Source: Candidatus Saccharimonadales bacterium | GTDB lineage: Bacteria > Patescibacteriota > Saccharimonadia > Saccharimonadales > UBA4665 | Assembly: GCA_035758825.1 (NCBI GenBank) | Contig: DASTWA010000009.1 | Coordinates: 417-64,416, forward strand | Length of the DNA: 64,000 bases | Reading direction: 5' to 3' | Shown here: positions 1-64,000 of the stretch, piece by piece | Layout of the letters: each line of letters starts with the position of its first letter | Position numbering within the stretch: position 1 is the first letter of the stretch | Translations under genes and position numbers: made by a program | Notes under the pieces: generated by a model | What the model was told of the DNA's origin: nothing | The model's input: the letters and a program-made list of their open reading frames with translations, nothing else | Databases searched by the model: none

Positions 1-1058
1 AAACCATTGAATACGGTCCTCGTGGCCAACTCATACTCGACCGTGACCCCACCTTGAGCCTGCTCTTCTTCGTTGCTCATTTTGTGAGATTGGGTGTCTG
101 TCTCTTGGGTAACAATCAGGCCGCCGGGATGCTGCACATTAACCTCAAACGGACCGACCGTCATGTCTTGCGGGCCGCCGATATATGTGGCGATCACTTC
201 CACGGTCAATCTGCGGTCCACCGAATTATCTCCATACACTAATGAAAGCGGCTCAAACTTCACTTTAGTAAAGGATCGGCAATCCGTAATAACAATGGTG
301 CCGCAGACAGTATATTTTCCGGGTTCTAGCTTAAAGGTATGAAGATAGTACACCGGCTGGTACGCAGGATCGACAAACCGGTCGCTGTTCGGATCGTCAC
401 TCCCCAAAGCAGGCTCCTTGACAGGCTCCGCAGTTGATACCACCTTGCCGCTGGCATCTTTTATTACAAGCTCTATGGTCTGGCCGGACGAACTGTTGGG
501 GTTGGGCGAGTTTACCATCACCGTAACCTCTTTTTGCTGCTCGGTTTCGGTCTGCTGGTTTGACCCTGGCCGGGTGCCGTTGATCGTTATACTGCGGTTG
601 TAGTCTTCGCTGACACCCGGAAACCTTGGGCCGTCCCACTCATTATGACAATCACGAAACGGCCAGACGCCTGTGCAAACCTCTTTGACCTTCATGTCGT
701 TACAATAGACCGCTCCAGTCGGCCGGGCAGAGTCACCTTCGGGTATTTTTGGCAGCGGATAGCTGATCCTGCCCGATTTGTCGTCGTTCAAGGTAATGGT
801 GAAGCCGACGTCACAACCTCGCTTGTGCTCAGGCAAATCCGGCGCAGCGTTGAACCTATGAGGGCTACTCCCTTGAATCAGCTTATACTGGTACGAGCCT
901 TTCAAGTCTCCGCCCGAAACAGTAATTGTATTGTAATCTTTCCAGGTAAACGTCTCCCCGGCGGCGGCAGCCTGCTGAGGGAATAGCACCGATACGGTTG
1001 TCAAAAAGCTTATGACCGCCGCTATGCCGAACCCGAATCGCTTACATACTTGTTTCAT
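1..1058 (-). CDS. secreted protein of unknown function, C-terminus cut by window edge
   Basis: The minus-strand frame is open from ATG 1058-1056 to position 1. It is absent from the ORF track because no stop lies in the window; I checked the frame at several codons. The N-terminus MKQVCKRFGFGIAAVISFLTTVSVLFPQQAAAAG looks like a Sec signal peptide. The ATG overlaps the upstream TAA by 1 nt (TAATG). Confidence 0.6.
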   Translation of the reverse strand, partial: MKQVCKRFGFGIAAVISFLTTVSVLFPQQAAAAGETFTWKDYNTITVSGGDLKGSYQYKLIQGSSPHRFNAAPDLPEHKRGCDVGFTITLNDDKSGRISYPLPKIPEGDSARPTGAVYCNDMKVKEVCTGVWPFRDCHNEWDGPRFPGVSEDYNRSITINGTRPGSNQQTETEQQKEVTVMVNSPNPNSSSGQTIELVIKDASGKVVSTAEPVKEPALGSDDPNSDRFVDPAYQPVYYLHTFKLEPGKYTVCGTIVITDCRSFTKVKFEPLSLVYGDNSVDRRLTVEVIATYIGGPQDMTVGPFEVNVQHPGGLIVTQETDTQSHKMSNEEEQAQGGVTVEYELATRTVFNG

Positions 1059-1507
1059 TACTCATAACTTCCCCGAAAGTCATCAATCTTCCAGGTCTTA
1101 TCCTGTTTAAGTATAACTGCGGAAACCCAGAACTGGCGACCCTCAACTTGCGTGGCGTAAGTAAATCTCTGTGGATTACTGTAACCAGCGTAAGTGTTGA
1201 ATTGGTCGCGTATTGCCGCCTGCGAGGACAACACCGGAGACTGTAATCCCTGCACCGACCGCACAAACTCCTGCCAGGCTGATTGTTTGTACTGTGCCGC
1301 GTACCGGTCACTAAAGCGTTCGTAGGTTTTGATTGCCTCGCCGGCGGCGAGGTCTTCCATAAATGAAGCCATGGCCGCCTCGGGCGTATTTTTGGACGCC
1401 TGGTACCGGGCGACACCAACATAGGCCGCCAGCCCTACTGCCAGCGCCGATACGAACAAAACTATTCTTTTAGCCACGTACACGCCCCCTTGTGGTGCTC
1501 GGCACAC
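1058..1507 (-). CDS. N-terminally membrane-anchored hypothetical protein
   Basis: 149-aa ORF with a hydrophobic anchor (IVLFVSALAVGLAAYVGV) followed by a soluble domain. The real start is probably the internal GTG near 1477, preceded by AAGGGGG. It is coupled to the downstream gene. Confidence 0.55.
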   Translation of the reverse strand: MCRAPQGGVYVAKRIVLFVSALAVGLAAYVGVARYQASKNTPEAAMASFMEDLAAGEAIKTYERFSDRYAAQYKQSAWQEFVRSVQGLQSPVLSSQAAIRDQFNTYAGYSNPQRFTYATQVEGRQFWVSAVILKQDKTWKIDDFRGSYE

Positions 1508-1539
1508 TCATTCTGGTCTAAGATTAACAAAAATCCGCC

Positions 1540-2277
1540 TTATTTGCCATTGCCTTGGGCCGTCTTGCGGAGACTGTAAAAGCGCTCGACATTACCCTTT
1601 GATCCGGCAATATCCGAGTCGGATTTGTCTTCGACCACGAAGTACTGTCGCGCCCAATTTTCGAAGTCCCGGAGGATGTCACGGCGCATACGGTCATTCT
1701 TGATAACTCCCTTGTGCTTGAGGTTAGAAGCGACGGCTTCGAACTGCGGCTTTACCATAGCAATGATGCGCGTCTGCGGACCGCTAAGCCGGGCTACATG
1801 CGGCAAGACTTCGCGTAGGCTGATGAACGATACGTCTATGACGACGATGTCCGGCAAATCAGTAAGCGAATGCATGTCACGGATGTCGGTCTGTTCATGG
1901 AGTTCGATCCGCTGGTCACTGCGCAGGCTCGGGTGGAGCTGGTCGGTGCCGACGTCGACGGCAATGACCTTCCGTGCGCCGCGGCGCAGTGCAAAATCGG
2001 TAAATCCACCAGTGGAGCTACCGACGTCCAGCATTACCTTGCCCTTAAAATCCAGATGCAAGGTTTGCGCTACCGATGCCAGCTTAAGCGCGGCGCGGCT
2101 GACGTATTGCTCCTCGGCTTTGAGTTCGACGACAGCCGTTTCGTTCACAAAATGACCTGGCTTGGTAATGGCCTCCCCGTCAACCTGAACCTTGCCCAGG
2201 CGGATCCAACTTTCGGCCTGGCTGCGGCTCGCGACTAATCCGCGGGCATATACAAGTTGGTCAAGACGTTGCTTCAT
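1540..2277 (-). CDS. tlyA: TlyA-family rRNA (cytidine-2'-O)-methyltransferase
   Basis: 245 aa with an S4-like N-terminus and an FtsJ-type SAM fold carrying DVGSSTGGFTD. The protein is colinear with TlyA proteins along its full length. Confidence 0.85.
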   Translation of the reverse strand: MKQRLDQLVYARGLVASRSQAESWIRLGKVQVDGEAITKPGHFVNETAVVELKAEEQYVSRAALKLASVAQTLHLDFKGKVMLDVGSSTGGFTDFALRRGARKVIAVDVGTDQLHPSLRSDQRIELHEQTDIRDMHSLTDLPDIVVIDVSFISLREVLPHVARLSGPQTRIIAMVKPQFEAVASNLKHKGVIKNDRMRRDILRDFENWARQYFVVEDKSDSDIAGSKGNVERFYSLRKTAQGNGK

Positions 2278-2301
2278 AGCTCTATTATAAAGGATTAACC
2301 C

Positions 2302-4032
2302 CTATAAACCGGCATTGATTTGCTGGGCGGCATCAGCGATACCCGACCAGGCGCCGCCATAGGTCATGACCACCAGCACGTAAGTTTTGCCAGAGCCGTA
2401 CACAATCGCTGCGTCGTGCAGATAGCCATCGACATCACCGACCTTATCGGCGACTGTGCCACCCGCGCCTTTTGGTATACCGGCCCGGGTGTAGCTCTGG
2501 CGCTTCATGGCGTCGATCAGACGATCGCGTCCAGCGCTGGACATCAGCGAGCCCTTCTCGAGCCGGTACAAAAAGTAAGCTAAATCATTCGAGGTGGTAT
2601 ACATCGACGAGCCAAGCTGCGTGCTGTTGCTCAGACCTAAATCATGCATTTGGGCGGTAATCGTCCGCCAACCAATGCGGCTGCCGAAGGCCTTTGGGCA
2701 GGAGTTGTCAGAAACTACAATCATGTCATCAAAACACTGGGCGACGGTTCGGCTGCCGAGGCTCTCTGACCAGCTCATGCGGCCAGCTTCAACCTCTTTT
2801 ACCACTGCGTAGGCGACATACAGCTTGTAAGTGCTGGCAGCTACGAATTGCTTGTTGCCATTTACATTCACACTGGGGCCATCGACTTTCATCATGGCGA
2901 TGCCATACCCGGGATGGGCTGCACTCACCTTGTTCATAAGCGACACTAGTCGCTGGTCAGTGTTGCTGTACTGGCGGTCGTATTCGACTATCGGGTCCAA
3001 TTTGCCGGTCTGCAGTGAGAGGGTCGTCTTTTCTCCCTTCTGGATAGCCGCATCTACAGCGGCAATGGCCTTGTCGACAATGATGCCGTGGCCAGCGGCG
3101 CCAGTTTCTCGGTCAACCTCCCGGTCGTCGATGAGGTGGATTTTGGTCGTACCCGGCGCCTTATAAATTTTGGATGCAGCAGTAGCCAGGTAGGCAGCTA
3201 CAGCATCATGCTTGAGCTCAATTTTTAAGTCGTACGCTGGGGCCACCTCCGAAAAGGTCAGCCATGATGCGACTGTCTTTTTATCCGGCTTAGCAGTCTC
3301 GGCTTCAAACGTCAGAGTAAGCGGCGTGTCGATCGATCGCTGCGCCTCATCCAAATGCCGCCCTACCTCCTCGTCCGTACGGTTGGCTGGTTTGGTATCG
3401 GAGACCAGCGACACGGTAGTCTGTGGTTCGTAGGACGCCGCCCTCAGGGCGTCGGCTGTAGCTTTTGCCGGGTACGCCTTGCTCGGCTGCGATGGGACAA
3501 GCTTGGCTTTGGCGCCGTCGGCAATGATCTTGGCGTCAACCGGAGCTACGGCCCCTTCTTTGGCAACCCGGTCAGCAAATACACCCAGCTTGGCGCTGTC
3601 AAAGGTCGTAACAGGAGCCGTATTGCGGCTAAGTGCCACAACAACGGAAGAAAACGGAATCAGACGCTCCCAGAACGGATAGTCAGCTGCCTTCTTGGCA
3701 GTCAGGCCAGCGTCAATATCAACACCCGCTTCCTCAAAGGACAGTTTAAAATCCTTACTGGCGGTCTTTACGGTTATACTTGCTCCGCTATACAGCTCGT
3801 CTATGTGGCGGCTGACCTCGCCCGTGCTACTGCCACCAACGCGCTGGTCGCCTACACGGACCAATGGCAGTACGCGGCTCGTTGGATACGCCAGCTGCAC
3901 GACGGTCACTAGCACCGAAAGGGCTATGAGACAAAGGCCAGCGATTCTGAGCAGAGGCTCATGGTCACGCATCCACCAGCGGACGTTCCGTATAAGCCGG
4001 CGCTTCTTGTATTGCCACCCGTTCAAAACCAT
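2302..4032 (-). CDS. membrane-anchored serine hydrolase, class A beta-lactamase-like C-terminal domain
   Basis: I moved the start from 4083 to ATG 4032 (MVLNGW...) because the efp terminator hairpin lies inside the longer extension. The protein has a TM anchor (LLRIAGLCLIALSVLVTVV). The C-terminal domain carries STYK, SDN and KVG (at the KTG position). Confidence 0.7.
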   Translation of the reverse strand: MVLNGWQYKKRRLIRNVRWWMRDHEPLLRIAGLCLIALSVLVTVVQLAYPTSRVLPLVRVGDQRVGGSSTGEVSRHIDELYSGASITVKTASKDFKLSFEEAGVDIDAGLTAKKAADYPFWERLIPFSSVVVALSRNTAPVTTFDSAKLGVFADRVAKEGAVAPVDAKIIADGAKAKLVPSQPSKAYPAKATADALRAASYEPQTTVSLVSDTKPANRTDEEVGRHLDEAQRSIDTPLTLTFEAETAKPDKKTVASWLTFSEVAPAYDLKIELKHDAVAAYLATAASKIYKAPGTTKIHLIDDREVDRETGAAGHGIIVDKAIAAVDAAIQKGEKTTLSLQTGKLDPIVEYDRQYSNTDQRLVSLMNKVSAAHPGYGIAMMKVDGPSVNVNGNKQFVAASTYKLYVAYAVVKEVEAGRMSWSESLGSRTVAQCFDDMIVVSDNSCPKAFGSRIGWRTITAQMHDLGLSNSTQLGSSMYTTSNDLAYFLYRLEKGSLMSSAGRDRLIDAMKRQSYTRAGIPKGAGGTVADKVGDVDGYLHDAAIVYGSGKTYVLVVMTYGGAWSGIADAAQQINAGL

Positions 4033-4050
4033 ACGCTCTAGTATAACAAG

Positions 4051-4076
4051 AAAGACAGGCCTGAGAGCCTGCCTTT
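4051..4076 (-). terminator. intrinsic terminator after efp
   Basis: aaagacaggc/gcctgccttt forms a hairpin (10 bp, 1 mismatch, 6-nt loop). On the minus strand it is followed by TTTCTTGTT. It lies about 20 nt downstream of the efp stop. Confidence 0.55.
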
Positions 4077-4095
4077 CCAGCAAAAACGTATCCGA

Positions 4096-4662
4096 TTACT
4101 CTTTGGAGCGCTCGAGGTAATCACCGGTGCGGGTATCGACCTTAATGATGTCGCCCTGCTTAATAAAAGCCGGCACCTTGATGGTGATACCAGTCTCGAG
4201 GGTGGCGTCCTTAAGGACACTGCTGGTAGTATCACCCTTCACGACGTTCTCGGTATACGTAACTTCAAGTGGTACGTTCTTGGCCATTTCAATGCTGATA
4301 ACGTTGCCGTCGAATAACTGCACCTGTACGCGGTCACCTTCCTTTAAGTAGCCGGCGGCATCGCCGACGATGTCTGCCGGAATCTCGAACTGCTCGAAGG
4401 TTTCTTCCTGCATAAAGAACCAGGTCGTACCGTCATTGTACAAGTATTGGGCATTCACGTTGGTAACGTCAGCGCTGCTGATTGATTCATTACCCTTGAA
4501 TGTCTTTTCCAGAACTTTGCCGTCAATGAGGCTCTTGATGCGGACGTTCACAATGGAACCGCCGCGCCCCATAACCTTCTGTGAGTATTCAACGACACGG
4601 TAAGGCACACCATCAAGCTGGAAGATTGTTCCCTTTTTGAGGTCTGTAATGCTAAGTGCCAT
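4096..4662 (-). CDS. efp: elongation factor P
   Basis: 188 aa, colinear by eye with E. coli and B. subtilis EF-P (…YRVVEYSQKVMGRGGSIVNVRIKSL…QYLYNDG…). Confidence 0.95.
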   Translation of the reverse strand: MALSITDLKKGTIFQLDGVPYRVVEYSQKVMGRGGSIVNVRIKSLIDGKVLEKTFKGNESISSADVTNVNAQYLYNDGTTWFFMQEETFEQFEIPADIVGDAAGYLKEGDRVQVQLFDGNVISIEMAKNVPLEVTYTENVVKGDTTSSVLKDATLETGITIKVPAFIKQGDIIKVDTRTGDYLERSKE

Positions 4663-4670
4663 GATGTCTC

Positions 4671-5003
4671 CTATTCCATGCCGGAAATTAATTGTTCGAT
4701 GCCGGCCGAGATGTGCGCCACGTCGACCGCTCCGAACATATTATATTCACTCGCCTTCAGGATGCTCTGCTCGAGCTGCCCTAGGCGCTGTTTGCCTTCC
4801 TTGGCGTGCTGCAATTGCTCCGCCCTGGTTTCGGCATACTCATAGTCGCGGGCATCAAGCCGGATATCTACGAGCTGATGTTTGAGGTTGGTGACAAGGT
4901 CCTTCTGCTGCATCGGCAGCTCACTTATGTCATAGAACGATAAGATGCTGCTGATTTGCGACTCTAATGCCTTAGCTTGGTCGTGCAGTGAATTACTTGC
5001 CAC
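4671..5003 (-). CDS. hypothetical coiled-coil-like protein
   Basis: 110-aa ORF tightly packed between rpsR and efp (gaps of 15 and 8 nt). I recognise no family. Confidence 0.5.
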   Translation of the reverse strand: MASNSLHDQAKALESQISSILSFYDISELPMQQKDLVTNLKHQLVDIRLDARDYEYAETRAEQLQHAKEGKQRLGQLEQSILKASEYNMFGAVDVAHISAGIEQLISGME

Positions 5004-5018
5004 CCTGTCCTCAAAATC

Positions 5019-5222
5019 CTAGTTGTTTGCTACGAATGGCAGCAGTGCGATGTGGCGTGCGCGCTTGATAGCGGTAGCCAAACGGCGCTGCTGGCTCTCG
5101 GTAAGACCGGTCTTCTTGCGGGTCTCGATCTGGCCGTACACGTTTACAAAGCGCTGCAAGGTCTTGAAGTCCTTGTAGTCAAAGTAAGGTACGTCTGTCT
5201 TGTGCTTAAAAATCTTAGCCAT
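5019..5222 (-). CDS. rpsR: 30S ribosomal protein S18
   Basis: 67 aa with …YKDFKTLQRFVNVYGQIETRKKTGL…RRLATAIKRARHIALLPF, typical of S18. It sits in the rpsF-ssb-rpsR order. Confidence 0.95.
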   Translation of the reverse strand: MAKIFKHKTDVPYFDYKDFKTLQRFVNVYGQIETRKKTGLTESQQRRLATAIKRARHIALLPFVANN

Positions 5223-5246
5223 TAGTTATAAATCCTTTTGCTTTGC

Positions 5247-5708
5247 TTAAAATGGAATGTCGTCGAGGTTGATCGGCTCATCGCCGATACCCTCAGATTC
5301 ATCCTTCTTCTTGTTCGAAGCGCCGCCGGAGCTGGCGCGTGGTGCTGGCGCAGAATCGCTGCCTTCACCGCCTTCGCCTCGGCCATCCAGGAAGGTTACA
5401 TCGGTAGCGAGCACTTCCACCTTGCTGCGCTTTTGACCGTCCTGCTCCCAGCTGCGGCTTTGCAAGCGGCCTTGTACTAAGACGCGGCGGCCCTTGCTAA
5501 GGTACTGGGAAACGCGTTCACCAAGAGGACCCCACGCAACTACATCGATGTAATCGGTAGCTTCCTGCCACTCACCACTCTGGTCTTTGTAAGAGCGGTT
5601 AAGAGCAAGGCTAAAGCTTGCAACGCTCTGACCGCTCGGTGTCTGACGGAGTTCTGGATCCCGGGTAAGGTTACCCAATAAGATGACTTGGTTTACACTT
5701 CGTGCCAT
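5247..5708 (-). CDS. ssb: single-stranded DNA-binding protein
   Basis: 153 aa with an OB-fold N-terminus (NQVILLGNLTRDPELRQTPSG), a Gly-rich linker and the acidic tip DDIPF. Confidence 0.95.
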   Translation of the reverse strand: MARSVNQVILLGNLTRDPELRQTPSGQSVASFSLALNRSYKDQSGEWQEATDYIDVVAWGPLGERVSQYLSKGRRVLVQGRLQSRSWEQDGQKRSKVEVLATDVTFLDGRGEGGEGSDSAPAPRASSGGASNKKKDESEGIGDEPINLDDIPF

Positions 5709-5754
5709 ATGCTGGCTCCCCTCTTCTAACTTAACCCTCTAAAATTGCTGTTAT

Positions 5755-6138
5755 CTACTCTTCGGTTTTTTCAGCAGAAGCTTCTGCTGCTTCGCCGCGC
5801 TCGGCTGCCTTCTTGGCTTTCTCGGCCTTCAGGGCTTCTGCCTTGGCGATTGCCTTCAGGTCAGGACGGGTAATCAAGAAACGGACTACTTCGTCGGTAA
5901 TGTTAAGCGTGCTTTCAATCTTGCGGACGCTCTGGGCTGGCAGCTCCAATGTGTAGAAAACGTACACAGCGTGCTCGTTCTTCTTGATTGGGTATGCAAG
6001 CTTGCGCTTACCCCAGTTGTCAGCATTGACAACCTTGCCACCGTTGTCGGTAAAGATTTTCTCTACACGGCTGGTTGCTTTTTCCAGATCGATTTCGAGA
6101 TCTGGGTGGTACAATACGGCGATTTCGTATTGGCTCAT
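5755..6138 (-). CDS. rpsF: 30S ribosomal protein S6
   Basis: The start is set at MSQYEIAVLYHPD (ATG 6138), preceded by AAGGAGG. The track start at 6165 adds 9 unlikely residues. The C-terminal tail is acidic and Lys-rich. Confidence 0.9.
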   Translation of the reverse strand: MSQYEIAVLYHPDLEIDLEKATSRVEKIFTDNGGKVVNADNWGKRKLAYPIKKNEHAVYVFYTLELPAQSVRKIESTLNITDEVVRFLITRPDLKAIAKAEALKAEKAKKAAERGEAAEASAEKTEE

Positions 6139-6286
6139 CGCTCCTCCTTTGGAATCCGCTCCCACTGGATAGCGGGCTGACGGATGCGTAAGTTTCTCAC
6201 TTCTTACGCAGGTTAATTATTAACAGAGGTAATTATACCATGCCCAAGGTGTTGTCGTCCACCCCTTAAACTGATACCATGGGTAG

Positions 6287-7246
6287 GTGAAACAAACTCC
6301 ATCTATCGTGATTTCCGGTTCGATAGCAATCGACCGGATTATGAATTTTTCGGGCCGTTATAAGGACCATATCCAGCCCGAAAAACTCGACACATTATCC
6401 ATATCAATCTTCTTGGACGCCCTGCAGGATGCGCACGGCGGCGTAGGCGCTAATATCACCTACTCCCTCGCCCTGCTCGGCGATGAACCAATATTGCTCG
6501 GCGCTGTCGGTCCTGACGGCCTGCTGTACATGGAAAAGCTGGCGCACCATGGCGTCAACATCGCCCATGTGTACGAAAGCAAGCTGCCAACTGCCACCTT
6601 CAATGTGATCACGGACGGCGACCAAAACCAGGTCGGCGGTTTCTATCCGGGTGCAATGTTCGACAGCGACGCGCTCAGTTTCGAAACATGGAAGGACGAA
6701 GCGGCTATCGTTGTTGTCTCGCCGCACGACCCCAAGGCCATGCAGCGTCAGGTACAGGAAGCCAAGCAATATGGCTTGCGCATGATGTATGACATCGGCC
6801 AACAGGTCAGCAACTTGCCTGGCGACCAAATGCGCGAAGGCGTCGAAGCCGCCAGCATCCTTATCCTTAACGACTACGAGATGACAGTGCTGAGCGAAAA
6901 GACCGGCCTGAGTATCGACGAAATCAAATCGAAGGTGCCGATTGTCATTACCACCCTTGGCAAGGACGGCTCGATCATCGAGGGCAAAGATGTGCCTGAG
7001 CCAATCAAAGTCGGTGTAGTCAAACCCGACCAAGTCCTCGACCCCACCGGCGCCGGCGACGCCTTCCGCTCCGGCTTTTTATACGGCCTGGCCCGCGAAT
7101 GGCCGCTCAAGGCCTGCGCCCAGCTTGGCGCAGTCTGCGGCACGTACGCCATCGAGAGCATGGGAACCCAGTCGCACGAATTCACACTCGACGATGTTAA
7201 ACAGCGGTACACGGCCGCTTTCGGGGAGGCGCTGCCAGAGAATTAA
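6287..7246 (+). CDS. PfkB-family carbohydrate/nucleoside kinase (possibly adenosine kinase)
   Basis: 319 aa with a GTG start, GGVGANI and the DPTGAGDAFRSGFLYG signature. It lies immediately upstream of ahcY. Confidence 0.8.
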   Translation: MKQTPSIVISGSIAIDRIMNFSGRYKDHIQPEKLDTLSISIFLDALQDAHGGVGANITYSLALLGDEPILLGAVGPDGLLYMEKLAHHGVNIAHVYESKLPTATFNVITDGDQNQVGGFYPGAMFDSDALSFETWKDEAAIVVVSPHDPKAMQRQVQEAKQYGLRMMYDIGQQVSNLPGDQMREGVEAASILILNDYEMTVLSEKTGLSIDEIKSKVPIVITTLGKDGSIIEGKDVPEPIKVGVVKPDQVLDPTGAGDAFRSGFLYGLAREWPLKACAQLGAVCGTYAIESMGTQSHEFTLDDVKQRYTAAFGEALPEN

Positions 7247-7288
7247 ACGGTGCTCCTTTAGGAATATTTTGTAAGAAAGGGATTTAGA

Positions 7289-8575
7289 ATGGACGATTAT
7301 AAGGTAAAAGACATCAAGCTCGCTGACTGGGGCCGCAAGGAAATCACCCTCGCCGAAAAAGAAATGCCAGGCCTCATGGCGCTGCGCGAGGAGTACAAGG
7401 ACGGCCAACCGCTCAAGGGAGCCCGCATCGCCGGCTCGCTGCACATGACCATCCAGACCGCAGTACTTATCGAAACCCTTACCGCCTTGGGCGCCGAGGT
7501 ACGCTGGGCATCCTGTAACATCTTTAGCACCCAGGACCAGGCGGCAGCCGCCATAGCTGCTGCCGGCATCCCTGTATTTGCCTGGAAGGGTGAAACCGAA
7601 GAAGAATATTGGGACTGCGTCGAGCAAACCCTCAAATTCAAAGAGGGCGGCCCGAACATGCTGCTCGACGACGGTGGCGACCTGACCGCCTGGGTCCACG
7701 ACAAGCATCCTGAAATGCTCGCTGACATCAAGGGTGTTTCCGAAGAGACTACCACGGGTGTGCACCACCTTTACAAGATGCTGGAATCCGGCAAGCTCAA
7801 GTTGCCCGCCATCAACGTTAACGACTCAGTTACCAAGAGCAAGTTCGACAACAAATATGGCTGCCGCGAATCATTAGTAGACGGCATCAAGCGCGCCACT
7901 GACGTGATGCTCGCTGGTAAGGTTGCCGTAGTTGCTGGTTACGGCGACGTCGGTAAGGGCTGTGCACAGTCTCTGGACACCTACGGCTGCCGCGTACTGG
8001 TAACCGAAATTGACCCGATCTGTGCCCTGCAGGCCATGATGGAAGGCTACGAAGTCGTGACTATGGAAGACGCTGTCAAAGAAGGCGACATCTTTGTTAC
8101 TACTACCGGCTGCCGCGACATTATCACCTTAGAGCACATGAAGAACATGAAGGACACGGCCATCGTCTGCAATATCGGCCACTTTGACATCGAAATCCAG
8201 GTCGAAGCCCTGGGCAACTTCCCTGGTATCAAGAAGGAAGAAGTTAAACCTCAGGTGGACCTCTACACCTTCCCTGACGGACATCGCATCATCTTGCTGG
8301 CCGAAGGTCGCCTGGTGAACTTGGGCTGCGCCACCGGCCACCCATCGTTCGTTATGAGCAATTCATTCTCCAACCAGGTCCTGGCCCAGATTGAACTTTG
8401 GACCAAAGAGTACGAAATCGGCGTCTACTTCCTGCCTAAGGATCTCGACGAAAAGGTCGCCAGGCTGCACGTCGAAGCCCTTGGCGGCAAGATCAGCAAG
8501 CTGACCCCCGAGCAATCCGAATACCTCAGCATCCCTCTGGAAGGTCCATTCAAGCCAGAGCATTACCGCTACTAG
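7289..8575 (+). CDS. ahcY: adenosylhomocysteinase
   Basis: 428 aa with …[25 protein letters not shown]…[21 protein letters not shown]… and the NAD-binding [11 protein letters not shown]. Confidence 0.95.
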
Positions 8576-8665
8576 AATGTGACGGCACTACCCGCTCCAC
8601 ACCTTGAGCGGTCGCACCATCCCGATCAGTCGGCACGAGGCGCCAAAATCGCAATCATCTATAAA

Positions 8666-9499
8666 CTACTGCGAAAGTACGGCAAGCCCACCAAGCCGTG
8701 CTGCAGCCCGGGGACCGTCGCGGTATGCCGTGAATTTCTTTACCAATTCACGTGTAATGCCGCGGGCGCTGCTATTACTGCGGGCAATAAAGGAGTGGAC
8801 AAAATCACCTGGTCGGGTTGGCAGACCGGGTGATAATAGTTCGTAACTTCGGGCAAAACTATACGGCCGCTCAAGTGTATCTTCGGTCCGGTCGATCACC
8901 AAAGACAAAAGCAGATGCGCCAAATACCGGCGGCGGCGGGCGTCATCCGGGCTTTGGCCTGGGTCTATCGCCAAAAAGTCATCAATCACATCCGGCCGGA
9001 TATGATCCACGGGCTGCTGCATCACAAAATCTTTCATAAACTTCTGTACTACAGAAAAGGAGGCCACGCGGACCTCCTGGCTAGTATGCAGGCGCTCGAT
9101 CTGCGGCTGGCGCAGATCAACGACCTTTGGATCACCAAATCGCCTGAACCGTAGCGCTTGCAAAGGGATGTAACCAGCGGCGCATAATACGGTCGCCCTG
9201 AAGCGCTCTGTAGGATTTGCAGGAAGTTTGGGGCCATAATAAGCTGCGTGATATGCGTTATGTGTTGCACGCATCACCAACTGGATGCGTGCATTACGCA
9301 GTGCGTCCCCACCGAACCCATCATGGACTACCTCGCGGGCCGGGTGGAAGACGTGGTTCCAGTCTGCGATAACCTGTCCCGTCCCGTGATCTGCCGCCGG
9401 AGCCTCACCATGCAAAATCGGCACTACCCGCTCATCGGGCACAATCAACAACGGCAGACCGCTTATGGGGTCTGCCGGGGTGTATTCGCCTGTTGTCAT
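8666..9499 (-). CDS. hypothetical protein
   Basis: 277-aa ORF with no signal peptide or TM segment and no family I recognise. Confidence 0.5.
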   Translation of the reverse strand: MTTGEYTPADPISGLPLLIVPDERVVPILHGEAPAADHGTGQVIADWNHVFHPAREVVHDGFGGDALRNARIQLVMRATHNAYHAAYYGPKLPANPTERFRATVLCAAGYIPLQALRFRRFGDPKVVDLRQPQIERLHTSQEVRVASFSVVQKFMKDFVMQQPVDHIRPDVIDDFLAIDPGQSPDDARRRRYLAHLLLSLVIDRTEDTLERPYSFARSYELLSPGLPTRPGDFVHSFIARSNSSARGITRELVKKFTAYRDGPRAAARLGGLAVLSQ

Positions 9500-9614
9500 C
9501 TTTTTGTTCGTTCACCTGCTTACGCTTATGGTAAACAATGGTAGATAGCGAACAATATGAGAAAAATCACATCTTAGATGATTTTGGCCACCGCTCCAAG
9601 AGGAAGCGTTGCAG

Positions 9615-11795
9615 CTAGAGCTGAACTCGTTCCGGGGCAGCCTCGGTATCGCCGGCTCCGCCAAGTACTTCGTCGAGCGAGTTCACCAGCACCTCACGCG
9701 GCCTTGCGCCGTCTGCCGGGCCCACAATACCCTGCTCTTCCATGGTTTCGATTAGACGTGCTGCCCGGCCATAGCCGATACGCAAACGACGCTGCAGCAA
9801 GCTCGTACTTGCCTTTCGGCCTTCGATGACGACCTGTACGGCGTCGCGCCACATATCGTCATCCGCATCGTTGCCGCCGACGTCGGCAACCACACCGCCC
9901 TTGCCATTCAGCTGAACTGGCTGGCTAATGATCTCGTCGTCGTATTCTGGCGGTCGCTGCATTCGAATAAAGTCAGTAACCTTACCCGTTTCCTCATCGC
10001 TAATAAACGCGCCCTGGACACGCTTTGGTTTGGGCATATCGCTCGTTAGGAGCAGCATGTCACCCATACCCAGGAGTTTCTCGGCTCCCATTTGGTCGAT
10101 AATCGTACGGGAGTCGACCTGGCTTGCCACTGTAAAGGCGATGCGGGCTGGCACGTTGGCCTTAATCAGGCCGGTAATGACGTCTACGGACGGACGCTGG
10201 GTAGCAAGCACCAGATGGATACCGGCGGCACGGGCCTTCTGGGCTAACCTAACGATCAGGGCTTCGACGTCACGAGCCGCCATCATCATAAGGTCGGCCA
10301 GCTCATCGATCACGATAACGATGTACGGCATGCCCTCTTCTTTTTTGAGATTGTTGTACTCGGCGATATTCCGCTTGCCGACTTCGGCCATAGTGCGCAA
10401 ACGGCGCTCCATTTCGGCTACCGCCCATTTGAGGGCACTAATACACTTCTCGGGCTCGTTAATAACCGGCGTGAGCAAGTGCGGGATGTCATTATATGGC
10501 GTTAGCTCGACCTGCTTGGGGTCGACCAGAATCAATTTGAGGTCACTAGGACTATTGCGGTACAAGAGGCTCGTCAAAATGGCGTTTATCATTACCGACT
10601 TACCCGAACCGGTCTGGCCAGCCACCAGTAAGTGGGGCATCTTTGCCAAATCAGCGACGACTGGCTTACCAGAAATGTCTTTACCGATGGCGAAGCCCAA
10701 TGGGCCCTTGAGGTCCGACCAATCCCTGGCCTGGACGATTGAACTCAGGCGGACGATAGCAGATTTCACGTTGGGCACTTCGATACCAACAGCACGTTTG
10801 CCGGGGATAGGCGCCTCAATACGGATGGCGTGCGCAGCCAAGTCGAGCGCCAAGTTGTTCTCTAGGGCCGTAATCTTGGTCAGCTTAACGCCGGTTGGCG
10901 GCTTCATGGTGTACTGCGTAACACGAGGGCCTACATTGGCGCCCTCCATCTCAACATCAATATTAAAGTTAGCAAAAGTATCACGGATAGCCTGGGCGTT
11001 GCCGTTCACGTCGCCTGCATCAGCCTTGTCTTGCTTCTGGTCCAAGAGGTTGACGTCCGGGAACTTCCAATTGGGGTCGCTGGCTATGGTAAGTGCTTCC
11101 TGGCTGTCGGTTGGAGCAACTTTCTCGGCCGAGTTCTTTAGGGAACTCAAACGGAGCGGTTTGTCGCGCAGGCCCTGGCTATGTTCAACAGGTACGCCCT
11201 CATTGAGCTTAAAGCCGCTTGACTCAGCCTTGGCCTTTAGCTGACGCAAATCGGTGTCTTCTGACTTTGGCCGGGTAAATAGCTTGATCAGGTTCTTTAG
11301 CACCAGCGGAGAAATGCTGAGCGCAAAGAACACCGACAGAGTAATGAATACAATAAACATGATAGATGCCGGGAACTTGTCGAGCGCGCTGAGGGCCATG
11401 CCACCGAACAGCTGCCCTACTGCCCCGCCGTGACCGTCACTGAACGAGCCGTTTGTTTGCTTGACCGCCGACATCGTAAAAAACCAGCTGGCCGTAAAAA
11501 TTGCGATAGCAATCGTACTCGCCAGCCGGGCGATCGGCATGCGATGGTTCTCGGCGTTAAACTTATAAACACCCCAGTACACAAGGATCGCGGGCAACAA
11601 GTAAGCCGCCCAACCGAATGTAGCATATGCGCCGTTAAACAAAGTCTTGGGCAGTGGGCCACCGGTTCCGAAGCCGCCAAGGAGGATGAAGAGTGCGAGC
11701 ACAAAAAGGAGCACTGCTCCGGTTAGGAGCCAGAATGGGGATAGTTCCCTTGGCTCTGGTGCGGCCTTCTTGCGTGTTTGTTTTCTCTTTGCCAT
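9615..11795 (-). CDS. ftsK: DNA translocase FtsK/SpoIIIE
   Basis: 726 aa with N-terminal TM segments, Walker A GQTGSGKSV, Walker B VIVIDELADLMM and the gamma winged helix LLQRRLRIGYGRAARLIETMEEQGIVG. Confidence 0.95.
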   Translation of the reverse strand: MAKRKQTRKKAAPEPRELSPFWLLTGAVLLFVLALFILLGGFGTGGPLPKTLFNGAYATFGWAAYLLPAILVYWGVYKFNAENHRMPIARLASTIAIAIFTASWFFTMSAVKQTNGSFSDGHGGAVGQLFGGMALSALDKFPASIMFIVFITLSVFFALSISPLVLKNLIKLFTRPKSEDTDLRQLKAKAESSGFKLNEGVPVEHSQGLRDKPLRLSSLKNSAEKVAPTDSQEALTIASDPNWKFPDVNLLDQKQDKADAGDVNGNAQAIRDTFANFNIDVEMEGANVGPRVTQYTMKPPTGVKLTKITALENNLALDLAAHAIRIEAPIPGKRAVGIEVPNVKSAIVRLSSIVQARDWSDLKGPLGFAIGKDISGKPVVADLAKMPHLLVAGQTGSGKSVMINAILTSLLYRNSPSDLKLILVDPKQVELTPYNDIPHLLTPVINEPEKCISALKWAVAEMERRLRTMAEVGKRNIAEYNNLKKEEGMPYIVIVIDELADLMMMAARDVEALIVRLAQKARAAGIHLVLATQRPSVDVITGLIKANVPARIAFTVASQVDSRTIIDQMGAEKLLGMGDMLLLTSDMPKPKRVQGAFISDEETGKVTDFIRMQRPPEYDDEIISQPVQLNGKGGVVADVGGNDADDDMWRDAVQVVIEGRKASTSLLQRRLRIGYGRAARLIETMEEQGIVGPADGARPREVLVNSLDEVLGGAGDTEAAPERVQL

Positions 11796-11876
11796 AACGG
11801 TTTTAGTTTAGCACGTTTTGTAAGGAGGTTACATCTGTTAGAGTAAGAATTTTACAGATGAACATTTACAGATGTA

Positions 11877-11905
11877 ATTATAGCAAAATTTACAACTATT
11901 GTCAA
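11877..11905 (-). promoter_or_regulatory. consensus sigma70 promoter upstream of ftsK
   Basis: The minus strand reads TTGACA-17 nt-TATAAT (-35 at 11905-11900, -10 at 11882-11877), about 80 nt upstream of the ftsK ATG. It is flanked by ACATCTGT/ACAGATGT repeats. Confidence 0.6.
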
Positions 11906-12089
11906 TCTAAGCATTAGCATGTTTTGCCCCTTCGAGCGCTCAAACTAATAAAAATAGACCCTTGGTTTTGACTATTTTGGTCATTGCCATTTGGGTCTAT
12001 TTTAGATGTTTGGTAAGAACTTATTTTGAGTTCTTATGGGTCTTTGGCCTTTGAAACAACTTTGTTTTTGTTTTCTTTAGCCTATGTAC

Positions 12090-12118
12090 ACTATACCAAA
12101 CATTAGCGTTTTTGTCAA
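12090..12118 (-). promoter_or_regulatory. near-consensus sigma70 promoter 15 nt downstream of the rnj stop
   Basis: The minus strand reads TTGACA-17 nt-TATAGT (-35 at 12118-12113, -10 at 12095-12090). Confidence 0.5.
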
Positions 12119-12132
12119 TATGCTTACACAAA

Positions 12133-14208
12133 TTAGTCGGTGCGGGCGTCTTGGCCAAGCAAGCGGGCGCGCATTTCCTGGAAGCGGCGCTCCTGATCCT
12201 GAGCCATTTCTTCGCCGGTCTTGGTGCGACCACCGGCGGCCACCTTCACATCTTTGATTCCGCCACCACCGATGACGTTCACCACCGGGATGACGATCGG
12301 GCTGCGTTGGGTCTGGTCAAACAAAAAGTGTGTGACGTGGTCTTTGAGCTCGGCCTTGAAGCGATCCAGGTCAACACGCTTAAAGCGCTGCTGCACCGCC
12401 CTGCGAAGCTCTTGACGCAAATTGTTCATAAGCTCTTCGTTGTCGCGCATATAGATGAATCCGCGGCTGATAATATCGGGGCTAGTCAGCAGGTTGCCGT
12501 TCTTTTTATCGACAGTTAAGACAACAGCCACCAGGCCTTCTTCGGCCAGCAGGACGCGGTCCTTGACTACGACATTGCTGACAACGGCACCAGTTTGGTC
12601 GACCAGGACGGTGCCATGAGGGACTTCACCAGCGATCTCTATGCTGTCCTTGGTCAGAGCGATAACCTGGCCATTCAGGACGTTAACGCAATTCTTGCGG
12701 GGTATGCCCTGCTCGACAGCCACATCAATGTGGCGCTGCTTAACGCGATATGCGCCGTAGATCGGGATAAAGAACTTAGGGCGGGTAAGCTGGATCATCT
12801 CGGCATACTCATCGCGTGAAGCGTGACCCGATACGTGCAATGGGCCGACGCCATCAAGTTCGTGGTTGCGGTGCTCAAAGACGTGCACGCCCTTTTGAGC
12901 CAAACCGTCGACCATGGTGCCAATGAGGGCGTCGTTGCCTGATTCTGGGATTGGGGTGGAACTTAGGATAACAGTATCCTGCTCCTTGAGCTTGATGTGC
13001 TTGTGGTCGCCGCTGGCCATGCGCTGCAAAGCGGAGCTTGGTTCGCCCTGGCTACCGGTGCATACGACAACGATTTGCTCGTCCTTCATGGACGGCACAT
13101 TGGCGATTGGCACGAAAGTCCCCTTTGGAATGCGCACAAAACCGTGCCGGACTGCCATTTCGAGTGTAGAAACCATGCTTCGTCCGTCCATGGCGACCTT
13201 GCGGCCGTGGTGGACGGCGGCATTGATGATCATCTGGACACGGTTCATGTTGGTTGAAAACAGCCCAATGAAGATACGGCCTGGAGCTTGCTGCATAATG
13301 TCGATAAAGCTCTGCTCAATGGTGCTTTCGGATGGGGTGCGGCCCATGCGTTCGACAGTGGTGCTTTCGGAAAGCAAGGCCAGGACGCCTTCGTCGCCTA
13401 GCTCGCGCAGGCGGTCGTAGTCGCTGCGCTCGTGGTCAAGCGGATTGGGGTCGAAACGGAAGTCACCGGTGTTGATCAACCGGCCAACTGGGGTGTCAAG
13501 TACGATACAAGTACTGCCCGGGATGGAGTGCGTAATGCGCACCAGTTCCACAAAGAACTCACCGATCTTCAGTCGTTCGTGGGTGTCTTCGTTCATGGTG
13601 ACAGTCTTTAGCTCGAAGCCGTCAGGCATTGGCAGGCCGAAGTTCTCGAAGATTTCTTCTACGCGGCCGATGGTAAATTTGGAACCGTAAATCGGCGCCG
13701 GGAATTTGGGTACGATGTGCGGCAGACCACCGATGTGGTCGAGGTGTCCGTGGGTAATAACATAGCCGCGCAGCTTGTGGCGGATACTTTCCATGTAGGT
13801 GGTGTCGGCAATGCCGTAGTTTATGCCGGGCAGGTCCACACCTAGGTCGTTACCACAGTCCATGACCACGGCGTCGTTTTGGTACTCGACGAGAAGCATG
13901 TTCTTGGAACCACCACCGTCCATACCGCCCAGGCCGATAAGTTTGAGGCGGGGGCTGTCGTCGATAAAGTTAGCCCGGCGCTTGGCCTCGGTTGCCTGCA
14001 TCGGCTGTGCTGCGGCGTACTGGTTGGCGATCTTTTGGGCGTCAGCCTGTGAACGCTTCTGGGCGCGCACAGCCGCACCGCGGGACACCGACGCTGCCAT
14101 TGGTTTTAGTTGTTGGTTTCTACCGTTTGCGCGGTTTCCACTGCCTTGTCCGCCGCGCGGGGCTCTAGGGCGTTGGTTCTTTTGATTGTTTTTTGGTTCG
14201 TTATCCAT
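12133..14208 (-). CDS. rnj: ribonuclease J
   Basis: 691 aa with the metallo-beta-lactamase motif THGHLDHIGG, a beta-CASP region and a C-terminal domain. A basic N-terminal extension of about 85 aa precedes these. AAGGAA lies upstream of the ATG. Confidence 0.9.
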   Translation of the reverse strand: MDNEPKNNQKNQRPRAPRGGQGSGNRANGRNQQLKPMAASVSRGAAVRAQKRSQADAQKIANQYAAAQPMQATEAKRRANFIDDSPRLKLIGLGGMDGGGSKNMLLVEYQNDAVVMDCGNDLGVDLPGINYGIADTTYMESIRHKLRGYVITHGHLDHIGGLPHIVPKFPAPIYGSKFTIGRVEEIFENFGLPMPDGFELKTVTMNEDTHERLKIGEFFVELVRITHSIPGSTCIVLDTPVGRLINTGDFRFDPNPLDHERSDYDRLRELGDEGVLALLSESTTVERMGRTPSESTIEQSFIDIMQQAPGRIFIGLFSTNMNRVQMIINAAVHHGRKVAMDGRSMVSTLEMAVRHGFVRIPKGTFVPIANVPSMKDEQIVVVCTGSQGEPSSALQRMASGDHKHIKLKEQDTVILSSTPIPESGNDALIGTMVDGLAQKGVHVFEHRNHELDGVGPLHVSGHASRDEYAEMIQLTRPKFFIPIYGAYRVKQRHIDVAVEQGIPRKNCVNVLNGQVIALTKDSIEIAGEVPHGTVLVDQTGAVVSNVVVKDRVLLAEEGLVAVVLTVDKKNGNLLTSPDIISRGFIYMRDNEELMNNLRQELRRAVQQRFKRVDLDRFKAELKDHVTHFLFDQTQRSPIVIPVVNVIGGGGIKDVKVAAGGRTKTGEEMAQDQERRFQEMRARLLGQDARTD

Positions 14209-14229
14209 TATTAGATTCCTTTTGATTGC

Positions 14230-14847
14230 TTATTTAGTAATTTGTTTGAGGGCGCCCGGGATTCCTGAAAAATCATCCATGAGGGTTTGACGCAGCCCTC
14301 TGTTATATATGGCTGCCGCAGGGTGAAAGAGCGGCAAAATGGCAAACTCGACAGTTGTGCCAGGTTTGAGCACCGAAGGTAATGTTACCTTTTGGAACTC
14401 ACCGTGGACCTTAGAAATCTGCAAGTCCGGCAAGAAGCAATTCATGCTGTGACGACCGAGGGTTGCGACAAGCTTTGGATTAATTACTTCCAGCTGGGCC
14501 TGCATATAGGGCCAAGAGGCCGCTTTTTCTTCAGGTAACGGATCACGGTTCTGGGGTGGCCGATACTTGATGATACTTGTAATGTACACGTCTTCACGCC
14601 GGAGTCCAATGTGCTCTAGTAATTCGTTCAGGAACTTTCCAGCCGCACCGACGAACGGTAAACCGGTCAAGTCTTCATTCTTGCCTGGCGCTTCACCAAT
14701 GAAGACGATTTCGGCGTTTGGGCTGCCATCACCAAACACCATGTTCGTGGCCGTCTTGGCCAGATTGGGACAGATATTTTGTTTGATCATATCTGCCTTG
14801 ATCTGGTCGAGCTGAGCTTGTTTGTCACCCAGGCTCGGAGCAATCAT
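14230..14847 (-). CDS. uracil-DNA glycosylase, family 4
   Basis: 205 aa with GEAPGKNEDLTGLPFVGAAGKFLN and the FHPAAAIYN motifs. Confidence 0.85.
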   Translation of the reverse strand: MIAPSLGDKQAQLDQIKADMIKQNICPNLAKTATNMVFGDGSPNAEIVFIGEAPGKNEDLTGLPFVGAAGKFLNELLEHIGLRREDVYITSIIKYRPPQNRDPLPEEKAASWPYMQAQLEVINPKLVATLGRHSMNCFLPDLQISKVHGEFQKVTLPSVLKPGTTVEFAILPLFHPAAAIYNRGLRQTLMDDFSGIPGALKQITK

Positions 14848-14848
14848 C

Positions 14849-15055
14849 TTACTTCTTGCTCCTAGCCTGGTAAAACTGAACTATATTTTTAATTCCCAGG
14901 CCAAGCAGGATGGCTGCGATACCGTATTCCAGCCAGCTCCCTGTGTCAATCGCACGGGAAGCTGCCAGGCAAGCCAGCCCGAAGGCTACTCCCGCCAACA
15001 CGAGACTGGCGATTGGCGGGAGCTGTATGCGCTTGCTACTTACTGGCTTTTCCAT
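14849..15055 (-). CDS. small 2-TM membrane protein
   Basis: 68 aa with two hydrophobic helices. It overlaps the pnp 3' end by 20 nt and abuts the UDG gene. Confidence 0.4.
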   Translation of the reverse strand: MEKPVSSKRIQLPPIASLVLAGVAFGLACLAASRAIDTGSWLEYGIAAILLGLGIKNIVQFYQARSKK

Positions 15056-17183
15056 CTTTTAGATCCCTGGCGGCAGCCTTCATGCTGAGCTGCAGACGAC
15101 CGCGGTCGTCGATGGCGACCAGCTTAACAGTCACCTTGTCGCCTTCTTTGACGACGTCGCTTGGCTTATTGACGCGTTCTTCCTTCATCTCGGAGACGTG
15201 CACCAGACCGTCCTTGCCTGGCAGGATCTGGACGAAGGCACCGAAGTCCATAACACTTACGACGGGCTTGTCAAAGTAAATCCTGCCGACTTCCGGCTCT
15301 TCGACAATGCTCTTGATCCATTCGATAGCCTTTTCGATGCTGGCACCGTCAGGGCTGGCGATCATAATCGTTCCATCGTCCTGGATATCGATCTCGGCAC
15401 CGGTCTCGGCAGTAATCTTCTGAATGGTTTCGCCACCCTTACCGATTACTTCACGGATCTTGTCCGGATTAATCTTGATGCTTTCGACACGTGGAGCGTA
15501 CGGGCTCAGTTCCTTGCGAGGCTCAGCGATTACGCTCAGCATGTGCTCGAGGATGTGGGCGCGGCCTTCCTTGCCCTGCATAAGGGCTTCTTTAAGGGTT
15601 TCGACTGGCAAACCGTGAACCTTCATGTCCATCTGGAGGGCGGTGATACCGTTGCTGGTACCAGTCACCTTAAAGTCCATATCGCCGGCAAAGTCTTCGG
15701 CGTCAGCGATGTCGCTCAAGATAACTGTCCTGTCGCCGTCCTTCATCAGACCCATGGCGATACCGCTCACTGGTGCTTTTAGAGGGACGCCGGCATCCAT
15801 TAAGGCCAAACAGCTGGAACAAGTGGCTGCCATCGAGGTGCTGCCGTTCTGGCTCATGATCTCGGTCACGGAACGGATAGCGTACGGGAAGACGTCGACG
15901 TCTGGGATCACTGGCAGCAAAGCCCGCTCAGCCAGTGCCGAGTGACCAATTTCGCGGCGGCCAGGAGAGCCCAGGCGGCGCACTTCACCGACGGTGTAGC
16001 CAGGGGCGTTGTAGTGGTGCATGTAACGCTTTTCTTCGTCGCGCTCCATGGTGTCTACAACCTGGGCATAGCTCGTCGGGGCCAATGTAACAATGTTCAT
16101 GCCCTGGGTCAGACCGCGGGTAAAGATGCTCGAACCGTGGGCCCGTGGCAAAAAGCCAACCTGACTGGACAGCGGACGGACTTCGGTAAACGTACGGCCG
16201 TCGGGGCGCACACCGTCTTCTAGGATACCCTTGCGGACATCTTTGTTGGCGGCGCTGGCAAAGGCATCGGCATATTCCTGCTTGAGGTCAGCAAATTGCT
16301 CGCCAAGCTTTTCTTCGAAGTGAGCGAGCAGGGCTTCGCGAAGCTCGTGCATGCGCTGATGGCGTTCAGCCATTGGGGCGCGGAGCTTATCGCCCATCTT
16401 GCCGTCCAAGAAAGCGTCGACTTCCTTTTGGATGCCCTCGCTTGGCAGAGTCAGTTCGTACTCTTGCTTGGCAACGCCGACCTTCTCTACCAGTTCGCGT
16501 TGCAGCGCGATTGCTGGTTGCATCTGTTCGTAGGCAAAGGTTAAGGCTTCGGCAACTTCGTCTTCGCTGACTTCGTTGGCACCGGCTTCAACCATCATGA
16601 TGGCTTCGGCGGTACCGGCGACCACCAGGTCGAGCTTGTTCTTGGCCAGTGCTTCGGCACTCAGGAATGGCGCCAGCTTGCCGTTTTCATCGTAGCCGAC
16701 GCGCAGACCAGCTACCGGACCCTCAAATGGGGCGCCAGTCAGCATAAAGGCAGCGCTCATGGCGATCATGGCAACCATATCAGGACGGAAGGTCGGATCG
16801 GTGCTGAGCACGGTTGCGACACCCTGTACCTCGTGACGGTAGCCTTTTGGCCACAGCGGACGGATTGGCCGGTCGATCAGACGACCGATAAGGATGGCCT
16901 CCTCGGAAGGACGGCCTTCACGCTTAATAAAACGGGAACCACTGATCTTGCCTGCTGCGTACATCTTTTCTTCGTAGTCGATGCTCAGCGGGAAGTAATC
17001 CATGCCGGTTACTGGCTTATCGCTGACCATAGCGGTCCCGAGCACGACGGTGTCGCCGTAACGGGCAATAACCGAGGCGCTGGTACGGAACCCAACACGG
17101 CCAACTTCGAGGCTTAGCTTACGACCGCAAAACTCGGTCTCTACTAACACGATAGGCTTGTTGTGTGGATTGATGATTTCCAT
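15036..17183 (-). CDS. pnp: polyribonucleotide nucleotidyltransferase (PNPase)
   Basis: 715 aa with two RNase PH domains, a KH domain (GKGGETIQKITAETGAEIDI) and an S1 domain (VMDFGAFVQILPGKDGLVHVSE). Confidence 0.97.
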   Translation of the reverse strand: MEIINPHNKPIVLVETEFCGRKLSLEVGRVGFRTSASVIARYGDTVVLGTAMVSDKPVTGMDYFPLSIDYEEKMYAAGKISGSRFIKREGRPSEEAILIGRLIDRPIRPLWPKGYRHEVQGVATVLSTDPTFRPDMVAMIAMSAAFMLTGAPFEGPVAGLRVGYDENGKLAPFLSAEALAKNKLDLVVAGTAEAIMMVEAGANEVSEDEVAEALTFAYEQMQPAIALQRELVEKVGVAKQEYELTLPSEGIQKEVDAFLDGKMGDKLRAPMAERHQRMHELREALLAHFEEKLGEQFADLKQEYADAFASAANKDVRKGILEDGVRPDGRTFTEVRPLSSQVGFLPRAHGSSIFTRGLTQGMNIVTLAPTSYAQVVDTMERDEEKRYMHHYNAPGYTVGEVRRLGSPGRREIGHSALAERALLPVIPDVDVFPYAIRSVTEIMSQNGSTSMAATCSSCLALMDAGVPLKAPVSGIAMGLMKDGDRTVILSDIADAEDFAGDMDFKVTGTSNGITALQMDMKVHGLPVETLKEALMQGKEGRAHILEHMLSVIAEPRKELSPYAPRVESIKINPDKIREVIGKGGETIQKITAETGAEIDIQDDGTIMIASPDGASIEKAIEWIKSIVEEPEVGRIYFDKPVVSVMDFGAFVQILPGKDGLVHVSEMKEERVNKPSDVVKEGDKVTVKLVAIDDRGRLQLSMKAAARDLKDGKASK

Positions 17184-17377
17184 TCTGTGTTTATATTCGC
17201 CTTTCTTGGCTCAGAGGTGCTAACGAACACAGTGCAAATATATTGCTAGCCCCTTGTGCTATTTTCTGGGAGCGATATATCTGACCCCTGTTCGCTAGTC
17301 AAACTACTCTAGTAGCCTTAATGTGCACAAGCTTGTGGCCTCTGCCAAAAGGAAGAGACCAGTAGTCTATGCACCAA

Positions 17378-17644
17378 TTACCGGCGAATGCCGAGCTTCT
17401 TGATGAGGTCAAGGTACGCCTGGCCATCGTGTGCGGCAATGTACTGCAGATGACGCTTGCGCTGACCTACGAGCTGCAAAAGACCACGGCGTGCTGCGAA
17501 GTCTTTCTTGTTCACCTTAAGGTGCTCAGTCAACTCCTTGATGCGCTCGGTCATAATGCCCACCTGGACAGCGGCGCTACCGGTATCAGTCTTGTGACCC
17601 TGCAGGCCCTTGATAACTGCTTGTTTTTTCTCACTTGTAATCAT
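17378..17644 (-). CDS. rpsO: 30S ribosomal protein S15
   Basis: 88 aa with …HKTDTGSAAVQVGIMTERIKELTEHLKVNKKDFAARRGLL…. Confidence 0.95.
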   Translation of the reverse strand: MITSEKKQAVIKGLQGHKTDTGSAAVQVGIMTERIKELTEHLKVNKKDFAARRGLLQLVGQRKRHLQYIAAHDGQAYLDLIKKLGIRR

Positions 17645-17653
17645 ACTTGAGCT

Positions 17654-17682
17654 ATTTTATCAGATACCTACCCCTAATTCAA
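17654..17682 (-). promoter_or_regulatory. sigma70-type promoter of rpsO
   Basis: The minus strand reads TTGAAT-17 nt-TAAAAT. The -35 begins 7 nt after the stop of the upstream tail-fibre-like ORF. Confidence 0.5.
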
Positions 17683-17688
17683 GGTGTT

Positions 17689-18498
17689 TTATGCCGGCCT
17701 GAGAGCGATGGTAGCCAGTGCCCAGCGGCGAGATTGGGTAATTGTTGCCGCGAAGGGCCCCTGCGACCCAGTGCCTGGCGTGAGCATATTGTAGGTAGCC
17801 AGGGCGGTATTATTTGTGGTGTTAGTGGTACAAGTCGTTAATTCGTCGCTAAAGCCCGTGGGGTCAGTCCAATCCGTAGCACTCAAGGTCGTACCGGTGG
17901 TGGTAGGTACACCGTACACCGCCACGATCATCGCGCCGGTGGTGGTCACTGTAATTGCTGGGGCCGAAGCGGTAGTCGCGGTTACTGTCGCCTCGCCAAA
18001 AACCACCGCGGTGTCTAATGGCGTCGTTTGATTCACGTTCGAGTACGCTCGCAGGTGAGCCGTGTAGTTCTCGGCAGTAGTCGAAGTAGTCGTAACAGTC
18101 GCCCCCGCGTCTCCGGCCTGCGCCAGCCTAGTATAGACAGCAAGAGTATACGCTGCCGCTCCGGCCCGCTGCTCCCCTTGCTTGGTCCAGCCCGAAATGG
18201 CATTAAAAAGCGGGCTGCCGTTAAAACTCTGCGCCACCACCAAGACTAGCATATCCCCCACCTCAACAGTCGCTGGAATGGTAAGGTCCAGGGTATTGAC
18301 CGCATTCGCTTGGTTGGAGGCCGTCGCACGAAGGCCAATAGTCGCAGGAGGCGACCCGGGAAAAATTGTCTGCCAGGCGCTGCCGTCCCAATATTTGATA
18401 TCCGTTGGCACCACCCAGGAGGAGCCATTCCAATAAGAACACTTATCCGCAGTGAGCGGGGTCCAGGAGGAGCCATTCCATATCTGTGGCGTAGCCAT
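17689..18498 (-). CDS. phage-tail-associated-like protein with N-terminal WxGSxW repeats
   Basis: 269 aa with the repeats IWNGSSWTP, YWNGSSWVVP and YWDGSAWQT, followed by a Thr/Ala-rich beta-type domain. There is no signal peptide. Confidence 0.6.
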   Translation of the reverse strand: MATPQIWNGSSWTPLTADKCSYWNGSSWVVPTDIKYWDGSAWQTIFPGSPPATIGLRATASNQANAVNTLDLTIPATVEVGDMLVLVVAQSFNGSPLFNAISGWTKQGEQRAGAAAYTLAVYTRLAQAGDAGATVTTTSTTAENYTAHLRAYSNVNQTTPLDTAVVFGEATVTATTASAPAITVTTTGAMIVAVYGVPTTTGTTLSATDWTDPTGFSDELTTCTTNTTNNTALATYNMLTPGTGSQGPFAATITQSRRWALATIALRPA

Positions 18499-18506
18499 AC
18501 ACTAAC

Positions 18507-19520
18507 CTACGGTTGGATCCACAAGTCGCCCACCCTCGGACTTGAAGGCTGCGAAGCGCCATAGCTTACTTTGCGATCAACATTCGGGGCCGTCACGACA
18601 CCCGTCGGGCTTACCGAGAACAAAGGATTGTTGGATATGTCTGTAGCCTCAATAAGGTTGCCGCTTTGGGTGCCGCTATTGGCCACCTTGACCCTTAGTG
18701 GTACGCGGCTTGCGGCAGAGGCGATTACCCGCAGCTCGCCGAATTCATTAAAGTAACCCGTACGGGACCCGCCATAGTACACGGCCAGGGTGTCTGGCGC
18801 CGAACTCCGGTCACCGCTCGGAATGTCGATGCGCACCGCCTGTGTGACGGCATCACTCATTGTTATTTGGGTAGCCCCGGTTAACGTCTTGTTACCGCTG
18901 ATGGTTTCTGTGCCGGCCAGGTGCACGACGGCATTATCGTTTGCCTTGGCGTTCAAGGCGGTCTGGGTAGCGGAACTAACCGGTTTGTTAGTATCCGACG
19001 TGTTGTCAACATTTGCCAAACCGACGTCTGTCTTGGTGAGTGTCAGATCAGTCTTTAGCTGTGCCGGCGTGCGGTTAGTCCAGGCCCCCGCCTTACGCTG
19101 GAGAACATCGTCGTTTGCGGGGGTAAGCCCGGCAATCGCCGTCAGGTCGGCGTCAGCATCCTGCTTGGAGGCCAACCCCGGCACGGTCGGACTGGCGGCC
19201 GTACCGCCAAGGTCGCCAGCCAGCTGAACAATGCCCTTGTTGGTGGTAGTGGCGTCTGGGGCACCACTTGAGGCTACTGAATCTACATAGGTTTTGTTAG
19301 CGGCATCGGTGCCGTTAGTTGGTGCCGGCACGACTGGCGAGCTGGAAAAGGTCTTCACGCCAGCGACATTCTGGGCGCCGGTAGTCTGAACAAAACCGCT
19401 GAGCGTGCCATCGGTTCGGACCTTGAGGGAACCATCGCTGTTATGCTCCACGTTCAAGAATTCATTGAGGATTATACCCCATTGCCCGCCATCGCTACCA
19501 GGTTGTGGAAGTCGTGCCAT
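18507..19520 (-). CDS. tail-fibre-like protein
   Basis: 337 aa with the N-terminal module MARLPQPGSDGGQWGIILNEFLNVEHNSDGSLK, which is shared with ORF 28620-30134. It also has the TNKGIVQLAGDLGGTAASPTV motif and T/N/A-rich repeats. There is no signal peptide. Confidence 0.65.
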   Translation of the reverse strand: MARLPQPGSDGGQWGIILNEFLNVEHNSDGSLKVRTDGTLSGFVQTTGAQNVAGVKTFSSSPVVPAPTNGTDAANKTYVDSVASSGAPDATTTNKGIVQLAGDLGGTAASPTVPGLASKQDADADLTAIAGLTPANDDVLQRKAGAWTNRTPAQLKTDLTLTKTDVGLANVDNTSDTNKPVSSATQTALNAKANDNAVVHLAGTETISGNKTLTGATQITMSDAVTQAVRIDIPSGDRSSAPDTLAVYYGGSRTGYFNEFGELRVIASAASRVPLRVKVANSGTQSGNLIEATDISNNPLFSVSPTGVVTAPNVDRKVSYGASQPSSPRVGDLWIQP

Positions 19521-19593
19521 GCAAGCGAACCCTAACGTTAACTCTAGTGCTTATATGATACTGGGCACCAGTGTAAGGCGCAAGGCTATTGTA

Positions 19594-20301
19594 TTATGAT
19601 TCGACAGTATGGCGGACGATAACCTCGGGGGTGACTTGCTCAGGCGAAATGGCATTCGCAATGGTAAAATCACCGACTTTTGTGCGTCGCAGGCCACTCA
19701 TATACGCTCCAGTGCCCAATGCCTTGCCCGCATCCTCGACAAGGGAGCGAATGTACGTACCGCTCGATACATGAGCCGTAAATCGGATGATTGGATACTC
19801 ATACGCTAATACCTCGATGTGCTCGATATGAACCGGTCGCGCCTGTAGCTCCGGGGCCTTGCCGGCGCGGGCCAGCTTATATGCTCGCTGACCGTTGATT
19901 TTTATTGCCGAAAAAGCGGGCGGGGTCTGCATTGTGTCGCCAACAAAAGCCGCCAGAGCATTCCGAACATCTTCTTTTGACGGCTCCAGATCGGATACAA
20001 ACGTCTTTTCACCTTCCTCATCACCAGTGGTACTGGTTTGACCTAGGCGCATTGTCACTTCGTAGACTTTGTCCAACTTGGTCAAGCTCATAGCCCGTTT
20101 GGTATACGTCCCAAGCAAGAGGACGAGCAATCCGGTTGCCATCGGATCAAGCGTGCCGGTATGCCCTACCGGAAAACGTTTTTTGCCAGTACTATTCAGT
20201 TCGGAATTTTGGATTACACGCCTAACGCGATTTACAGCGTCAAAGGACGTCCAGCCTCGGGGTTTGTCGATCAATAATATACCGTTCATTGGTACAAGCA
20301 T
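19594..20301 (-). CDS. truB: tRNA pseudouridine(55) synthase
   Basis: 235 aa with LLIDKPRGWTSFD and the catalytic GHTGTLDPMATG. The start may be the Met at 20289. Confidence 0.9.
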   Translation of the reverse strand: MLVPMNGILLIDKPRGWTSFDAVNRVRRVIQNSELNSTGKKRFPVGHTGTLDPMATGLLVLLLGTYTKRAMSLTKLDKVYEVTMRLGQTSTTGDEEGEKTFVSDLEPSKEDVRNALAAFVGDTMQTPPAFSAIKINGQRAYKLARAGKAPELQARPVHIEHIEVLAYEYPIIRFTAHVSSGTYIRSLVEDAGKALGTGAYMSGLRRTKVGDFTIANAISPEQVTPEVIVRHTVES

Positions 20302-20346
20302 ACCCTTCGCGAGTATTTAATCAAACTGCAAGATCAGTTGCACATA

Positions 20347-22320
20347 CTAGTACGGATTAGTCGGCGGCATCATCGGGGGCGGTACTGGGGGCGGTGCGTT
20401 TGGGTCTGTGGTTGCCTGCCCTTGTTCGGGCTCAACCAAATGCAAGGTCGGATTATTCTGGGGGTTCTGGTCTGCTGGCACAACTGCCGGTGCCGTGTTG
20501 CCCAACGGCAAGTTGACGGTCTGTGCGTTCAACGCTTCAATGGGGTCCAAGTTGGATGAAGGGGATGCGCCAATAGCCTGTTCCACTGCGTCCCTTGCAC
20601 TACTTACATCCGGTGTGGAAGGATTGGCAGCCGGATTGTCATTGGGCGTAAGAGCACTGTCATTTGGCAACGGGTTAGACTGATTGTCGGAAGTGCCCGA
20701 TCCGGGAGCCGAAAAGCTATTGATGTCGAAGGTTATCGGGTTGCTCGTCTGTGGGGCTTGTGCAGAAGAGCCTGTCTCTGGCAGCGGAGGCAGCATCGTA
20801 TCGCTGGGCGCCATGTCCACAGATGTATCGGCGTGTGGGCTGTGGACGTCCTGTTCGATGTCGCTTAACGTGCGGTCGGCCCCAATCGATCCTGTCGGTG
20901 CCGTCGGATTGCCGCTGCCAACCAAGAAGCTGTCAGCCGGAGCCGCACCGCCTGCAGGTTCTTCATAATCCGGTGACCCGGGGCTGGGGGGCATTATAGT
21001 CTGGCCCATCGGAGGCGTCGACGGCGTAACGTCATGGTTCGGCAGCGTGCCTGTCTCTGCCGCCTCTCCAAAGCCGGGTGTGGCTGATGCGGTCAACTGA
21101 CCGCCCAGGGTCGGTGGTTCGAGCACCATCTTCGGCGGTTCGCTATGCCGGATGATTGTGGGAGGTTCACTCGGAGCCTTAGGTGGCAACGTATCTTCGA
21201 GAGGGCTTAGGGCGCCACCTTCGTCTATGTGAATCTGGGGAGCTATCTGTTCCGGCTTCTCTTCTGGCGGCACGGATACTGCTTCGGGGGCTGATTTTTC
21301 GGGCTCAAGCTCGGCTTCGGCCTTTGGTTCTTCTTGTTTTTGCGCTGTCTCTGGCTCCGAATTTTCCTCGGGTACGGCTTCTTCTTTCTTTTCTTCCTGA
21401 GGCTGCTCGGTTTTGAGCTCTTTTTCTTTTTGGGCAGGCTCGGTAGCTTCTTGAGCAGTCAATTTTTCGTCATGACTAATCTCAAGAGTGCCGTCATCCG
21501 GCTTCTTCTCTTCCTTTGGTTCGTCTTGGACGGATTCTTTACTCTCTTGGGCAATTGGCGCCGGTGGAGGAGGCGGCGCAGGCTCCTCCAGCTTAGTTGC
21601 AACAAGCTGCTGGTTGGCACCGCCAGCCATCAGCTCTGCGCTGATGCTCATTGTCTGCGGCGATGTCTTGGCATTGCTAAAGCGCTCAGTCTCGGCGACA
21701 ATACCAGTCAGTAATGCGGTTGCGATCTGTGTATCGATAAGTTTTTTGTCGAGTAGTTCGATTAATTGCGTAGCGAGCTCGCTAAGGCTGCTGGCATTGG
21801 GGTCAAGCCAGTTGATACTGCCCAGCTCCCCGCCCGGCTTTACATTCATGGTTACGACAGTAGCGTCATGCAGAATACGGCCGTGGCTGGTGATTGCCTG
21901 GTCGAGGTCGGCTTGGTTATGAACCCCGAGAGCCAGGACAACATCGACGTTAAAGTCACCTTGGCTAAACTCAAGGTCTTTCTCGTTGATCGATGTCTTG
22001 TAGGGAGTGATGAAAATCTTAACGACCCGGTCTTCGACTTTGTAGCGAAGCTTGTCGGCTTTGGACTTGTCGAGGGCAATGATGAAGTCGCGAAGCGAAT
22101 CGGTATTTTTCTCTAGGGTCTTTTCCGGCTGGAGAAACTCGATAGTTGACGGTGTCGCGCCGCTGTATACAGCCGTGGCGTGCTTCCCCATTTTGTTGAG
22201 GGTCAACGTCAGGCCGATGCAGGCTGCAAGCTGGTCAACGGAGGGATTGCTGCTAACGGTTACCAGGATGTTGTTCGCTTGTTTGATTCGTTCAGCTGCC
22301 TGCTGCTTTTGGCTGTCCAT
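20347..22320 (-). CDS. DHH/DHHA1-like protein with degenerate catalytic motifs and a long Pro/Glu/Ala-rich C-terminal tail
   Basis: 657 aa. The first ~250 aa are colinear with NrnA-type DHH phosphoesterases, in the position where actinobacterial genomes carry a DHH gene upstream of truB. The last ~400 aa are low complexity (PPPPAP, EEKKEE, PPVPPPMMPP). Confidence 0.7.
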   Translation of the reverse strand: MDSQKQQAAERIKQANNILVTVSSNPSVDQLAACIGLTLTLNKMGKHATAVYSGATPSTIEFLQPEKTLEKNTDSLRDFIIALDKSKADKLRYKVEDRVVKIFITPYKTSINEKDLEFSQGDFNVDVVLALGVHNQADLDQAITSHGRILHDATVVTMNVKPGGELGSINWLDPNASSLSELATQLIELLDKKLIDTQIATALLTGIVAETERFSNAKTSPQTMSISAELMAGGANQQLVATKLEEPAPPPPPAPIAQESKESVQDEPKEEKKPDDGTLEISHDEKLTAQEATEPAQKEKELKTEQPQEEKKEEAVPEENSEPETAQKQEEPKAEAELEPEKSAPEAVSVPPEEKPEQIAPQIHIDEGGALSPLEDTLPPKAPSEPPTIIRHSEPPKMVLEPPTLGGQLTASATPGFGEAAETGTLPNHDVTPSTPPMGQTIMPPSPGSPDYEEPAGGAAPADSFLVGSGNPTAPTGSIGADRTLSDIEQDVHSPHADTSVDMAPSDTMLPPLPETGSSAQAPQTSNPITFDINSFSAPGSGTSDNQSNPLPNDSALTPNDNPAANPSTPDVSSARDAVEQAIGASPSSNLDPIEALNAQTVNLPLGNTAPAVVPADQNPQNNPTLHLVEPEQGQATTDPNAPPPVPPPMMPPTNPY

Positions 22321-22441
22321 ACTTTTTGTTTTACCTTAAGGTTTGCACTCTTAGGCAAAGCGTACCACATAACCATAAGCTTGTCGATAAGTTTATCTGA
22401 ATACCTTGTGTATAGGTACTGTCCGCTGGCTATCCCACCTC

Positions 22442-22470
22442 TTTACAACACTGGTCAACTCCTGTATAGT
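22442..22470 (+). promoter_or_regulatory. sigma70-type promoter of rpsT
   Basis: TTTACA-17 nt-TATAGT, about 35 nt upstream of the rpsT ATG. Confidence 0.5.
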
Positions 22471-22505
22471 TTACTTCGACAAATTAACAACAAAGGTACC
22501 AGAGA

Positions 22506-22892
22506 ATGCCAATTATCAAGTCAGCAAAAAAGCGCGTAAAGGTCGCAAACAAAGCGGCTGTACGCAACAGTAAAACCAAGCGCACCCTTAAAGGCGCCCT
22601 TAAGGCTTTTCACCGTGCAGTCACCGGGGGCGGCAAAGACGTCAAAGAAACGCAGAGCAAAGCTCAGAGCGCTCTTGACACCGCCGCTAAAAAGGGTGTT
22701 ATTCACAAGAACAAGGCCGCCCGCAAGAAGAGCCAAGCCGCTAAGGCCGCGAAAGCTGCTGCAGGGGTAACCAGCAAGGCTGCTGCTAAAAAGGCGCCCG
22801 CAAAGAAGTCCGCCCCAGCCAAAAAAGCTACGGCTGCCAAAAAGCCCGTCGCCAAGAAGCCGACCGCCAAAAAGACTGTCGCAAAGAAATAG
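22506..22892 (+). CDS. rpsT: 30S ribosomal protein S20 with Lys/Ala-rich C-terminal extension
   Basis: 128 aa. MPIIKSAKKRVKVANKAAVRNSKTKRTLKGALK… is typical of S20. About 45 extra residues consist of AKKA/PAKK repeats. Confidence 0.9.
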   Translation: MPIIKSAKKRVKVANKAAVRNSKTKRTLKGALKAFHRAVTGGGKDVKETQSKAQSALDTAAKKGVIHKNKAARKKSQAAKAAKAAAGVTSKAAAKKAPAKKSAPAKKATAAKKPVAKKPTAKKTVAKK

Positions 22893-23996
22893 CTAGCGCA
22901 ACGCACTGGCCAAAATCGCCGCACCTGCATGGTGCGGCGATTTGCTGTATTCGCCGCCAAGTACTGAGCGGGGGCTTTGGTCGAGCATATTTTTTACACG
23001 GGTGGCAGCTTCACGTTCTATTTGCCACTCGTTCCAACGGGGGCGCTCTCTTTTCAATATCCCCTCTTGGCAATCTACAGCGGCGCTCACCAGCACCATA
23101 ACGCCCGAAGCCCCCCACATTGCATCAATTGCCCTGTTAAAAGCCTGCCATTCTGCGCTGGCTTCGTCCTCACTGGTTGCACCGCGTAAAAATGACGCCG
23201 TGGCTTCCCTGCCGGCCGGTTCTCCAGCAGGAGATAGATTAAGTACATAATGCAACAACGAACGCTCGGCAGCATAGTAGGGGCTGCTGTCCCCGGGCCG
23301 GTCAGACGGGCTAACCGTGCAGTAGTCACCGTTCCGAACCACCAAATTCATGTGCTCCGCAAAAGCCTCGCCAGCCCAGTGCGGAAGCCAGCGCCCAAAC
23401 ACATGGCTTGCCTCATGGGGCAACGATTCATAGATGCTATCCATAACTTCCCTTTCGCGGGTCTGCTCATCCGGGCCGATCCCTTGGGCGATAGTCATGT
23501 GGTTAAAGGCATTCCGGTACTGGCCAACCTTCCACACCAGGATGGTATCGCGAAAGTCTCCCACGTACAGGCCCATAGCCCTAATGCGCCGGATTTTGGC
23601 GGTTGCACTCTGGCTTACCCACCCTTGGGCCATGCCATCATGCAAACGGTTGATATAACTGTCTTTCAAAAAAAAGAATCGCTCGGCAATTGCCGGCGAC
23701 CTGTTCAAGTTGTCTAAAATTGCATTGTGGCGTTTTAAGAAGTCTGCGATCTGTTCGTCCGATGCATCGTAGGCGAGCCACTCACTTGTCGGACGGAGAC
23801 GTCTACGCACGCCCGCCGGCGGTTCGTCCGAAAAGACATTTTGCACATATGTATCCAGCCGATCTGTCTGCAGCGGCTCTAGTTTTCTGATCTGCTCTCG
23901 TAGGTCATTCGTCTCAAACAAATCCCACTCATTTTGTTCAACAAATGAAGCGGCATGATGTTCGATTGCGTCTGGCGGAACGGGTTGATGTGACAT
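22893..23996 (-). CDS. hypothetical protein with HExxH motif (putative zincin-like)
   Basis: The start is set at ATG 23996 (MSHQPVP…), since the track start at 24035 is a TTG. The protein contains LPHEASHVFGRWLPHWAGEAFAEH. Its stop abuts the rpsT stop with no gap. Confidence 0.5.
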   Translation of the reverse strand: MSHQPVPPDAIEHHAASFVEQNEWDLFETNDLREQIRKLEPLQTDRLDTYVQNVFSDEPPAGVRRRLRPTSEWLAYDASDEQIADFLKRHNAILDNLNRSPAIAERFFFLKDSYINRLHDGMAQGWVSQSATAKIRRIRAMGLYVGDFRDTILVWKVGQYRNAFNHMTIAQGIGPDEQTREREVMDSIYESLPHEASHVFGRWLPHWAGEAFAEHMNLVVRNGDYCTVSPSDRPGDSSPYYAAERSLLHYVLNLSPAGEPAGREATASFLRGATSEDEASAEWQAFNRAIDAMWGASGVMVLVSAAVDCQEGILKRERPRWNEWQIEREAATRVKNMLDQSPRSVLGGEYSKSPHHAGAAILASALR

Positions 23997-24052
23997 ACTG
24001 CATATTTTTATAATACATAGTGGCCAAATATCCAATACGAGTATATCGTTTA

Positions 24053-24976
24053 CTAATTGTTCGCTAGCCTCAGTAAAAATAGCTGCAGGGCTTCGTCGGC
24101 GTCAATGCTGCTGCGCTTGAGCCGCATATCCAAATCGAGCAAGTCGGCGATGAGCTCCTTAATTTGTCCAAGGCTCAGCTGACGGGCGATGCCTTGGCTC
24201 TTGCGAACAACAAATGGGTTGAGCTTGGCCTCTTTGGAGATTTGGTCGGCAGTCCGCGGCGCACCGGCCTTTACGGTGGCAAGCACATGAAGCTGCCAGG
24301 CGAGCATGGCAAGGATAGCCTGAGGCTCTACCCTGAGGGCGCGTTGCTCCCTGTAAATCTGAAAAGCTTTCTGAGGATTCCCCGAAAAGGCCGCATCTAC
24401 CAACTCAAATACCGTACTCTGAGGCAACCGTTCAACTAAGAGCTCGATTGTATTCTTGGTAATCTCGTCGTTATATGCCAAAAGCTTGTCCAGTTCGCTC
24501 TGGAGCAGCTGCTGATTGGCGCCGATACGGTCAATAAGCAGCTTGGCGTCGGTCTGGCTGACCTTACCGCTCTTCTCGCTGACATATCCTACGGCCCACT
24601 TTGCCAATGCAAAGGCATCCAATTCGCCAAACTCCCGAAAGTCGGTCTGCTTTTTGAGAGTCTTATAATACACGCCGCGCTTGTCCAGCTTGGGCTCGTA
24701 GATAACGAGGTCAGTACTGTCGGCCGCAGCCTCCAGAATGTTTGCGATGCCTTCGGCAAATGACTTTTGTTTGCCCGGTTCGCGAAGGACAACCAGCTTT
24801 CGGACACTCAAAAATGGCATGCTCTGGATGCTTTCGATCATGCGTTCGCTCGGCGTATCCTCACCGTCAAAACGTTCGATTGCCATATCGCCATGCTCAG
24901 CCAAAAAAACCTGGACGATGCCGTCCAGCTCCTTCTTGCGGTGCAAGTCATTTGTCCCCGAGATCGTCACTATCAT
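24053..24976 (-). CDS. holA: DNA polymerase III subunit delta
   Basis: 307 aa with typical HolA length and layout (…FDGEDTPSERMIESIQSMPFLSVRKLVVLREPG…). Confidence 0.8.
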   Translation of the reverse strand: MIVTISGTNDLHRKKELDGIVQVFLAEHGDMAIERFDGEDTPSERMIESIQSMPFLSVRKLVVLREPGKQKSFAEGIANILEAAADSTDLVIYEPKLDKRGVYYKTLKKQTDFREFGELDAFALAKWAVGYVSEKSGKVSQTDAKLLIDRIGANQQLLQSELDKLLAYNDEITKNTIELLVERLPQSTVFELVDAAFSGNPQKAFQIYREQRALRVEPQAILAMLAWQLHVLATVKAGAPRTADQISKEAKLNPFVVRKSQGIARQLSLGQIKELIADLLDLDMRLKRSSIDADEALQLFLLRLANN

Positions 24977-24998
24977 ACAAGGCTATGATACCACGCTG

Positions 24999-25670
24999 TC
25001 AGCGTTGCAGACCGGTGACAAAGGCATGAATGTCGGCATAGGGCATATCGTACTCGGCGTGCACGATATGTTCGCGAAGCGCGGCATCAGCCCCTGTATC
25101 GACGTTATCGCCTTCTTGTATGGTCGTTGCCGAATCCATTAGCACGTACCGGTTATGGGTACCCTCTGCGTCGCTGACTTCGACGGCTGTTACTTGGACG
25201 TCACCATAACACCTGTTGAGCCGGTTCGCGTCGTCCTGGACAAGCTTGCCGCCAATGTACTGGTAGACGATATAATTGTCGCGTGCGGTTGGCTTGGCCA
25301 GCTCTATGCCGGTGGCATCGGCATCGGCCACCGAAAATGGCAGCTGCGAGGCGGGGTCGACGATTGGATTCACGATCACTTGCTCATGTTGAGAATCAAC
25401 GAATACAAAATCACGGCAGACCCAGGCCGCGAGCCTATCGGTCTTGGCCGGTACGATAGCATGTTCCGGAGCGCCTGCTGTCGGGTAGACAACCGGAAAA
25501 TGAGGCATGGTATCTACCCCTGGCGTATTAGACGCTCCGTGCCGGTTGCCGCCGATTAGCTGTAGGCCAATGAGCGTCGCGGCGGTCAAGCCGAGGGTTA
25601 TGCTGATCGGCAGCCAATTATAACGGGCATACTTTGGGATTCGTGGTGCGGCTTCTGCGGTCTTGGGCAT
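24999..25670 (-). CDS. N-terminally membrane-anchored hypothetical protein
   Basis: 223 aa with a single TM segment (WLPISITLGLTAATLIGLQLI) followed by a soluble domain. Confidence 0.55.
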   Translation of the reverse strand: MPKTAEAAPRIPKYARYNWLPISITLGLTAATLIGLQLIGGNRHGASNTPGVDTMPHFPVVYPTAGAPEHAIVPAKTDRLAAWVCRDFVFVDSQHEQVIVNPIVDPASQLPFSVADADATGIELAKPTARDNYIVYQYIGGKLVQDDANRLNRCYGDVQVTAVEVSDAEGTHNRYVLMDSATTIQEGDNVDTGADAALREHIVHAEYDMPYADIHAFVTGLQR

Positions 25671-25678
25671 CTCTACCT

Positions 25679-26575
25679 CTACTTAGGCGCTAATTTTACC
25701 ATCGGATGTACAACTTGGCAACGGGGACAAATATGCGTTCCCCTCCCCGCTGTCCGCATCTTAATAATCGTAGTGCCGCAACGGGGACACCGCTTGCCCT
25801 CGCGCCGAAAAACATTAGCAAATGCCAAATAACTGCCCCGTTTGCCTTCTGCATCCACATAGTTACGGTCAGTTGATCCGCCCTTATCGATGCTCAAGGT
25901 CAGTACGGCGCGGAGAGTGCGATAGAGGTCATCGCGCTGTCTGCGGCTGAGATCCTTCACTTTGGTTTCGGGATGAATTTTGGCCCCCCACAGGCTCTCG
26001 TCGGCATAAATATTACCCACACCAGCAATAACAGCCTGGTCCAAAAGGACTGTCTTAATGCCGCTCTTGGCGCGGCGGTCAAGCCGCAAGCTAAAGGCCT
26101 CAGGCGTAAACGTCGCGGCCAATGGCTCCGGGCCTACCTTTTTAAAAAAATCCAGCTCTCCTACTGCCGGCGTTGGCAAAAGCCGTACCCAGCCAAACTT
26201 ACGCTGGTCATTAAAAAAGAGCCTGCCGCCATCCTCGAAATCAAAAATTACCCGCGTCGATGAATCGGGCAAATCGCCCACCAGGCTCCGGCTGGGGTGA
26301 CCAGCACCAAATCGCCTGCCATCCCCCCTGTATACAAGCTGGCCGGTCATTTTTAGGTGGATCACCAGAGAGTACTCTGTGTTCAAATCGATGATGAGCA
26401 CCTTGGCGCGGCGGCGCACACCTATGACTGTAGCGCCGACCAAAAAAACTTGTACGTCGGTAGCAGCATTAGGAAAGCCCTTAGGCCAATCATGCGTGAC
26501 ATGCACGATCCGGTGTCCTGGCAGCAATCGCTGCAAACCCGCCCTAACTGTTTCTACCTCGGGTAATTCTGGCAT
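25679..26575 (-). CDS. mutM: formamidopyrimidine-DNA glycosylase
   Basis: 298 aa with the N-terminal MPELPEVETV, an H2TH region and a C-terminal CPRCG…CPRCQ zinc finger. Confidence 0.95.
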   Translation of the reverse strand: MPELPEVETVRAGLQRLLPGHRIVHVTHDWPKGFPNAATDVQVFLVGATVIGVRRRAKVLIIDLNTEYSLVIHLKMTGQLVYRGDGRRFGAGHPSRSLVGDLPDSSTRVIFDFEDGGRLFFNDQRKFGWVRLLPTPAVGELDFFKKVGPEPLAATFTPEAFSLRLDRRAKSGIKTVLLDQAVIAGVGNIYADESLWGAKIHPETKVKDLSRRQRDDLYRTLRAVLTLSIDKGGSTDRNYVDAEGKRGSYLAFANVFRREGKRCPRCGTTIIKMRTAGRGTHICPRCQVVHPMVKLAPK

Positions 26576-26658
26576 GCACTCATTGTACCGTCGGATTCGT
26601 GATGATAACAGCGTTAAACTGAACGCGTAGGGACGCTTTCTCTGGTATAGTTACATCC

Positions 26659-26895
26659 ATGGAAGACTTGCGTGACTTGATTGCCCGAAGAGCCCCAAAA
26701 GAACCGCAAGAAATTGCGGCCATTAAAGCCTATATATCAGACACACTCAATTCGCCGTCGCGTGTATCGTTACAGGGCGAAACGATTGTTATTACGGTTG
26801 CCAGTGCCGCGCTTGCCAACACATTGCGGTACCATACGGCCAAGCTCAAGACGGCCGCCCAAACCGACCGTCCGGTCATTATCCGGATCGGCTAA
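26659..26895 (+). CDS. DUF721/DciA-like small protein (tentative)
   Basis: 78 aa. The pattern …VSLQGETIVITVASAALANTLRYHTAKLK… resembles DUF721 proteins. This is pattern recognition only. Confidence 0.4.
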   Translation: MEDLRDLIARRAPKEPQEIAAIKAYISDTLNSPSRVSLQGETIVITVASAALANTLRYHTAKLKTAAQTDRPVIIRIG

Positions 26896-26916
26896 AACAT
26901 AAGCACGCAAAAGCTA

Positions 26917-27483
26917 TTACAGCCGAAGCCGGCTGACCATCTTGGCATAATCAGCGGTTGGCACCTGCTTGTCAAAGAGGCGCTTTACGTTCTCGGTGCT
27001 ACCCTTGAAGGTGCCCTGGCCCCCACAAGAAGTCGCCCAATAGCGTTGGATTTGTGATGTTCCCTTAACTATCTCGTAGACAAACCGGCTACCAAAGGCG
27101 CAGACACCGCGCTCGTCTTCGGCCTGACTGTCGGCTTCGGGGTTACCCTTGGAAAAGCCTGCAATATCAAGGGCGCGAAGGAAGTTGGTATAGCCCTCCT
27201 GATTGTTCGGATACGTTTTGGAGTCGATCGTGCTGTACTGATAGCCCTGCAGGGTCTCGATGCGGGTTTCGCTGCGGCCGACAGTAATCCGGTACGCCTG
27301 GTGCTGTTCATCGGCCACAATAGGACCGTCGACGGTCATCCGGACGATGGCATCGGTATTTGCATAGTCAGTCAGCGGATTAACCTCGGCTGGGTTATTA
27401 TTCCCGCCTAAACCTCGCAGTACTAAAAAGAACACGAGAATAACAAGTCCGATGCTGGCCAAAAAACCTAAGAAATATCTCAT
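26917..27483 (-). CDS. N-terminally membrane-anchored hypothetical protein
   Basis: The start is set at ATG 27483 (MRYFLGF…), preceded by GGTGGAG. The protein has one TM segment followed by a soluble domain with 2 Cys. Confidence 0.55.
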   Translation of the reverse strand: MRYFLGFLASIGLVILVFFLVLRGLGGNNNPAEVNPLTDYANTDAIVRMTVDGPIVADEQHQAYRITVGRSETRIETLQGYQYSTIDSKTYPNNQEGYTNFLRALDIAGFSKGNPEADSQAEDERGVCAFGSRFVYEIVKGTSQIQRYWATSCGGQGTFKGSTENVKRLFDKQVPTADYAKMVSRLRL

Positions 27484-27557
27484 AATCGTGGGCTCCACCT
27501 AGGAATATGCTATATCATATCACATTGGTGAATCTTTTTCAAGCACAACCACCCCCG

Positions 27558-27674
27558 TTACTGGACGCCGTCAAGATACTCTTTATTATCGAGGATGCGT
27601 GTCTGAGGCACATGTCCATTAGCCCGCATAATGTCGGGTATATTATCCCTGACTAGCTTTTGATAAGACGCCAT
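27558..27674 (-). pseudogene. 38-codon remnant resembling the N-terminus of MazG-like NTP pyrophosphohydrolases
   Basis: The translation is MASYQKLVRDNIPDIMRANGHVPQTRILDNKEYLDGVQ followed by a stop. The KLVRDxIPxI…RIL start is typical of ~100-aa house-cleaning pyrophosphatases. No continuation is visible downstream. Confidence 0.35.
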
Positions 27675-27685
27675 AACACTTCCTC

Positions 27686-28603
27686 CTACAGTGGGAACTC
27701 CGTTATCCAGGAGCGCAAATGGTCGCGGGCCCGGTTGAACGGGAATGAATCTGTGTCTTGGCGGGCGAGCCTGGTCGTAAACGTCGAAAGCTCATGCATG
27801 ATTGCCCACTGCTTGACGTTGTCGTAGGCCACGTTCGCACCGGTTGACTGCCGATAGTAGTCGATGGCTGCTCGAAGGACAGTGTCGCCCATAGAAAGCA
27901 GCCAACGAAATTCCTGCTCGATACTGCCGGTGTTTGTGTCACCAAAATCAATGACACCCCGAAGTACCGGTCCTTCGAACAGCAAATTGCTGGGATGGAT
28001 GTCGTCGTGGATGGCGTAACCCAGTTGCTCGTGCCTAACCAGATCCTTCCAGAGCGCGTACTGCTGATTAATAATGGGGCGCAGTTTTTCGTTTGGTAAG
28101 CGGTCTTTTACAAACAAACGGTCAAAATAAACATCCCAGGGCTCATCAAGATTATCGACGCCAGACTCTGCCCGGAGGCGCCGCACCTCAAGGCCGCTGA
28201 TGGCCTGATTTAGTTCCGCGCTGAACATCGCAACCCGCTTGCCTATTGCGGTCTGCTCGTCCTCACTCAGTGTTTGTATGGTCTTTCCGTTGAGATGTTC
28301 CCCTTCGATATACTTGGCAACCGTGTAGAAAGGTCTGGTGTGCACCTGAACCAGTTCCGGCACCTGGACGGTCCTGAGCTGAGCGCCAATTCTTTGCAGT
28401 AACGCCGTTTCAAAATACAACCGTTTGGCGGCATCGTCATTCCGAGGGAAGCGGAACACGTATGCATGGTTGACGACGGCTACTACGTTATCGGCACCGT
28501 GCTCAATGAAAGTAATTTCCTGCACATCTCTGCTAAAGGCACGAATGGCGGCATCGGCCTGCTGCATAAAATTACTATCTTCGAGAGTGGGCAATATATC
28601 CAT
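27686..28603 (-). CDS. APH/choline-kinase-family phosphotransferase
   Basis: 305 aa with the HDDIHPSNLLF catalytic loop and an IDFGDT motif. Confidence 0.75.
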   Translation of the reverse strand: MDILPTLEDSNFMQQADAAIRAFSRDVQEITFIEHGADNVVAVVNHAYVFRFPRNDDAAKRLYFETALLQRIGAQLRTVQVPELVQVHTRPFYTVAKYIEGEHLNGKTIQTLSEDEQTAIGKRVAMFSAELNQAISGLEVRRLRAESGVDNLDEPWDVYFDRLFVKDRLPNEKLRPIINQQYALWKDLVRHEQLGYAIHDDIHPSNLLFEGPVLRGVIDFGDTNTGSIEQEFRWLLSMGDTVLRAAIDYYRQSTGANVAYDNVKQWAIMHELSTFTTRLARQDTDSFPFNRARDHLRSWITEFPL

Positions 28604-28619
28604 TGGTGCCTATTATAAG

Positions 28620-30134
28620 CTACATTCGAGCATTCCACACGAAAGTGGCAGTAGTAGCACCAGGATCGGCATCGACGTTGATCGTGAACTGCGTGGTAGT
28701 GATACCGGAAATCCAAAACTTTGCAGCGGTTCCCAAGTTGTTGGTAGGCGTCACCGAAATGTTTTGCAAAGCTGGTGCGCTTTCTAGGCCATGGTTGACA
28801 GCGACCGTTGTTGACCCCGAGGCGACAGTTGCCGTACCTTCATTATCGGTAACCCAACCGATGTTGTTTCGGACAATCGTATTGGTGCCAGCACTCTCGA
28901 TAAGTGACACCGTCGGAGCCACTCCGCCCCATGTCGTACTGTTACCGGTAATGATGTTATCGCCACCGCCACCGGTACTTTCTTCACGGATAAGGCTACG
29001 AGTTTCGCCGGCGCCATCAGAAGTTTCGAGCGAGTTGGCGGTCACCACATTAAAGTGCGTGTTAAATTCCAGATGGATGCCGGAAGCCGCCACCGACCCG
29101 CCGTCGCCCGGCTGGGTAATGACATTGCCGATAACCACACACTTGTTGGCGGCCAAGAAGATATTATCACCAGGGACGCCATCAAATGTGCAGCCAACTA
29201 TTTTCGTCTTAAAGGCATTTTGGACCCGTACGCCAATACAGTTGTTAGAGCCGTTCACGAAATTACAGCTAGTTATAAACTGGAGTCCGGCCTGGTCGTA
29301 CAACATAATTGGCGCCGTACCGATAGGCGCTGATGAACCACCCAGAAATTCAAAATCCGTAGCCAAAAACCAGTTTTCGTCATTAGAAGTAACCCATACC
29401 CCGCCGCCAAAACCTGCGCTGGCACCCGAATTATCAAAAAGACAGCTCACCACACGGTTGTGGTGGCCAAAGCCGCCGCCAGTGGTCGGGCCAAGTTTGA
29501 GGCCCCAATTATACAGGCTGTAAAAATGCAGGCGCTCAAAGCTGCACTGCACTGCCCCGTCGGCTAGAATACCACCGCCGGCAGTCTGGTTCGCGGCGTT
29601 GCCATCAATAGAAAAATCGGCAAATTTGGCGCCAACGATGCCAACGCCAGGGCTTCCGCCAGTAAACTTAATGACGTAATCATTGAGTCCATTCGCAGCC
29701 TTGAGGATAGTTGATTCCCTACCGGAGCCAACTATGGTAATCGGCCCACTAATAGATAGCGGCGTGCCGACAATTGCCGTCCCAGGCGGCAGCATGAGGA
29801 TTTTGTCGGAAGAATTCGCTGCGGTTATGGCGCTCTGGAGCGCTGAAGCATCGTCAGTAGAGCCGTCAAATACAGCCCCGTAATCAGCGGCGTAGAGGAT
29901 CTGGTCGCCAACCTGTATAGCATTATTAATAGTAGTCTGGACCGCGCTTGCCAGATCGGTCAAAGGAATACCCGTCCCGGGCTTGGTGTACTTGGCGTTA
30001 GCCGTCGCTTGCGCGGTATCGATATCGCCACCCCGTTTAAGTGTGCCGTCTGTATTCAACTCCACACTTAAAAACTCGTTGAGGATACTTCCCCAGTCGC
30101 CTGTATCGCCGCCTACAGTTGGAAGTCGTACCAT
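28620..30134 (-). CDS. tailspike-like right-handed beta-helix protein (putative polysaccharide depolymerase)
   Basis: 504 aa. The N-terminal module MVRLPTVGGDTGDWGSILNEFLSVELNTDGTLK is shared with ORF 18507-19520. It also has the YGAVFDGSTDDASALQSAI pectate-lyase-3-type motif and repetitive Gly/Asn-rich beta-helix turns. There is no signal peptide. Confidence 0.7.
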   Translation of the reverse strand: MVRLPTVGGDTGDWGSILNEFLSVELNTDGTLKRGGDIDTAQATANAKYTKPGTGIPLTDLASAVQTTINNAIQVGDQILYAADYGAVFDGSTDDASALQSAITAANSSDKILMLPPGTAIVGTPLSISGPITIVGSGRESTILKAANGLNDYVIKFTGGSPGVGIVGAKFADFSIDGNAANQTAGGGILADGAVQCSFERLHFYSLYNWGLKLGPTTGGGFGHHNRVVSCLFDNSGASAGFGGGVWVTSNDENWFLATDFEFLGGSSAPIGTAPIMLYDQAGLQFITSCNFVNGSNNCIGVRVQNAFKTKIVGCTFDGVPGDNIFLAANKCVVIGNVITQPGDGGSVAASGIHLEFNTHFNVVTANSLETSDGAGETRSLIREESTGGGGDNIITGNSTTWGGVAPTVSLIESAGTNTIVRNNIGWVTDNEGTATVASGSTTVAVNHGLESAPALQNISVTPTNNLGTAAKFWISGITTTQFTINVDADPGATTATFVWNARM

Positions 30135-30163
30135 ATGCTATCCTGCTTGTGCTTAACATCACA

Positions 30164-30193
30164 ATTGTACGGTTAATTGCAGCATCTTGGCAA
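30164..30193 (-). promoter_or_regulatory. sigma70-type promoter of the tailspike-like gene
   Basis: The minus strand reads TTGCCA-18 nt-TACAAT, about 30 nt upstream of the ATG. An AGGA RBS is present. Confidence 0.4.
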
Positions 30194-30281
30194 ATAAGTA
30201 TTTTCGGCTAAATATGCTGTGATTAATATCACTCGCCAACTTATTGAAGATTGGTCAATAAGGTTATAAAGTACAGTTACT

Positions 30282-30851
30282 ATGTCAGATCTCGAACGGC
30301 TCGCTGATCTCGACCGCGACCTGGAGGCCGCGCTCCCTCCCGAATTGCTTGGACGTCTTGCCTTATTTGACGAAGAAGAAATACACACCGACCCCTACCA
30401 GAGGCGTTGCATGGCGTTGGCCGACTTACAGGCGAGACATGTGGCCGAACTTCGCGACCAAGGTACGCTCTGGAAAGCCGAAATGGAAGCAATGAGCTTC
30501 TCTATAGCCAACCCCGAACGACCGCTTCTGCCTTCAAACCTGCCCTACCGGGCCTGTGTTTACCGGCTCAACGGCCAACAGGACGGTGCGCCGGTTGTAA
30601 TTAGCGGCGTCCGGTTTACAACTATCGAAATTGCACCGACTGGTGACGTAATAGAGATGCCCTACGACGTGCCGGTCATTGTAAATGGTAAACCGCGGGT
30701 CGGCTTTGGCAGTCTAGACATCGATGTCATGGACCGCCTGGTCACCGAGCTAGAGGCGCAGCGCCAGGAGCTCAGGCTTGGTCACGACCTGGCTGCGGTC
30801 CTGCAACCACGGCGGCCACGGAAACCTCGTGCCGAGAATCCCGGACAATAG
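30282..30851 (+). CDS. hypothetical protein
   Basis: 189-aa ORF divergent from the tailspike-like gene. It has no SD, no TM segment and no family I recognise. Confidence 0.45.
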   Translation: MSDLERLADLDRDLEAALPPELLGRLALFDEEEIHTDPYQRRCMALADLQARHVAELRDQGTLWKAEMEAMSFSIANPERPLLPSNLPYRACVYRLNGQQDGAPVVISGVRFTTIEIAPTGDVIEMPYDVPVIVNGKPRVGFGSLDIDVMDRLVTELEAQRQELRLGHDLAAVLQPRRPRKPRAENPGQ

Positions 30852-30854
30852 CAC

Positions 30855-31412
30855 TTACATCCATGTCTGGAACGCTGTGAAGAGCTGCGGATAGTAATTG
30901 TTAGCTCGTGGGAAATATTTGTCCTTGGTGTCTTGGCTGCCGACTTCTGCCATCAAAGCCGAAAGCGGCACCCAGGCAAGCTGGGCGATCTTGTGCTGGT
31001 CAAAAGGCAACTGCGCGATGTCAAAATCACGCTGCACCATAAAAACATGACCAAAAACTTTGTGGGTGGTGCCATTCGGCATCGGATTGGCACACTGGAT
31101 ATTAAACAAGTGTTTCAGCTCCTCCGGCGCAACAGTTACCCGGAAGGCGCTTTCAAGCGCCCGTTGGGCAGCGGCAATCGGCTCTTCCCCCGGACGTAAA
31201 TGGCTACCGATTGTCACGTCCCAGACATTAGGGGCAAGCTCCATCCCTGATGAGCGCAGCTGCATTAGCAGCTCTCCTTGAGTGTTCATTACCCACACAT
31301 TAACCACCTCGTGCCAGAGTTCCTGCTTGTGCACCGTTGCTCTATCAAGGACCTGACCCGTCTTATGGCAGTGTTCATCGAGTACTTCGTATTGTTCGGC
31401 TGGTTGGTCCAT
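30855..31412 (-). CDS. NUDIX-family hydrolase
   Basis: 185 aa with a Nudix-box-like segment GSHLRPGEEPIAAAQRALESAFRV. Confidence 0.7.
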   Translation of the reverse strand: MDQPAEQYEVLDEHCHKTGQVLDRATVHKQELWHEVVNVWVMNTQGELLMQLRSSGMELAPNVWDVTIGSHLRPGEEPIAAAQRALESAFRVTVAPEELKHLFNIQCANPMPNGTTHKVFGHVFMVQRDFDIAQLPFDQHKIAQLAWVPLSALMAEVGSQDTKDKYFPRANNYYPQLFTAFQTWM

Positions 31413-31456
31413 AGCTGAATGCTAGCACGGGGCGGACAGGCGGTTCGTAAGAATGC

Positions 31457-31897
31457 TTACAAATCGAGTGTCTGGAGCCCTACCTCTGAATCCTTTTTAC
31501 GTTTTAGTGGCCGAAAGGAGCGATGTACGAATAATTCAATTGTAGCCCCTGCGACGAGATCTTTGATATGCCCGCCGAGCGTCTGGAAGTCTTTGTCGGC
31601 GATGACCCCATGGGCATGGAGCATTATTTTGCCCTCCTCATTGGAAGCCAGGTTGCCTGTAAAGCTGACTAGCTCGCGCAGGCCTTCAAATGTCTGCCAC
31701 CGGTAATCCTGCTTGTCCAACTCGTAGTACCCGAGCGTCACTTCCAATACACCGCCAAGCCCTTCTACCCAGGCACCCTCAATCTTGGCTTCTTGCGCAA
31801 ACTGCTCAATGGCCTCGCTAAGCCGCTCACCCTTCACCAGTTTGATCACATAATTGTATCCGTCAAAGCTATACGTCATATATTCAGTATAGGCCAA
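31457..31897 (-). CDS. PPC (DUF296) domain protein
   Basis: 146 aa. …VIKLVKGERLSEAIEQFAQE…VSFTGNL…HAHGVIAD… is typical of the PPC/PCC fold. Confidence 0.7.
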   Translation of the reverse strand: MAYTEYMTYSFDGYNYVIKLVKGERLSEAIEQFAQEAKIEGAWVEGLGGVLEVTLGYYELDKQDYRWQTFEGLRELVSFTGNLASNEEGKIMLHAHGVIADKDFQTLGGHIKDLVAGATIELFVHRSFRPLKRKKDSEVGLQTLDL

Positions 31898-31904
31898 ATA
31901 AGGA

Positions 31905-32510
31905 TTACTTGTGTGCGATTACCTGAACCCACGTGGTGTTGTTCCGGGTCGCCTTGTCTCCGCTAACCTCAACCTGGCTGTAGCCTACCTTCTTGAGCAA
32001 CTCCTCAATTTGTTGTTCTTGCCAGAAGCAAAAATACCTTGGAGCGCCCAGCTTGCTGTCCTCCCAGGTTTCACCCTCACCCTGTTTGAGTGTAAAAGCA
32101 AACCGGCCACCGTCTTTTAGGGCAGCCAAAACTTTGGCAAGGACCTTCTCGGTCTCCTCACGTGTGAAATGTAGTAAAACTGCGTTAGCGATAACCAAAT
32201 CATACGGACCGCCCAAATCGTCAGTAATCGCATTCAGGACGCGGGCATTAAGCCCTTTCTTTTGCAACAATTCCACGAATGCAGGCGTTGCATCAGTACT
32301 ATTCACCTTGAATCCCTTACCCTGAATATATTCGGTGTCGCGTCCAAAGGCGCTCCCGAACTCCAGGATATCGGCGTCGGCTGGCAAGCCGGCGAGCGCA
32401 GAGTCCATCCACTCTTTTACCACCCCGTCCACTTGCTGTGGAGTTCCGTCTATATATTCCTGCACGTGAGATTGGTAAGCGTCGATTGTTTGCTGGTTTG
32501 AATCATTCAT
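31905..32510 (-). CDS. class I SAM-dependent methyltransferase
   Basis: 201 aa with motif I ILEFGSAFGRD and post-I/II motifs. Confidence 0.8.
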   Translation of the reverse strand: MNDSNQQTIDAYQSHVQEYIDGTPQQVDGVVKEWMDSALAGLPADADILEFGSAFGRDTEYIQGKGFKVNSTDATPAFVELLQKKGLNARVLNAITDDLGGPYDLVIANAVLLHFTREETEKVLAKVLAALKDGGRFAFTLKQGEGETWEDSKLGAPRYFCFWQEQQIEELLKKVGYSQVEVSGDKATRNNTTWVQVIAHK

Positions 32511-32525
32511 AGGTATGAGTATACC

Positions 32526-35072
32526 CTAAAGTTCGCCCCAGTTTTGGCCGGTCTTAACATCTACTTTGAGCTTGACCTTGAGTTCGGGGTAAACGCTCTC
32601 CATAGTTTCTTTGAGCAGCTTGGCAGCCTGCTCGGCATTTGCTTCCGGAGTTTCTACCAAGATACTGTCGTGTACCTGTAGGATTTGTTCGCCTATGCCC
32701 TGGAGTTTTTCTTCGACCCGAAGCATGGCTATCTTCATAAGGTCAGCCTCGGTCCCCTGGATAGGCATATTAATTGCTGCGCGCTTGGCTCCTTCGCGGA
32801 CGGCAAAGTTACTGCTCTTCATATCCGGCGTCGGACGGCGGCGGCCGAAAATTGTCTCTACGTAGCCTTCACGCAGCGCTTTGGCGGCTGTTTTGTCCAT
32901 ATATTCACGGATGCGGGGCCGCAGCTCAAAATACTTGTCTATGAAGGTCTTGGCTTCGTCACGAGTCATCGTCGTGGCGATACTCAAACCATGCGGGCTC
33001 ATGCCATACAGGATGCCAAAGTTCACCACCTTGGCGTTCCGGCGCATGTCTTTGGTGACTGCTTCGAGTGGTACGCCATAAACCTCGGCGGCGGTCTTGG
33101 TGTGGATGTCGGCGTCATGGTTAAAGTCTTCGATCAGTTCTTCGTCATTAGCCATGACTGCCGCCAACCGCAGCTCAAACTGGCTGTAGTCGGCACTGAC
33201 GAACACATTACCGGGAGCAGGGACAAAGGCGGTACGGATAGCTTGGCCCAGCTCGGTGCGGGTAGGGATATTCTGCAGGTTAGGGTCATGCGAACTGAGT
33301 CGTCCGGTTGCAGCAACGTCCAGGGCAAACGTTGTGTGCAACTTGCCGTTACTGTCGACCAACTTGGGCAATGAGTCAATATATGTGCTCTTCAGTTTTG
33401 TATATTCGCGGTATTCGGTAATGAGATTGATGATTGGGTGGAGCCCGCGCAGCTTAGCGAGCTCCACAGCACCGGTAGAATACCCGGTTTTGCCCTTTTT
33501 TACGCCATCCGTGGGAAGCTGTAGTGTCTCAAACAGGATCGCCGAAAGCTGGCTTGGCGAACTAATATTGAACTCTTTGCCGGCCTTGGCATAAATATTC
33601 CGTTCCAGCGCACCAATTTTTTGCTCGAACTCCTTGCTCATGACAGCCAAATAGTCACTCTGGAGCGTGATGCCACGGTGCTCGATTTTGGCCAGAAGAT
33701 AGATGGTCGGAAATTCGATATCACGCGCTAGCTTGGTGAGCTCAGGTGCCTGCTCAAACTCCAGCGTCTGGTCTTCGAATAGCTTCCAGATAGCTGCCAC
33801 AACCTGGCCCCCGTTGTCGGTGTCGACCGTTCGGCCCAGTAGGTCAGCCAAGTCTCGTGAGCGCTCCAGGCTGTTGAGGAGGAACGCGCCAATGCGAGTA
33901 TCGTGGCCCACCTCACCCGGACATTCCAGGTCCAGCGCCAATAAAGCTCTAAAAGTGGTTTTTAGGTCGTGGCCGATGACCGGTCCGCTTGAAAGCGCCT
34001 GCACTTCTTCTGCGGATACGTCAGACATGTTAATCACCGAATATGTCGGGCTGCCGGTGCTTGCCCAGAGTTCACCGCCATCCGCGCTTAAGGCAATAAC
34101 ACGGGGGTTGGAGTTGGCAAAATCATCCGGTTTAAAGGTTGTTTGAGTGGCCGGCTGTATCTCTTCGACTGACGATTCGGCTTCGGCAAGCTCTTTGGCC
34201 GACAGCTGGGCTTCTACCTGGCGGAGCAGCGTGCGGAACTCCAGCTTACGCAGCATAGCGGCAAACTCCGGGGTAATGCCGTCCCGCAGCTTCGCCTTTT
34301 GCAGGTCTAGTTGGATCGGGGCATCGACCATCAGCGTCACCAACCGTTTGCTCAAGTAAGCCATGTCTTTGTCTTTCTCGAGCTTTGCCTTGAGGGCTGG
34401 CTTGAGTAAGTCAATATTCTCGTAGACGCCGTCCAGGGTTTTGTACTGTGAGATAAGCTCGAGGGCCGTTTTCTCACCTACGCCAGCCACACCTGGAATA
34501 TTGTCCGAGGAATCGCCCTTCAGGGCTTTGACATCCACCCATTGGTGGGCATCGACGCCGTATTTTTCTTTGAATGATGCTTCGTTAAATAGCTCGATGT
34601 TCGTCAGGCCCTTCTTGAGCGTATAGATATGGGTGTGGCTGTTGACCAACTGCAAAACGTCGAGGTCAGAGGTGACCAGATAGCTTTCGACACCCTTGGT
34701 CCCCGCCTGTTTGGCGAATGCTCCCATAAGGTCATCGGCCTCATAGTCGTCAGCTTCATACAGCGGCCAGCCCAAGGCTTCTAGTACATTGTGCAGAATA
34801 GGAATTTGTTCATAAAAATCTGGCGGCGGAGTCTTGCGGCCAGCCTTGTATTGCGGGTACAACTCAAGACGTGAACGGATATTCGTCTTGCTCTTGTCCC
34901 AGGCTACACACACGTAGTCGGGTTTCAGCCGCTTAACCACCTCAAGCGCAAGCACAGCAAACCCGTACACACCGCCCGTCGGCGTGCCATCCTTGGTACT
35001 GAGGTTCGGCATAGCGTAATAGCCGCGATAAAAAACGGATTTCCCATCGATAATCACGAGGCGTTTAGACAT
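32526..35072 (-). CDS. polA: DNA polymerase I
   Basis: The start is set at MSKRLVIIDGKSVFYRGYYA (35072). The protein has a 5'-nuclease domain, a central domain and a polymerase domain with DYSQFELRLAA and QVHDSILVE. Confidence 0.95.
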   Translation of the reverse strand: MSKRLVIIDGKSVFYRGYYAMPNLSTKDGTPTGGVYGFAVLALEVVKRLKPDYVCVAWDKSKTNIRSRLELYPQYKAGRKTPPPDFYEQIPILHNVLEALGWPLYEADDYEADDLMGAFAKQAGTKGVESYLVTSDLDVLQLVNSHTHIYTLKKGLTNIELFNEASFKEKYGVDAHQWVDVKALKGDSSDNIPGVAGVGEKTALELISQYKTLDGVYENIDLLKPALKAKLEKDKDMAYLSKRLVTLMVDAPIQLDLQKAKLRDGITPEFAAMLRKLEFRTLLRQVEAQLSAKELAEAESSVEEIQPATQTTFKPDDFANSNPRVIALSADGGELWASTGSPTYSVINMSDVSAEEVQALSSGPVIGHDLKTTFRALLALDLECPGEVGHDTRIGAFLLNSLERSRDLADLLGRTVDTDNGGQVVAAIWKLFEDQTLEFEQAPELTKLARDIEFPTIYLLAKIEHRGITLQSDYLAVMSKEFEQKIGALERNIYAKAGKEFNISSPSQLSAILFETLQLPTDGVKKGKTGYSTGAVELAKLRGLHPIINLITEYREYTKLKSTYIDSLPKLVDSNGKLHTTFALDVAATGRLSSHDPNLQNIPTRTELGQAIRTAFVPAPGNVFVSADYSQFELRLAAVMANDEELIEDFNHDADIHTKTAAEVYGVPLEAVTKDMRRNAKVVNFGILYGMSPHGLSIATTMTRDEAKTFIDKYFELRPRIREYMDKTAAKALREGYVETIFGRRRPTPDMKSSNFAVREGAKRAAINMPIQGTEADLMKIAMLRVEEKLQGIGEQILQVHDSILVETPEANAEQAAKLLKETMESVYPELKVKLKVDVKTGQNWGEL

Positions 35073-35134
35073 ACCCCCAGTATATACGTTCACCGGTGTT
35101 AAAGGAAATATGACCAGAGGAGTAAAGTTTGTAG

Positions 35135-35163
35135 TTGACATACGAGGCAACCATTCTTATGCT
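35135..35163 (+). promoter_or_regulatory. sigma70-type promoter of the peptide/ABC operon
   Basis: TTGACA-17 nt-TATGCT, about 37 nt upstream of ATG 35200. It lies downstream of the alternative start at 35110. Confidence 0.45.
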
Positions 35164-35199
35164 GCAGCCGCAACCAACTTTAACAGGAAGGAATTCCGT

Positions 35200-35394
35200 A
35201 TGCAGAGCCTCATAGAAATTGACCAAACAGCAGACTACAGCCTCAAAGAAGCCGGACCAATCGTTATTGCCCTCGCCTTCGTAATTGCGGTTGGAGGTAT
35301 GACGGCAGCAGCGATAATCCTATGCGGTTGGCGAGGCGCCAAACATATGGGCTTCAACTGGACCCAAAAACGAGTTGAGATTGTGTGCCGCTAA
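35200..35394 (+). CDS. 64-aa peptide: acidic N-terminal segment, hydrophobic core, cationic Trp/Cys-containing C-terminus (candidate precursor peptide)
   Basis: An AGGAAGGA RBS lies 7 nt before the ATG. The sequence is MQSLIEIDQTADYSLKEAG-PIVIALAFVIAVGGMTAAAIILCGW-RGAKHMGFNWTQKRVEIVCR. Its stop overlaps the next ATG (TAATG). Confidence 0.55.
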   Translation: MQSLIEIDQTADYSLKEAGPIVIALAFVIAVGGMTAAAIILCGWRGAKHMGFNWTQKRVEIVCR

Positions 35395-36242
35395 TGAATC
35401 CGTTTGCGAGTTACTGCCCACTGTTACTCGATGCTGATATGCTGTACTTGTCTGGCTCCCTGACCATACAAGGGCGGCGTGTATACGACACTACCGTTGG
35501 CGCCCTTCACTGCATTCAACCGGCGGGCACCACTATCCTTGCGGCGCTGGGGAATGGACCAATAGCGTTCGCGGCTCTCAGACATGCCAGCAAGAATGCC
35601 GGTGTCGATGATACACAGCTCTCTGACCTTCTCGGTTTTCTCAACGTTACCGGCGGCCTGATCCGCAGGCGGCCGGTACGGGCACATGCTAACGCCTGCA
35701 AACAAACTGTCCGGAACCTGCTGCTTGGCACACGGTACAAACCGCTGTATGTCCGGCGGCGGGCGACCCCGCTTTCCATTACAAAGCATATAATTGGTGC
35801 GTCTTGGCCAATCATTACTTTAAGCATCCTCACTGCTGGCCTTGCTGCAGCCGGAGGAGTGTTGCCGGCTCATGAGTGTTTATTTATCTGCGGCGCATGG
35901 TTGTCCATATTCATCAGCTCTACCTTTCTGCATGAGCTATCCCACTATCTCCTGCTCCGCCACAACCATATACCGACCGACGTAATAAAACATGGCTTCC
36001 GATGCGGCCTGCTCCATCGGCAGCAATTACCGGACTTCGAAATAAAGACCGCCCTGCTCGGGCCAGCCGCCGGAAGTGTATGGTGCATCCTGTGTGCGGC
36101 AGTCAGTTTTGGCCTACACCAGCCGTCGGCCATTGCCATATGCGGGATCGTGCTGCTTATTCAGGCCCTTAGCCTTGTACCCTGGTACGGCGATGGTATG
36201 AGCCTGCAGGCTGCACGCCGGCAAAAGAGGTACGACCAATGA
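35394..36242 (+). CDS. fusion of PqqD/RRE-like N-terminal domain with M50-like intramembrane zinc metalloprotease
   Basis: The start is taken at ATG 35394, coupled to the upstream stop. The N-terminal ~90 aa follow a PqqD-like pattern (…ALHCIQPAGTTILAALGNGPIAFAALRHASKNAGVDDTQLSDLLGFLNVTGGLI). The TM region carries FLHELSHYLL and LVPWYGDG, which match the HExxH and LxPxxxDG motifs of site-2 proteases. Confidence 0.6.
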   Translation: MNPFASYCPLLLDADMLYLSGSLTIQGRRVYDTTVGALHCIQPAGTTILAALGNGPIAFAALRHASKNAGVDDTQLSDLLGFLNVTGGLIRRRPVRAHANACKQTVRNLLLGTRYKPLYVRRRATPLSITKHIIGASWPIITLSILTAGLAAAGGVLPAHECLFICGAWLSIFISSTFLHELSHYLLLRHNHIPTDVIKHGFRCGLLHRQQLPDFEIKTALLGPAAGSVWCILCAAVSFGLHQPSAIAICGIVLLIQALSLVPWYGDGMSLQAARRQKRYDQ

Positions 36243-36973
36243 ACGGCTTAGTCCAAATACATAAACTGCGGGTACACCGCGGGGTCAACTTTTCTTTAAG
36301 CATTGACTGTCTTTCGCTGACTGCAGGAAAAACCATCTGTTTGGCCGGGCCTAACGGGAGCGGCAAGTCGACACTTATCCAATCCATCGCTGGCTTGATC
36401 ACACCCGACCAAGGTACGATTACGGTTGCGGGACAGGCAGTCAGCAGCAACCTCCGCGCCACCAGGGCAGCGATAGGCCTCATACCGGACGACGAAGATT
36501 GGCTCATCAAAGAATTGTGCGCAAAGGAATACTTTGCACTATTGGCCCGAGTTTACCGCGATGCGGGCGTCCGGACAGATATGGAGGCGCAGGCCCTCTC
36601 CCTATCGAGGGAGCTTATGTTCAACTCCTTTTTGCAGCCGCTCGACTCATTGAGCCACGGCAACAAAAAGAAGGTCCAAATCATTGCTGGCCTCATGCAC
36701 CATCCAGCATTGCTGGTGCTGGACGAAGTACGCAACGGCCTTGATCCACTGGCTATCATCGCAGTTGAATCACTCCTCAAGAGAGAAAAAAGCCGTGGGG
36801 CATGCATTCTGGCCGCCACCCATGACCTGTGGTGGGCGCAACGGACAGGCGATCGCATTATTCTCTTATCCCAAGGCAAAGTACAAGCCGACAAATCAAC
36901 AAGTTCAATCAAACGCACCCATAAAAGCGTCGAGGCAATGTTTATGGAGCTGAATGGACTGCAGACCGGATGA
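36239..36973 (+). CDS. ABC transporter ATP-binding protein
   Basis: 244 aa with Walker A GPNGSGKST, signature LSHGNKKKV, Walker B LLVLDE and an H-loop ATHD. It has ATGA overlaps at both ends. Confidence 0.9.
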   Translation: MNGLVQIHKLRVHRGVNFSLSIDCLSLTAGKTICLAGPNGSGKSTLIQSIAGLITPDQGTITVAGQAVSSNLRATRAAIGLIPDDEDWLIKELCAKEYFALLARVYRDAGVRTDMEAQALSLSRELMFNSFLQPLDSLSHGNKKKVQIIAGLMHHPALLVLDEVRNGLDPLAIIAVESLLKREKSRGACILAATHDLWWAQRTGDRIILLSQGKVQADKSTSSIKRTHKSVEAMFMELNGLQTG

Positions 36974-38247
36974 ATATCTACGGCGCCGTACTTGCATCCA
37001 CATTCGGTCACGGCAGAAGGCCATTGCGTTCAGCTGTGACCAAGCTTACGGTCATGGGCGTAGCCACGGCCGCCCTCGGCCTTGCACTCGCTGCCGGCAT
37101 TCCGCCGCTCGCCGCAGAAGCCTCAACATCCACTCATTGGTTCATCCGCTCGATCTTTGTCATGCAGGTGGTCACAGTCGCGTCCAACATGAGTGCAGCA
37201 GGGATTATTGGCAGCAAAGACCAGCTTGACCGGCTGCTGTTAACGCTCCCTCTATCCTCAAGACAGCAGTCCGTATTGCTATTACTCCCCACCCTTGTCA
37301 TTACCATGTATGGTCTCTTGCTTGTGCTGCCGTGTCTGTACGCGGTAGGCACAAGGATAGGGGCGCCGATACCCGTTCTCTTCTTAGGCGTATCCGTGGG
37401 TAGCCTGTCGGGTATCGGCCTTTTGCATGGGCAGCTCAGAAGCCCTTGGAAAATCCTAAGCATCCCTATAGTTATGTTTGCAGAGTACGGACTCTTGGTC
37501 TCGCTAACGAAGGATTCGTCATCGAATCCAGCCGCACTGCTTTCTCTTTGCCTGGTCGTCGCCCTTTTATGCTTGGCGGCACTGGGTACAGCCAGCCGTA
37601 TCCGGGCCGAACTGACTGACGCGGCAAGATCAAAACAGCTACGCTTCGTTCAGCATACAGGGTGCCTCTGGGCGATCAAAAAAATCTGGCGGTTTCGAAC
37701 CATGAGGGTCGGCTTTGGGGCAGCGCTGGCCTTGTCGGCGATCATAGCTTTTCTTGCCAAAAAATACCATCTGGACGCTGATCCTTCCCTGGCGACCCTA
37801 GGCCAGTTATTGGCCGCCTCCTACACCTCGGATGCCCGCACGGCAGCCAGAAAGCAAACGCCTTTTGAGGTGGCGGGCCTTAAAGGTAGCTTTGCCCTTG
37901 TAACAAGACTACTCCTTCCGGCTCTGCTAGGGGCGCTCCTGTCCACCGCGCCGCTCACAGTCTTACTGTCCAGCACATCGCCGGCGCACGCGCCAATAAT
38001 TCTGTTACAGATTACTTCGGGAGCATGTCTCGGATTTATGTGCGGATTCTTGCTTGCTCCCGAACGAAGGGATGTCAGTGCCCAAATTGCCGCAGCGCTC
38101 ATGTGCGTCGCTTTGGCCATCCTGCCACAACGACTGACGATACTTAGCGGGCAGCACCCGGCCATCTTTTTCGGCGCTCTGGCGATAATCGGGTCTGTCG
38201 TCGCGATTATCGCCGAAAGAAAGCGTAATACATTTATATGGAGGTAA
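36970..38247 (+). CDS. polytopic membrane protein, probable ABC permease partner
   Basis: 425 aa with roughly 10-12 hydrophobic helices. It is translationally coupled to the ATPase gene. Confidence 0.65.
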   Translation: MNIYGAVLASTFGHGRRPLRSAVTKLTVMGVATAALGLALAAGIPPLAAEASTSTHWFIRSIFVMQVVTVASNMSAAGIIGSKDQLDRLLLTLPLSSRQQSVLLLLPTLVITMYGLLLVLPCLYAVGTRIGAPIPVLFLGVSVGSLSGIGLLHGQLRSPWKILSIPIVMFAEYGLLVSLTKDSSSNPAALLSLCLVVALLCLAALGTASRIRAELTDAARSKQLRFVQHTGCLWAIKKIWRFRTMRVGFGAALALSAIIAFLAKKYHLDADPSLATLGQLLAASYTSDARTAARKQTPFEVAGLKGSFALVTRLLLPALLGALLSTAPLTVLLSSTSPAHAPIILLQITSGACLGFMCGFLLAPERRDVSAQIAAALMCVALAILPQRLTILSGQHPAIFFGALAIIGSVVAIIAERKRNTFIWR

Positions 38248-38248
38248 T

Positions 38249-38584
38249 ATGTTTCACTTCAACCTACAAAAAATAGTCCGGGCAGCTGGACTGGGGCTCT
38301 TTGTCGGTCTGGTCTTCTGGTTTGGTGCCTTATGTTTTGCGGCTAATTCCGTGAACAGGTCGTCCAAAGACGTGACCTACCGGTTGCGCGCCGGGCCACT
38401 ACTCCTTAACACCATCCAACGGAAAACGACTGACAAGGGCACAGAAGCCAGCATCAGCGTTCACTGGGGGCTGGCAAGCTTCGTTGGATGTACTGCAGCA
38501 GTAACTTCGGCAATAGTCACTGTAAGCCAAAAATTTGGCATTACTCGGTATAAATCGGCGGGTCGCCCTGTTCGGGAGTCGTAA
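38249..38584 (+). CDS. small 2-TM membrane protein (candidate immunity/accessory protein)
   Basis: 111 aa, starting 1 nt after the permease stop. TM segments are AAGLGLFVGLVFWFGALCFAA and WGLASFVGCTAAVTSAIVTV. Confidence 0.5.
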   Translation: MFHFNLQKIVRAAGLGLFVGLVFWFGALCFAANSVNRSSKDVTYRLRAGPLLLNTIQRKTTDKGTEASISVHWGLASFVGCTAAVTSAIVTVSQKFGITRYKSAGRPVRES

Positions 38585-39164
38585 AGTGGACGCCGCTGTC
38601 ATCGACATAAAAAGATCCGCACGTATCTTGCTCCTGGCCCGTGTCGGCATAGACACCGATCGGCTTGCCTTCTACGGCGCTCGGGATACTTACTACCGTA
38701 CCGCTTAAGCCATTGCCGCCAGTAACGGGAAGGTCGTTACCGACAGATCCCTGCTGGTTGTATTCACGAACATGGTAGGTTACGTTATTGGCGCCGGTAG
38801 TGACTACACGCAAATTTAGGGTAGTGTTGCCTTGGGCATCTTCTTTGGCGTTTTCCAACGCGTCAAGCCTACACTCCAACGCAAGCCGTTCAGAAGATGC
38901 CGGTGCGGCTGGAGCGGAGCTAGAAGCATCGCCGCTTGCAGTCTCGAAAGCACGGGATTGATCAGGGGCTTCACCACCACCGCCAAAAAGGGATCGCACG
39001 CCCATTACACCAGCCAGGCCAAGGGCAACGCCCCCAATAAGGGTACGGGTGCGCCATTTTCTAAACTGTGTCGATAGCTTGCGTTCGCCTTTGGTGTCGT
39101 CCGCATAAGCTTGCAAGGCCTCAATAGCCGATGTTTCTGATCGTGCCGCTGCATGGTTTGCCAT
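38541..39164 (-). CDS. N-terminally membrane-anchored hypothetical protein
   Basis: 207 aa with a TM segment (LIGGVALGLAGVMGV), a Ser/Ala-rich linker and a beta-rich domain. It overlaps the convergent 38249-38584 ORF by 44 nt. Confidence 0.5.
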   Translation of the reverse strand: MANHAAARSETSAIEALQAYADDTKGERKLSTQFRKWRTRTLIGGVALGLAGVMGVRSLFGGGGEAPDQSRAFETASGDASSSAPAAPASSERLALECRLDALENAKEDAQGNTTLNLRVVTTGANNVTYHVREYNQQGSVGNDLPVTGGNGLSGTVVSIPSAVEGKPIGVYADTGQEQDTCGSFYVDDSGVHFTTPEQGDPPIYTE

Positions 39165-39239
39165 AGGTGTCTATCCTACAATAATTAGTCTAAAAAGTCA
39201 ATTACGAACACCATAGTTTGTCCGTATAATGCTTATGTA

Positions 39240-42047
39240 ATGGATGACTCGCGGCAGCTACACTATTACCGTCTAGACTCCAAAGCGGTCCTCAAGGAGT
39301 TAAGGTCGGAACTTGGCGGCCTAACCCCGGAAGAAGCCAAAGCGCGTTTAGAAAAATATGGCCCCAACAGTCTGACAGTCAAACACAAAGACCCTCTCCC
39401 TCTCGTCTATTTGCGGCAATTCCGTGACCTAATGATAATCTTGTTGCTTGCGAGCAGCATAGTTTCGTTTGCCCTCAATGACGTACGAACGGCTATCGTG
39501 CTTTTTGTATTGGTTATATTCAATACCACGATCGGCTTCCTACAGGAGTTCAAGGCTGGCAAAGTCATGGATTCACTTGAGCGGCTGGTAGTAGCCACGG
39601 CAAGTGTAGTCAGAGCCCAAAAACGAACCGAAGCTGCTACGGCCGACCTGACACTTGGCGATGTCATTTATTTGGAGGAAGGCAATGCGGTTCCGGCTGA
39701 TGTCCGAATAATCGAAGAAGACGAGTTCAGCACCAACGATTTTGCATTGACCGGCGAGAGCCAGCCGACACGCAAATTTGTTCACGCCATATCGAACGAC
39801 GTCCCATTGGCGGAACGTCATAATCTTGCCTTTATGGGCACGACAGTCGCCACCGGTCACGGCTATGGGGTCGTCATTGGCGTCGGTATGCACACAGAAT
39901 TAGGCCGAATCGCCAACTTGAGCCAAGGCATCAGCACCGAGGCCAGTCCGCTACAGAAAGAGATGAACCACATCGCCAAGCGAGTAACCCAAGGCACGAT
40001 GATACTCTGCCTGGCGCTTTTGCCCGTTGCCATTCATACCGGCCTGCCGTTTAAGGACGCATTTTTGTTCGCCATCGGGATTGCCTGTTCGATTGTCCCG
40101 AACGGATTGCCGGCAGCCATTAGTACTTCCCTTGCCGGAGCAGCCGGTAAGCTCGCTCGCGCTCGCGCCCTGGTCAAAAAACTATCTGCCGTCGAGGGCT
40201 TGGGCGCAACTGGCGTCATTGCCACTGACAAGACCGGCACCCTCACCAAAAACCAAATGACCGTAGAGCAACTGCTGATCGGCAAAAAGACATATAACAT
40301 CAGTGGTAAAGGATACGAACCGATCGGCGGCATACTTGACGATAACAATCTGCCGCTGCCCCCCGACGAAATCCAAAATCTGGGGCTCTTCTTTCAAACC
40401 TCGGTCATGGCCAGCAATGCACATGTCAACCCGCCCGACGACGAGCATGCCTCGTGGTACTGCATCGGCGACCCTACCGAAGGCGCTCTTGTTACCTTGG
40501 GCATGAAGGCCGGGTTTGAGCAAGACCATCTTGGCCACCACTACCCCGAAGCAAAAGAATATGCCTTTGACTCAGCCCGCAAGCGAATGAGTTCCGTCCG
40601 CAAATACGACGGGCGCCTGCATGCGTTCGTAAAGGGCGCACCAGAGAGTGTCCTGGAGCGCTGCGACCGGCTGTGGGAGAATGGCAAAATCCGCAAGCTT
40701 ACAGCAAAAGACCGGGCGTTTATTTTGCAGCAAAACGAAAAGTTAGCCGAGAAGGCAATGCGAAACTTGGGGTTGGCTTACCGTGATTTCGAAACTGGCA
40801 TCGGTATCAAAAAAATAAGCATGGAAACCGCCGAATCAAAACTTGTGTGGCTCGGTATGGCATCGATGATCGACCCTCTCCGTGAACAAGTCCCCAACGC
40901 TATGGAGGCCGCACGGCGGGCGCACGTCAAGGTGTCTATTATTACCGGAGACCACGCAACGACTGCCAAGGCCATTGCAACGCGCGCCAAGCTCACTGCC
41001 AGGGCCGAAGATATCGTTGTCGTTACCGGCGAAGAGCTCCAAAATCTCAGTGACAAAGAAGTCCTTCAACTGGCCAGCCGAGGCGGCGTCATATTCTCAA
41101 GAACCGCACCAGAAGACAAGTTAAGGATCGTCACACTGCTTCAGCATGACGGACAGGTCGTAGCCGTTACTGGCGATGGCATTAATGATGCACCAGCCCT
41201 GAAGCGCGCCGACATCGGCGTAGCAATGGGCGTTACCGGTACCGATGTCGCCAAGCAATCAGCCGACATCATCCTGATAGATGACAGCTTCAATACGCTG
41301 GTCGGCGCCATCCAAGAAGGCCGGGTCATATTCCAAAATATAAAGAAAGCCACCATATGTAGCTTTACCGGTAATGCCGCGGAACTAATGGTTAATCTCT
41401 TTAGCCTGGCGGCGGCTACCGCCCTCCACGTCCCGTTGGCCCTGACCATCATTCAAATTTTGGCCATAGACGTTATTGCCGAGCTGTTCCCCATTGCGGC
41501 CCTGGGCGGAGACAAGGCCGACAGCGACGTCATGCGCGAACGGCCCCGCGACCCGAAGCACCACATCCTCAACGCCCGCAGCATAGCCGACGTACTTTGG
41601 TGCGGCCTTTTGATCGGGAGTCTGGCCTTCTTGAATTACATGTGGTTCTTCGAACGGAACGGCATAGATCCGCAAAACCTGACCCCGAACACACCCATAC
41701 ACTTCCAGGCTACCGCCCTTACCTACCTTACGCTTATCCTCTGTCTGGTCGTCAATGTCATCCAGCGCCGAAGCAAAAACGGATTGTTTACCCGATACCA
41801 GCTGCATAACAAAAGCATGTGGGTCGCTATCGGCCTGTCGTTGTTCAGCATCATAAACATCATCTACAACCCCTGGATTTCGTCGTACTTTCACTCGGCT
41901 CCGCTGACTTTTGCAGATTGGCTCACCGCGATTGGCGCGACAGGCATATTCGTAGCCGTCCGCGAGTTCCAACGCTACAACAAAAAACACCATAGGCGAT
42001 CGGTATTAGCCCTGCACAAGGCACGGGCTACAGGCCGTAGCAGCTAA
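39240..42047 (+). CDS. cation-transporting P-type ATPase (P2-type, Ca2+/Mg2+-like)
   Basis: 935 aa with LTGESQP, the phosphorylation site DKTGTLT, TGDGINDAPAL and about 10 TM segments. Confidence 0.95.
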   Translation: MDDSRQLHYYRLDSKAVLKELRSELGGLTPEEAKARLEKYGPNSLTVKHKDPLPLVYLRQFRDLMIILLLASSIVSFALNDVRTAIVLFVLVIFNTTIGFLQEFKAGKVMDSLERLVVATASVVRAQKRTEAATADLTLGDVIYLEEGNAVPADVRIIEEDEFSTNDFALTGESQPTRKFVHAISNDVPLAERHNLAFMGTTVATGHGYGVVIGVGMHTELGRIANLSQGISTEASPLQKEMNHIAKRVTQGTMILCLALLPVAIHTGLPFKDAFLFAIGIACSIVPNGLPAAISTSLAGAAGKLARARALVKKLSAVEGLGATGVIATDKTGTLTKNQMTVEQLLIGKKTYNISGKGYEPIGGILDDNNLPLPPDEIQNLGLFFQTSVMASNAHVNPPDDEHASWYCIGDPTEGALVTLGMKAGFEQDHLGHHYPEAKEYAFDSARKRMSSVRKYDGRLHAFVKGAPESVLERCDRLWENGKIRKLTAKDRAFILQQNEKLAEKAMRNLGLAYRDFETGIGIKKISMETAESKLVWLGMASMIDPLREQVPNAMEAARRAHVKVSIITGDHATTAKAIATRAKLTARAEDIVVVTGEELQNLSDKEVLQLASRGGVIFSRTAPEDKLRIVTLLQHDGQVVAVTGDGINDAPALKRADIGVAMGVTGTDVAKQSADIILIDDSFNTLVGAIQEGRVIFQNIKKATICSFTGNAAELMVNLFSLAAATALHVPLALTIIQILAIDVIAELFPIAALGGDKADSDVMRERPRDPKHHILNARSIADVLWCGLLIGSLAFLNYMWFFERNGIDPQNLTPNTPIHFQATALTYLTLILCLVVNVIQRRSKNGLFTRYQLHNKSMWVAIGLSLFSIINIIYNPWISSYFHSAPLTFADWLTAIGATGIFVAVREFQRYNKKHHRRSVLALHKARATGRSS

Positions 42048-42892
42048 CTCCTCAACATATTTTGCACGCCGGCACGCAAGACGCGCCGCTTGGTTGGCTT
42101 GACCTTCTTTGTAAATACAATATGCGGATCGGCGGCAATCTGTAATGCCGTCCAGTTGTACATATCGGCCGCGGTTTTAACCGGCGCGAGCAATCGCTTG
42201 GGCAAATACCGGTACCCTTTCTCCGCTTCAGCCTGCCACTCGCAATAACGTCCGATTTGAACCCGTATAAATGCCTCAAAAGCAGCCATATGCTCCGGCG
42301 CCGGGCGCTCTAGCGACGGCAAGCCGAAGGCTCGCAGCTCTGATGCCGGAAAATAACATCTGCCGAGGGCAGCATCTTCGTCGATGTCGCGAATAAAGTT
42401 TATGTACTGCATCGCCCGCCCCAGCATGACGGCGCTGTCGTATCCGGCTGGATTTACGTTCATTATTTTACACATCATGAGTGCAATCACTTCGGCCGAC
42501 CCGTATATGTACCCTAATGTGTCTTCCAGCATCTGGTAGCGCCTGCCTTCCAGGTCGGATTGCATGGCATCAAGAAACTCCTCAACCCATGCCGGGTCAA
42601 AGCCATACGTACGCGACACGTACACTATATTCTTTACGGCTCGCGTCTGTATGGTATCTTCTGCTGCGGGCCGGTCGTCAAAGCTAGGGTTAGCAGATGA
42701 CAGCGCCCAAGCCCGACGTAGCGCATAAAAGGCCTCCGCGTCCGCCACGGCCGCATCGACATAATCGTCAGCTACCCTGACAAAGCTGTACAATTTAAAC
42801 ACATCCTGCCGGACATTCTTTGGAAAGAAGGCCGAACTCCAGAAGTATGTCGTACTCCCTTGTCTGAATATCGACCGTTCCACCCCTCTCAT
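42044..42892 (-). CDS. phytoene/squalene synthase family protein
   Basis: The start is set at ATG 42892 (MRGVERS…), 5 nt after the upstream stop. The Asp-rich motifs VADDYVD and IRDIDED are intact. Confidence 0.8.
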   Translation of the reverse strand: MRGVERSIFRQGSTTYFWSSAFFPKNVRQDVFKLYSFVRVADDYVDAAVADAEAFYALRRAWALSSANPSFDDRPAAEDTIQTRAVKNIVYVSRTYGFDPAWVEEFLDAMQSDLEGRRYQMLEDTLGYIYGSAEVIALMMCKIMNVNPAGYDSAVMLGRAMQYINFIRDIDEDAALGRCYFPASELRAFGLPSLERPAPEHMAAFEAFIRVQIGRYCEWQAEAEKGYRYLPKRLLAPVKTAADMYNWTALQIAADPHIVFTKKVKPTKRRVLRAGVQNMLRS

Positions 42893-42897
42893 ATTGG

Positions 42898-43983
42898 CTA
42901 TGCGGCGCGTCCAAGCAGACCCGCTGTCAGGCCACGCAGGAATGCCACCGTCTCCGGTTTCCATCTTGACTGATACTGTTCCAGCGAACGAACCGCCTGC
43001 TCGGCGTGGCCGGCAGCCATCGCCCGGGCGGACTCAAGGGCGCCGCAGCTGGTCAATATATGACGGCAGGCGGCAAAACCTTCGTCGGTCAGCGCATCGT
43101 TACCGAGGCATGACAGCAACAACTTCTTATCTTTTGCCGAGGCATGCCGCAAAGCGTACGCGATCAAGAGCGTACGCTTGCCTTCGCGGATGTCGTCCTT
43201 GGCATTCTTGCCGGTCTTTAGGTCATCGCCAAAGACGCCGATAATATCATCTGTAATCTGAAATGCCCGGCCGGTGTGGAGCGCATACTCGCGGATGGCA
43301 TTAGTGTCTTCGCAGCCAGCCCCTGCCAAGACCATCCCCACACAAAGCGGGTTCAGTACTGTGTAGTGTGCCGTTTTCCATTCCAGGGCATGCTTGATAT
43401 CTTCTTCGCTTACCTCTGGTGCTACTTCGTTTATGATGTCCGTCGTCTGGCCATGTGCGGTCGTTATCATCGTGGCATTCACAATACCAATCGCCTTCAT
43501 GCGCAGCTCCGCGTCTACGCTCAGGCCGGCCAAAAGCACCTGGGCAGCGTGGCCGCCGGTCAGCGCCGCATTCAGGGCCAGCGCGGCGCCCACGTGGCTG
43601 GAGTCGCCCTTGAGGTTATTATTCCGATGGTACGCAGCAAGCATTTCATGCACCGTCGGCTTGCCCCGACGAAGTTTGGACCTATCCTGGATGTCATCGA
43701 TAATTAGGATATACGCATGGATCATCTCGATGGCGGTTGCTGCCCGCGTAATCATGTGCCGGTCCGTACCGCCGCACATCTCGTAGCCGGCCATAACCAG
43801 CGCGCCACGGATGCGCTTGCCTCCTCGTCCCAACATGTCCAAATAGGCATCAGTCACAGCCCGGGCATGTTCGCCGTACTGTCCACCGGTCGTTTGGTGG
43901 ATATGCGTAGAGTACGCCTGGATGTCACTGTCTATGGCCTTTTTGTATGCAGCAAGCTGCTCGGTAAAAGGCAGGGAGTCCAT
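42898..43983 (-). CDS. polyprenyl diphosphate synthase (GGPP/FPP synthase type)
   Basis: 361 aa with first DDxxD (ILIIDDIQDRS) and second DDxxD (FQITDDIIGVFGD). Confidence 0.9.
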   Translation of the reverse strand: MDSLPFTEQLAAYKKAIDSDIQAYSTHIHQTTGGQYGEHARAVTDAYLDMLGRGGKRIRGALVMAGYEMCGGTDRHMITRAATAIEMIHAYILIIDDIQDRSKLRRGKPTVHEMLAAYHRNNNLKGDSSHVGAALALNAALTGGHAAQVLLAGLSVDAELRMKAIGIVNATMITTAHGQTTDIINEVAPEVSEEDIKHALEWKTAHYTVLNPLCVGMVLAGAGCEDTNAIREYALHTGRAFQITDDIIGVFGDDLKTGKNAKDDIREGKRTLLIAYALRHASAKDKKLLLSCLGNDALTDEGFAACRHILTSCGALESARAMAAGHAEQAVRSLEQYQSRWKPETVAFLRGLTAGLLGRAA

Positions 43984-43985
43984 AA

Positions 43986-44573
43986 CTATAAGCCCAGCGT
44001 TTCTTCGATCTGGCCTTTAAAGACATCCAAATCCGCGCCGTTATTTTCCATCAGGATGTCCGCGCGGTCGCGGACGGCTGCCATGTTGAGGACGGCGGCA
44101 TCAGCGCCTTGCGGCGGGGTCATTTCAGCCGCTTCTTCGGCCAAAAATTGTTCAAAGGTCTTATTGTCCTCTTCGTGCCGGCCTCGACCGCCCGAGGTAA
44201 TCCGCTCATAGCGGACCTTGGGGTCGGCGTCGACCCAAATCATAGTGCCGCCCAGTTCGTGGATCCGGTCGGCTTCGTAAGGGTTCCTAAGACTGGCCAC
44301 AACAACGCCCTGATATGTGGCGCCCGTTTCCTTCCAGGCTTGAACCGCACGGTCTACCAGTACGCCCAAGCCATGTTCACGCCGCCACTCCGCGCTTACG
44401 GTGCGCAGGTGCTCACGCTCGACAGGAAGGCCGCGGCGTCTGACTTCGTCACGAAGCAACTCGGTCACAGATACAAAAAGATAATTGTGGCGCTCTGCCA
44501 GCACTTCGCCCACCGTATCTTTGCCAGCACCGTTGGTGCCGGACAGACCAATAATTTGCAGCTTCTTATCCAT
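43986..44573 (-). CDS. P-loop nucleotide/nucleoside kinase-like protein
   Basis: 195 aa with Walker A GLSGTNGAGKDT. Its size and layout resemble dephospho-CoA or dNMP kinases. Confidence 0.55.
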   Translation of the reverse strand: MDKKLQIIGLSGTNGAGKDTVGEVLAERHNYLFVSVTELLRDEVRRRGLPVEREHLRTVSAEWRREHGLGVLVDRAVQAWKETGATYQGVVVASLRNPYEADRIHELGGTMIWVDADPKVRYERITSGGRGRHEEDNKTFEQFLAEEAAEMTPPQGADAAVLNMAAVRDRADILMENNGADLDVFKGQIEETLGL

Positions 44574-44581
44574 ACCGGCCT

Positions 44582-45742
<1,161 letters not shown>

Positions 45743-45745
45743 AGG

Positions 45746-47512
45746 CTATGCACCTCCCTTATGAGTTTTTAATAGATTATCGAGTTCCTTTACCTTATGT
45801 AAAAGGGTAAGTTGTTTTTCTTCGTCGGCCGTTTGCAGTTCGTGGGCGATACGCTGTTTTTGCATTTTGACATATTGGCCTATCAGCTTCCCCAGTACAT
45901 GTGATGTCTCGTATTCGAGTTCGTGGGTCTCAACGTCTTGATAGAGCTCTTCGTAATGTAATGAAAGGATTTTAACATAATCTCCTATAGACAGCAATTC
46001 CTCCACCTTGGCGGCTTGCCCCGAAAAGTCCGGATTGGCCTGCAGGAAGGTCAGAAGTTGTCTGGCGTTGTCATCGTGCATCATGGCGGCTGTGACCGGC
46101 TCGATAAACCTTCGGAGCTTGGGCTGCATCAAGGCAATCGCCAATAGATGGTTCTGGGTCTTCATGTAGTCCAGGATTTCTTTGCTTGGGAGCTTAAACT
46201 CGCCCTTGGGCTGCTTGAGTTTAGGCTTGGCGGCAGCTTCCTTCTGATGGAGCTTGATGAGGAGGGCTTCACGGCTGACACCGATGCACTTCGAAATTTC
46301 ATCAATGTAGTGTTCTTGTTCCACGCCGTCAGCCAGACCGCGGATGACCGTTAATAGGACGTCGCTGAATTCACGCTTTCCTTGCGCCGTTGTGATGTCC
46401 AACTGCTTTTGGTATTTGCCCATGAGCCAATCGAGGGCATACTTGGGCTTTTCGATGGTCTGACGCCAGGCATTTACATCTTGCTTGATGAGCTCGTCCG
46501 GGTCCTTTCCGCTGGGAATATTAATAATACTCAGCGACACATTTACCTTGCTGGCGATAGGAATGGCACGTTCGGTCGCGTTGACCCCTGCCTTGTCGGC
46601 GTCAAAGCTCAGCCGGATGTCACCGGTAAACCGGCCGAGCGCTTTCAGTTGGTATTCAGTGAGTGCGGTTCCCGCAGTAGCCACGACCTGACGAATGCCT
46701 GCCTGGTGGCTGCTAATAACGTCCAGATTGCCCTCGGCAATCACCACGAACTTACTCTTGCGAATACCTTCCTTAGCCAGATGCAACCCAAAGACATGCC
46801 TCGATTTGTCGTACAGTGGCGTCTGGGGCGTGTTGATATACTTTGGCGCATTCGGATCATCCTTAAGCAGACGGGCCGTAAAACCGATGACCCGCCCTTG
46901 CGGGTCGGCCAACGGGATCATGATGCGGCCACGGAACATATCCCGCAAGCTGCGGTATCGTTTGGTCGCCAACCCGGCGGCAATGATCTCGTGAGCTTTA
47001 AACCCTTTGAATACCAGATGCTTTACCAGAGCCTCGCCGCCACTCGGGCTGTATCCGATTCGCCACTCCAGCACGGTCTGCTCAGTAAATTGGCGCTTGG
47101 TGTGCACATAATCGTAGGCTTCTTTGTTTTGCGGCAATCTGAGCTGCCCGTAATAATAACGGGTCGCCTCAAGCATAGCGTCGTATAAACGCTCTTTTTC
47201 TTTGCTGCGCTGGCCCGATCCGCTCGAACGGTACTGAGTTAAATCCACGCCGGCTTTGCGGGCTAAAAGCTCCAAAGCCCCCTTAAAGTCCAAGCCCTCC
47301 ATCTCCATGACAAAACTGAACATATTGCCGCCTTTGCCCGAACTAAAGTCATGCCAGATCTGCTTTTCGGGGCTGACCATAAAGCTCGGCGAGCGTTCGC
47401 TGCTAAACGGGCTCAGCCCTTTCCAGTTACGGCCGGCCCGCTTAAGTTCGACATAGTCACTAATGACCTCCTCGATGCTAAGCCTCTGCTTGATATCCTC
47501 AACCGCGTCCAT
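45746..47512 (-). CDS. dnaG: DNA primase
   Basis: 588 aa, colinear with DnaG (zinc-binding-domain region, TOPRIM with EGNLDVIS, C-terminal helicase-binding region). It is adjacent to rpoD as in many bacteria. Confidence 0.9.
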   Translation of the reverse strand: MDAVEDIKQRLSIEEVISDYVELKRAGRNWKGLSPFSSERSPSFMVSPEKQIWHDFSSGKGGNMFSFVMEMEGLDFKGALELLARKAGVDLTQYRSSGSGQRSKEKERLYDAMLEATRYYYGQLRLPQNKEAYDYVHTKRQFTEQTVLEWRIGYSPSGGEALVKHLVFKGFKAHEIIAAGLATKRYRSLRDMFRGRIMIPLADPQGRVIGFTARLLKDDPNAPKYINTPQTPLYDKSRHVFGLHLAKEGIRKSKFVVIAEGNLDVISSHQAGIRQVVATAGTALTEYQLKALGRFTGDIRLSFDADKAGVNATERAIPIASKVNVSLSIINIPSGKDPDELIKQDVNAWRQTIEKPKYALDWLMGKYQKQLDITTAQGKREFSDVLLTVIRGLADGVEQEHYIDEISKCIGVSREALLIKLHQKEAAAKPKLKQPKGEFKLPSKEILDYMKTQNHLLAIALMQPKLRRFIEPVTAAMMHDDNARQLLTFLQANPDFSGQAAKVEELLSIGDYVKILSLHYEELYQDVETHELEYETSHVLGKLIGQYVKMQKQRIAHELQTADEEKQLTLLHKVKELDNLLKTHKGGA

Positions 47513-47583
47513 TGCTTATATTGTACTCTATTGTACCTCTGTTTTACAGGTAGATGATTTTACCGACAGCAAGCTGAGTGATA

Positions 47584-47612
47584 TTGACTTATTATCAAGT
47601 TTATGCTTAAAT
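47584..47612 (+). promoter_or_regulatory. possible sigma70-type promoter
   Basis: TTGACT-17 nt-TTAAAT in the AT-rich divergent region. A GAAGG RBS precedes ATG 47651. Confidence 0.35.
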
Positions 47613-47650
47613 TATAAATAGAGAATCAAAATAACAAAAAGAAGGTCCAA

Positions 47651-48892
47651 ATGCACAATCCAAATACCGGAACCGGATTCGAAGAATTCACCCCAGCCGA
47701 AGTGTATGAAGCACTCGTCCAGCATAGCGATCATGAAGTCGATGCTATCCTCGAACAAGAAGCCGCCGACCGGGAGGCAGAACGGCCTGTTAACGAAAAA
47801 CATCTGGAGCGCCAAATTGCAGTATCAAACGACGTGGGGTCGCTTGCTCTGAATTTCTTGAACCGTGAAGGCGCGACCGGCGAAGACCTTATGTCGGAAC
47901 TTTCCCGTCAGGGGATGGAATTACGAAAAGCAAACCAGGCAGATTTTCCTGCGAGCCATAAATGGCATGACCCGGCACGCCGACAGGCACTCGCCCACCG
48001 CTTGACGACTCTCAGCCGTATGGCCCCCGAGGATCTTTTCGGAAGCGCCAAGCCGAATGCCTCCGAAAGAAGTGAAGAGAACGTGCAAAAATTGCTCGCC
48101 GAGATTCTTGATACAGGCAAAAAAATTAACAGCATCGGCCTCTATGGCGACCAACCCGGCCGTGGTCTTTCCGTTCTAAAAGCTGGTGAGACACTTAGAG
48201 GTGCATCCCTGGAAAATATTCATCTAGCGCCAATTAATGTTTGGGCATCTAAAGTAGGTCAACAGGAAGCCAATGAGTTCCGCTCCACAGGAAAAACTGC
48301 CGACATCCTTGCCGAAGCAATTGCCTTCACCCCGACAATCGAAAGGACGCGCACGGTAACTAAGCCAGCTGTGCCGAAACGTCTTTTCAGGACGGCTGAA
48401 AGCGAAGAAGCAACCTACTCCTATGCACCAACGATGGTTGAGGGCCCGCAGGGCCAGGAACCAGGAGTTATCGTTTCGTACAAGTATCAACCTATTTGGT
48501 CTGGCCCTGAGGCCGAAAAAGCAATGGTGGCCAAGGGTGGTGACTTCTACCAGGAATCCAGTGGCGTCCGTCAGGGCAATATTCATGCCTACGCCGTAGT
48601 ATTACCCTCGTCGCTCGCAGAAAAATTCCGGACTGCCGTCCAGGCCAACCCTGAGGTTGCACGCAAACTGGGAGATTCAATCGTCCAGGAATATGCCAAT
48701 GACACCTATAAGGAACGCTGGAACACCGAGAAAGCCCGTGAACAAGGAGGCGAAAAATTCGGCCACCACGTCTACCCAACATACAACAGCTTGCCCGACG
48801 ATGTCCCCGTCCACATTTATGACGCTACGATGTCTCCCCATGACAGGCAAGTCGGGAGAGAAGATTATAGCCATACAATCCTTGCGCGCTAG
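47651..48892 (+). CDS. hypothetical cytoplasmic protein
   Basis: 413-aa ORF with no TM or signal peptide and no family I recognise. Confidence 0.5.
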   Translation: MHNPNTGTGFEEFTPAEVYEALVQHSDHEVDAILEQEAADREAERPVNEKHLERQIAVSNDVGSLALNFLNREGATGEDLMSELSRQGMELRKANQADFPASHKWHDPARRQALAHRLTTLSRMAPEDLFGSAKPNASERSEENVQKLLAEILDTGKKINSIGLYGDQPGRGLSVLKAGETLRGASLENIHLAPINVWASKVGQQEANEFRSTGKTADILAEAIAFTPTIERTRTVTKPAVPKRLFRTAESEEATYSYAPTMVEGPQGQEPGVIVSYKYQPIWSGPEAEKAMVAKGGDFYQESSGVRQGNIHAYAVVLPSSLAEKFRTAVQANPEVARKLGDSIVQEYANDTYKERWNTEKAREQGGEKFGHHVYPTYNSLPDDVPVHIYDATMSPHDRQVGREDYSHTILAR

Positions 48893-48939
48893 TTCAACAC
48901 CCCTTTATTAACGTAAGCAATGTATGTTTAAATACACGC

Positions 48940-49584
48940 ATGGATCCGTATCAGCAGTATCAAGCTCCTCAGCAAGGCAGCCCTTACGAATTTATTCTCA
49001 ACCCATCCAAGCCACCCAAAAAAAAGTTCGGTTTGGGCGGCAATAACTTTGCCGTCACATTGGGCCTCATCATTGGCGGCGCGCTCATTTTTATGATCGT
49101 GCTGACACTGCTGCTGAATGCTGTCGGCGGTAAAACCCTCAGCAAAGCTGACCTCATTGCCCTGGCCCAGACCGAAAACGAACTGGTTCGCGTTTCGCAG
49201 ACCGCAGCCGCTACAGCCACCCAACAAACAACCAAGAACCTAGCTGTTACCATCCAGTTCAGCATGCTGACCCAGCAAAAGAAAACGCTTAATTTTTTGG
49301 CCCAGAACGGAGTCGACGTCGACGAAAAAGAGTTGGGGCTCAAACAGAACGCCACGACCGACCAGCAGCTCGCCAGCGCCAAGACAACCAGCACCTTCGA
49401 CCTGACATTCTCACAGATCATGCAAGACGAGCTGGAGGCTTACGCCCGCAACCTAAAGGCGCTTAATGCATCTGCCGCCAATAAAACAGAAAGTGATCTG
49501 ACCAGCACATTCTATACGCAGACGCAGCTACTTATTAGTCAAATTCCTTACACCCAAGACCGGATTCAAGAGGGCGCACAGTAA
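48940..49584 (+). CDS. membrane-anchored hypothetical protein
   Basis: 214 aa with a Gln/Pro-rich N-terminus, one TM segment (FAVTLGLIIGGALIFMIVLTLLL) and a helical ectodomain. Confidence 0.5.
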   Translation: MDPYQQYQAPQQGSPYEFILNPSKPPKKKFGLGGNNFAVTLGLIIGGALIFMIVLTLLLNAVGGKTLSKADLIALAQTENELVRVSQTAAATATQQTTKNLAVTIQFSMLTQQKKTLNFLAQNGVDVDEKELGLKQNATTDQQLASAKTTSTFDLTFSQIMQDELEAYARNLKALNASAANKTESDLTSTFYTQTQLLISQIPYTQDRIQEGAQ

Positions 49585-49592
49585 AGACCAGC

Positions 49593-49922
49593 CTACTGGC
49601 CAGTTACAAGATTGTACGAATGACGGATGAGGTCCTGTACCTCTTCCCAGCTTAGCTGACCGCTGAGAACCATCGTGTTCCAGTGTTTTTTATTCAGATG
49701 GTAGCCTGGCATAACGGTTTCGTAGCGCTCACGGAGTGTTTGTGCCAGAAGCGGATCGCATTTGAGGCTGATCCGAACCGGATTGCTATCCTCCTGGACC
49801 AGTGCAAACATTTTATCGTCCTTAGTCTTATAGACGGCGACACCCTCGCCGAATGGGTAGTCCAAACGAGCGTTTGGCATGCTCATGAGATACTGTTCTA
49901 TTTCTTTGTGTGTAATCATCAA
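49593..49922 (-). CDS. MmcQ/YjbR-family protein
   Basis: 109 aa. …DYPFGEGVAVYKTKDDKMFALV…ISLKCDP…YHLNKKHWNT… is typical of the family. Confidence 0.75.
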   Translation of the reverse strand: MMITHKEIEQYLMSMPNARLDYPFGEGVAVYKTKDDKMFALVQEDSNPVRISLKCDPLLAQTLRERYETVMPGYHLNKKHWNTMVLSGQLSWEEVQDLIRHSYNLVTGQ

Positions 49923-49924
49923 AA

Positions 49925-50563
49925 TTACTCTATCACATCCAAGATGGAAGGAACATTATGGACAACGTGGTCGGCACCAGCGGCAAAAAGCGCGTCGACA
50001 TTGCCAAAGCCATGCGATATGCCGATAGTCTTGCCGACCCCGGCGTTTTTACCAACCAAAATGTCGACAGCCGTGTCGCCGACAACGACCACATCTTCTG
50101 GAGTAATGCCTAATTCATTAATGATGAGGTGCAGGCCTTCGGGGTGGGGCTTGGGGTTCTCTACCTTCTCGGCGGTTACAATACTGTCAAAATGGTGCCT
50201 GATATTAGTGCGGTCCAGGCAGCCGACAGTGAGGTTGTTGCCGGAAGTAAGGGCTGCCACCCGCATATCCATACGCTTTAGGATAGACAGCAGCTCGTCA
50301 ACACCATCATATAGCCTCAAAAAACGGTCGTAAGATTGCAGGCGTATGTCTTGATGGGTGCGCAATATTTCATCAAACGGCACCTTTGTATTGCGAACCA
50401 GCGAACGGACAATCTGCTCGGTCGTGCCATGGGCTGACGCGTTGATCATCTCCCGGGCGATTGGCGCCCCGTCGTAAATACGGGTCAGTTCCTGGAACTG
50501 CCAGTAAAAGCCTTGGCGTACGTCCAAAAGCGTACCGTCTAAATCAAAAACTATTGCCTTCAT
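49925..50563 (-). CDS. HAD-superfamily hydrolase (phosphoglycolate phosphatase-like)
   Basis: 212 aa with motif I FDLDGTLLD, motif II LTSGN and motif IV VGDTAVD. Confidence 0.85.
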   Translation of the reverse strand: MKAIVFDLDGTLLDVRQGFYWQFQELTRIYDGAPIAREMINASAHGTTEQIVRSLVRNTKVPFDEILRTHQDIRLQSYDRFLRLYDGVDELLSILKRMDMRVAALTSGNNLTVGCLDRTNIRHHFDSIVTAEKVENPKPHPEGLHLIINELGITPEDVVVVGDTAVDILVGKNAGVGKTIGISHGFGNVDALFAAGADHVVHNVPSILDVIE

Positions 50564-50591
50564 GCCGAGTTCTTATCTTGAAAAGATACTT

Positions 50592-50620
50592 ATTATAATA
50601 TTTTTTAGAAAATATGTAAA
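50592..50620 (-). promoter_or_regulatory. sigma70-type promoter of the HAD gene
   Basis: The minus strand reads TTTACA-17 nt-TATAAT, about 28 nt upstream of ATG 50563. Confidence 0.5.
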
Positions 50621-50794
50621 CATACTTCGGTAGTGTCTCAGATGTGCATGCAAAACTACCCTACAGCTCACTAAAGCCACGAAATTTATCTTGACATTAG
50701 GGAACTGCCGGACGGAATCAACAAAATGAGACGCTCGCGCGTATTCATAGTGTTGTCCGTCCGGACTTACGCTCTCTGTTGGCGGCTGGAACAA

Positions 50795-51205
50795 TCAGAT
50801 GAAGTCGCCTGGGTACAGCTGCCGCGCTTCCTGGGCGATTCCGTGGTTGTCACCAGCCCATCTTGCGGTGCCCTTGTCTGCGGTGGCAGCAAGGCCGTCA
50901 TCTTCATCATCAATGAGTTCTTGGGGCTCTTCTTCCTCCATTCTGCTCTCGTAATCGCAGTCGAGATGGCTAGTGTCCTCAATAATAATGAGGTTGCACC
51001 AGGAGCAGACCCGGAAGCCGTATGCACTGACGAAGCCAATGAAAGCAAGTTCCCAAGCGTTGTCAGCTTCGGTGCGCGCACTGATCTCTTTCTGAGAGGC
51101 ACGGACAACCATCTGGTTAGCGAGGTAGCAGGCGCTTTTTGAGTCAAGCAACCAAAGACCCTCAAGGATCTGAGACGGAGACAGCGCGTCGGATTGAGCG
51201 GACAT
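50795..51205 (-). CDS. orphan acidic protein
   Basis: 136 aa. I chose it among three overlapping ORFs because GAGGAGG precedes the ATG and a promoter lies upstream. The C-terminal half is highly acidic (MEEEEPQELIDDEDDG). Confidence 0.45.
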   Translation of the reverse strand: MSAQSDALSPSQILEGLWLLDSKSACYLANQMVVRASQKEISARTEADNAWELAFIGFVSAYGFRVCSWCNLIIIEDTSHLDCDYESRMEEEEPQELIDDEDDGLAATADKGTARWAGDNHGIAQEARQLYPGDFI

Positions 51206-51296
51206 GAACCCTCCTCAAAAGTGGTGGCATGACAGTACTCAACAGAGAACGTATAAGGTACTTCGGAAGTAGTTTTACCTCAGCGAAGAATATAAC

Positions 51297-51323
51297 ATTA
51301 TAACAATTATCAGTCTAAGTCAA
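51297..51323 (-). promoter_or_regulatory. extended -10 promoter of the orphan acidic protein gene
   Basis: The minus strand reads TTGACT-15 nt-(TGT)TATAAT, beginning 4 nt after the orn stop. Confidence 0.45.
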
Positions 51324-51326
51324 TAC

Positions 51327-51890
51327 CTAACCCTGGCTACGGAGCCATTCGATGTAGTACTGGAGTTCGGCTATTGACGCCTGTATATCGTCAAACGCGC
51401 GGTGGATCTCTTTCTTCTCGAACTCCACGCCGTACTTGCCTTGCATAAATACCTTGAGCGAACTCACGTCGAGCATACGGTAGTGTAGCTTCAGGTCAAA
51501 CTCCGGCCACCAATACTTGATGAAGTTGCGGTCATTATGGATAGAATTACCGGCGAGGACGGCAGGTTCATTGCCAAAATGTTCTTTTAGCAAGGCGACG
51601 AGTTCTTGTTCGACCTGGTGGAGCGGCTTGCCTTCCTCCAGCTTTTGAACAAATTCGTCGCGGTTCTCCGGAAAATCCTTCCACCAAATATTCTTTTGCA
51701 TCCGGTCAAGAACCAGCTCCTTAGGGTGGCTGACCCGGGCTTCGTAAGACGCCAGCGTCTTGAACTCGAAGTCAGTTATCTCGGCGGCAATCTCTAAAAT
51801 TACATCTTCGGTCGGGGATAACCCCGTCATTTCCAAATCTACCCAGAGTAGTTTGGTTGGGATGGCATGCTTGTCAATCATATGAGGCAT
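51327..51890 (-). CDS. orn: oligoribonuclease
   Basis: 187 aa with DEDDh motifs WVDLEMTGL, GNSIHNDRNF and HRAFDDIQASI. Confidence 0.9.
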   Translation of the reverse strand: MPHMIDKHAIPTKLLWVDLEMTGLSPTEDVILEIAAEITDFEFKTLASYEARVSHPKELVLDRMQKNIWWKDFPENRDEFVQKLEEGKPLHQVEQELVALLKEHFGNEPAVLAGNSIHNDRNFIKYWWPEFDLKLHYRMLDVSSLKVFMQGKYGVEFEKKEIHRAFDDIQASIAELQYYIEWLRSQG

Positions 51891-51896
51891 TATAGC

Positions 51897-52355
51897 CTAC
51901 TTGTCCTTTTGGGGCTTATCGAGCTTGTCCAGACGAAGGCCCTTGAACACGTAATACACCACGGCCGCCACGATGATAAACGAAATAAAACTATTCACAA
52001 ACGCACCCCAGCCAAACTGTGCAGTCTTGCCGTTAAGCGTTAGTTCGAAGGTCTTTTGCTTGAGCGTGCCTTCACCGGGGAGTAGCAGGCCGATTAACGG
52101 GTTCATGAAGCTTAAGACTAGCTGGTCGACCAGTACCTTGGCCTGTGTGCCGAGTACCAGACCGATAGCCAGGCCTACTACACTCTGCTCGCGCAAAAAA
52201 TCGACGAAGCCGCGCACCTGCTTAGTCACGATCGACTCCTGTTTTTGCGTGATGCGCAGCAGCCGCGCTTCGGCGCGGGCGGCGCGGACCTCGGCGCTTT
52301 CGGCGCGTTCGGTGGCGGTTAGCTTCTTGGTTGTCGTTTTACTCTTGGTTGCCAT
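51897..52355 (-). CDS. mscL: large-conductance mechanosensitive channel
   Basis: 152 aa. The core RGFVDFLREQSVVGLAIGLVLG…FISFIIVAAVVYYVFK is colinear with MscL. A basic N-terminal extension of about 35 aa precedes it. Confidence 0.85.
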   Translation of the reverse strand: MATKSKTTTKKLTATERAESAEVRAARAEARLLRITQKQESIVTKQVRGFVDFLREQSVVGLAIGLVLGTQAKVLVDQLVLSFMNPLIGLLLPGEGTLKQKTFELTLNGKTAQFGWGAFVNSFISFIIVAAVVYYVFKGLRLDKLDKPQKDK

Positions 52356-52372
52356 GGCACATCCTTTAACAG

Positions 52373-54049
52373 CTACATTCGCTCCGGTGCGGCGATCCCC
52401 AGCATTTCCAGCCCGTCCTTAAGCACATCGGCGTAGAGCGCCACCAACTTAACGCGGATCGCCTCGCGGGCATCGCCAACGACGCGGTTGTGTTCATAAA
52501 AACGGTTGAATACCTGTGCGAGCTCGTACAGGTACGTACAAATATGGTGCGGCATAAGTTCGTCGACGGCCTGCTGGACGATTTCTGGATACTCGCTGAT
52601 CTTGCGTGCCAAGGAGCGTTCTCCGGGCTGAAGGCTGGCTATAGCAGAAACCGGTGCACTGCTGCTTTTACTAAGTATGCTCCGGGCGCGGGCATGGGCA
52701 TACTGCAGGTAGGGGCCAGAATTACCCTCAAGGCTGATCGATTCTTCCGGCGTATAAATAATATCGGGTCCGATGCGCTGCTTGAGGAATGCATACTTTA
52801 CAGCACCGAGCACGGCCTGCTCGTCGTCGCGGCCGGTCGCCTGCCTATTGGCTTCGGCTGCGGCATCCAGGACGTCGCCGGCCCGCAGGATATTGCCCTT
52901 CCGCGAGCTCATCTTTACCCCGCCCTTCATTTTGACAATACCATGGGTCAGATGGGTCGTCGCGGCCGCCAACTCCGGAGCAAACTGCTCAATACTCTTG
53001 AGTACGACGGCCATGTACTGCTCTTGGCCGTTGTCGGTAATTATTACCGAGCGGTCAAAGTCATAATCCTGCTTCTTAAGCATAATAAGGCCGACATCCT
53101 TAGCCTCGTAGGTCGGGATCCCCTGCGAGTTAATAAAGACGCGGGTGTGCAGGCCGTATGGTTCGCCCTTGAACACAATTGCGCCATCACTTTCCTCGTA
53201 TATGCCGGGCTTAATGTGGTCCTTGACTGTTTGGATGCCAATCGGCGCACAGATGCTTTCGGGGTAGTATTTCTCGAACGGCGTGCCGATGCGGGCATAA
53301 AATTCGTCGAATGCCTCGTAGCTCCATTCACGGCAGGTCCAATACATTTGCGCAAACGGTGTCTCACGTTCACCTGTTTCGTGCAGCTGATATACCTTTT
53401 TATTCAATTCGACAATAGCTTGTTTGGCGGCCTCGTCTTCGTCGTAGGCATTGTTGCCGGTCACATAGCATTGCGCCATCCAGGCCGACCGCTCATTAAC
53501 CGGAATCTCGGCTAGATTTTCTGGGTGTTCGCCACCCAAATCCTTGAGCATCGCCCACATAGTCTTCCCTACGTGCAGTCCAACGTCCCCTCCAAAATTA
53601 ACGCGGTGGATTTCGGCGCCGGCTGCGTGCAACAGACTGCCGATGGCATAGCCAACAACGCTGGTATACAGGTGACCGGCATGAAGGATTTTAAAGGGGT
53701 TGGGATCCGAATACTCAGTTACTACAATCTGCCCTTTATACGTATCAGGCTTTGCGCCGGGGGCGGCGGCAGCCATGTCGGCGAGCGCACTATCGCTCAG
53801 TTTGATATTGATAAAGCCGGGGCCGGCGATACTAATGTCAGATACCTGGTCACCCAGTTTTTCTTTGAGGGCGGCAACCACTTCGTCGGCTACTTCGCGC
53901 GGATTACGACGCAAACGGCCCGCAAGCTGCATGGCGACGTTAGTGGCGTAATCCCCGAACTGTTCGTCCGGGCGCGTAAGTTCGGGCTGTTGGTCGACAG
54001 CATACAAATCCCGAATTACGCTCTCGAGCGTTGAATAAAGTGCTTGCAT
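52373..54049 (-). CDS. argS: arginine--tRNA ligase
   Basis: The start is set at MQALYSTLES (ATG 54049), preceded by GGGG. The protein has the HIGH-type LHAGHL and an MSSRKG (KMSKS-type) loop. Confidence 0.95.
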   Translation of the reverse strand: MQALYSTLESVIRDLYAVDQQPELTRPDEQFGDYATNVAMQLAGRLRRNPREVADEVVAALKEKLGDQVSDISIAGPGFINIKLSDSALADMAAAAPGAKPDTYKGQIVVTEYSDPNPFKILHAGHLYTSVVGYAIGSLLHAAGAEIHRVNFGGDVGLHVGKTMWAMLKDLGGEHPENLAEIPVNERSAWMAQCYVTGNNAYDEDEAAKQAIVELNKKVYQLHETGERETPFAQMYWTCREWSYEAFDEFYARIGTPFEKYYPESICAPIGIQTVKDHIKPGIYEESDGAIVFKGEPYGLHTRVFINSQGIPTYEAKDVGLIMLKKQDYDFDRSVIITDNGQEQYMAVVLKSIEQFAPELAAATTHLTHGIVKMKGGVKMSSRKGNILRAGDVLDAAAEANRQATGRDDEQAVLGAVKYAFLKQRIGPDIIYTPEESISLEGNSGPYLQYAHARARSILSKSSSAPVSAIASLQPGERSLARKISEYPEIVQQAVDELMPHHICTYLYELAQVFNRFYEHNRVVGDAREAIRVKLVALYADVLKDGLEMLGIAAPERM

Positions 54050-54068
54050 AGTACCCCTATTATAACAG

Positions 54069-54177
54069 AGCTGACCGCTTGTAGTTCGTAACAGGTGCAG
54101 AAACCGCCAAGGGCACATGGCCTTGGTTTCCTCGCGGACTATAGCCGAGCCCTGTTACGAACTACAGGCGGTCAGCT
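54069..54177. repeat. 27-bp inverted repeat enclosing a 55-nt structured spacer
   Basis: The arms are agctgaccgcttgtagttcgtaacagg (54069-54095) and cctgttacgaactacaggcggtcagct (54151-54177). They are complementary at 26/27 positions, and the exception is G-U compatible in the plus-strand sense (C-A in the minus-strand gene sense). The spacer contains a further hairpin, gaaacc…ggtttc, at 54100-54130. Confidence 0.8.
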
Positions 54178-54870
54178 TTCTTTTTGCTGGCGGGCTACTT
54201 TGGCGACATACCAAAGCACTATATACATAGAGGCAAGCAGCACAAAAAAGCTGGCTGTTGTCGTAAAGGCCTGGGGGTGTTCCCTGGGGTTCAAAACCCG
54301 ATCCGAAACGTCAAACAACACCGACGAAGGGTTAGTAAGAATATCCCAGGTATTCCACCTAAGCTCCCGGCCTATATAGATGGCGAAACTGCAGAGCAAA
54401 AGAATGACCCCCATAAAAATAACGGCTGTACGGGCGGCAACCCGCTTGGCGAGTTCCCAGTGGACGATAAATAGGCTGACTAGCCCCAAAAATACGCCGT
54501 TAAAGATGAACGAAGCAAACATAACTACGTCATACAACAGATCAACCCGCCCTACTTCCTGGATGTGGACGAAATCGCTGACCATATAAAAGGTATTAGG
54601 CAAAAGAACCAGCCACAAGCCGGTTACCGCAAGGGCATACCAGCTTGACCATAAATTGTGATGGAGTGTCCGTTCCAGCCAAAGCGTCACTAGCAGTGAG
54701 ATCCAGGCCAAAATCAAATTCCAGGGCAAATAACTAAAGGCATAGTCATGGTTGCTCCAGGCGCCAGCAACATACAGGCCCAGACTCGCCAGACTCGATA
54801 CTCCCAACGCCAAGCCCAGCTTGACGCGAGCGGATATATAGGGCCGCTGCATGTGCCTATTATACTGCAA
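54172..54870 (-). CDS. DUF1361-like polytopic membrane protein
   Basis: 232 aa with …WNLILAWISL…LLPNTFYMVSDFVHI…RWNTWD… resembling DUF1361. The start may be the Met at 54852. Confidence 0.65.
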   Translation of the reverse strand: MQYNRHMQRPYISARVKLGLALGVSSLASLGLYVAGAWSNHDYAFSYLPWNLILAWISLLVTLWLERTLHHNLWSSWYALAVTGLWLVLLPNTFYMVSDFVHIQEVGRVDLLYDVVMFASFIFNGVFLGLVSLFIVHWELAKRVAARTAVIFMGVILLLCSFAIYIGRELRWNTWDILTNPSSVLFDVSDRVLNPREHPQAFTTTASFFVLLASMYIVLWYVAKVARQQKES

Positions 54871-55906
54871 TCTCTAGGCTAAGCTCAAAGCAGGCGCCGC
54901 CATCCTTGTTGTTCCTGGCGACCATCGTCGCTCCGTTTGCGCCGGCAATTTCGTTGGCAAGCGCCAAACCAAGCCCCAGGCCGGGTACCTGATTGGATCG
55001 CGCCTTGTCGCCGCGGTATAGCCTGTCAAAGATACGCGGCAAATCCTGCGCGGCTATGCCGGGTCCCTTATCTTTGACCGAGAGCATGTAGCGGGTCCCC
55101 TTCTTCCGCCCCTCGAAGAGCACTTCCCCACCCCGTGCCCCGTATTTGAGGGCGTTGTCCAGAAGAATATCGATGAGCTGCACAATACTGTCATGATGAG
55201 CCCAGACCCGGCCCGGAGCGATGTCCAAGTGAATGTTTACTGCCTTGGCGGCGGCAGTAGCCCTAAAAGGCATGGTAGCGGCATCAACCAGCTCCCTGAC
55301 AGCAAGCTGTGAACGTGTCAACGCAACCTGGCCGTACTGGTGGAGCGCCAGCAGATTCCCGGACAACCGCTCCAGCCGCTGCACTTCTTCCAGATTGCTC
55401 TCAAGCTGCTCCCTTGCCTCCTTTTCGGTGAAGTGTCTTTGCCGCAGAAACACCTCGTTCTCCAGCCGCATATTAGCAAGTGGCGTACGGAGCTCGTGGC
55501 TGGCATCCGCCGTGAACCTGGCCTGAGCCCCATGCGCCTCCTCGATCGGCTTAAGGGTGCGGCCCGCGAACCAGTAGCTCAGAATGCCGCCAACAATAAA
55601 AGCGCCCAGATTAATAATAAGCAGACCGTCGTTCAAGTGCTGGCGAACAATCTGCGCCTGGCCCTCCTGGATATCGGCAATACCCCGGTCCGGTTCCTTG
55701 GGTGGCGCGTCAAAAAAACGGATGACCCACTCGCGGACTTCGCTGCGCTGAACAGTATTGGAGCGCAAAAATTCGTGTTCGGCAAATACCCGGACACTCA
55801 ACGTGACTAACAAGTTGAATAAAACAATGATCCCCAAATAAAAAAACGTCAACTTAAGCCGCGCTGAACCGAACATGTTCAGCCGGTCAGTCCACCTTGT
55901 AGCCAT
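54860..55906 (-). CDS. sensor histidine kinase
   Basis: 348 aa with two TM segments, the H-box FTADASHELRTPLANM and N/G boxes (LLDNALKY, GLGLGLA). Confidence 0.9.
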   Translation of the reverse strand: MATRWTDRLNMFGSARLKLTFFYLGIIVLFNLLVTLSVRVFAEHEFLRSNTVQRSEVREWVIRFFDAPPKEPDRGIADIQEGQAQIVRQHLNDGLLIINLGAFIVGGILSYWFAGRTLKPIEEAHGAQARFTADASHELRTPLANMRLENEVFLRQRHFTEKEAREQLESNLEEVQRLERLSGNLLALHQYGQVALTRSQLAVRELVDAATMPFRATAAAKAVNIHLDIAPGRVWAHHDSIVQLIDILLDNALKYGARGGEVLFEGRKKGTRYMLSVKDKGPGIAAQDLPRIFDRLYRGDKARSNQVPGLGLGLALANEIAGANGATMVARNNKDGGACFELSLEIAV

Positions 55907-56549
55907 AACCCCGGACAGTGTGAATTATGTCTTTGCTCGCGCCCAGCTTCTTGCGTACGTTTGCGATAAATGTCTCGACGGTATTGTGCTGTACACGTTC
56001 TTCGTCATCCCAAACGTGGTCGAGCAACTGGTCCTTGCTGATTACCTCACCCTTATGGCGCATCAGGTATTCGATCAGCTGGAATTCTTTTGCCGTCAGA
56101 TGGATTGGTTTGCCCTGGCATTCGACGGCCTTGGCTACGACGTCAAGCAAAAGCCCTTCGGCGCGAAGGATGTTGCCGCCATGCGCCCGGGGACGCCGCA
56201 ACAGGGCACGGACCCGCGCGAGCAACTCGTCAAACGAAAACGGCTTTGGCAGATAGTCATCGGCACCAGCGTCAAGCCCAATAACCCGGTCACCGATAGT
56301 CGTACGGGCCGTTAAGATCAGGATTGGCGCCTGCTCGCCCTCCTCACGCCATAATTTTACAAGACCCGGCCCGTCATACTTGCCCGGTATCATCCAGTCC
56401 AAAAGCATAAGATCGTATGTATTGGCAGCGGCCAGTGCCTCGGCGCTGTCGCTATCGAAGGCAACGTCCACGACATATCCTTCGGACGCCAAACCTTTTT
56501 CCAGGCTCTTAGCGATTTTAACTTCGTCCTCAACAACAAGAATTCTCAT
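55887..56549 (-). CDS. OmpR-family response regulator
   Basis: 220 aa with a receiver domain (MRILVVEDE…DLMLLDWMIPG) and a winged-helix output domain. Confidence 0.95.
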   Translation of the reverse strand: MRILVVEDEVKIAKSLEKGLASEGYVVDVAFDSDSAEALAAANTYDLMLLDWMIPGKYDGPGLVKLWREEGEQAPILILTARTTIGDRVIGLDAGADDYLPKPFSFDELLARVRALLRRPRAHGGNILRAEGLLLDVVAKAVECQGKPIHLTAKEFQLIEYLMRHKGEVISKDQLLDHVWDDEERVQHNTVETFIANVRKKLGASKDIIHTVRGYGYKVD

Positions 56550-56600
56550 ATCTGTATAATAGCACCTCTGTACTGCATGCTGGCTGGAGAGCCCTGGTTA

Positions 56601-56954
56601 TCATCTTTTTACCAATTCTATAACATCGCAATCAGTCACGGCCTCCAGCTGATATTCTGTATCCTCTTGCGAGGTATACCCGACTCCCGGCTGAAGCGCG
56701 GTTTTGACCAGCCCTTCCCGCTCATCCTCATAGACAATAAATCCCTTGCCGCTCACGATAAACCAACTTCGCTGTTTGCCGGAATCGATCGTCAGCTGGG
56801 CTTGTTCGCCTTTTTCGACATGGATCAGACCGTTGATGCACGAACCGGAGGACGGATCCGGGTACAAACGGAAGCCCCAGGGGCGTTCAAGGCGTTTAAT
56901 GTCTCCTGAAATACTAACCGAGGGATGAAATGCGGGAATTTGCTGATCTTCCAT
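56601..56954 (-). CDS. cupin-domain protein
   Basis: 117 aa with a beta-barrel-like pattern (…RPWGF…HVEKGEQAQL…WFIVSGKG…). It lies downstream of the PGI/PMI gene. Confidence 0.6.
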   Translation of the reverse strand: MEDQQIPAFHPSVSISGDIKRLERPWGFRLYPDPSSGSCINGLIHVEKGEQAQLTIDSGKQRSWFIVSGKGFIVYEDEREGLVKTALQPGVGYTSQEDTEYQLEAVTDCDVIELVKR

Positions 56955-56963
56955 AATCGTTTC

Positions 56964-57992
56964 TTAGGCGTTTAGTTCTACTTTTAGCTTTTCTACCAAA
57001 TCGACCGGCGTAGGGTTGACGCCGTTCAGGAGGGCCAGATATACACTGACGAAGTCTCCCATAGCAATGCTCCAGAGCAACTGCTTGAGCAGCGTGTCAC
57101 CCTCCGGCTTAACCACGATCGGCGCAGGACGGTTACCGGAGAGCAGACGTTCCGAAACTTCGAACCGCTTAAGGATCCTGGGATGCTCAAGGTCCGACCG
57201 GATCTCGACGACGGCGAACGGTTTTTCGATCGGATGGCTCGACCAGCCAATGAACTCGTTATGGTTAAATTCCGGGTACTGGTTACACCAGGCGGTATTC
57301 TTGGCGTTTTCGTTCATGCAGATTTTCCACTTGTTGGCGGCCGGGAATAGCAAGGGGCCTCCGTACATGATGACCGTCTTGCCCATGAGTTCTTGGGCGA
57401 TTTGCTTGGCACGGTTCTGCGCCGTCGGAATCGTCGGCGCCAGCTTGGCGAGCTCGGCCCGGAGCCATTCACTGGCCTCTGCCAGCTCGGAGCCGTCGCT
57501 TACCGTAAGCCCGAGCGGTGACAAAATTTTTACAAAAGCATTCAAAAAATAAAAAGTCGCCATCCGTGGCTGGATGCCGCTTGGGATTGCGTACAGCGGA
57601 TAATTCTTTTCTTTGGCGATGTCGGCGAGCTTGCCGCCGGCGGCAATAATAACAATCTGGGCACCCCGTTCTTCGGCATGCATCAGCGCTTCTAGCGTCT
57701 CTTCGGTATTGCCGGAGTAACTCGACGAAATAAAAAGAGTATTCTCATGTACGTATGGCGGAAGGCTATAGCCGCGGACAATCTCGAACGGCACCCTTAC
57801 CTGTGGCCACGAGGCCATAATGACGCCTGGGAGCGCCGAACCGCCCATCCCGGCAAGAACAACGTTCTGGATCGTACTGGAAGGTGTAAAATTTGCATCA
57901 AACTCCCTGCTCAAGTACTGCCACTGCTTTTCGCAGACACCCAAAGCATCCTGCGGGTCTTTCTCGTGGATCAGTTTGAGGTCGTCTAACAT
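56964..57992 (-). CDS. bifunctional phosphoglucose/phosphomannose isomerase (SIS domains)
   Basis: 342 aa with GMGGSALPG, SYSGNTEET and a C-terminal PGI/PMI-type region. Confidence 0.8.
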   Translation of the reverse strand: MLDDLKLIHEKDPQDALGVCEKQWQYLSREFDANFTPSSTIQNVVLAGMGGSALPGVIMASWPQVRVPFEIVRGYSLPPYVHENTLFISSSYSGNTEETLEALMHAEERGAQIVIIAAGGKLADIAKEKNYPLYAIPSGIQPRMATFYFLNAFVKILSPLGLTVSDGSELAEASEWLRAELAKLAPTIPTAQNRAKQIAQELMGKTVIMYGGPLLFPAANKWKICMNENAKNTAWCNQYPEFNHNEFIGWSSHPIEKPFAVVEIRSDLEHPRILKRFEVSERLLSGNRPAPIVVKPEGDTLLKQLLWSIAMGDFVSVYLALLNGVNPTPVDLVEKLKVELNA

Positions 57993-58064
57993 AGAATACT
58001 CCTTGTGCTATTATGTTAGTGTCATTAGTATAGTCTAAGTAAGCAAATTAGTGGGGGGAACATT

Positions 58065-58586
58065 ATGTTCGGGCACGATGATCAATCTCAACACCACGAT
58101 GTCGCCAATCAGCCGGCACCCGCTGGTGACGATAGCGGGTTAACACAGGATGACCAAGCACTTGCGGATGCAGCTACAACAACCGATACAGCCGGGGAAT
58201 ACATTGACTCGGATACGCCGACAGTCACCACGCCTACACCTGGTGCGCCAGTAGCGGCCACGGACGGCGTAGCTACTGTTGCACCATCAGCCACTCCGGC
58301 CACGGTCACTTCTGCAGCAGATAGCGACAGCCTACTGGGCATTAAGCAGCAGGCCTTGCAGCAACTTACGCCGCTTGTAGGGCATCTTGAGCAAAGCGCC
58401 GAAGAAAAGTTCCGTACTACCATGATGATGATCCAGGCTTCAGACAACCCCTCACTAATCAAGACTGCCTACGATGCAGCCCTGCAAATTACCGACGAAA
58501 AAATCCGCGCGCAGGCTCTGCTCGACATCGTTAACGAAATCAATTACTTCACACATAACAATAACGACGGCAGCGCCGGCGTTTAG
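58065..58586 (+). CDS. hypothetical protein with acidic Thr/Ala/Pro-rich N-terminal half
   Basis: 173-aa ORF upstream of the sortase gene, with a GGGGGA RBS. Confidence 0.5.
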   Translation: MFGHDDQSQHHDVANQPAPAGDDSGLTQDDQALADAATTTDTAGEYIDSDTPTVTTPTPGAPVAATDGVATVAPSATPATVTSAADSDSLLGIKQQALQQLTPLVGHLEQSAEEKFRTTMMMIQASDNPSLIKTAYDAALQITDEKIRAQALLDIVNEINYFTHNNNDGSAGV

Positions 58587-58606
58587 TCCGCCAAAGGTAG
58601 TTTGAT

Positions 58607-59194
58607 ATGCTATCGCACGTGAAACTTGCACGTGTTAATACTTTATTGCTAGCCGCAATCTTAGCAATTAATGGCTATATCGTATTGGTTCCTGTCATAC
58701 CCAAGATTATTTTCTGGACACAGCAACACGACACACGGCGCATCCAAAGACTGGAGGCGGCCATTACCCATCCCCCCATAAAGGAAGAACGACCCCGGGA
58801 CAACCGGCTGGTCATACCCACTATGGTTTTTGACGAGTCCATCCACGAAGGCCATAGCGAGCGTACCCTCCGGCAAGGTCTTTGGCGCCGCCCCCAAACA
58901 AGCACGCCAGACCAAGGGGGCAACACCGTCCTCGCCGGGCACCGTTTAACCTACAGCAACCCGCGCGGAACGTTATACAATCTCGATAAAGTCCGCGTTG
59001 GCGACGATATAGCACTGTGGTGGGAGGGCAAGCGATACCACTACCAAGTAAGCGAATCCAGAGTAGTAGCCGCGAGCGAAACGAGCGTCGAAGAGCCTAC
59101 CAAAAACAGCCGGCTGACAATTTACACCTGTACGCCCCTATGGATGCCAAAAGACAGGCTGGTCGTAATTGCAGAGCTAAAGGACATACAATGA
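58607..59194 (+). CDS. sortase
   Basis: 195 aa with an N-terminal TM anchor, the catalytic His in NTVLAGHR, the TLxTC-type LTIYTCTP and a downstream Arg (KDRLVV). Confidence 0.8.
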   Translation: MLSHVKLARVNTLLLAAILAINGYIVLVPVIPKIIFWTQQHDTRRIQRLEAAITHPPIKEERPRDNRLVIPTMVFDESIHEGHSERTLRQGLWRRPQTSTPDQGGNTVLAGHRLTYSNPRGTLYNLDKVRVGDDIALWWEGKRYHYQVSESRVVAASETSVEEPTKNSRLTIYTCTPLWMPKDRLVVIAELKDIQ

Positions 59195-59295
59195 GCGAAA
59201 AAATAAAATTCGTCATCTTGCTTGCTCTGCTTATAGCCAGCCTTGCCCTCCTCTGGCTGGCAAACAATTCGGCGAACGACGTTATCTTTAACTAA
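59191..59295 (+). CDS. 34-aa hydrophobic mini-protein coupled to sortase
   Basis: It has an ATGA overlap with the sortase stop. The sequence is MSEKIKFVILLALLIASLALLWLANNSANDVIFN. Confidence 0.35.
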   Translation: MSEKIKFVILLALLIASLALLWLANNSANDVIFN

Positions 59296-59600
59296 TCGTC
59301 TTGTCGTGGACGTTCGGTGGCGGCGCCAGCCTCCTCGGTAGTCTGCAGCACTTCTTGCACGACCGGTTTCCTGCGCCAAATACGCACAATGAGGCTTACA
59401 AAGATGATAAAGCATGCCAGCGTGATGATCGCGGCTACGGCGATACCAGTGTCCGTTAGCCCGGAGCCCGAAGGACTACCGGTTACGCTGCCCGCACTAC
59501 ACGTTCCAGCTTGCTGTTGCTCGGTCGTACAGGAATAGTTGCCTTCGCCATAAGCTCCTTCGCTGTAGGCTTGGCCGAAATAGAAAGAATAGTATTTCAT
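59292..59600 (-). CDS. small single-pass protein with sorting-signal-like segment
   Basis: 102 aa with …GSGLTDTG-IAVAAIITLACFIIFVSLIV-RIWRRK… followed by an acidic tail. There is no N-terminal signal peptide. Confidence 0.5.
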   Translation of the reverse strand: MKYYSFYFGQAYSEGAYGEGNYSCTTEQQQAGTCSAGSVTGSPSGSGLTDTGIAVAAIITLACFIIFVSLIVRIWRRKPVVQEVLQTTEEAGAATERPRQDD

Positions 59601-59681
59601 AAGTGGAAAGTCTTTACATTACTGATCACGCTTATGATATCATGAGGAAGGTTATTAGCGATAATATTAAGTGAGGGTCAT

Positions 59682-59897
59682 ATGTTTAGCCAATTTGGGT
59701 TCCTAAACCTCGGCGCACCAGAGCTTTTACTTATCTTTCTAATCGTGCTTTTGCTCTTCGGTGGCAAGAAAATCCCTGAGCTGGCACGTAGTGCAGGATC
59801 ATCAGTCCGCGAACTCCGGAAAGGTTTGAGTGAAGGTGGCAATGAAAAGAACCAAAAGCAAACCAACGAGAAGGCACGCTCAGACTCAGCCTCATAA
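59682..59897 (+). CDS. tatA: twin-arginine translocase subunit TatA/E
   Basis: 71 aa. The N-terminus is MFSQFGFLNLGAPELLLIFLIVLLLFGGKKIPELARSAG, followed by an amphipathic helix. Confidence 0.9.
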   Translation: MFSQFGFLNLGAPELLLIFLIVLLLFGGKKIPELARSAGSSVRELRKGLSEGGNEKNQKQTNEKARSDSAS

Positions 59898-60855
59898 GCA
59901 AGAGCCGACTAAACTTCCCTTTATTGCACACGTGTACGAACTGCGTAAACGGCTATTTTATATAGCCGTTTCAGTTGGTTTATTCGGTATTAGCGCTGCA
60001 GGCGTTCAGACGCAGCTCACCGATCTCCTGTTAAAACCAGCAAATGGCCAGCAGTTCATCTACACGTCACCGGGTGGTGGGTTTGATTTTGTCTTTAAGC
60101 TGTGCCTTTACACTGGCATTGCAATGAGCATCCCGGTCATTGTGTATCAGCTTGTCCGCTATCTTGACCCCCTGGTCAAAAAGCAGACAATGCATTTTAT
60201 CGGCTGGCTGAGCATCTGGTCGGGCATCATGGCGGGAGCAGGCATTATCTTTGCTTATTACGTTGGCCTGCCTGCAGCGCTCAACTTCTTATTGCATGGC
60301 TTTTCGAGCGAACAGATCAAGGCGCTCATAAACATCCAATCATACCTGTCGTTTGTTATGATCTATTTGCTTGGCTCTGCTCTGCTCTTCCAGATCCCGC
60401 TCATAATGATCTTCATTAACAAAATAAAACCATTGCAACCCAAAAAGCTCATGAAGCTCCAAAAATGGGTGTTTTTGATTGCCTTTATCCTGGGGGCAAT
60501 AATCAGTCCTTCGCCGGATATCCGTAACCAGGCGCTCCTTAGCGGCCCGATTATCATTATGTACGAATTCAGCGTGGGCCTTATCTGGTCCATAAACCGC
60601 AGACAGCGGAAGCCCAAAAAAGTTGTCGCCCTGCTCCAAAAAGATGCCGAGATTCAAGCCGAACGGCTGGCAAAATTCCAGCAGGCACAACAAATCTGGC
60701 AACAGGCCCTGCAAACCCAACCGGCACACAACAAACCAGCAGCCGCGACGACCATTCGGCGTGCTCCACTATCTGTACGTCCCACCGGCCGCCCCAATAA
60801 TTATTTACGCGACTTTAGCCGGCAGCCTCAACGACGATTCGTAAACCCCGCGTAA
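59842..60855 (+). CDS. tatC: twin-arginine translocase subunit TatC
   Basis: The start is set at ATG 59842, preceded by GAAGGTGG. The protein has six TM segments and HVYELRKRL near the N-terminus. The C-terminal ~75 aa are a Gln/Arg/Pro-rich extension. Confidence 0.9.
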   Translation: MKRTKSKPTRRHAQTQPHKQEPTKLPFIAHVYELRKRLFYIAVSVGLFGISAAGVQTQLTDLLLKPANGQQFIYTSPGGGFDFVFKLCLYTGIAMSIPVIVYQLVRYLDPLVKKQTMHFIGWLSIWSGIMAGAGIIFAYYVGLPAALNFLLHGFSSEQIKALINIQSYLSFVMIYLLGSALLFQIPLIMIFINKIKPLQPKKLMKLQKWVFLIAFILGAIISPSPDIRNQALLSGPIIIMYEFSVGLIWSINRRQRKPKKVVALLQKDAEIQAERLAKFQQAQQIWQQALQTQPAHNKPAAATTIRRAPLSVRPTGRPNNYLRDFSRQPQRRFVNPA

Positions 60856-60871
60856 CTAAGCAGGCTAATAT

Positions 60872-60901
60872 TTGACAAGCCGCTTTTGCTTGTCTTACAA
60901 T
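60872..60901 (+). promoter_or_regulatory. sigma70-type promoter of the small Tat-signal ORF
   Basis: TTGACA-18 nt-TACAAT, about 48 nt upstream of ATG 60949. It overlaps a gacaagc/gcttgtc hairpin. Confidence 0.5.
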
Positions 60902-60948
60902 TCTCATAAGTTGCAAAAATAAAAATCTAAGTATAGAGGAAACAAAAG

Positions 60949-61143
60949 ATGCAAAAAATTTCCGACATCATGCAAAAAGAGATGACTCGCAAAGAGTTCC
61001 TTGCAACACTTGGTTTTGGCGTTGCCACAATTTTTGGGTTCTCCTCCCTATTGCAGATGTTAGGCAAACAAAACCCGCTCCAGCAATCATCGCAGTATGG
61101 CTACGGCGGTGGCACTTATGGCGGCCACAAACCCCGTTCCTAA
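60949..61143 (+). CDS. 64-aa protein with Tat-like signal and Gly/Tyr-rich tail
   Basis: An AGAGGA RBS precedes it. The sequence is …MTRKEFLATLGFGVATIFGFSSLLQMLG-KQNPLQQSSQYGYGGGTYGGHKPRS. A strong terminator follows. Confidence 0.5.
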   Translation: MQKISDIMQKEMTRKEFLATLGFGVATIFGFSSLLQMLGKQNPLQQSSQYGYGGGTYGGHKPRS

Positions 61144-61192
61144 CCCACTGGCAGAGCGGCGCGTAACAGTACACATTACGCACGACACAAAC

Positions 61193-61218
61193 AAAAGACC
61201 GGGTTCCCCCGGTCTTTT
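61193..61218. terminator. bidirectional intrinsic terminator between the small ORF and groEL
   Basis: aaaagaccggg-ttcc-cccggtctttt forms a perfect 11-bp stem. It is flanked by A-runs and T-runs on both sides. Confidence 0.75.
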
Positions 61219-61236
61219 GTTTTAGCCAAAGATGGG

Positions 61237-62883
61237 CTACATCATGCCCATGCCCCCCATGTCTGGGGCAGCAGAAGCTGACTTCTCTTCTGGGACCTCG
61301 ACTACCAAGGCGCCCATCGTCATGCTGGTGCCGGCAATCGATACCGCATTAAGCAAGGCTTCCTTGGTTACACGGGCCGGGTCGACTACGCCACTCGCCT
61401 TCATGTCTACGAGCTTAGTTGGGTCGTTGACATTGATACCGTGGCCAGGCTTGCCAGCCTTAACCTGCGGCAGCCACTCATCAGCGTTCAGGCCGGCGTT
61501 GGTTAACAGAATGCGGAATGGTTGCTCAAGCGCGTTCTTGAGGAGCATCTTACCGGCGGCAATTGCGGCGTCATCGTCATTCGAGGTAGCGATGGTCGAC
61601 GACAGGTTGACCAGGGTTACGCCACCACCGGGCACAATACCTTCCGCCAAGGCAGCCTTGACGGCGGCGACAGCGTCATCGACGCGGAATTTCTTCTCTT
61701 CGATTTCGGTTTCGGTAGCGCCACCAACCTTGATAACGGCAACCTTGCCGCTAAGGGCGGCGCGTCGCTTTTCGAACTGCTCACGGTCGTATTCGCTGCT
61801 AGCAGCCTCGACTTGAGCGCTGATTTGCTTGATGCGGGCCTGTACGTCGGCAGCAGAGCCGGAGCCTTCGATAATGGTTGTCTCGTCCTTGCCGACGATT
61901 ACCTTGCGGGCAGTACCAACCATACTCAGGTCAGCATTTTCAAAATCAAAACCTTTGTCTTCGGTAATGACAGTCGCCCCTGTTAGAGTGGCGATGTCCT
62001 CAAGGATTTCCTTGCGACGGTCACCAAAAGCCGGAGCCTTGACGGCGACAGTGTTAAATACACCTTTCAGGCGGTTCAATACCAAGGTAGCCAACGCTTC
62101 ACCTTCGAGATCTTCAGCGACAATCACCAGGTCTTTCTTGCCGGCTTGAGCAAGTTTCTCGAGGAGTGGCAGGAATTCCTGGACTGAGCTGATCTTCTTG
62201 TCGGTCACTACAATCGCCGGCTTGTCATATACGGCTTCCATGCGGGCAGTGTCGGTAACCATCAGGGCGCTTACGAAACCGCGGTCAAAGGTAAAGCCCT
62301 CAACGACTTCGCTTTCCAGGGCCAGGGCCTGACCCTCTTCGACAGTAACAACGCCGTCGCGGCCGACCTTGTCCATAATATCAGCAATCAGCTGGCCAAT
62401 CTCGGCGTCGCCGGCAGAGATAGTAGCTACCTCAGCGATACGCTTCTTGTTGGCAGCAATATCCTCACGCATGCCATCGAGTTTTTCCATAACATCGTGG
62501 GCGGCAGCCTCAAGGCCTTTGCGAAGGAGCATCGGATTGTGGCCGGCGGCAATCAGCTTATTGGCTTCGCTTAGGATGTTGTAGGTTAGGACGGTTACGG
62601 TCGTCGTACCGTCACCGGCGACGTCGTTCATCTTGGAGGCGGCTTGCTTAATCAGCTCGGCACCGACCTTGTAGCCCAAGGTCTCGTCGTCAACATCACC
62701 AATTTCAACGCCCTTCGCGACTGTTACGCCATCATGGGTGACAGTCGGAGCGCCGTAGCTCTTACTAATGACTACATTGCGGCCCTTAGGTCCCATGGTA
62801 GTCTTTACTGCGTCATACAGAATCTGAGCCCCGGCCAGCACACGGCGGCGGGCGTCATCATCATAAAATACTTTCTTTGCCAT
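61237..62883 (-). CDS. groL: chaperonin GroEL
   Basis: 548 aa with AKKVFYDDDARRRV…, GDGTTTVTVL and the C-terminal GGMGMM. Confidence 0.98.
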   Translation of the reverse strand: MAKKVFYDDDARRRVLAGAQILYDAVKTTMGPKGRNVVISKSYGAPTVTHDGVTVAKGVEIGDVDDETLGYKVGAELIKQAASKMNDVAGDGTTTVTVLTYNILSEANKLIAAGHNPMLLRKGLEAAAHDVMEKLDGMREDIAANKKRIAEVATISAGDAEIGQLIADIMDKVGRDGVVTVEEGQALALESEVVEGFTFDRGFVSALMVTDTARMEAVYDKPAIVVTDKKISSVQEFLPLLEKLAQAGKKDLVIVAEDLEGEALATLVLNRLKGVFNTVAVKAPAFGDRRKEILEDIATLTGATVITEDKGFDFENADLSMVGTARKVIVGKDETTIIEGSGSAADVQARIKQISAQVEAASSEYDREQFEKRRAALSGKVAVIKVGGATETEIEEKKFRVDDAVAAVKAALAEGIVPGGGVTLVNLSSTIATSNDDDAAIAAGKMLLKNALEQPFRILLTNAGLNADEWLPQVKAGKPGHGINVNDPTKLVDMKASGVVDPARVTKEALLNAVSIAGTSMTMGALVVEVPEEKSASAAPDMGGMGMM

Positions 62884-62900
62884 ACTGATCTGCTCCCTTT

Positions 62901-63170
62901 CTACTTAACAATCGCAACAATATTTTTCTTGTATACAATTGTGTACTCGTCGCCGTCTACCTTGACGGTCGTGGCTTCGTACTCATTCTTGTATAGGATA
63001 CGGTCGCCGACTTTGACGCCCTCAACTTCTTTGCCAACAGCCACAACCTTAGCCACCTTTGGCTTTTCGGCTGCACCCCCTGGCAAATAAATACCGCTGG
63101 CGGTCTTGGTTTGTGGCTCTTCGGCCTGCGTGACCACATAGTCTGCGAGAGGTTGTACTTTGACACTCAT
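62901..63170 (-). CDS. groS: co-chaperonin GroES
   Basis: 89 aa with VKVQPLADYVVTQAEE…ASGIYLP…KVVAVG… An AAGAGGAG RBS precedes it. Confidence 0.95.
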   Translation of the reverse strand: MSVKVQPLADYVVTQAEEPQTKTASGIYLPGGAAEKPKVAKVVAVGKEVEGVKVGDRILYKNEYEATTVKVDGDEYTIVYKKNIVAIVK

Positions 63171-63215
63171 AGTTGTTAACTCCTCTTTTTATAACTGTTT
63201 TGAATGTAAGAGAGT

Positions 63216-63242
63216 TAGCACTCAACGATTGAAAGTGCCAAC
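63216..63242 (-). promoter_or_regulatory. CIRCE-like inverted repeat (HrcA operator type) in the groES 5' UTR
   Basis: The plus strand reads TTAGCACTC-N9-AAGTGCCAA, compared with the consensus TTAGCACTC-N9-GAGTGCTAA. The left arm is perfect and the right arm matches 7/9. Confidence 0.55.
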
Positions 63243-63246
63243 TCGT

Positions 63247-63273
63247 CAGCACTCACTATAGTCAAGCGCTAAT
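63247..63273 (-). promoter_or_regulatory. second, weaker CIRCE-like repeat overlapping the groES -10
   Basis: TCAGCACTC-N9-AAGCGCTAA, with the same 9-N9-9 geometry, lies 4 nt from the first element. Confidence 0.4.
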
Positions 63274-63284
63274 TGCTCGTCAAG
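63256..63284 (-). promoter_or_regulatory. sigma70-type promoter of groES-groEL
   Basis: The minus strand reads TTGACG-17 nt-TATAGT. Confidence 0.55.
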
Positions 63285-63319
63285 ACACAAGTGTTAACTC
63301 CGAAGTGCGGTCGCATCCT

Positions 63320-64000
63320 CTAGCTGTTTTTGCGTAAACGTTCCTTAAGCGCCTTACGGGCGGTGCCGAGTTCGTCCCATTTGTGTTCGACGACACGGTC
63401 TGGATTGTGGTCGTCTTGTTGTAAATGGCGCAACGCAGCCGCCTTGGGGCCGTTGCGGAGAATGTCCTTTTCGTGGCCCTTCCCGAGCAGTAGCAGCGTA
63501 TCGCCTTTTTTGGCGCGCCCGACAGCGAACTTAATCGCCTCGGTACGGTCGTGTACCAAAAACAAATCTTTGTTGCGCTTTTTGCCCACAGCCTCGGCGC
63601 CGGCCGCAATCTCGCCCATAATGGCCGGGCCGTCCATATCACGGTCGTCTTCTTCGGTAACGACCACTTCGTCGGCATACTCTCCGGCAAGCCTGCCCTG
63701 CACCGCCCGCTTGGCTTCATCGCGGCGGCCCGCCGAGCCGAACAATACAATTAGCTTGCCTTTAACCACCGGTCTTAAATCCTCAAACAACTTTTCGAAG
63801 CTGTCGGGCGTATGGGCGTAGTCAACCAGCACGCTAAAATCCTGGCCTTCGTCGATGCGGGTCATACGGCCCTCAACACCTTCGAGCGCGGCAATCCCTC
63901 GCTCTATCTGCTTGGGCGTCAGGCCAATCGCTTCGCCCACCCCAACAGCAGCCAAGGAGTTGTATACATTAAAGCTCCCCGGCAGATGACAGGTGATGTT
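63320..64000 (-). CDS. murE: Mur ligase C-terminal part, MurE-like (N-terminus outside window)
   Basis: The frame stays open to the window edge. The sequence …VLVDYAHTPDSFEKLF…LIVLFGSAGRRDEAKR…LLLLGKGHE… is typical of UDP-MurNAc-tripeptide synthetases. Confidence 0.7.
   Translation of the reverse strand, partial: NITCHLPGSFNVYNSLAAVGVGEAIGLTPKQIERGIAALEGVEGRMTRIDEGQDFSVLVDYAHTPDSFEKLFEDLRPVVKGKLIVLFGSAGRRDEAKRAVQGRLAGEYADEVVVTEEDDRDMDGPAIMGEIAAGAEAVGKKRNKDLFLVHDRTEAIKFAVGRAKKGDTLLLLGKGHEKDILRNGPKAAALRHLQQDDHNPDRVVEHKWDELGTARKALKERLRKNS

What the first reader, a model, noticed from the sequence alone, without database searches (positions are those of the whole stretch)
28620..30134. Tailspike-like beta-helix depolymerase sharing a 33-aa N-terminal module with the tail-fibre-like ORF 10 kb away
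The 504-aa protein starts MVRLPTVGGDTGDWGSILNEFLSVELNTDGTLK. By my count this is identical at 22 of 33 positions to the N-terminus of ORF 18507-19520. The DNA at the two starts is also similar (…tggaagtcgtRccat on the plus strand). It continues with YGAVFDGSTDDASALQSAI and repetitive beta-helix turns typical of pectate-lyase-3 / GH28-like tailspike depolymerases, and ends in a small beta-domain. There is no signal peptide. The gene has its own TTGCCA-18-TACAAT promoter, and an APH-family kinase and a MazG remnant follow in the same orientation. The shared N-terminal module on different distal domains is the architecture of exchangeable receptor-binding proteins docking to a common partner. No such partner (baseplate, pilus or secretion component) is visible in this window.
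Basis: partly seen in the sequence, partly recalled or inferred. Interest (0 to 1): 0.6.

Follow-up and report, generated by a model that had tools for sequence, protein, structure and literature searches.

The report
Phage-type tailspike kept by Saccharibacteria
A tiny parasitic soil bacterium (Saccharibacteria) carries in its own chromosome a virus-type sugar-cutting "tailspike", one of eight proteins that share a 33-residue handle; the handle family always travels with the Tat export machine and a mini signal-peptide protein, which may be how these bacteria display tools for gripping their host bacteria.

Summary
ORF 28620-30134(-) encodes a 504-aa protein whose first 33 residues match ORF 18507-19520 at 22/33 positions (E 3e-11). 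AlphaFold and Foldseek give a tailspike-type right-handed beta-helix plus a small C-terminal beta-sandwich.

The genome is a 1.2-Mb soil Saccharibacterium. Exactly eight ORFs carry the module, always at residue 1, with different heads and no phage particle genes. The module is a phage tail-protein N-terminus: it sits next to tape-measure genes in viral contigs. The whole 504-aa protein is 51% identical to gp41 of Streptomyces phage Alone3. This head is accessory, absent from all nine congeners.

A candidate partner does lie in the window (58.6-61.1 kb): sortase, a YG-motif anchor-like protein, tatA, tatC and a 64-aa Tat-signal-like mini-protein. In 151 class-level genomes, TatC and the module co-occur almost perfectly (47 both, 3 discordant, 101 neither). 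The mini-gene sits directly upstream of module genes 23 times.

Best reading: phage-derived surface fibres exported folded via Tat and aimed at actinobacterial host glycans. Export and enzyme activity are inferred, not shown.

This scan had already noted the same family in at least six other Saccharibacteria genomes. In print I found only a passing mention.

The parts
28620..30134 (-). Gene for the 504-aa tailspike-like protein (handle, beta-helix, C-terminal beta-sandwich)
   Evidence: ORF. PF12708 hit and PHROG tail-spike hits. AF2 model with pLDDT 88.8. Foldseek matches to tailspikes. 51% identity over 457 aa to Streptomyces phage Alone3 gp41.
30036..30134 (-). 33-aa N-terminal module (residues 1-33; invariant R3 L4 P5 G8 D10 W14 L18 N19 L22 D29 G30 K33 among the 8 paralogues)
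   Evidence: A profile of the module finds 6479 protein clusters at 50% identity, nearly all matching from residue 1.
29931..29993 (-). Second shared element KYTKPGTGIPLTDLASAVQTT (residues 48-68). It is also present in paralogue C9:19366, in Alone3 gp41 and in BRock gp186.
   Evidence: Alignments, and translations.
28860..29897 (-). Right-handed parallel beta-helix (about residues 80-425) with invariant R201, H224, H225, N226, D234, D252, E253, N254, W255, D260, E262 and D318
   Evidence: AF2 pLDDT is mostly above 90. Invariant columns come from 57 homologues. Foldseek matches.
28623..28847 (-). C-terminal beta-sandwich (residues 430-504), absent from the Streptomyces phage homologue
   Evidence: (strands 430-503) and the alignment.
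30164..30193 (-). Promoter-like site TTGCCA-18-TACAAT
   Evidence: This is a consensus match only.
18507..19520 (-). Paralogue with the same module (residues 1-33, nt 19422-19520) on a tail-fibre-like body
   Evidence: BppL_N, DUF5907 and PHROG minor-tail or fibre families.
17689..18498 (-). 269-aa gene directly downstream of the 337-aa paralogue. Its N-terminus carries WNGSSW/WDGSAW repeats like those at the end of the Kelch protein that follows another module gene (C7:46487).
   Evidence: PHROG 3329 weak hit.
60949..61143 (+). 64-aa mini-protein ('small64'). It has a Tat-signal-like part (EMTRKEFL followed by a hydrophobic stretch) and a tail with the motif YGYGGGTYGG. It is the candidate carrier or anchor for the module.
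   Evidence: Homologues lie beside tatC in 14 of 16 relatives. Found in 46 of 151 class genomes, the same genomes that have TatC and the module. Directly upstream of module genes 23 times.
59830..60855 (+). tatC
   Evidence: PF00902, 3.3e-47. Co-occurrence with the module.
59682..59897 (+). tatA
   Evidence: PF02416, 6.3e-17.
59292..59600 (-). 102-aa protein ('yg102'). It has an N-terminal AYSEGAYGEGNY motif, a Thr/Gly linker, then L-T-D-T-G, a TM helix and RIWRRK, which looks like a sortase sorting signal. It has no signal peptide.
   Evidence: Conserved beside the Tat genes in 7 of 16 relatives.
58607..59194 (+). Sortase next to yg102 and the Tat genes
   Evidence: PF04203, 2.4e-23. Sortases occur in 41 of 41 relatives.

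Best explanation
The gene encodes a phage-derived, tailspike-type fibre that the Saccharibacterium owns as a cell gene.

Architecture. A variable 'head' sits on a constant 33-residue 'handle'. Here the head is a beta-helix glycan-binding and probably glycan-cutting domain plus a small beta-sandwich. The handle is shared by seven other proteins of the genome.

Origin of the handle. It is the N-terminal adaptor of phage tail fibres and spikes. In phages I infer that it plugs into a neighbouring tail protein carrying a short ([F/Y]G-x3)n motif.

Proposed working in Saccharibacteria. The same plug is used on the cell:
1. The fibres fold in the cytoplasm, as phage fibres do.
2. They bind the YG tail of a 64-aa protein that is little more than a Tat signal peptide.
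3. The complex leaves the cell folded through TatAC ('hitch-hiking').
4. It stays on the surface, held by the uncleaved signal anchor and/or by a sortase-linked YG protein.
5. On the surface the heads recognise, and in this case probably degrade, cell-wall glycans of the actinobacterial host. The close relative in Streptomyces phages points to a Streptomyces-like host.

Shown: the fold, the family, the phage relationship, the accessory status, and the Tat/mini-protein co-occurrence and gene linkage.

Inferred: handle-YG binding, Tat passage, surface display, enzyme activity and the target.
For: Fold and family:
- The fold is tailspike-like.
- Eight paralogues carry the module at residue 1, with different heads: HylP hyaluronidase-like, two pectate-lyase-like, fibre-like and others.

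The module is a phage handle:
- It lies directly after tape-measure genes in viral contigs L009, L010 and L011, and close after the tape-measure-like 1148-aa ORF (not family-checked) in L032.
- It occurs in Streptomyces phages.
- The whole protein is 51% identical to Alone3 gp41, E 8e-126.
- The C-terminal domain of paralogue C9b is 31-32% identical to the C-terminal part of BRock gp186.

Not a prophage:
- No capsid, portal, terminase, tape-measure, sheath or Dit family was found in the 96.6%-complete genome.
- No homologue of the phage neighbour genes was found.
- The flanking genes are housekeeping genes.

Link to Tat:
- Among 41 relatives, 26 of 27 module-positive genomes have TatC. The exception is 88% complete. 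None of the 14 module-negative genomes has TatC.
- Sortase, as a control, is in 41 of 41.
- Among 151 class-level genomes: both 47, TatC only 2, module only 1, neither 101. At least seven families are polymorphic, with TatC and module tallies equal or differing by one.
- A module gene lies within 5 kb of tatC in 25 of 47 genomes and within 1.5 kb in 17.

The mini-protein:
- It has a conserved [ST]-R-[KR]-x-F-L motif, a hydrophobic region and a G-Y-G-x-S-x-Y-G-G tail.
- It is present in 46 of the same genomes.
- It lies within 500 nt upstream of a module gene, on the same strand, 23 times in 19 genomes.
- In this genome a second copy overlaps the start of module gene C7:42892 (TAATG).
- The only ORFs in the genome matching T-R-K-x-F-L followed by a hydrophobic region are these two.

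The YG motif:
- The period-5 motif occurs 5 times in 2500 six-frame segments of 11 phage loci. Four lie within two genes of a module gene, and the fifth is in a protein four genes away.
- It occurs 4 times in 22,640 segments of this genome. One of those is at the mature N-terminus of the secreted protein directly upstream of a mini-gene/module-gene pair.

Precedent: Pantoea WceF is a tailspike-like trimer with a Tat signal (PMC7949094).
Against: - No experiment or expression data exist.
- The fibre itself has no twin-arginine signal.
- The mini-protein mostly has R-K rather than R-R.
- Binding of the handle to the YG motif is inferred from gene order only.
- A looser YG criterion was no better than shuffled sequence.
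- The 504-aa gene has no mini-gene of its own and lies 30 kb from tatC.
- Three of 151 genomes break the co-occurrence.
- The module can also occur in tandem or inside a Sec-signal protein (P0123, P0127). It is therefore a small autonomous domain, not only an export handle.
- A trimer of about 160 kDa is near the upper size range known for Tat cargo (my own knowledge).
- Catalytic residues could not be mapped onto a known active site.
Confidence: 0.5

Rival explanations
1. Self-directed glycan-remodelling enzyme. The protein is exported, possibly by Tat, to trim or modify the Saccharibacterium's own surface or extracellular polysaccharide, as WceF does for stewartan in Pantoea. It would not recognise a host.
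For: - WceF is a bacterial tailspike-like Tat substrate encoded in an EPS cluster.
- Paralogue C2:25011 (680 aa, PF12708) sits among genes that, read by eye without a family search, look like a flippase, a large membrane protein and a glycosyltransferase.
- The island at C7 43-53 kb abuts polysaccharide-synthesis genes.
Against: - The 504-aa gene has no glycan-synthesis neighbours.
- The head is accessory and absent from all nine congeners. That fits a variable external target better than a constant own polymer.
- The closest relative is a protein of phages that attack Streptomyces.
- Eight different heads in a 1.2-Mb genome are many for housekeeping of a single coat.
Confidence: 0.2
2. Docking outside without co-export. 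Tat exports only the mini-proteins, which act as membrane sockets. The fibres leave the cell by another route (lysis of some cells, vesicles, type IV secretion) and then dock on the YG tails or on a pilus protein.
For: - The co-occurrence and gene pairing are explained equally well.
- A Sec-secreted protein with a YG motif at its mature N-terminus lies directly upstream of a module gene.
- A preprint reports a tail-fibre-like gene regularly beside the Pam pilus operon of CPR bacteria (PMC13278184).
Against: - No alternative export signal is visible on the fibres.
- Translational coupling of the mini-gene to the module gene suggests assembly in the cytoplasm.
- Lysis-dependent release is costly for an obligate epibiont. 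This last point is inference.
Confidence: 0.15
3. Part of an unrecognised phage-like particle (tailocin, GTA, satellite) or a spare fibre set for a resident phage.
For: - All domains are phage-tail-like.
- The module heads true tail genes in viral contigs.
Against: - Six hallmark Pfam families are absent from the genome.
- tblastn with the phage neighbours finds nothing but the fibres.
- The genes are dispersed among housekeeping genes on five contigs.
- Linkage to Tat, and to a sortase-adjacent gene, is not expected for particle parts.
Confidence: 0.07
4. Decaying remnant of phage DNA without function.
For: The gene is an insertion in a variable region between the APH gene and polA that congeners lack.
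Against: - The frame is intact, with a promoter-like site.
- More than 280 full-length relatives at 52-85% identity have 44 invariant columns.
- The family is maintained in 1-16 copies in many genomes.
Confidence: 0.03

Closest known systems
Streptomyces phage Alone3 gp41 (WPH58310.1) and its homologues in LuckySocke, GiJojo and pSt2308; BRock gp186
   Same: - Same 33-aa module at residue 1 and same KYTKP...GIP..DL element.
- Same beta-helix: 51% identity over 457 aa, E 8e-126.
- BRock gp186 shares the module and the C-terminal domain of another paralogue.
   Different: - The phage proteins lack the C-terminal beta-sandwich.
- Each phage has only one copy.
- They lie in the tRNA-array region followed by a peptidase gene, not beside Tat genes.
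- They are annotated only as hypothetical or collagen-repeat proteins, so their function is unknown.
- The direction of transfer is unresolved.
Phage tailspike depolymerases with a pectin-lyase-fold beta-helix (Sf6, Dettilon gp208, LKA1 gp49, HK620; GVE2 ORF18, PDB 7chu)
   Same: - Right-handed parallel beta-helix and a conserved N-terminal adaptor before a variable body.
- Foldseek probability 1.0, E down to 1e-10.
- The profile matches Sf6 and 7chu by sequence.
   Different: - Sequence identity is only 11-17%.
- The gene is encoded in a cell chromosome without any virion genes.
- The handle is a 33-aa unit unlike the solved head- or tail-binding domains, with no PDB match.
- Catalytic residues have not been mapped.
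Bdellovibrio bacteriovorus MAT (mosaic adhesive trimer) fibres (Caulton et al. 2024, PMC10769870)
   Same: - A predatory or parasitic bacterium owns a multigene family (21 genes) of phage-fibre-like proteins.
- One end is constant and the tips are variable and prey-directed.
- The partner of the constant end is unknown.
   Different: - MATs have a Sec signal peptide and a constant beta-rich domain of about 130 aa.
- Here there is no signal peptide, the module is 33 aa, and there is a genomic link to Tat.
- No sequence relationship was found.
Pantoea stewartii WceF (PMC7949094)
   Same: [quoted passage not shown]
   Different: - WceF carries its own cleavable twin-arginine signal and acts on the cell's own exopolysaccharide.
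- Here the signal, if any, sits on a separate mini-protein.
Tat 'hitch-hiker' co-export (E. coli hydrogenase-2 HybO/HybC, DmsA/DmsB; cited from my own knowledge, not read here)
   Same: A signal-less folded partner would be exported bound to a subunit that carries the Tat signal.
   Different: - Known carriers are full-size redox subunits.
- Here the putative carrier is a 64-aa protein that is essentially a signal peptide plus a 10-residue motif.
- One carrier would serve many different cargoes.
- Nothing has been tested.

Membership tests
Pfam PF12708 (Pect-lyase_RHGA_epim) / pectin-lyase-fold superfamily | Profile match above the gathering score | tested here: met
   45.8 bits against a cut-off of 27, residues 83-155.
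Pfam PF12708 (Pect-lyase_RHGA_epim) / pectin-lyase-fold superfamily | Right-handed parallel beta-helix fold | tested here: met
   AF2 model with pLDDT above 90 over residues 80-425. Foldseek matches to AlgE4 and to the Sf6, Dettilon and LKA1 tailspikes, probability 1.0.
Glycoside hydrolase family 28 | Match to PF00295 | tested here: not met
   No PF00295 hit at E <= 0.1. The conserved GH28 active-site motifs were not checked. The source name 'GH28-related' on some homologues is an automatic label.
Phage tailspike / receptor-binding protein | Encoded in a phage or prophage tail module and assembled on a virion | tested here: not met
   The neighbours are APH, NUDIX, polA and mutM. Six virion hallmark families are absent from the genome.
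Phage tailspike / receptor-binding protein | Conserved N-terminal adaptor joined to a variable receptor-binding body | tested here: met
   Eight paralogues share the module. The same module heads tail genes next to tape-measure genes in viral contigs.
Phage tailspike / receptor-binding protein | Homotrimer | not testable with these tools
   Only single-chain prediction was available.
Phage tailspike / receptor-binding protein | Polysaccharide-depolymerase activity with acidic catalytic residues | tested here: inconclusive
   D234, D252, E253, D260, E262, D318, H224 and H225 are invariant in 57 homologues. They could not be aligned to a known active site, and there is no assay.
Bdellovibrio MAT fibre family | Signal peptide followed by a conserved beta-rich N-terminal domain of about 130 aa | tested here: not met
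   There is no signal peptide, and the constant part is 33 aa (MAT description).
Bdellovibrio MAT fibre family | Multigene family with one constant end and diversified tips in a bacterium that attacks bacteria | tested here: met
   Eight copies here and 1-16 in relatives. This is an analogy, not homology.
Tat substrate | Twin-arginine signal peptide on the exported protein | tested here: not met
   The fibre N-terminus has a single Arg and no hydrophobic region, and no upstream extension is possible.
Tat hitch-hiker pair | Tat translocase present and a partner carrying a Tat-type signal | tested here: inconclusive
   tatA and tatC are present. The mini-protein has [ST]-R-[KR]-x-F-L plus a hydrophobic region, true R-R in 2 of 14. 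Co-occurrence and gene pairing are strong. Binding and export are untested.

The most novel reading that the evidence does not exclude
The 33-residue handle and the short ([F/Y]G-x3)n motif are a portable plug-and-socket inherited from phage tails. Saccharibacteria have rewired it to protein export. A 64-aa protein that is essentially a Tat signal peptide with a YG socket carries many different folded phage-type fibres through TatAC and pins them to the cell surface. This gives the epibiont an exchangeable, horizontally renewable set of host-recognition and wall-degrading tools taken from phages of its host.
Probability: 0.35. Interest if true: 0.85.

Novelty: new variant of a known kind. Interest (0 to 1): 0.65.

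Why it matters
How Saccharibacteria and other CPR epibionts choose and breach their hosts is largely unknown. Pili and a few adhesins are the only handles so far.

A chromosomal, fast-turning-over repertoire of phage receptor-binding proteins would give three things:
- A concrete molecular basis for host range. This protein is half identical to a protein of Streptomyces phages.
- A way to predict hosts of uncultured epibionts, by matching heads to phages of known hosts.
- A source of glycan-specific enzymes.

The near-perfect coupling of the family to TatAC and to a signal-peptide-sized protein suggests an undescribed way of exporting folded trimers, with one tiny carrier serving many cargoes. 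It would also explain why Tat is patchily kept in these minimal genomes. All of this can be tested with ordinary binding, export and depolymerase assays.

Tried and rejected
- The search for related loci on genome contigs with the module alignment failed because no stretch was conserved enough. I have no named taxonomic spread outside the unnamed GTDB genomes.
- The search for homologous proteins restricted to residues 1-40 returned only 5 proteins and was uninformative.
- A PDB sequence search with the module gave only chance hits.
- Rooting the head-domain tree with the paralogue C2 and the viral L011 protein failed, with branches of about 9 changes per site. The direction of phage-Saccharibacteria transfer is left open.
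- A loose 'YG-rich' criterion (at least 4 [FYW]G in 24 residues) gave 10 hits against 3-6 in shuffles and missed the Tat-locus proteins. I replaced it with the period-5 motif.
- Pfam finds nothing in the mini-protein or in yg102. In that call I mistyped the tail of the second mini-ORF, so row 6 must be ignored.
- GH28 membership is rejected.
- The prophage or tailocin reading is rejected on six absent hallmark families and tblastn.
- Hidden upstream Tat signals on the fibres are rejected, because only 4-33 in-frame codons lie upstream and none contains RR.
- The Cell 2023 Tn-seq paper on Saccharibacteria does not mention such proteins in a term search.
Full report
**1. The observation**

ORF 28620-30134(-) encodes 504 aa beginning MVRLPTVGGDTGDWGSILNEFLSVELNTDGTLK. 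BLASTP against ORF 18507-19520(-) aligns residues 1-33 with 22 identities and no gap (E 3e-11). Nothing else aligns. The DNA at the two starts is ATGGTACGACTTCCA versus ATGGCACGACTTCCA.

- Pfam places residues 83-155 in PF12708, at 45.8 bits against a cut-off of 27. PHROGs gives tail-spike families.
- An AlphaFold2 model built on 57 homologues has mean pLDDT 88.8. It has three helices in residues 1-80 (pLDDT 52-72), a right-handed beta-helix at about 80-425 (mostly above 90) and a beta-sandwich at 430-504.
- Foldseek finds AlgE4 and the Sf6, Dettilon, LKA1 and HK620 tailspikes at probability 1.0. Against viral models it finds pectate-lyase-type tail proteins.
- The promoter-like TTGCCA-18-TACAAT site and the downstream APH kinase are as described.
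- There is no signal peptide and no room for one. A stop lies 4 codons upstream of the ATG.

**2. What the genome is, and how many copies there are**

The window lies in a 1.2-Mb, 15-contig genome that is 96.6% complete.

An HMM of the module run against every six-frame ORF finds exactly eight ORFs (E 4e-22 to 2e-19; next hit E 2.1). All carry the module at the first residue. The similarity ends sharply at K33.

The bodies differ:
- two pectate-lyase-like helices (504 and 680 aa);
- a HylP hyaluronidase-like protein (589 aa; PF07212, 1.5e-32);
- a fibre with BppL_N and DUF5907 (337 aa);
- four proteins with no family (119, 179, 244 and 561 aa).

The genes lie on five contigs among housekeeping or envelope genes.

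**3. The module is a phage tail handle**

A profile of the module finds 6479 clusters, at 50% identity, among 1.84 billion proteins. Of these, 4309 have E <= 1e-10. Nearly all match from residue 1, and lengths run from 37 to 2474 aa.

In IMG/VR contigs the module protein has these positions:
- It follows the tape-measure gene directly in L009, L010 and L011, where the tape-measure assignment was confirmed by PHROGs for L009 and L011.
- It follows the 1148-aa tape-measure-like ORF (judged by size and position only) with two small ORFs between in L032.
- It stands in tail regions of other contigs with GC from 41 to 69%.

tblastn against isolated phages finds it in the 110-116-kb Streptomyces phages Alone3, LuckySocke, GiJojo, pSt2308 and BRock. 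Alone3 gp41 is 51% identical to the window protein over 457 residues (E 8e-126). The match includes the module, a second shared element (KYTKP..GIP..DL...VQ) and the whole helix. It lacks the C-terminal sandwich. BRock gp186 has the module plus a domain 31% identical to the C-terminus of paralogue C9b. Each phage has one copy.

A tree puts the phage sequences on one long branch (1.25) among the Saccharibacteria sequences. The outgroups were too distant to root it.

**4. Not a prophage, and an accessory gene**

- HK97 capsid, portal, terminase, tape-measure, sheath and Dit families are not found in the genome.
- tblastn with all ORFs of nine phage loci hits only the fibres.
- The metagenome protein collection holds more than 280 full-length relatives at 52-85% identity, on contigs up to 1.2 Mb, with 44 invariant columns. 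One relative sits among NUDIX, methyltransferase, ClpB and MurT genes.
- Yet the head (residues 80-504) is found in none of the nine congeners or 31 other relatives (only a weak partial 33% match in G003), and in only one other of 151 class-level genomes (35% identity).
- DNA comparison within the genus shows a conserved backbone, mutM, membrane protein, APH ... polA, with a variable stretch between APH and polA. In G008 APH abuts polA. Here the stretch holds the tailspike gene, a 189-aa ORF, and NUDIX, PCC and methyltransferase genes.

So the handle is constant and the heads turn over.

**5. A candidate partner in the same window: Tat and a mini signal-peptide protein**

Earlier notes of this scan on other genomes suggested a link to Tat. 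I tested it independently here.

The window contains:
- a sortase (58607-59194);
- a 102-aa protein on the other strand (59292-59600), with an N-terminal AYSEGAYGEGNY, a Thr/Gly linker, then L-T-D-T-G, a TM helix and RIWRRK;
- tatA (59682-59897);
- tatC (59830-60855);
- a 64-aa ORF (60949-61143): MQKISDIMQKEMTRKEFLATLGFGVATIFGFSSLLQMLGKQNPLQQSSQYGYGGGTYGGHKPRS.

Co-occurrence of TatC and the module:

| Sample | Both | TatC only | Module only | Neither |
|---|---|---|---|---|
| 41 relatives | 26 | 0 | 1 (G021, 88% complete) | 14 |
| 151 class-level genomes (>= 85% complete) | 47 | 2 | 1 | 101 |

- Sortase, as a control, is in all 41 relatives.
- At least seven families are polymorphic in the class-level sample, and the TatC and module tallies in them are equal or differ by one. 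Genome size does not separate the groups.
- A module gene lies within 5 kb of tatC in 25 of the 47 genomes and within 1.5 kb in 17. I estimate that chance would give about 3%.

The 64-aa ORF:
- It is conserved next to tatC in 14 of 16 relatives examined.
- R14, F17, G22, G30, G53, Y57 and G58 are invariant. The pattern is [ST]-R-[KR]-x-F-L, a hydrophobic stretch, then G-Y-G-x-S-x-Y-G-G.
- A profile of it finds true mini-ORFs in 46 of the 151 genomes, the same ones.
- In 23 cases, in 19 genomes, a module gene starts within 500 nt downstream on the same strand.
- tatA-tatC-mini-module operons occur in three genera.
- This genome has a second copy (79 aa) whose stop overlaps the ATG of module gene C7:42892 (TAATG).
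- In a scan for Tat-like N-termini, these two mini-proteins are the only ORFs with T-R-K-x-F-L followed by a hydrophobic region.

**6. A possible socket: the YG motif**

In four independent phage lineages a protein beside the module gene carries a period-5 motif at or near its N-terminus:
- L009: SLFGEGLFGVGLFG
- L011: SLYGSGPYGLGLYG
- L006: DYGLQIYGKGVYGEYLYGG
- L032: GYGQGVYGGGAYG

The motif [FY]G-x3-[FY]G-x3-[FY][GSDN] occurs 5 times in 2500 segments of 11 phage loci. Four lie within two genes of a module gene, and the fifth (L037) is in a protein four genes away. It occurs 4 times in 22,640 segments of this genome.

One of those four is the mature N-terminus of a Sec-secreted protein directly upstream of the mini-gene/module pair on C7. 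The mini-protein tail and the yg102 N-terminus carry the two-repeat form.

This is suggestive but not proof. A looser criterion was not above shuffles.

**7. Interpretation**

The data show a cell-owned family of phage receptor-binding proteins with a constant handle. The family is gained and lost together with TatAC and a signal-peptide-sized protein.

The most economical mechanism follows from two facts. Phage fibres fold and trimerise in the cytoplasm, and Tat is the pathway for folded proteins. The mini-protein would supply the signal and, after export, a membrane anchor. The handle would bind its YG tail as it binds YG-bearing tail proteins in virions.

Pantoea WceF shows that a tailspike-like trimer can be a Tat substrate. 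Bdellovibrio MAT fibres show that a bacterial predator can own such a mosaic family.

Cultivated Saccharibacteria grow on Actinobacteria (PMC10633639 abstract), and this head is closest to Streptomyces phage proteins. I therefore infer that the target is an actinobacterial wall glycan.

Rivals are self-glycan remodelling, docking after separate export, an unseen particle, and decay. They are weighed in their own sections of this report.

**8. Novelty**

This scan has noted the same family before, in at least six other Saccharibacteria genomes. My tests were made on this genome's own relatives.

In the literature searched I found only a passing mention of a 'tail fibre-like protein' beside the Pam pilus operon of CPR bacteria (PMC13278184). 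I found nothing on the module, its phage origin or the Tat link.

I class it as a new variant of known kinds: phage receptor-binding proteins, predator-owned fibre families, and Tat hitch-hiking.

**9. Limits**

- There is no expression or localisation evidence.
- No multimer prediction was possible.
- The active site is not mapped.
- Related genomes are not statistically independent.

Noticed in passing
G000 contig C7:39515-52886 (outside the window): An island of surface genes. It starts with four signal-peptide or Ig-like proteins (203, 356, 308 and 206 aa; the 308-aa one has Big_6 and Glucodextran_B domains and a C-terminal TM helix). These may correspond to the Pam pilus operon of PMC13278184. 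Then come a mini Tat-signal ORF, module gene C7a (561 aa), a 632-aa ORF, an 867-aa Kelch propeller protein, a CPBP-like membrane protein (assigned by eye from the EEFYFRG motif; not family-searched), module gene C7b (119 aa), a 232-aa ORF and a 474-aa LamG protein.
   Followed up: partly
window 17689-18498(-) and G000 C7:46487-49090: WNGSAW/WDGSAW repeats occur at the N-terminus of the 269-aa protein downstream of the 337-aa paralogue. They also occur three times at the C-terminus of the Kelch protein downstream of another module gene. This may be a second shared docking element between 'partner' proteins.
   Followed up: no
window 28604-32525: The stretch between the APH gene and polA is a variable region within the genus. 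It is empty in G008 and differently filled in G002, G003 and G005. Here it holds the tailspike gene, a 189-aa orphan ORF (30282-30851, no family), and NUDIX, PCC-domain and methyltransferase genes.
   Followed up: partly
proteins P0123 and P0127: The module is not always a single N-terminal copy. P0123 has three tandem copies before an unannotated C-terminal body. P0127 has a Sec-type signal peptide and three internal module-like repeats, each followed by a GKLKTDL...GIGT element.
   Followed up: no
L002 (Streptomyces phage BRock, KX925554.1) 8791-9738: The annotated start of gp186 ('collagen triple helix repeat-containing protein') overlaps tRNA-Lys(ttt). The module begins at L002:9001 with Met, which is the likely true start. 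The protein has no obvious collagen repeats.
   Followed up: partly
L001 (Streptomyces phage Alone3) 9001-11613: The phage homologue of the tailspike-like gene lies inside the tRNA array, far from the annotated tail genes. It is followed by a 170-aa 'peptidase' and a TerD-family gene. BRock's genome is 52.3% GC (PMC7453282), close to this Saccharibacterium (about 53%).
   Followed up: no
G000 contig C2:22969-25011(-): Paralogue with a pectate-lyase-like head (680 aa). By eye (no family search) its neighbours look like a flippase, a 757-aa membrane protein and glycosyltransferases, so a role on the cell's own polysaccharide is possible for this copy.
   Followed up: no
L035 (IMG/VR contig, GC 57%) 7882-10630: Two module-bearing genes stand in tandem in one viral contig (324 and 551 aa). 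Phages too can carry more than one protein with this handle.
   Followed up: no

Follow-up and report, generated by a model that had tools for sequence, protein, structure and literature searches.

A five-gene operon of soil Saccharibacteria encodes a conserved membrane peptide and an RRE-like site-2 protease fusion, and is a pared-down relative of systems known to mature peptide toxins

The window analysed, a stretch of 64,000 nucleotides from a Candidatus Saccharimonadales genome (contig DASTWA010000009.1), contains five plus-strand ORFs, here called g1 to g5, flanked on one side by polA (minus strand, ending at 35072) and on the other by a minus-strand ORF of 207 aa (38541-39164). A preliminary description of this DNA had reported these five ORFs and their flanks, a promoter of their own and translational coupling throughout; each of these was found in place, and the four junctions match the sequence exactly. 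The genes, all on the plus strand, encode proteins of 64 aa (g1, 35200-35394), 282 aa (g2, 35394-36242, with an alternative GTG start at 35385), 244 aa (g3, 36239-36973), 425 aa (g4, 36970-38247) and 111 aa (g5, 38249-38584). The g1/g2 junction is TAATG (35392-35396), those of g2/g3 and g3/g4 are ATGA (36239-36242 and 36970-36973), and g4 and g5 are separated by a 1-nt gap (38247/38249). By hydropathy, g1 has one predicted TM segment, g2 four, g4 about 11 and g5 two. A promoter scan placed a sigma-70-type promoter, TTGACA-17-TATGCT, at 35135-35163 on the plus strand, and inspection of the sequence revealed a Shine-Dalgarno for g1, AGGAAGGA, at 35185-35192 (+). Of 20 distinct homologous loci, 15 have the same pair (TTGACA-17/18-TAnnCT) 59-67 nt 5' of the peptide ATG, and judged by this recurrence the promoter is more than a chance match. 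Nearly all related loci also have a Shine-Dalgarno, AAGGA or GGAG, before that ATG.

The g1 product has a computed mass of 6.96 kDa when intact. Its acidic N-region (residues 1-20, computed charge about -3.5) is followed by a hydrophobic stretch (residues 21-44, by hydropathy) and a basic tail (residues 45-64, computed charge about +3.8) that ends in VEIVCR, with Cys-Arg at the terminus. Y13, E17, C42, G43, C63 and R64 are nearly or fully invariant, a helix-breaking GP at positions 19-20 is present in most members, and G32-G/S33 lies in or adjoining the hydrophobic segment. In a divergent subfamily KEAAV, KEVAV or KEGVV stands in place of KEAGP, and the Pro is absent. Residues 1-12, the 'leader' part, are the least conserved and the 'core' is the most conserved. 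The dN/dS of the peptide is about 0.1, with synonymous sites saturated, and the peptide is under strong purifying selection. It is encoded in single copy, with one precursor per locus. By its sequence characters, g1 is a precursor-like and very conserved membrane peptide.

The preliminary description had called gene 2 an RRE-like/M50-like membrane protease, and this identification was upheld by an AlphaFold2 model (pLDDT 97.3, pTM 0.91), by Foldseek, where the top matches were SpoIVFB, NisB, MjS2P and MibB, and by a match of the family profile to M. jannaschii S2P (E=4e-9). As far as model and sequence can tell, g2 is a fusion of an N-terminal RRE-like winged helix to a minimal site-2 (M50) intramembrane metalloprotease. 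When checked for an RRE fold, residues 1-93 (35394-35672, +) had that topology (PqqD-like) in the model, with four short strands, three helices and one more strand, and Foldseek aligned them with NisB and MibB at a probability of 0.98-0.99 over about 90 columns. D15, D32, H39 and an LLGFLNxIGGL motif are conserved in this domain. Of the two profiles that had been named for this protein, Peptidase_M50 of Pfam matched the consensus of the family (2.3e-5) and, individually, 14 of 74 members; for PqqD, profile searches gave no significant sequence match of the family, the matches being marginal (E=0.11 and 0.012), and the assignment as RRE-like rests on fold and architecture. In the protease part, HELSH (H180, E181, H184; 35931-35945, +) is the predicted zinc-binding and catalytic motif within a TM helix; it is invariant in the 74 family members and aligns with the HExxH of the M. 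jannaschii enzyme. The M50-type motif PWYGDG (P263-G268; 36180-36197, +), with D267 as the putative third zinc ligand, aligns with PxxPxDG of MjS2P, and among the same 74 members P263 and D267 are invariant and Y265 and G268 are kept in at least 90%. At E<=1e-3 the family comprises 224 cluster representatives; almost all of them have about 280 aa and match over their full length. Homology of g2 to site-2 proteases is shown, and its catalytic motifs are intact. Among curated models, NF041824 (daptide intramembrane metalloprotease) comes first by the number of family members that match it, followed by NF058609 (YydH/LiaK epipeptide metalloprotease) as the second most frequent weak match; g2 of the window itself had no match to NF041824 at E<=1.

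The claim that gene 3 is an ABC ATPase also held, with matches to Pfam ABC_tran (1.2e-23) and NCBIfam drrA (1.5e-35) that place g3 in the DrrA/ABC-2 type; its motifs LSHGNKKKVQ, IPDDE and DE(L/V)RNGLDP are atypical and invariant in the family. The polytopic membrane protein g4, whose start overlaps the stop of the ATPase gene, is presumed from this position to be the permease of the ABC transporter; it is kept wherever the locus extends far enough to include its position, and it had no match in Pfam, NCBIfam or the PDB. The two TM helices of g5 are separated by a conserved loop (GPLxL...G..AS), and position and motif are kept in 12 aligned loci. Pfam and NCBIfam searches gave no family match and no link to an immunity family, and g5 is a candidate accessory or immunity protein. 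Genes for radical-SAM, YcaO, lanthionine and C39 proteins were looked for at the locus and none is present, as had been noted before.

Adjacency of the peptide gene and g2 was tested with searches seeded by g2 and, separately, by the peptide. In each of the 27 related loci that could be read at this position, the 64-aa peptide gene lies immediately 5' of g2. The group of five that the preliminary description had proposed is strictly co-conserved, the peptide gene occurring together with the other four in every related locus. Identity between loci is 47-83% for the peptide and 70-83% for polA, whereas it is 25-39% for the g2 protease and 23-34% for the g4 permease; the peptide is conserved to a degree comparable to polA while its partners diverge quickly. 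The operon had been thought more GC-rich than its neighbours and hence perhaps horizontally acquired, but neither suggestion survived: its GC is 0.545 against 0.534 +/- 0.014 in equal-sized windows, 24% of which equal or exceed it, its GC3 is no higher than that of polA, and many Saccharimonadales genomes, with polA only 70-83% identical, have it at the same place, with polA on one side and a P-type ATPase on the other. No mobile-element genes were found flanking it, and no partner regulator was conserved beside it in the related loci inspected. Because this position is kept and the GC is ordinary, the operon belongs to the core genome and is vertically inherited, rather than being a horizontally acquired island.

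On balance we favour a reading in which the RRE-like domain binds the acidic leader, g1 is cut near KEAGP|I and a cationic, hydrophobic product of about 44 residues is exported through the ABC transporter; we consider this somewhat probable. The operon would then be a minimal, tailoring-free module for peptide processing and export. A 64-residue precursor would be translated from the operon's own promoter, and the cytoplasmic winged helix of g2 may bind its residues ~1-20, including the conserved Y13-x-x-K-E. Binding would bring the junction of leader and hydrophobic segment into the zinc site of the four-helix protease, close to the cytoplasmic side of the membrane, where cleavage at or near KEAGP|I is suggested by analogy with daptides, whose leader is removed after the Pro of ELExMEAP. 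The released core would be hydrophobic, ~44 residues long and ~4.77 kDa in mass, with a net charge near +4; its invariant C42 and C63 could form a disulfide outside the cell. g3 and g4, perhaps with g5, may expel this product from the membrane or shield the producing cell from it. Site-2 protease substrates typically need helix-breaking residues, and for this reason the GP and G32-G/S33 of g1 are counted in favour of its being a substrate. Several points count against the proposal. By the positive-inside rule, the acidic N-terminus and basic C-terminus of g1 would place the N-region outside, away from the cytoplasmic RRE, unless capture preceded its insertion into the membrane. The divergent subfamily lacks the Pro of KEAGP, the leader is less conserved than the core, which is the reverse of daptide precursors, and the g1/g2 overlap offers no obvious way to overproduce the peptide.

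The peptide could instead be a stable single-pass subunit or regulator of a g2/g3/g4/g5 complex, gating a protease or transporter that acts on another substrate. This would fit with its single copy and polA-like conservation beside fast-diverging partners, the synteny of the operon in the core genome, the absence of tailoring enzymes, charges that suit a stable N-out/C-in helix and an overlap of the g1 stop with the g2 start that suggests matched rather than excess output. Nevertheless, we think it unlikely, as characterised RRE domains bind an adjacently encoded precursor (daptide paper, 10.1101/2023.03.08.531785), both nearest curated protease families are peptide-maturation enzymes, and the conserved glycines and proline in or near the hydrophobic segment are as expected of a site-2 protease substrate. 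Regulated intramembrane proteolysis of the opposite polarity is less probable still: here the basic C-terminal tail (residues 45-64) would stay in the cytoplasm and be RRE-bound, the cut would fall at the cytoplasmic end of the helix near C42-G43, one fragment would be released inward as a signal and the ABC transporter would clear the remnant. Such clearing of a hydrophobic remnant has reportedly been proposed for EcsAB with RasP. The charge distribution obeys the positive-inside rule, C42-G43 and the terminal Cys-Arg are invariant, whereas the first 12 residues are variable, and the active site of these proteases lies near the cytoplasmic face, as in the structures of MjS2P and SpoIVFB. Follower instead of leader peptides also occur in some RiPP systems (bottromycin, PMC10885120). 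However, DapP, the one characterised RRE-S2P fusion, acts on an N-terminal leader and cleaves where leader and core meet, the 20-residue tail has no recognisable effector domain, and no regulator gene is conserved beside the operon.

The strongest version of the preliminary description, a horizontally acquired bacteriocin locus for strain competition with g5 as its dedicated immunity protein, appears very improbable. The gene order (precursor, protease, ABC transporter, small membrane protein) speaks for it, the cationic hydrophobic core resembles class II bacteriocins, and EpeAB-type ABC transporters confer autoimmunity (PMC12871923). Against it, GC and GC3 are ordinary, flanking mobile-element genes are absent, g5 has no link to any immunity family, and each locus has a single precursor under strong purifying selection; the chromosomal position kept across divergent genomes, with uniform syntenic presence, speaks against the transfer part. 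We think it more likely that the peptide serves the lineage as a whole than that it is a strain-specific bacteriocin, since it is single-copy, is fixed in the core genome and matches polA in conservation. The product of the processing and export that we favour might be a membrane-active effector on host or competitors, or a peptide signal; because the peptide differs in these respects from typical strain-variable bacteriocins, a role in signalling, in host interaction or in structure is also conceivable.

The likeness to peptide-antibiotic loci that had been pointed out earlier stands as regards architecture, but better parallels than those then named are DapA/DapP/DapT and epeXEPAB. Taken as a whole, this core-genome operon of soil Saccharibacteria is related, in a stripped-down form, to known systems for the maturation of peptide toxins. 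That g1 is itself a daptide or an epipeptide was ruled out, as the tailoring enzymes are absent and its C-terminus is Cys-Arg, not Thr.

Daptide clusters encode a DapA precursor, DapP (MpaP), an RRE-site-2-protease fusion, and DapT ABC transporters (Ren et al. 2023, PMC10036551); the RRE, fused N-terminally to the protease, serves in leader removal after a conserved Pro, and the transporters are adjacent (10.1101/2023.03.08.531785 / PMC10036551). The operon shares with them a short precursor with an acidic N-terminal region and an aliphatic membrane-seeking core, a fusion protease (g2 being likened to DapP from the published description of the latter), adjoining ABC transporter genes and, in most g1 members, KE(A/F/V)GP at the junction equivalent to ELExMEAP; NF041824 is also the curated model with the most g2-family matches. 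In contrast, DapB (DUF-RRE), the dehydrogenase DapC, the aminotransferase DapD and the methyltransferase DapM are missing from the operon and within 10 kb of it, and an invariant Cys-Arg stands in place of the class-defining C-terminal Thr. Daptide clusters have ~2-10 precursors, with variable cores sharing only that Thr and the conserved motif in the leader, and little conservation of gene order, whereas here one precursor with a highly conserved core occurs per locus, in fixed order and chromosomal position. Daptide clusters have been reported in Actinomycetota, Bacillota and one in Pseudomonadota, and the present operon is from Saccharibacteria.

The epeXEPAB (yydFGHIJ) operon of Bacillus subtilis has a similar order of peptide, membrane M50 protease, ABC ATPase and ABC permease; there, maturation and handling of the epipeptide EPE fall to the M50 protease EpeP together with the ABC transporter EpeAB (PMC10885120, PMC12871923). 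Protease maturation of a small membrane-active peptide, and a transporter that handles or protects against the product, are by analogy proposed for g2 and g3/g4, and NF058609 (YydH/LiaK) is the runner-up model for the g2 family. The Bacillus system differs in its radical-SAM epimerase EpeE, in an EpeP described without an RRE fusion (PMC10885120, PMC12871923), in lacking a fifth gene like g5 and in its 17-residue EPE, which is unrelated in sequence to the much longer g1. Streptococci and enterococci likewise combine an intramembrane M50 protease with an ABC exporter for short hydrophobic peptide signals, the RseP-type S2P Eep and PptAB making the streptococcal peptide pheromones (PMC13361665). 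However, these are unlinked housekeeping genes that serve many precursors, without an RRE domain, and the Saccharibacteria operon has no linked Rgg-type receptor or Opp importer. With the canonical site-2 proteases MjS2P, SpoIVFB and RseP, g2 agrees by fold and profile, by an HExxH within a TM helix with an Asp ligand in a later motif, and by a beta-hairpin modelled beside the active-site helix; it differs in its minimal core of four predicted helices and in having, instead of PDZ or CBS domains, a winged-helix domain of a peptide-binding type.

The five plus-strand genes form a compact block comprising g1, which encodes the peptide (64 aa; 35200-35394), g2, the RRE-like plus M50 protease (282 aa; 35394-36242, with an alternative GTG start at 35385), g3, the ABC ATPase (244 aa; 36239-36973), g4, the presumed permease (425 aa; 36970-38247), and g5, a two-TM protein (111 aa; 38249-38584). 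The junctions between them are, in order, TAATG, ATGA, ATGA and a one-base gap. The preliminary description had read this block (35135-38584) as resembling a bacteriocin- or RiPP-type production, export and immunity operon, and the genes, their sizes and every junction were found where it had placed them. The promoter that it had assigned to the operon, TTGACA-17-TATGCT, was also recovered by a promoter scan (35135-35163, plus strand), and its position is conserved among homologous loci: a TTGACA-17/18-TAnnCT pair begins 59-67 nt 5' of the peptide ATG in 15 of 20 distinct loci, each time with a Shine-Dalgarno sequence downstream, and a Shine-Dalgarno sequence is present in nearly all loci. For g2, the best start in many of the homologous loci (L004-L007 and L012-L017 among them) is a GTG within the last codons of the peptide gene; in the window, GTG 35385 and ATG 35394 are both possible, and either would initiate inside the end of g1. 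The window derives from a metagenome-assembled genome of Candidatus Saccharimonadales. The stretch carrying the 64-aa gene was also found in two further sequencing runs, in which g1 was likewise called. An Rfam scan of both strands of the window (1-64000) gave no family at gathering score.

Both flanks of the operon lie on the minus strand, polA (ending at 35072) on one side and a 207-aa ORF (38541-39164) on the other. The latter converges on the operon and shares the last 44 nt of g5; it has one N-terminal hydrophobic segment and no family match. A 31%-identical homologue is carried at the same place in L006, and none was present at the equivalent position in L007 and L010.

Homologous loci were collected by a g2-seeded scan of species-representative genomes (six loci, of which five bear the title Saccharimonadales, Saccharibacteria or 'uncultured bacterium' and the sixth simply 'bacterium'), by a peptide-seeded scan of metagenome contigs (18 loci) and by look-ups of individual g2 family members, including the most distant listed member. 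Compared across these genomes the block held together: an ORF of 64-67 residues belonging to the g1 family lies directly 5' of g2 in all 27 readable loci besides the window, and one further contig ends within the peptide gene. On every contig that extends far enough, the genes after g2 encode the ATPase, a polytopic product (423-472 aa) and a two-TM one (about 100-120 aa), except that L016 shows no clear g5 ORF. Measured against the window, the peptide was 47-83% identical in the loci from the peptide-seeded scan, falling to 39% in L008, which is the most divergent of the genome loci. The corresponding values were 25-39% for the protease, 40-57% for the ATPase, 22-34% for the permease, 30-41% for g5 and 70-83% for polA. 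In most loci polA lies upstream and a P-type ATPase downstream, a minority (L008, L009, L029 and L036) being located elsewhere with the five genes kept, and no tailoring enzyme, mobile-element gene or regulator was common to the neighbourhoods examined. Since most loci share their setting and have no mobile-element gene in common, the operon is old and vertically inherited within its clade rather than an island.

Several features of individual loci were also recorded. Away from polA, two-component genes occur near the operon, with none near the window copy: stand-alone response-regulator receiver proteins in L008 (9826-10317, minus strand) and L009 (4466-5291, minus strand), a GAF protein in L008 and a HisKA kinase in L036 (1709-3388, minus strand). 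In L009 only, two adjacent LPG_synthase_C genes (5381-7257, plus strand) lie about 1.5 kb 3' of the operon; this domain is the C-terminus of MprF-type aminoacyl-phosphatidylglycerol synthase, which is associated with resistance to cationic peptides. Two operon-bearing relatives are on single contigs of 1,702,121 bp (L010) and 1,460,142 bp (L021). Saccharibacteria genomes are usually about 1 Mb, so that 1.46 and 1.70 Mb are large for the group; either the assemblies are chimeric or these soil genomes are unusually large.

The g1 product, of 6.96 kDa when intact, has an acidic N-terminal region (charge about -3.5), and its residues 21-64 (4.77 kDa) are hydrophobic and then basic (about +3.8). 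Mean pairwise identity peaks in the hydrophobic stretch (0.72) and is lowest over the first 12 residues (0.39). Conserved positions are Y13, (K16)E17, ALA at 24-26, G32, C42-G43 and, at the C-terminus, C63-R64; Cys-Arg closes every one of the 23 distinct peptides, in one case as Cys-Arg-Arg. The peptide gene has reached saturation at synonymous sites (median pS 0.78, pN 0.21), and dN/dS is about 0.1 where measurable. This combination of saturated synonymous sites and conserved amino acids indicates that g1 is a translated gene under strong purifying selection, and it rules out a conserved non-coding element. A type IV prepilin was rejected on the lack of a G|FxxxE motif, and a C-terminal sorting signal for sortase or exosortase because g1 has no cargo domain, only 20 residues preceding the helix.

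Two loci bear on the peptide gene in other ways. In L033 the gene caller omitted g1, because a long call on the opposite strand covers it, and the peptide ORF is nevertheless present (6877-7071, plus strand). The covering call is a sigma-70-like gene (5661-7016, minus strand) inserted between polA and the operon, with a called start that overruns the peptide gene, and this locus exemplifies how a small peptide gene drops out of annotations. The sole peptide ending in Cys-Arg-Arg is that of L008 (5798-6001), where a gene for a Peptidase_M14 zinc carboxypeptidase (4732-5538, plus strand; 3.2e-24) is found shortly before the peptide gene, in the same orientation; it is a single case, and a hint of C-terminal trimming of basic residues.

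The domain calls made for g2 in the preliminary description, an M50-like membrane protease fused to an RRE-like domain, were right. Searched alone, g2 gave marginal matches (DUF3267, 0.064; a PqqD-related model, 0.11; Peptidase_M50, 0.4, at 10.4 bits against a Pfam cut-off of 27.2), phmmer against PDB sequences gave nothing meaningful and tblastn against plasmids gave no match. In word-index homology searches, g2, g4 and the g2 family alignment each retrieved essentially only the query; it took an exhaustive HMMER search to reveal the family, with 224 cluster representatives, 186 of them below 1e-10, almost all about 280 residues long and aligned end to end. One distant M50 match, P0156, occurs on short uninformative contigs. 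The family consensus matched Peptidase_M50 with 24.3 bits (2.3e-5), as did 14 of 74 family members individually, and the family profile matched MjS2P, the site-2 protease of M. jannaschii (3b4r), with E=4e-9 over residues 139-279, which span both catalytic motifs. H180, E181 and H184 of the HExxH motif are invariant across the 74-sequence alignment, as are P263 and D267 of the third zinc ligand motif, SLVPWYGDG (of the (N/S)xxPxxxxDG type; LLPxYGDG in the family), and both motifs align to those of MjS2P. In the AlphaFold2 model built from this alignment (pLDDT 97.3, pTM 0.91), an N-terminal domain (16-92) and a basic linker precede a small helical membrane core, HExxH sits within helix 159-190, which is followed by a beta-hairpin, and the third ligand lies in a later helix. 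Foldseek comparison of the model with the PDB placed SpoIVFB, NisB, MjS2P and MibB within the best five (probabilities 0.98-1.00, E 0.03-0.08), with the two site-2 proteases SpoIVFB (8vjl, 1.00) and MjS2P (0.99) within the top three at E values of only about 0.03-0.06. Judged from its sequence motifs and predicted fold, the C-terminal half of g2 is a genuine M50 site-2 protease with intact catalytic motifs.

For the N-terminal domain it is the fold that points to an RRE. The model has strands at 16-19, 23-26, 29-32 and 37-40, helices at 43-53, 59-68 and 73-85 and a final strand at 89-92, all with pLDDT above 95, which is the sheet-plus-three-helices (winged helix-turn-helix) topology of RRE domains. 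Foldseek aligned g2 to NisB (6m7y; probability 0.98-0.99, 89 columns, rmsd 3.0) and MibB (5ehk; 0.99, 95 columns), and the length aligned suggests that the part concerned is their leader-binding domain. Both enzymes are lanthipeptide dehydratases, and both bind the leader through an RRE domain. The PqqD matches by sequence were marginal: TIGR04353 reached the window g2 with E=0.11, TIGR04248 was matched at 0.012 by one family member, and a PqqD search with the consensus of the domain gave no match. The RRE-like assignment thus comes from the modelled winged-helix fold and from architecture rather than from sequence.

The ABC ATPase call for g3 was likewise well founded (ABC_tran 1.2e-23, drrA 1.5e-35), the protein being of the DrrA/ABC-2 type, stand-alone at 244 aa and without a C39 domain. 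Conserved elements are GPNGSGKS, the Walker B DE and the histidine of ATHD, with a Walker B region of the form DE(L/V)RNGLDP followed by ATHDLWWAER. Two features are atypical and invariant in the family, LSHGNKKKVQ in place of the LSGGQ signature and IPDDE at the expected Q-loop glutamine, and g3 constitutes an ATPase subfamily of its own that belongs to this operon alone. For g4 and its 12 homologues, even as a family profile, searches of Pfam, NCBIfam and PDB gave no match, and for g5 Pfam and NCBIfam likewise gave none; the single-sequence AlphaFold model of g4 was unusable (pLDDT 44). From position, coupling and topology, g4 is a presumed permease and g5 a candidate accessory or immunity protein.

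Taken together, the components suggest a module in which a single specific peptide is processed and exported in a regulated way. The model that we prefer, and hold to be probable though not strongly so, follows the daptide precedent. The acidic N-terminal region of g1 would be captured by the cytoplasmic RRE-like domain of g2, the site-2 protease would cut at the boundary of the hydrophobic segment (KEAGP|I in most members), and the ABC transporter, perhaps with g5, would extract the product, which is hydrophobic and cationic, from the membrane or shield the producer. Four observations speak against it: by the positive-inside rule g1 would lie N-out, the divergent subfamily lacks the Pro, conservation within g1 is lowest in the 'leader', and the g1/g2 overlap yields no excess of precursor. 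They lend support to two other explanations. In one, which seems unlikely but worth keeping in mind, g1 is a stable subunit or regulator; in the other, of reversed polarity and rather improbable, the C-terminal tail of g1 is bound and cleavage falls near the invariant C42-G43.

The strongest version of the preliminary reading, a classical bacteriocin locus acquired horizontally, is the least likely and is very improbable. Horizontal acquisition had been hinted at by an apparently higher GC content than that of the neighbouring sequence, the only part of that observation to fail: operon GC is 0.545 compared with 0.534 +/- 0.014 in equal-sized windows, 24% of which are equal or higher, and GC3 is not above that of polA. 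Ordinary composition and synteny together contradict an acquired island. On a speculative and improbable reading, g1 may be a lineage-defining effector of the epibiotic lifestyle, namely a ribosomal, untailored, cationic membrane peptide that soil Saccharimonadales would process by an RRE-guided intramembrane protease and export, and that would act on the host envelope (for example by permeabilisation for nutrient uptake, or in attachment) or serve as a population signal. This would explain why g1 is conserved like polA and fixed in the core genome. If it were true, an RRE-dependent protease system would operate without any tailoring chemistry and RRE-site-2-protease fusions would live outside RiPP modification pathways.

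Genomes of the Saccharibacteria, obligate epibionts whose usual hosts are Actinomycetota, are tiny, and to our knowledge the majority of the small membrane proteins conserved among them lack an assigned role. If exported, g1 would be a candidate mediator of interactions between the episymbiont and its host or competitors, and as it is conserved across the whole soil clade it offers a handle on biology that is hard to reach.

The resemblance to peptide-toxin loci holds and can now be stated precisely, as one to the DapP/DapT core of the daptides and to epeXEPAB (yydFGHIJ), the epipeptide operon of Bacillus subtilis. Daptide clusters, reported from Actinomycetota, Bacillota and one Pseudomonadota genome, combine an RRE-site-2-protease architecture, cleavage after a conserved Pro and adjacent multi-component ABC transporters (10.1101/2023.03.08.531785). 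Other M50 proteases that act in peptide maturation are EpeP of epeXEPAB and TglG/TmoG of the pearlins (PMC10885120; PMC12871923), and the unlinked pair Eep/PptAB makes streptococcal pheromones (PMC13361665). The architecture of DapP (MpaP), as published, matches the one modelled for g2. In sequence, 5 of 74 g2 family members reached the daptide protease model NF041824 weakly (1.4e-3 at best), and neither the window g2 nor, in NCBIfam, the family consensus did so. The curated NCBI models with most matches among g2 members were those of the daptide and YydH/LiaK epipeptide intramembrane metalloproteases, all below cut-off, and the window g2 matches neither.

The differences concern tailoring and precursor. 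Daptides have a C-terminal Thr converted to an amine and several precursors with variable cores, whereas this operon has one precursor with a conserved core and a Cys-Arg end. Of the daptide modification enzymes (DapB, DapC and DapD, usually with DapM) there is no set here, since neither the operon genes nor any gene within 10 kb match a dehydrogenase plus aminotransferase pair; the sole methyltransferase nearby lies beyond polA and is missing from that position in the syntenic L010. The epipeptide operon has a radical-SAM epimerase beside its precursor, whereas there is none in this operon or its flanks. For these reasons the operon belongs to neither class. Class II bacteriocins have a GG-type leader and a C39 peptidase-ABC exporter, neither of which occurs here (the N-terminal region of g1, read from the sequence, lacks the LSxxELxxIxGG pattern), and double-glycine/C39, lasso, sactipeptide, lanthipeptide and circular-bacteriocin loci were all rejected for want of a defining enzyme. 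The operon is best described as a tailoring-free, core-genome peptide module of Saccharibacteria built on an RRE-like domain fused to a site-2 protease, and its precursor family is new and highly conserved. Until now the RRE-site-2-protease pairing has been linked to the tailoring chemistry of daptides; it would thereby extend to a candidate phyla radiation system that lacks tailoring and to a new family of precursors with an invariant C-terminal Cys-Arg.

What the first reader, a model, noticed from the sequence alone, without database searches (positions are those of the whole stretch)
35200..35394. Candidate precursor peptide: acidic leader ending EAG-P, 24-residue hydrophobic core, cationic Trp-rich C-terminus with two Cys
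The sequence is MQSLIEIDQTADYSLKEAG / PIVIALAFVIAVGGMTAAAIILCGW / RGAKHMGFNWTQKRVEIVCR. The polar acidic N-terminal 19 residues end in Ala-Gly, a small-residue pair reminiscent of double-glycine-type leader ends. The rest is hydrophobic and then basic and aromatic, as in membrane-active class II bacteriocins. Two Cys residues 22 positions apart could form a disulfide. An AGGAAGGA RBS lies at ideal spacing. The longer 94-aa version starting at 35110 would begin upstream of the predicted promoter.
Basis: inference. Interest (0 to 1): 0.6.

Follow-up and report, generated by a model that had tools for sequence, protein, structure and literature searches.

The report
Conserved peptide beside leader-binding membrane protease
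This 64-residue gene is real and strongly conserved in a group of tiny soil Saccharibacteria, always at the head of an operon whose next gene is a membrane protease with a built-in peptide-docking domain, so it is most likely that protease's substrate and the precursor of an exported, membrane-active peptide that I found described in no paper or database searched.

Summary
The ORF at 35200-35394 is a real gene. 75 distinct homologues of 64-65 aa exist, all named ones from Candidatus Saccharimonadales. Synonymous sites are saturated and amino-acid change is low. A promoter and RBS are conserved in position.

In all 29 loci with enough sequence, the peptide gene lies directly upstream of a 280-aa protein. 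I show by profile, AlphaFold model and fold search that this protein is a leader-binding (RRE) domain fused to a minimal 4-TM site-2 (M50) protease. An ABC ATPase, a 12-TM ABC efflux-type permease and a 2-TM protein follow.

The only characterised system with this architecture is the daptide pathway (MpaP/DapP). This is not a daptide:
- The C-terminal residue is Arg or Lys, not Thr.
- The operon holds no tailoring enzymes.
- The daptide protease model NF041824 does not match.

So the precursor or substrate reading is supported. The double-glycine and class II bacteriocin analogy is not. Cleavage, its site, export and activity are inferred.

One feature is odd for a bacteriocin. The "core" is the most conserved part of the operon, about as conserved as polA, while the "leader" varies.

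The scan noted the same peptide family before in another genome. New variant of a known kind; moderate interest.

The parts
35135..35163 (+). Sigma-70-like promoter TTGACA-17-TATGCT of the operon
   Evidence: Consensus scan scores 10/12. On its own this is no better than chance in the region (4 found against 3.4 expected). However, the same hexamers at the same distance from the ATG recur in most of 22 distinct homologous loci, together with a conserved spacer GGCAACC.
35185..35192 (+). Shine-Dalgarno AGGAAGGA, 7 nt before the ATG
   Evidence: Read directly from the sequence. AAGGA or AGGAG is present at the same place in the homologous loci.
35200..35394 (+). 64-aa peptide gene (stop included)
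   Evidence: Single copy in the genome.
35200..35256 (+). Residues 1-19: polar, acidic, variable N-terminal part and putative leader. Conserved anchors are S3, L4, Y13, K16, E17 and G19.
   Evidence: Mean entropy 1.70 bits. Y13 is present in 74/75 sequences, E17 in 73/75 and G19-P20 in 73/75. Net charge is -3 to 0 in all homologues.
35257..35331 (+). Residues 20-44: hydrophobic segment rich in small residues. A24, G32, G33, A37, C42 and G43 are invariant.
   Evidence: Mean entropy 0.55 bits. pN 0.157 against pS 0.75. KD 2.55.
35332..35391 (+). Residues 45-64: basic tail, net +3 to +4, ending V-E-I-V-C-R/K with invariant C63
   Evidence: Synonymous variation occurs in every codon of the tail, so selection acts on the protein. 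In most loci the TG of the Cys63 codon also supplies the NTG start of the next gene, but Cys63 is kept where that gene starts elsewhere.
35385..36242 (+). RRE (PqqD-like winged helix, about residues 12-97) fused to a minimal 4-TM site-2 (M50-like) zinc protease. The start is GTG 35385 or ATG 35394, overlapping the peptide's end.
   Evidence: - H183, E184 and H187 are invariant, as are H211 and D270-G271 in LLPWYGDG.
- The family profile hits the M. jannaschii S2P 3b4r at E 5.8e-5.
- The AF2 model has pLDDT 95.5.
- Foldseek gives NisB and MibB leader-binding regions, SpoIVFB 8vjl and MjS2P 3b4r, each at probability 0.99, and also TbiB1.
- Pfam M50 and PqqD matches are only sub-threshold.
36239..36973 (+). 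ABC transporter ATPase, DrrA/ABC-2 type, with no peptidase domain
   Evidence: PF00005 at E 1.2e-23. TIGR01188 drrA at 1.5e-35 and the lantibiotic-protection ATPase TIGR03740 at 7e-24, all below their equivalog cut-offs.
36970..38247 (+). 425-aa polytopic permease (about 11-12 TM), the partner of the ATPase
   Evidence: No Pfam or PDB sequence hit. The AF2 model has pLDDT 78.8. The best fold match is the mycobacterial ABC efflux pump 8k1p_A, probability 1.00, TM 0.48.
38249..38584 (+). 111-aa 2-TM protein with an invariant W24 and G-P-x-x-L loop motif. Role unknown (immunity or accessory subunit is a guess).
   Evidence: Present as the fifth gene in every complete locus. Alignment A4. No family hit.

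Best explanation
The ORF encodes the dedicated substrate (precursor) of the protease encoded next to it.

1. The 64-aa peptide is made from its own conserved promoter and strong RBS.
2. The cytoplasmic RRE domain of the 285-aa protein docks the peptide. This is most likely through the N-terminal 19 residues, whose conserved anchors are S3-L4, Y13 and K16-E17.
3. The fused 4-TM site-2 protease has its HExxH/D270 zinc site at the cytoplasmic face of the membrane. It cuts at or near the E17-A-G-P20 junction.
4. The product of about 44-45 residues is unmodified. It consists of a small-residue (glycine-zipper-like) hydrophobic helix and a cationic Trp-containing tail, possibly closed by a Cys42-Cys63 disulfide.
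5. The ABC-2-type transporter (ATPase plus 12-TM permease) extrudes this product from the membrane. The 2-TM fifth protein acts as an accessory or self-protection factor.
6. Outside the cell the peptide acts on membranes, either of competitors or of the actinobacterial host of these epibionts.

**Shown:** the gene is real and under purifying selection; its synteny is strict; the neighbours have the stated folds and catalytic motifs; the transporter is of efflux type.

**Inferred:** binding, cleavage, the cleavage site, export, the disulfide and the activity.
For: - **Synteny.** The peptide lies directly upstream of the RRE-S2P gene in all 8 relatives' genomes that have that gene, in all 10 GTDB species hits, in 4 metagenome places and in 7 of 7 loci fished with the protease motif alone.
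- **The neighbour.** It has an RRE plus S2P architecture with invariant catalytic residues.
- **Precedent.** The same architecture is the leader peptidase of daptides. Their precursors have a leader ending ...MEAP, a hydrophobic helical core and co-occurring ABC transporters (Ren et al. 2023). M50 proteases also mature epipeptides and pearlins (PMC10885120).
- **Rates of change.** The peptide's N-terminal part and the protease both diverge fast (protease 25-38% identity). The hydrophobic part and tail are conserved. This fits a co-evolving docking pair and a product constrained by its target.
- **Topology of the protease.** The linker after the RRE is strongly basic (+2 to +8), which places the RRE in the cytoplasm.
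- **Transporter.** The permease fold matches an ABC efflux pump.
- **Disulfide.** Both Cys are invariant, and the genome encodes VKOR and a DsbA-like protein.
- **Accessory trait.** The operon is a dispensable cassette. It occurs in 9 of 61 relatives, and polA abuts the P-type ATPase directly in relatives that lack it.
Against: - Charge distribution (N-flank -3 to 0, C-flank mostly +3 to +4, in all homologues) predicts N-out/C-in insertion. That would put the supposed leader on the wrong side for a cytoplasmic RRE.
- The supposed core is about as conserved as polA, which is unusual for an antagonistic peptide.
- There is a single precursor copy.
- All genes are translationally coupled, which suggests near-stoichiometric rather than excess precursor.
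- Gly19-Pro20 is Ala-Val in the two most divergent homologues.
- The protease does not match the daptide protease model NF041824, so the analogy rests on architecture, not on demonstrated orthology.
- There are no expression or mass-spectrometry data.
Confidence: 0.55

Rival explanations
1. The peptide is a resident single-pass membrane protein (N-out, C-in) and not an exported product. It would be a stable small subunit or regulator of the protease/ABC complex, or a substrate of regulated intramembrane proteolysis. In the latter case, cleavage near the invariant C42-G43-W44 at the cytoplasmic face would release the basic 20-residue tail inside the cell, with the RRE docking the conserved V-E-I-V-C-R end as a beta-strand.
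For: - The positive-inside rule is satisfied in every homologue.
- The TM and tail are conserved at housekeeping level, and more than the ABC ATPase.
- The small-residue face (A24, G32, G33, A37 invariant) is typical of tight helix-helix packing.
- Overlapping start and stop codons link all five genes.
- The gene is single copy.
Against: - In every characterised case an RRE fused to a protease serves processing of a separate precursor.
- The partners with which the peptide would pack diverge to 25-35% identity while the peptide barely changes.
- Two invariant Cys are easier to explain outside the cell, and the genome has disulfide-forming enzymes.
- The cassette is dispensable.
Confidence: 0.25
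2. The operon makes a signalling peptide. As with Eep/RasP and the PptAB/EcsAB transporter of Firmicutes, the site-2 protease would cut a short hydrophobic fragment out of the TM segment, and the ABC transporter would export it as a cell-cell or epibiont-host signal.
For: - A site-2 protease and an ABC exporter lie in one operon with a TM peptide.
- A sequence conserved across genera fits a ligand with a conserved receptor.
- The invariant G32-G33 in mid-helix is the kind of helix-breaking site that intramembrane proteases use (established knowledge of S2P substrates).
Against: - No receptor, Rgg/PlcR-type regulator or two-component system is conserved next to the operon.
- The permease has no EcsB (PF05975) match.
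- The basic tail and both Cys are as conserved as the TM part. A short TM-derived pheromone would not explain that.
Confidence: 0.1
3. It is a true RiPP precursor whose tailoring enzymes are encoded elsewhere in the genome, for example modification of the invariant Cys residues. The operon would provide only leader removal and export.
For: - An RRE domain is present.
- Cys42 and Cys63 are invariant.
Against: - None of about 20 complete loci carries a candidate tailoring gene.
- The genome is only 1.2 Mb.
- I did not screen the rest of the genome for RiPP enzymes.
Confidence: 0.07

Closest known systems
Daptide biosynthesis: precursors MpaA1-3 with MpaP/DapP, an RRE fused N-terminally to an intramembrane site-2 protease (Ren et al., Nat Commun 2023, PMC10036551)
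   Same: - The protease has the same domain order: an N-terminal RRE followed by a membrane M50/S2P.
- A short precursor gene lies alongside.
- The leader ends in Glu-Ala-(Gly)-Pro here and Met-Glu-Ala-Pro in daptides.
- A hydrophobic helical segment follows the leader.
- Multi-component ABC transporter genes are in the cluster.
- The product carries positive charge at its C-terminal end.
   Different: - The C-terminal residue is Arg or Lys, not Thr.
- There is no DapB/C/D/M (RRE partner, dehydrogenase, aminotransferase, methyltransferase) in the operon.
- There is one precursor per locus instead of several.
- The core is 45 residues and very conserved, not short and variable.
- The positive charge comes from encoded Arg and Lys, not from a modified terminus.
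- The NF041824 model does not match the protease.
- The host is Saccharimonadales, not Actinomycetota or Bacillota.
Epipeptide operon epeXEPAB of Bacillus subtilis (as summarised in PMC10885120)
   Same: - A small precursor, a membrane M50 protease thought to cleave and help export it, and an ABC transporter lie in one operon.
   Different: - EpeP has no reported RRE.
- A radical-SAM epimerase, EpeE, is essential to that class and is absent here.
- The mature EPE is much shorter.
Eep/RasP site-2 proteases with the PptAB/EcsAB transporter (peptide pheromones of Firmicutes)
   Same: - A site-2 protease and an ABC exporter act together on a hydrophobic TM-like peptide.
   Different: - In those systems the genes are unlinked housekeeping genes acting on signal peptides.
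- There is no RRE.
- The permease here shows no EcsB match.
Double-glycine-leader class II bacteriocins exported by peptidase-containing ABC transporters
   Same: - A short precursor with a polar N-terminal part and a hydrophobic, cationic remainder, with an ABC transporter nearby.
   Different: - No C39 peptidase domain is present anywhere in the operon.
- The junction is Ala-Gly-Pro, or Ala-Ala-Val in distant homologues, not Gly-Gly.

Membership tests
Daptide RiPP class | Invariant C-terminal Thr on the precursor, which is converted to the diamine | tested here: not met
   The last residue is Arg in 66, Lys in 8 and Gln in 1 of 75 sequences.
Daptide RiPP class | Tailoring genes in the cluster: DapB RRE protein, DapC dehydrogenase, DapD aminotransferase and DapM methyltransferase | tested here: not met
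   The operon holds only the peptide, the RRE-S2P, the ABC ATPase, the permease and the 2-TM protein in every complete locus. The rest of the genome was not screened.
Daptide RiPP class | Protease matches the daptide RRE-HExxH model NF041824 (cut-off 300 bits) | tested here: not met
   None of 18 family members hits the model at E <= 1. A six-frame search of the genome finds only a weak 20.6-bit hit to another gene, on contig 8.
Daptide RiPP class | Leader motif ELExMEAP | tested here: inconclusive
   Here the motif is Y-x-x-K-E-[AVF]-G-P. Only the Glu-Ala...Pro end resembles the daptide motif.
Site-2 protease / peptidase M50 (the neighbour that defines the peptide's context) | HExxH in a TM helix, a downstream xxPxxxxDG zinc-ligand motif, and the S2P core fold | tested here: met
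   - H183, E184, H187 and D270-G271 are invariant.
- The profile hits 3b4r at E 5.8e-5.
- Foldseek gives 8vjl and 3b4r at probability 0.99.
- The Pfam PF02163 match is only sub-threshold, best E 0.024 in 10 of 18 members.
RiPP recognition element (PqqD-like winged helix) | Three-stranded sheet followed by three helices, resembling known leader-binding domains | tested here: met
   - The AF2 model (pLDDT 95.5) has strands at 19-43 and helices at 46-89.
- Foldseek hits the NisB and MibB leader-binding regions at probability 0.99, and TbiB1 5v1u.
- HMM support is weak: TIGR04353 at E 0.021-0.12.
- Actual peptide binding was not tested.
Double-glycine leader / PCAT-exported class II bacteriocins | A Gly-Gly (or GA/GS) cleavage motif and a C39 peptidase domain on the ABC transporter | tested here: not met
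   The ATPase is a 244-aa stand-alone ABC_tran protein, and no operon protein has a C39 match. The junction is A-G-P in most homologues and A-A-V or V-A-V in two.
Bacterial lipoprotein signal peptide (lipobox before Cys42) | [LVI][ASTVI][GAS]-Cys with a basic n-region | tested here: not met
   Position -1 is Leu, Ile, Val, Met or Thr, never Gly, Ala or Ser. The n-region is acidic.
Inovirus (Pf3-like) major coat protein | A phage context, with an acidic N-terminus, a TM and a basic C-terminus | tested here: not met
   The charge layout is similar. However, the gene sits at a fixed chromosomal site between polA and a P-type ATPase with no phage genes, and there is no meaningful match among 50,697 phage records.

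The most novel reading that the evidence does not exclude
Soil Saccharibacteria are obligate epibionts with 1-Mb genomes. They may keep a minimal, enzyme-free counterpart of the daptide pathway. In this reading a genetically encoded melittin-like peptide (hydrophobic glycine-zipper helix plus cationic disulfide-looped tail) is released by an RRE-guided intramembrane protease and pumped out to permeabilise or signal to the host cell membrane. Its target would be a conserved host feature, which would explain why the product is frozen in sequence across genera while its processing machinery drifts.
Probability: 0.15. Interest if true: 0.8.

Novelty: new variant of a known kind. Interest (0 to 1): 0.55.

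Why it matters
- **For peptide natural products.** RRE-fused site-2 proteases are characterised only in daptide biosynthesis. Here the same recognise-and-cut module works with no tailoring enzyme at all, on a long and highly conserved peptide. That would make it a clean system for learning how an RRE steers an intramembrane protease, and which end of a TM peptide it reads.
- **For CPR biology.** Very few candidate effectors or secreted peptides of Saccharibacteria are known. This one is a dispensable cassette, yet its sequence is kept about as well as polA. That makes it a testable candidate for interaction with hosts or competitors.
- **If it is not exported.** If it proves to be a resident membrane subunit, the finding is ordinary.

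Tried and rejected
- **Family and structure searches on the peptide.** Pfam and NCBIfam scans of the peptide gave nothing meaningful (SLATT at E 0.076).
- **Word-indexed homologue search with the protease.** It found only 4 proteins because the family diverges too fast. The profile search against 1.84 billion representatives then found 1613 hits, but those carry no genomic context.
- **Metagenome locus search.** A search with the full protease alignment failed for lack of a conserved stretch. It was repeated with a 7-sequence subset.
- **Plasmid and phage collections.** The protease has no match in plasmids. The peptide has only chance-level matches in phages, so the Pf3-like coat-protein idea was dropped.
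- **Other readings rejected.** The lipoprotein signal peptide reading fails because of the wrong -1 residue and an acidic n-region. The circular bacteriocin reading fails because a 45-residue core is too short and there is no DUF95-type gene.
- **RRE domain charge.** It does not discriminate which terminus of the peptide is bound; the domain is near neutral.
- **MpaP/DapP sequence.** I could not obtain one from the paper's supplements for a direct profile comparison.
- **Complex prediction.** Both structure-prediction jobs went to the protease and the permease, so no peptide-protease complex could be modelled.

Full report
**1. The observation**

AGGAAGGA lies at 35185-35192, 7 nt before the ATG.

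The composition is as described:
- Residues 1-19 have net charge -3.
- There is one hydrophobic segment (KD 2.55 over residues 22-40).
- The 20-residue tail has net charge +4.

Two small slips: the hydrophobic block as written has 25 residues, not 24. The two Cys, at positions 42 and 63, are 21 positions apart.

**2. It is a real gene**

A search of 5.8 billion protein clusters found 64 homologues at E 1e-13 to 1e-35. Nearly all are 64-65 aa. The named ones come from Candidatus Saccharimonadales or Patescibacteria MAGs.

With the copies read from loci there are 75 distinct sequences. Across 22 distinct gene sequences the synonymous sites are saturated (mean pS 0.76). Non-synonymous change by region is as follows.

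| Region | pN |
|---|---|
| Residues 2-18 | 0.37 |
| Residues 19-44 | 0.16 |
| Residues 45-64 | 0.31 |

Selection therefore acts on the protein.

The 94-aa alternative is wrong for two reasons:
- Homologues begin at the position of Met1, and the rare longer calls share nothing upstream.
- A TTGACA-17-TAT(G/T)CT promoter at 35135-35163 lies downstream of the 35110 ATG.

Alone, that promoter match is no better than chance in the region. But it recurs at the same distance from the ATG in most of 22 distinct loci, at 10/12 consensus matches in 15 of them and 9/12 in four more. These loci share only 68-87% polA identity with the window, and the promoter comes with a conserved spacer, GGCAACC.

The genome has a single copy of the peptide gene.

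**3. Context**

The window lies in a 1.2-Mb, 97% complete genome. The peptide heads a five-gene + strand operon with overlapping or abutting stops and starts.

| Gene | Coordinates | Size |
|---|---|---|
| Peptide | 35200-35394 | 64 aa |
| RRE-S2P protein | 35385-36242 | 285 aa |
| ABC ATPase | 36239-36973 | 244 aa |
| Membrane protein (permease) | 36970-38247 | 425 aa |
| 2-TM protein | 38249-38584 | 111 aa |

The same five genes in the same order occur in every complete locus examined.

The peptide is immediately upstream of the 285-aa homologue in:
- all 8 genomes of relatives that have that homologue;
- all 10 GTDB species genomes found with the peptide;
- 7 of 7 metagenome loci with upstream sequence that were fished only with the protease motif LLPWYGDG.

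The last set is an unbiased test of co-occurrence.

The cassette always sits between polA and a P-type ATPase. In three relatives without it, two of them in the same genus, polA abuts the ATPase with a gap of 0.5-1.2 kb. It occurs in 9 of 61 relatives searched. It is a vertically kept but dispensable cassette.

**4. The neighbours**

*The 285-aa protein.* It has only sub-threshold Pfam and NCBIfam matches to M50, DUF3267 and PqqD. The evidence that identifies it comes from elsewhere:
- An alignment of 18 homologues shows invariant H183-E184-x-x-H187, H211 and D270-G271 within LLPWYGDG. This is the HExxH plus xxPxxxxDG signature of site-2 proteases.
- The family profile hits the M. jannaschii S2P structure 3b4r at E 5.8e-5.
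- The AlphaFold model is very confident (pLDDT 95.5, pTM 0.88).
- Its best fold matches are the leader-binding regions of NisB and MibB, SpoIVFB (8vjl) and MjS2P (3b4r), each at probability 0.99. The lasso-peptide RRE TbiB1 also matches.

It is therefore an N-terminal RRE fused to a minimal 4-TM S2P. The strongly basic linker after the RRE (+2 to +8) and the position of HExxH at the end of the second TM helix place both the RRE and the zinc site at the cytoplasmic face.

*The ATPase.* It is a stand-alone ABC-2/DrrA-type protein without a peptidase domain.

*The 425-aa protein.* It has no sequence-family hit. Its model (pLDDT 78.8) matches the permease of a mycobacterial ABC efflux pump, 8k1p, at probability 1.00.

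*The fifth protein.* It has two TM segments and a conserved G-P-x-x-L loop, and no known relatives.

**5. What the peptide's conservation says**

| Gene | Identity to the window copy |
|---|---|
| Peptide | 50-81% |
| Protease | 25-38% |
| ABC ATPase | 42-56% |
| Permease | 25-35% |
| Fifth protein | 20-37% |
| polA | 68-87% |
| P-type ATPase | 63-81% |

Operon figures are, and the last two rows are. The peptide is the best conserved gene of its operon and is close to housekeeping level.

Within the peptide the order is the reverse of most RiPP and bacteriocin precursors:
- The N-terminal 18 residues vary (1.70 bits), apart from the anchors S3, L4, Y13, K16 and E17.
- Residues 19-44 are nearly frozen (0.55 bits), with A24, G32, G33, A37, C42 and G43 invariant.
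- The tail is intermediate (1.18 bits), with C63 invariant and V59, E60 and I61 nearly so.

One caveat concerns the tail. In most loci the TG of the Cys63 codon supplies the NTG start of the next gene, and codons 59-60 can form its GGAG. However, every tail codon shows synonymous variation, and Cys63 persists where the next gene starts elsewhere.

**6. Mechanism**

The only characterised RRE-S2P fusion is MpaP/DapP of daptide biosynthesis. There the RRE-dependent intramembrane peptidase removes an N-terminal leader ending ...M-E-A-P from a hydrophobic helical core. ABC transporter genes co-occur, and the products are membrane-active (Ren et al. 2023). M50 proteases also mature epipeptides and pearlins (PMC10885120).

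By analogy, I take the peptide to be the substrate of its neighbour:
1. The N-terminal part is docked by the RRE.
2. Cleavage occurs at or near E17-A-G-P20, at the cytoplasmic face.
3. The ABC pump extrudes a product of about 45 residues.

The fast-evolving N-terminus and fast-evolving protease, set against a frozen product, fit a co-evolving docking pair and a product held by its target. A Cys42-Cys63 disulfide is feasible, because both Cys are invariant and the genome encodes VKOR and a DsbA-like protein. All of these steps are inferred. None is shown.

**7. What speaks against it, and the rivals**

- In every homologue the charges (N-flank -3 to 0, C-flank mostly +3 to +4) predict N-out/C-in insertion. 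That would put the supposed leader away from the cytoplasmic RRE.
- The following points fit a resident membrane subunit, or a substrate of regulated intramembrane proteolysis cut near C42-G43-W44, almost as well (25%):
  - housekeeping-level conservation;
  - a small-residue packing face;
  - single copy;
  - translational coupling.
- A pheromone reading of the Eep/PptAB kind (10%) lacks any conserved receptor gene and does not explain the conserved tail.
- A RiPP with distant tailoring genes (7%) has no positive support.
- The Gly-Pro junction is Ala-Val in the two most divergent homologues, so the exact cleavage site is open.

**8. Comparison with known families**

- **Not a daptide.** There is no C-terminal Thr. 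There are no tailoring genes in the operon. NF041824 does not match.
- **Not a double-glycine/PCAT bacteriocin.** There is no C39 domain and no Gly-Gly junction.
- **Not a lipoprotein signal peptide.** The -1 residue is wrong.
- **Not a phage coat protein.** The chromosomal site is fixed and there are no phage hits.

It works like the leader-removal and export half of a daptide cluster, but on an unmodified, long and conserved peptide. I found no description of it in the papers searched.

First-stage notes of this scan had flagged the same operon on this window, and the same peptide family in another genome. Follow-up reports on other phyla describe other undescribed RRE-M50 cassettes. Those notes gave me the NF041824 accession, which I tested myself.

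**9. Verdict**

Precursor or substrate: yes, probably. Double-glycine or class II bacteriocin: no, or untested.
- Novelty: a new variant of a known kind.
- Interest is moderate. It would be higher if the product proves to be an exported effector of these epibionts.

Noticed in passing
window 35141-35157 and the same place in L002, L007, L011, L013, L019, L025, L031 and others: The 17-nt spacer between the -35 and -10 hexamers carries a conserved GGCAACC(A/T)TT core, even in genomes with saturated synonymous divergence. The 5' UTR (GCAGCCGCAAnCAACTAA) is conserved as well. This may be an operator or another regulatory site for the operon.
   Followed up: partly
L042 (G002), L043 (G005), L045 (G011): Relatives that lack the five-gene operon have polA and the P-type ATPase directly adjacent, with a gap of 0.5-1.2 kb. 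The operon, and the 207-aa minus-strand gene next to it, therefore behave as a presence/absence cassette at a fixed site.
   Followed up: partly
L009 (G046:C3:130067-130390): A fragment resembling residues 88-200 of the RRE-S2P protein, interrupted by three stop codons and with no peptide gene nearby. It is probably a decayed copy of the cassette in another family.
   Followed up: no
window 38541-39164 (- strand): A 207-aa single-TM protein converges on the end of the operon. It is conserved next to the operon in some loci (43% identity in L010, 32% in L015) but replaced in others such as L014. It has no family match.
   Followed up: partly
window 35383-35396: There is dual coding at the peptide/protease junction. 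In most loci the last base of codon 62 and the TG of the Cys63 codon form the GTG start of the protease gene, and codons 59-60 (GTG GAG) can form its Shine-Dalgarno.
   Followed up: yes
G000 contig 8, 38321-38776 (L035, L036): A second, unrelated M50-like gene in the same genome is the only weak match (20.6 bits) to the daptide protease model NF041824. It is presumably the housekeeping RseP-type site-2 protease.
   Followed up: no
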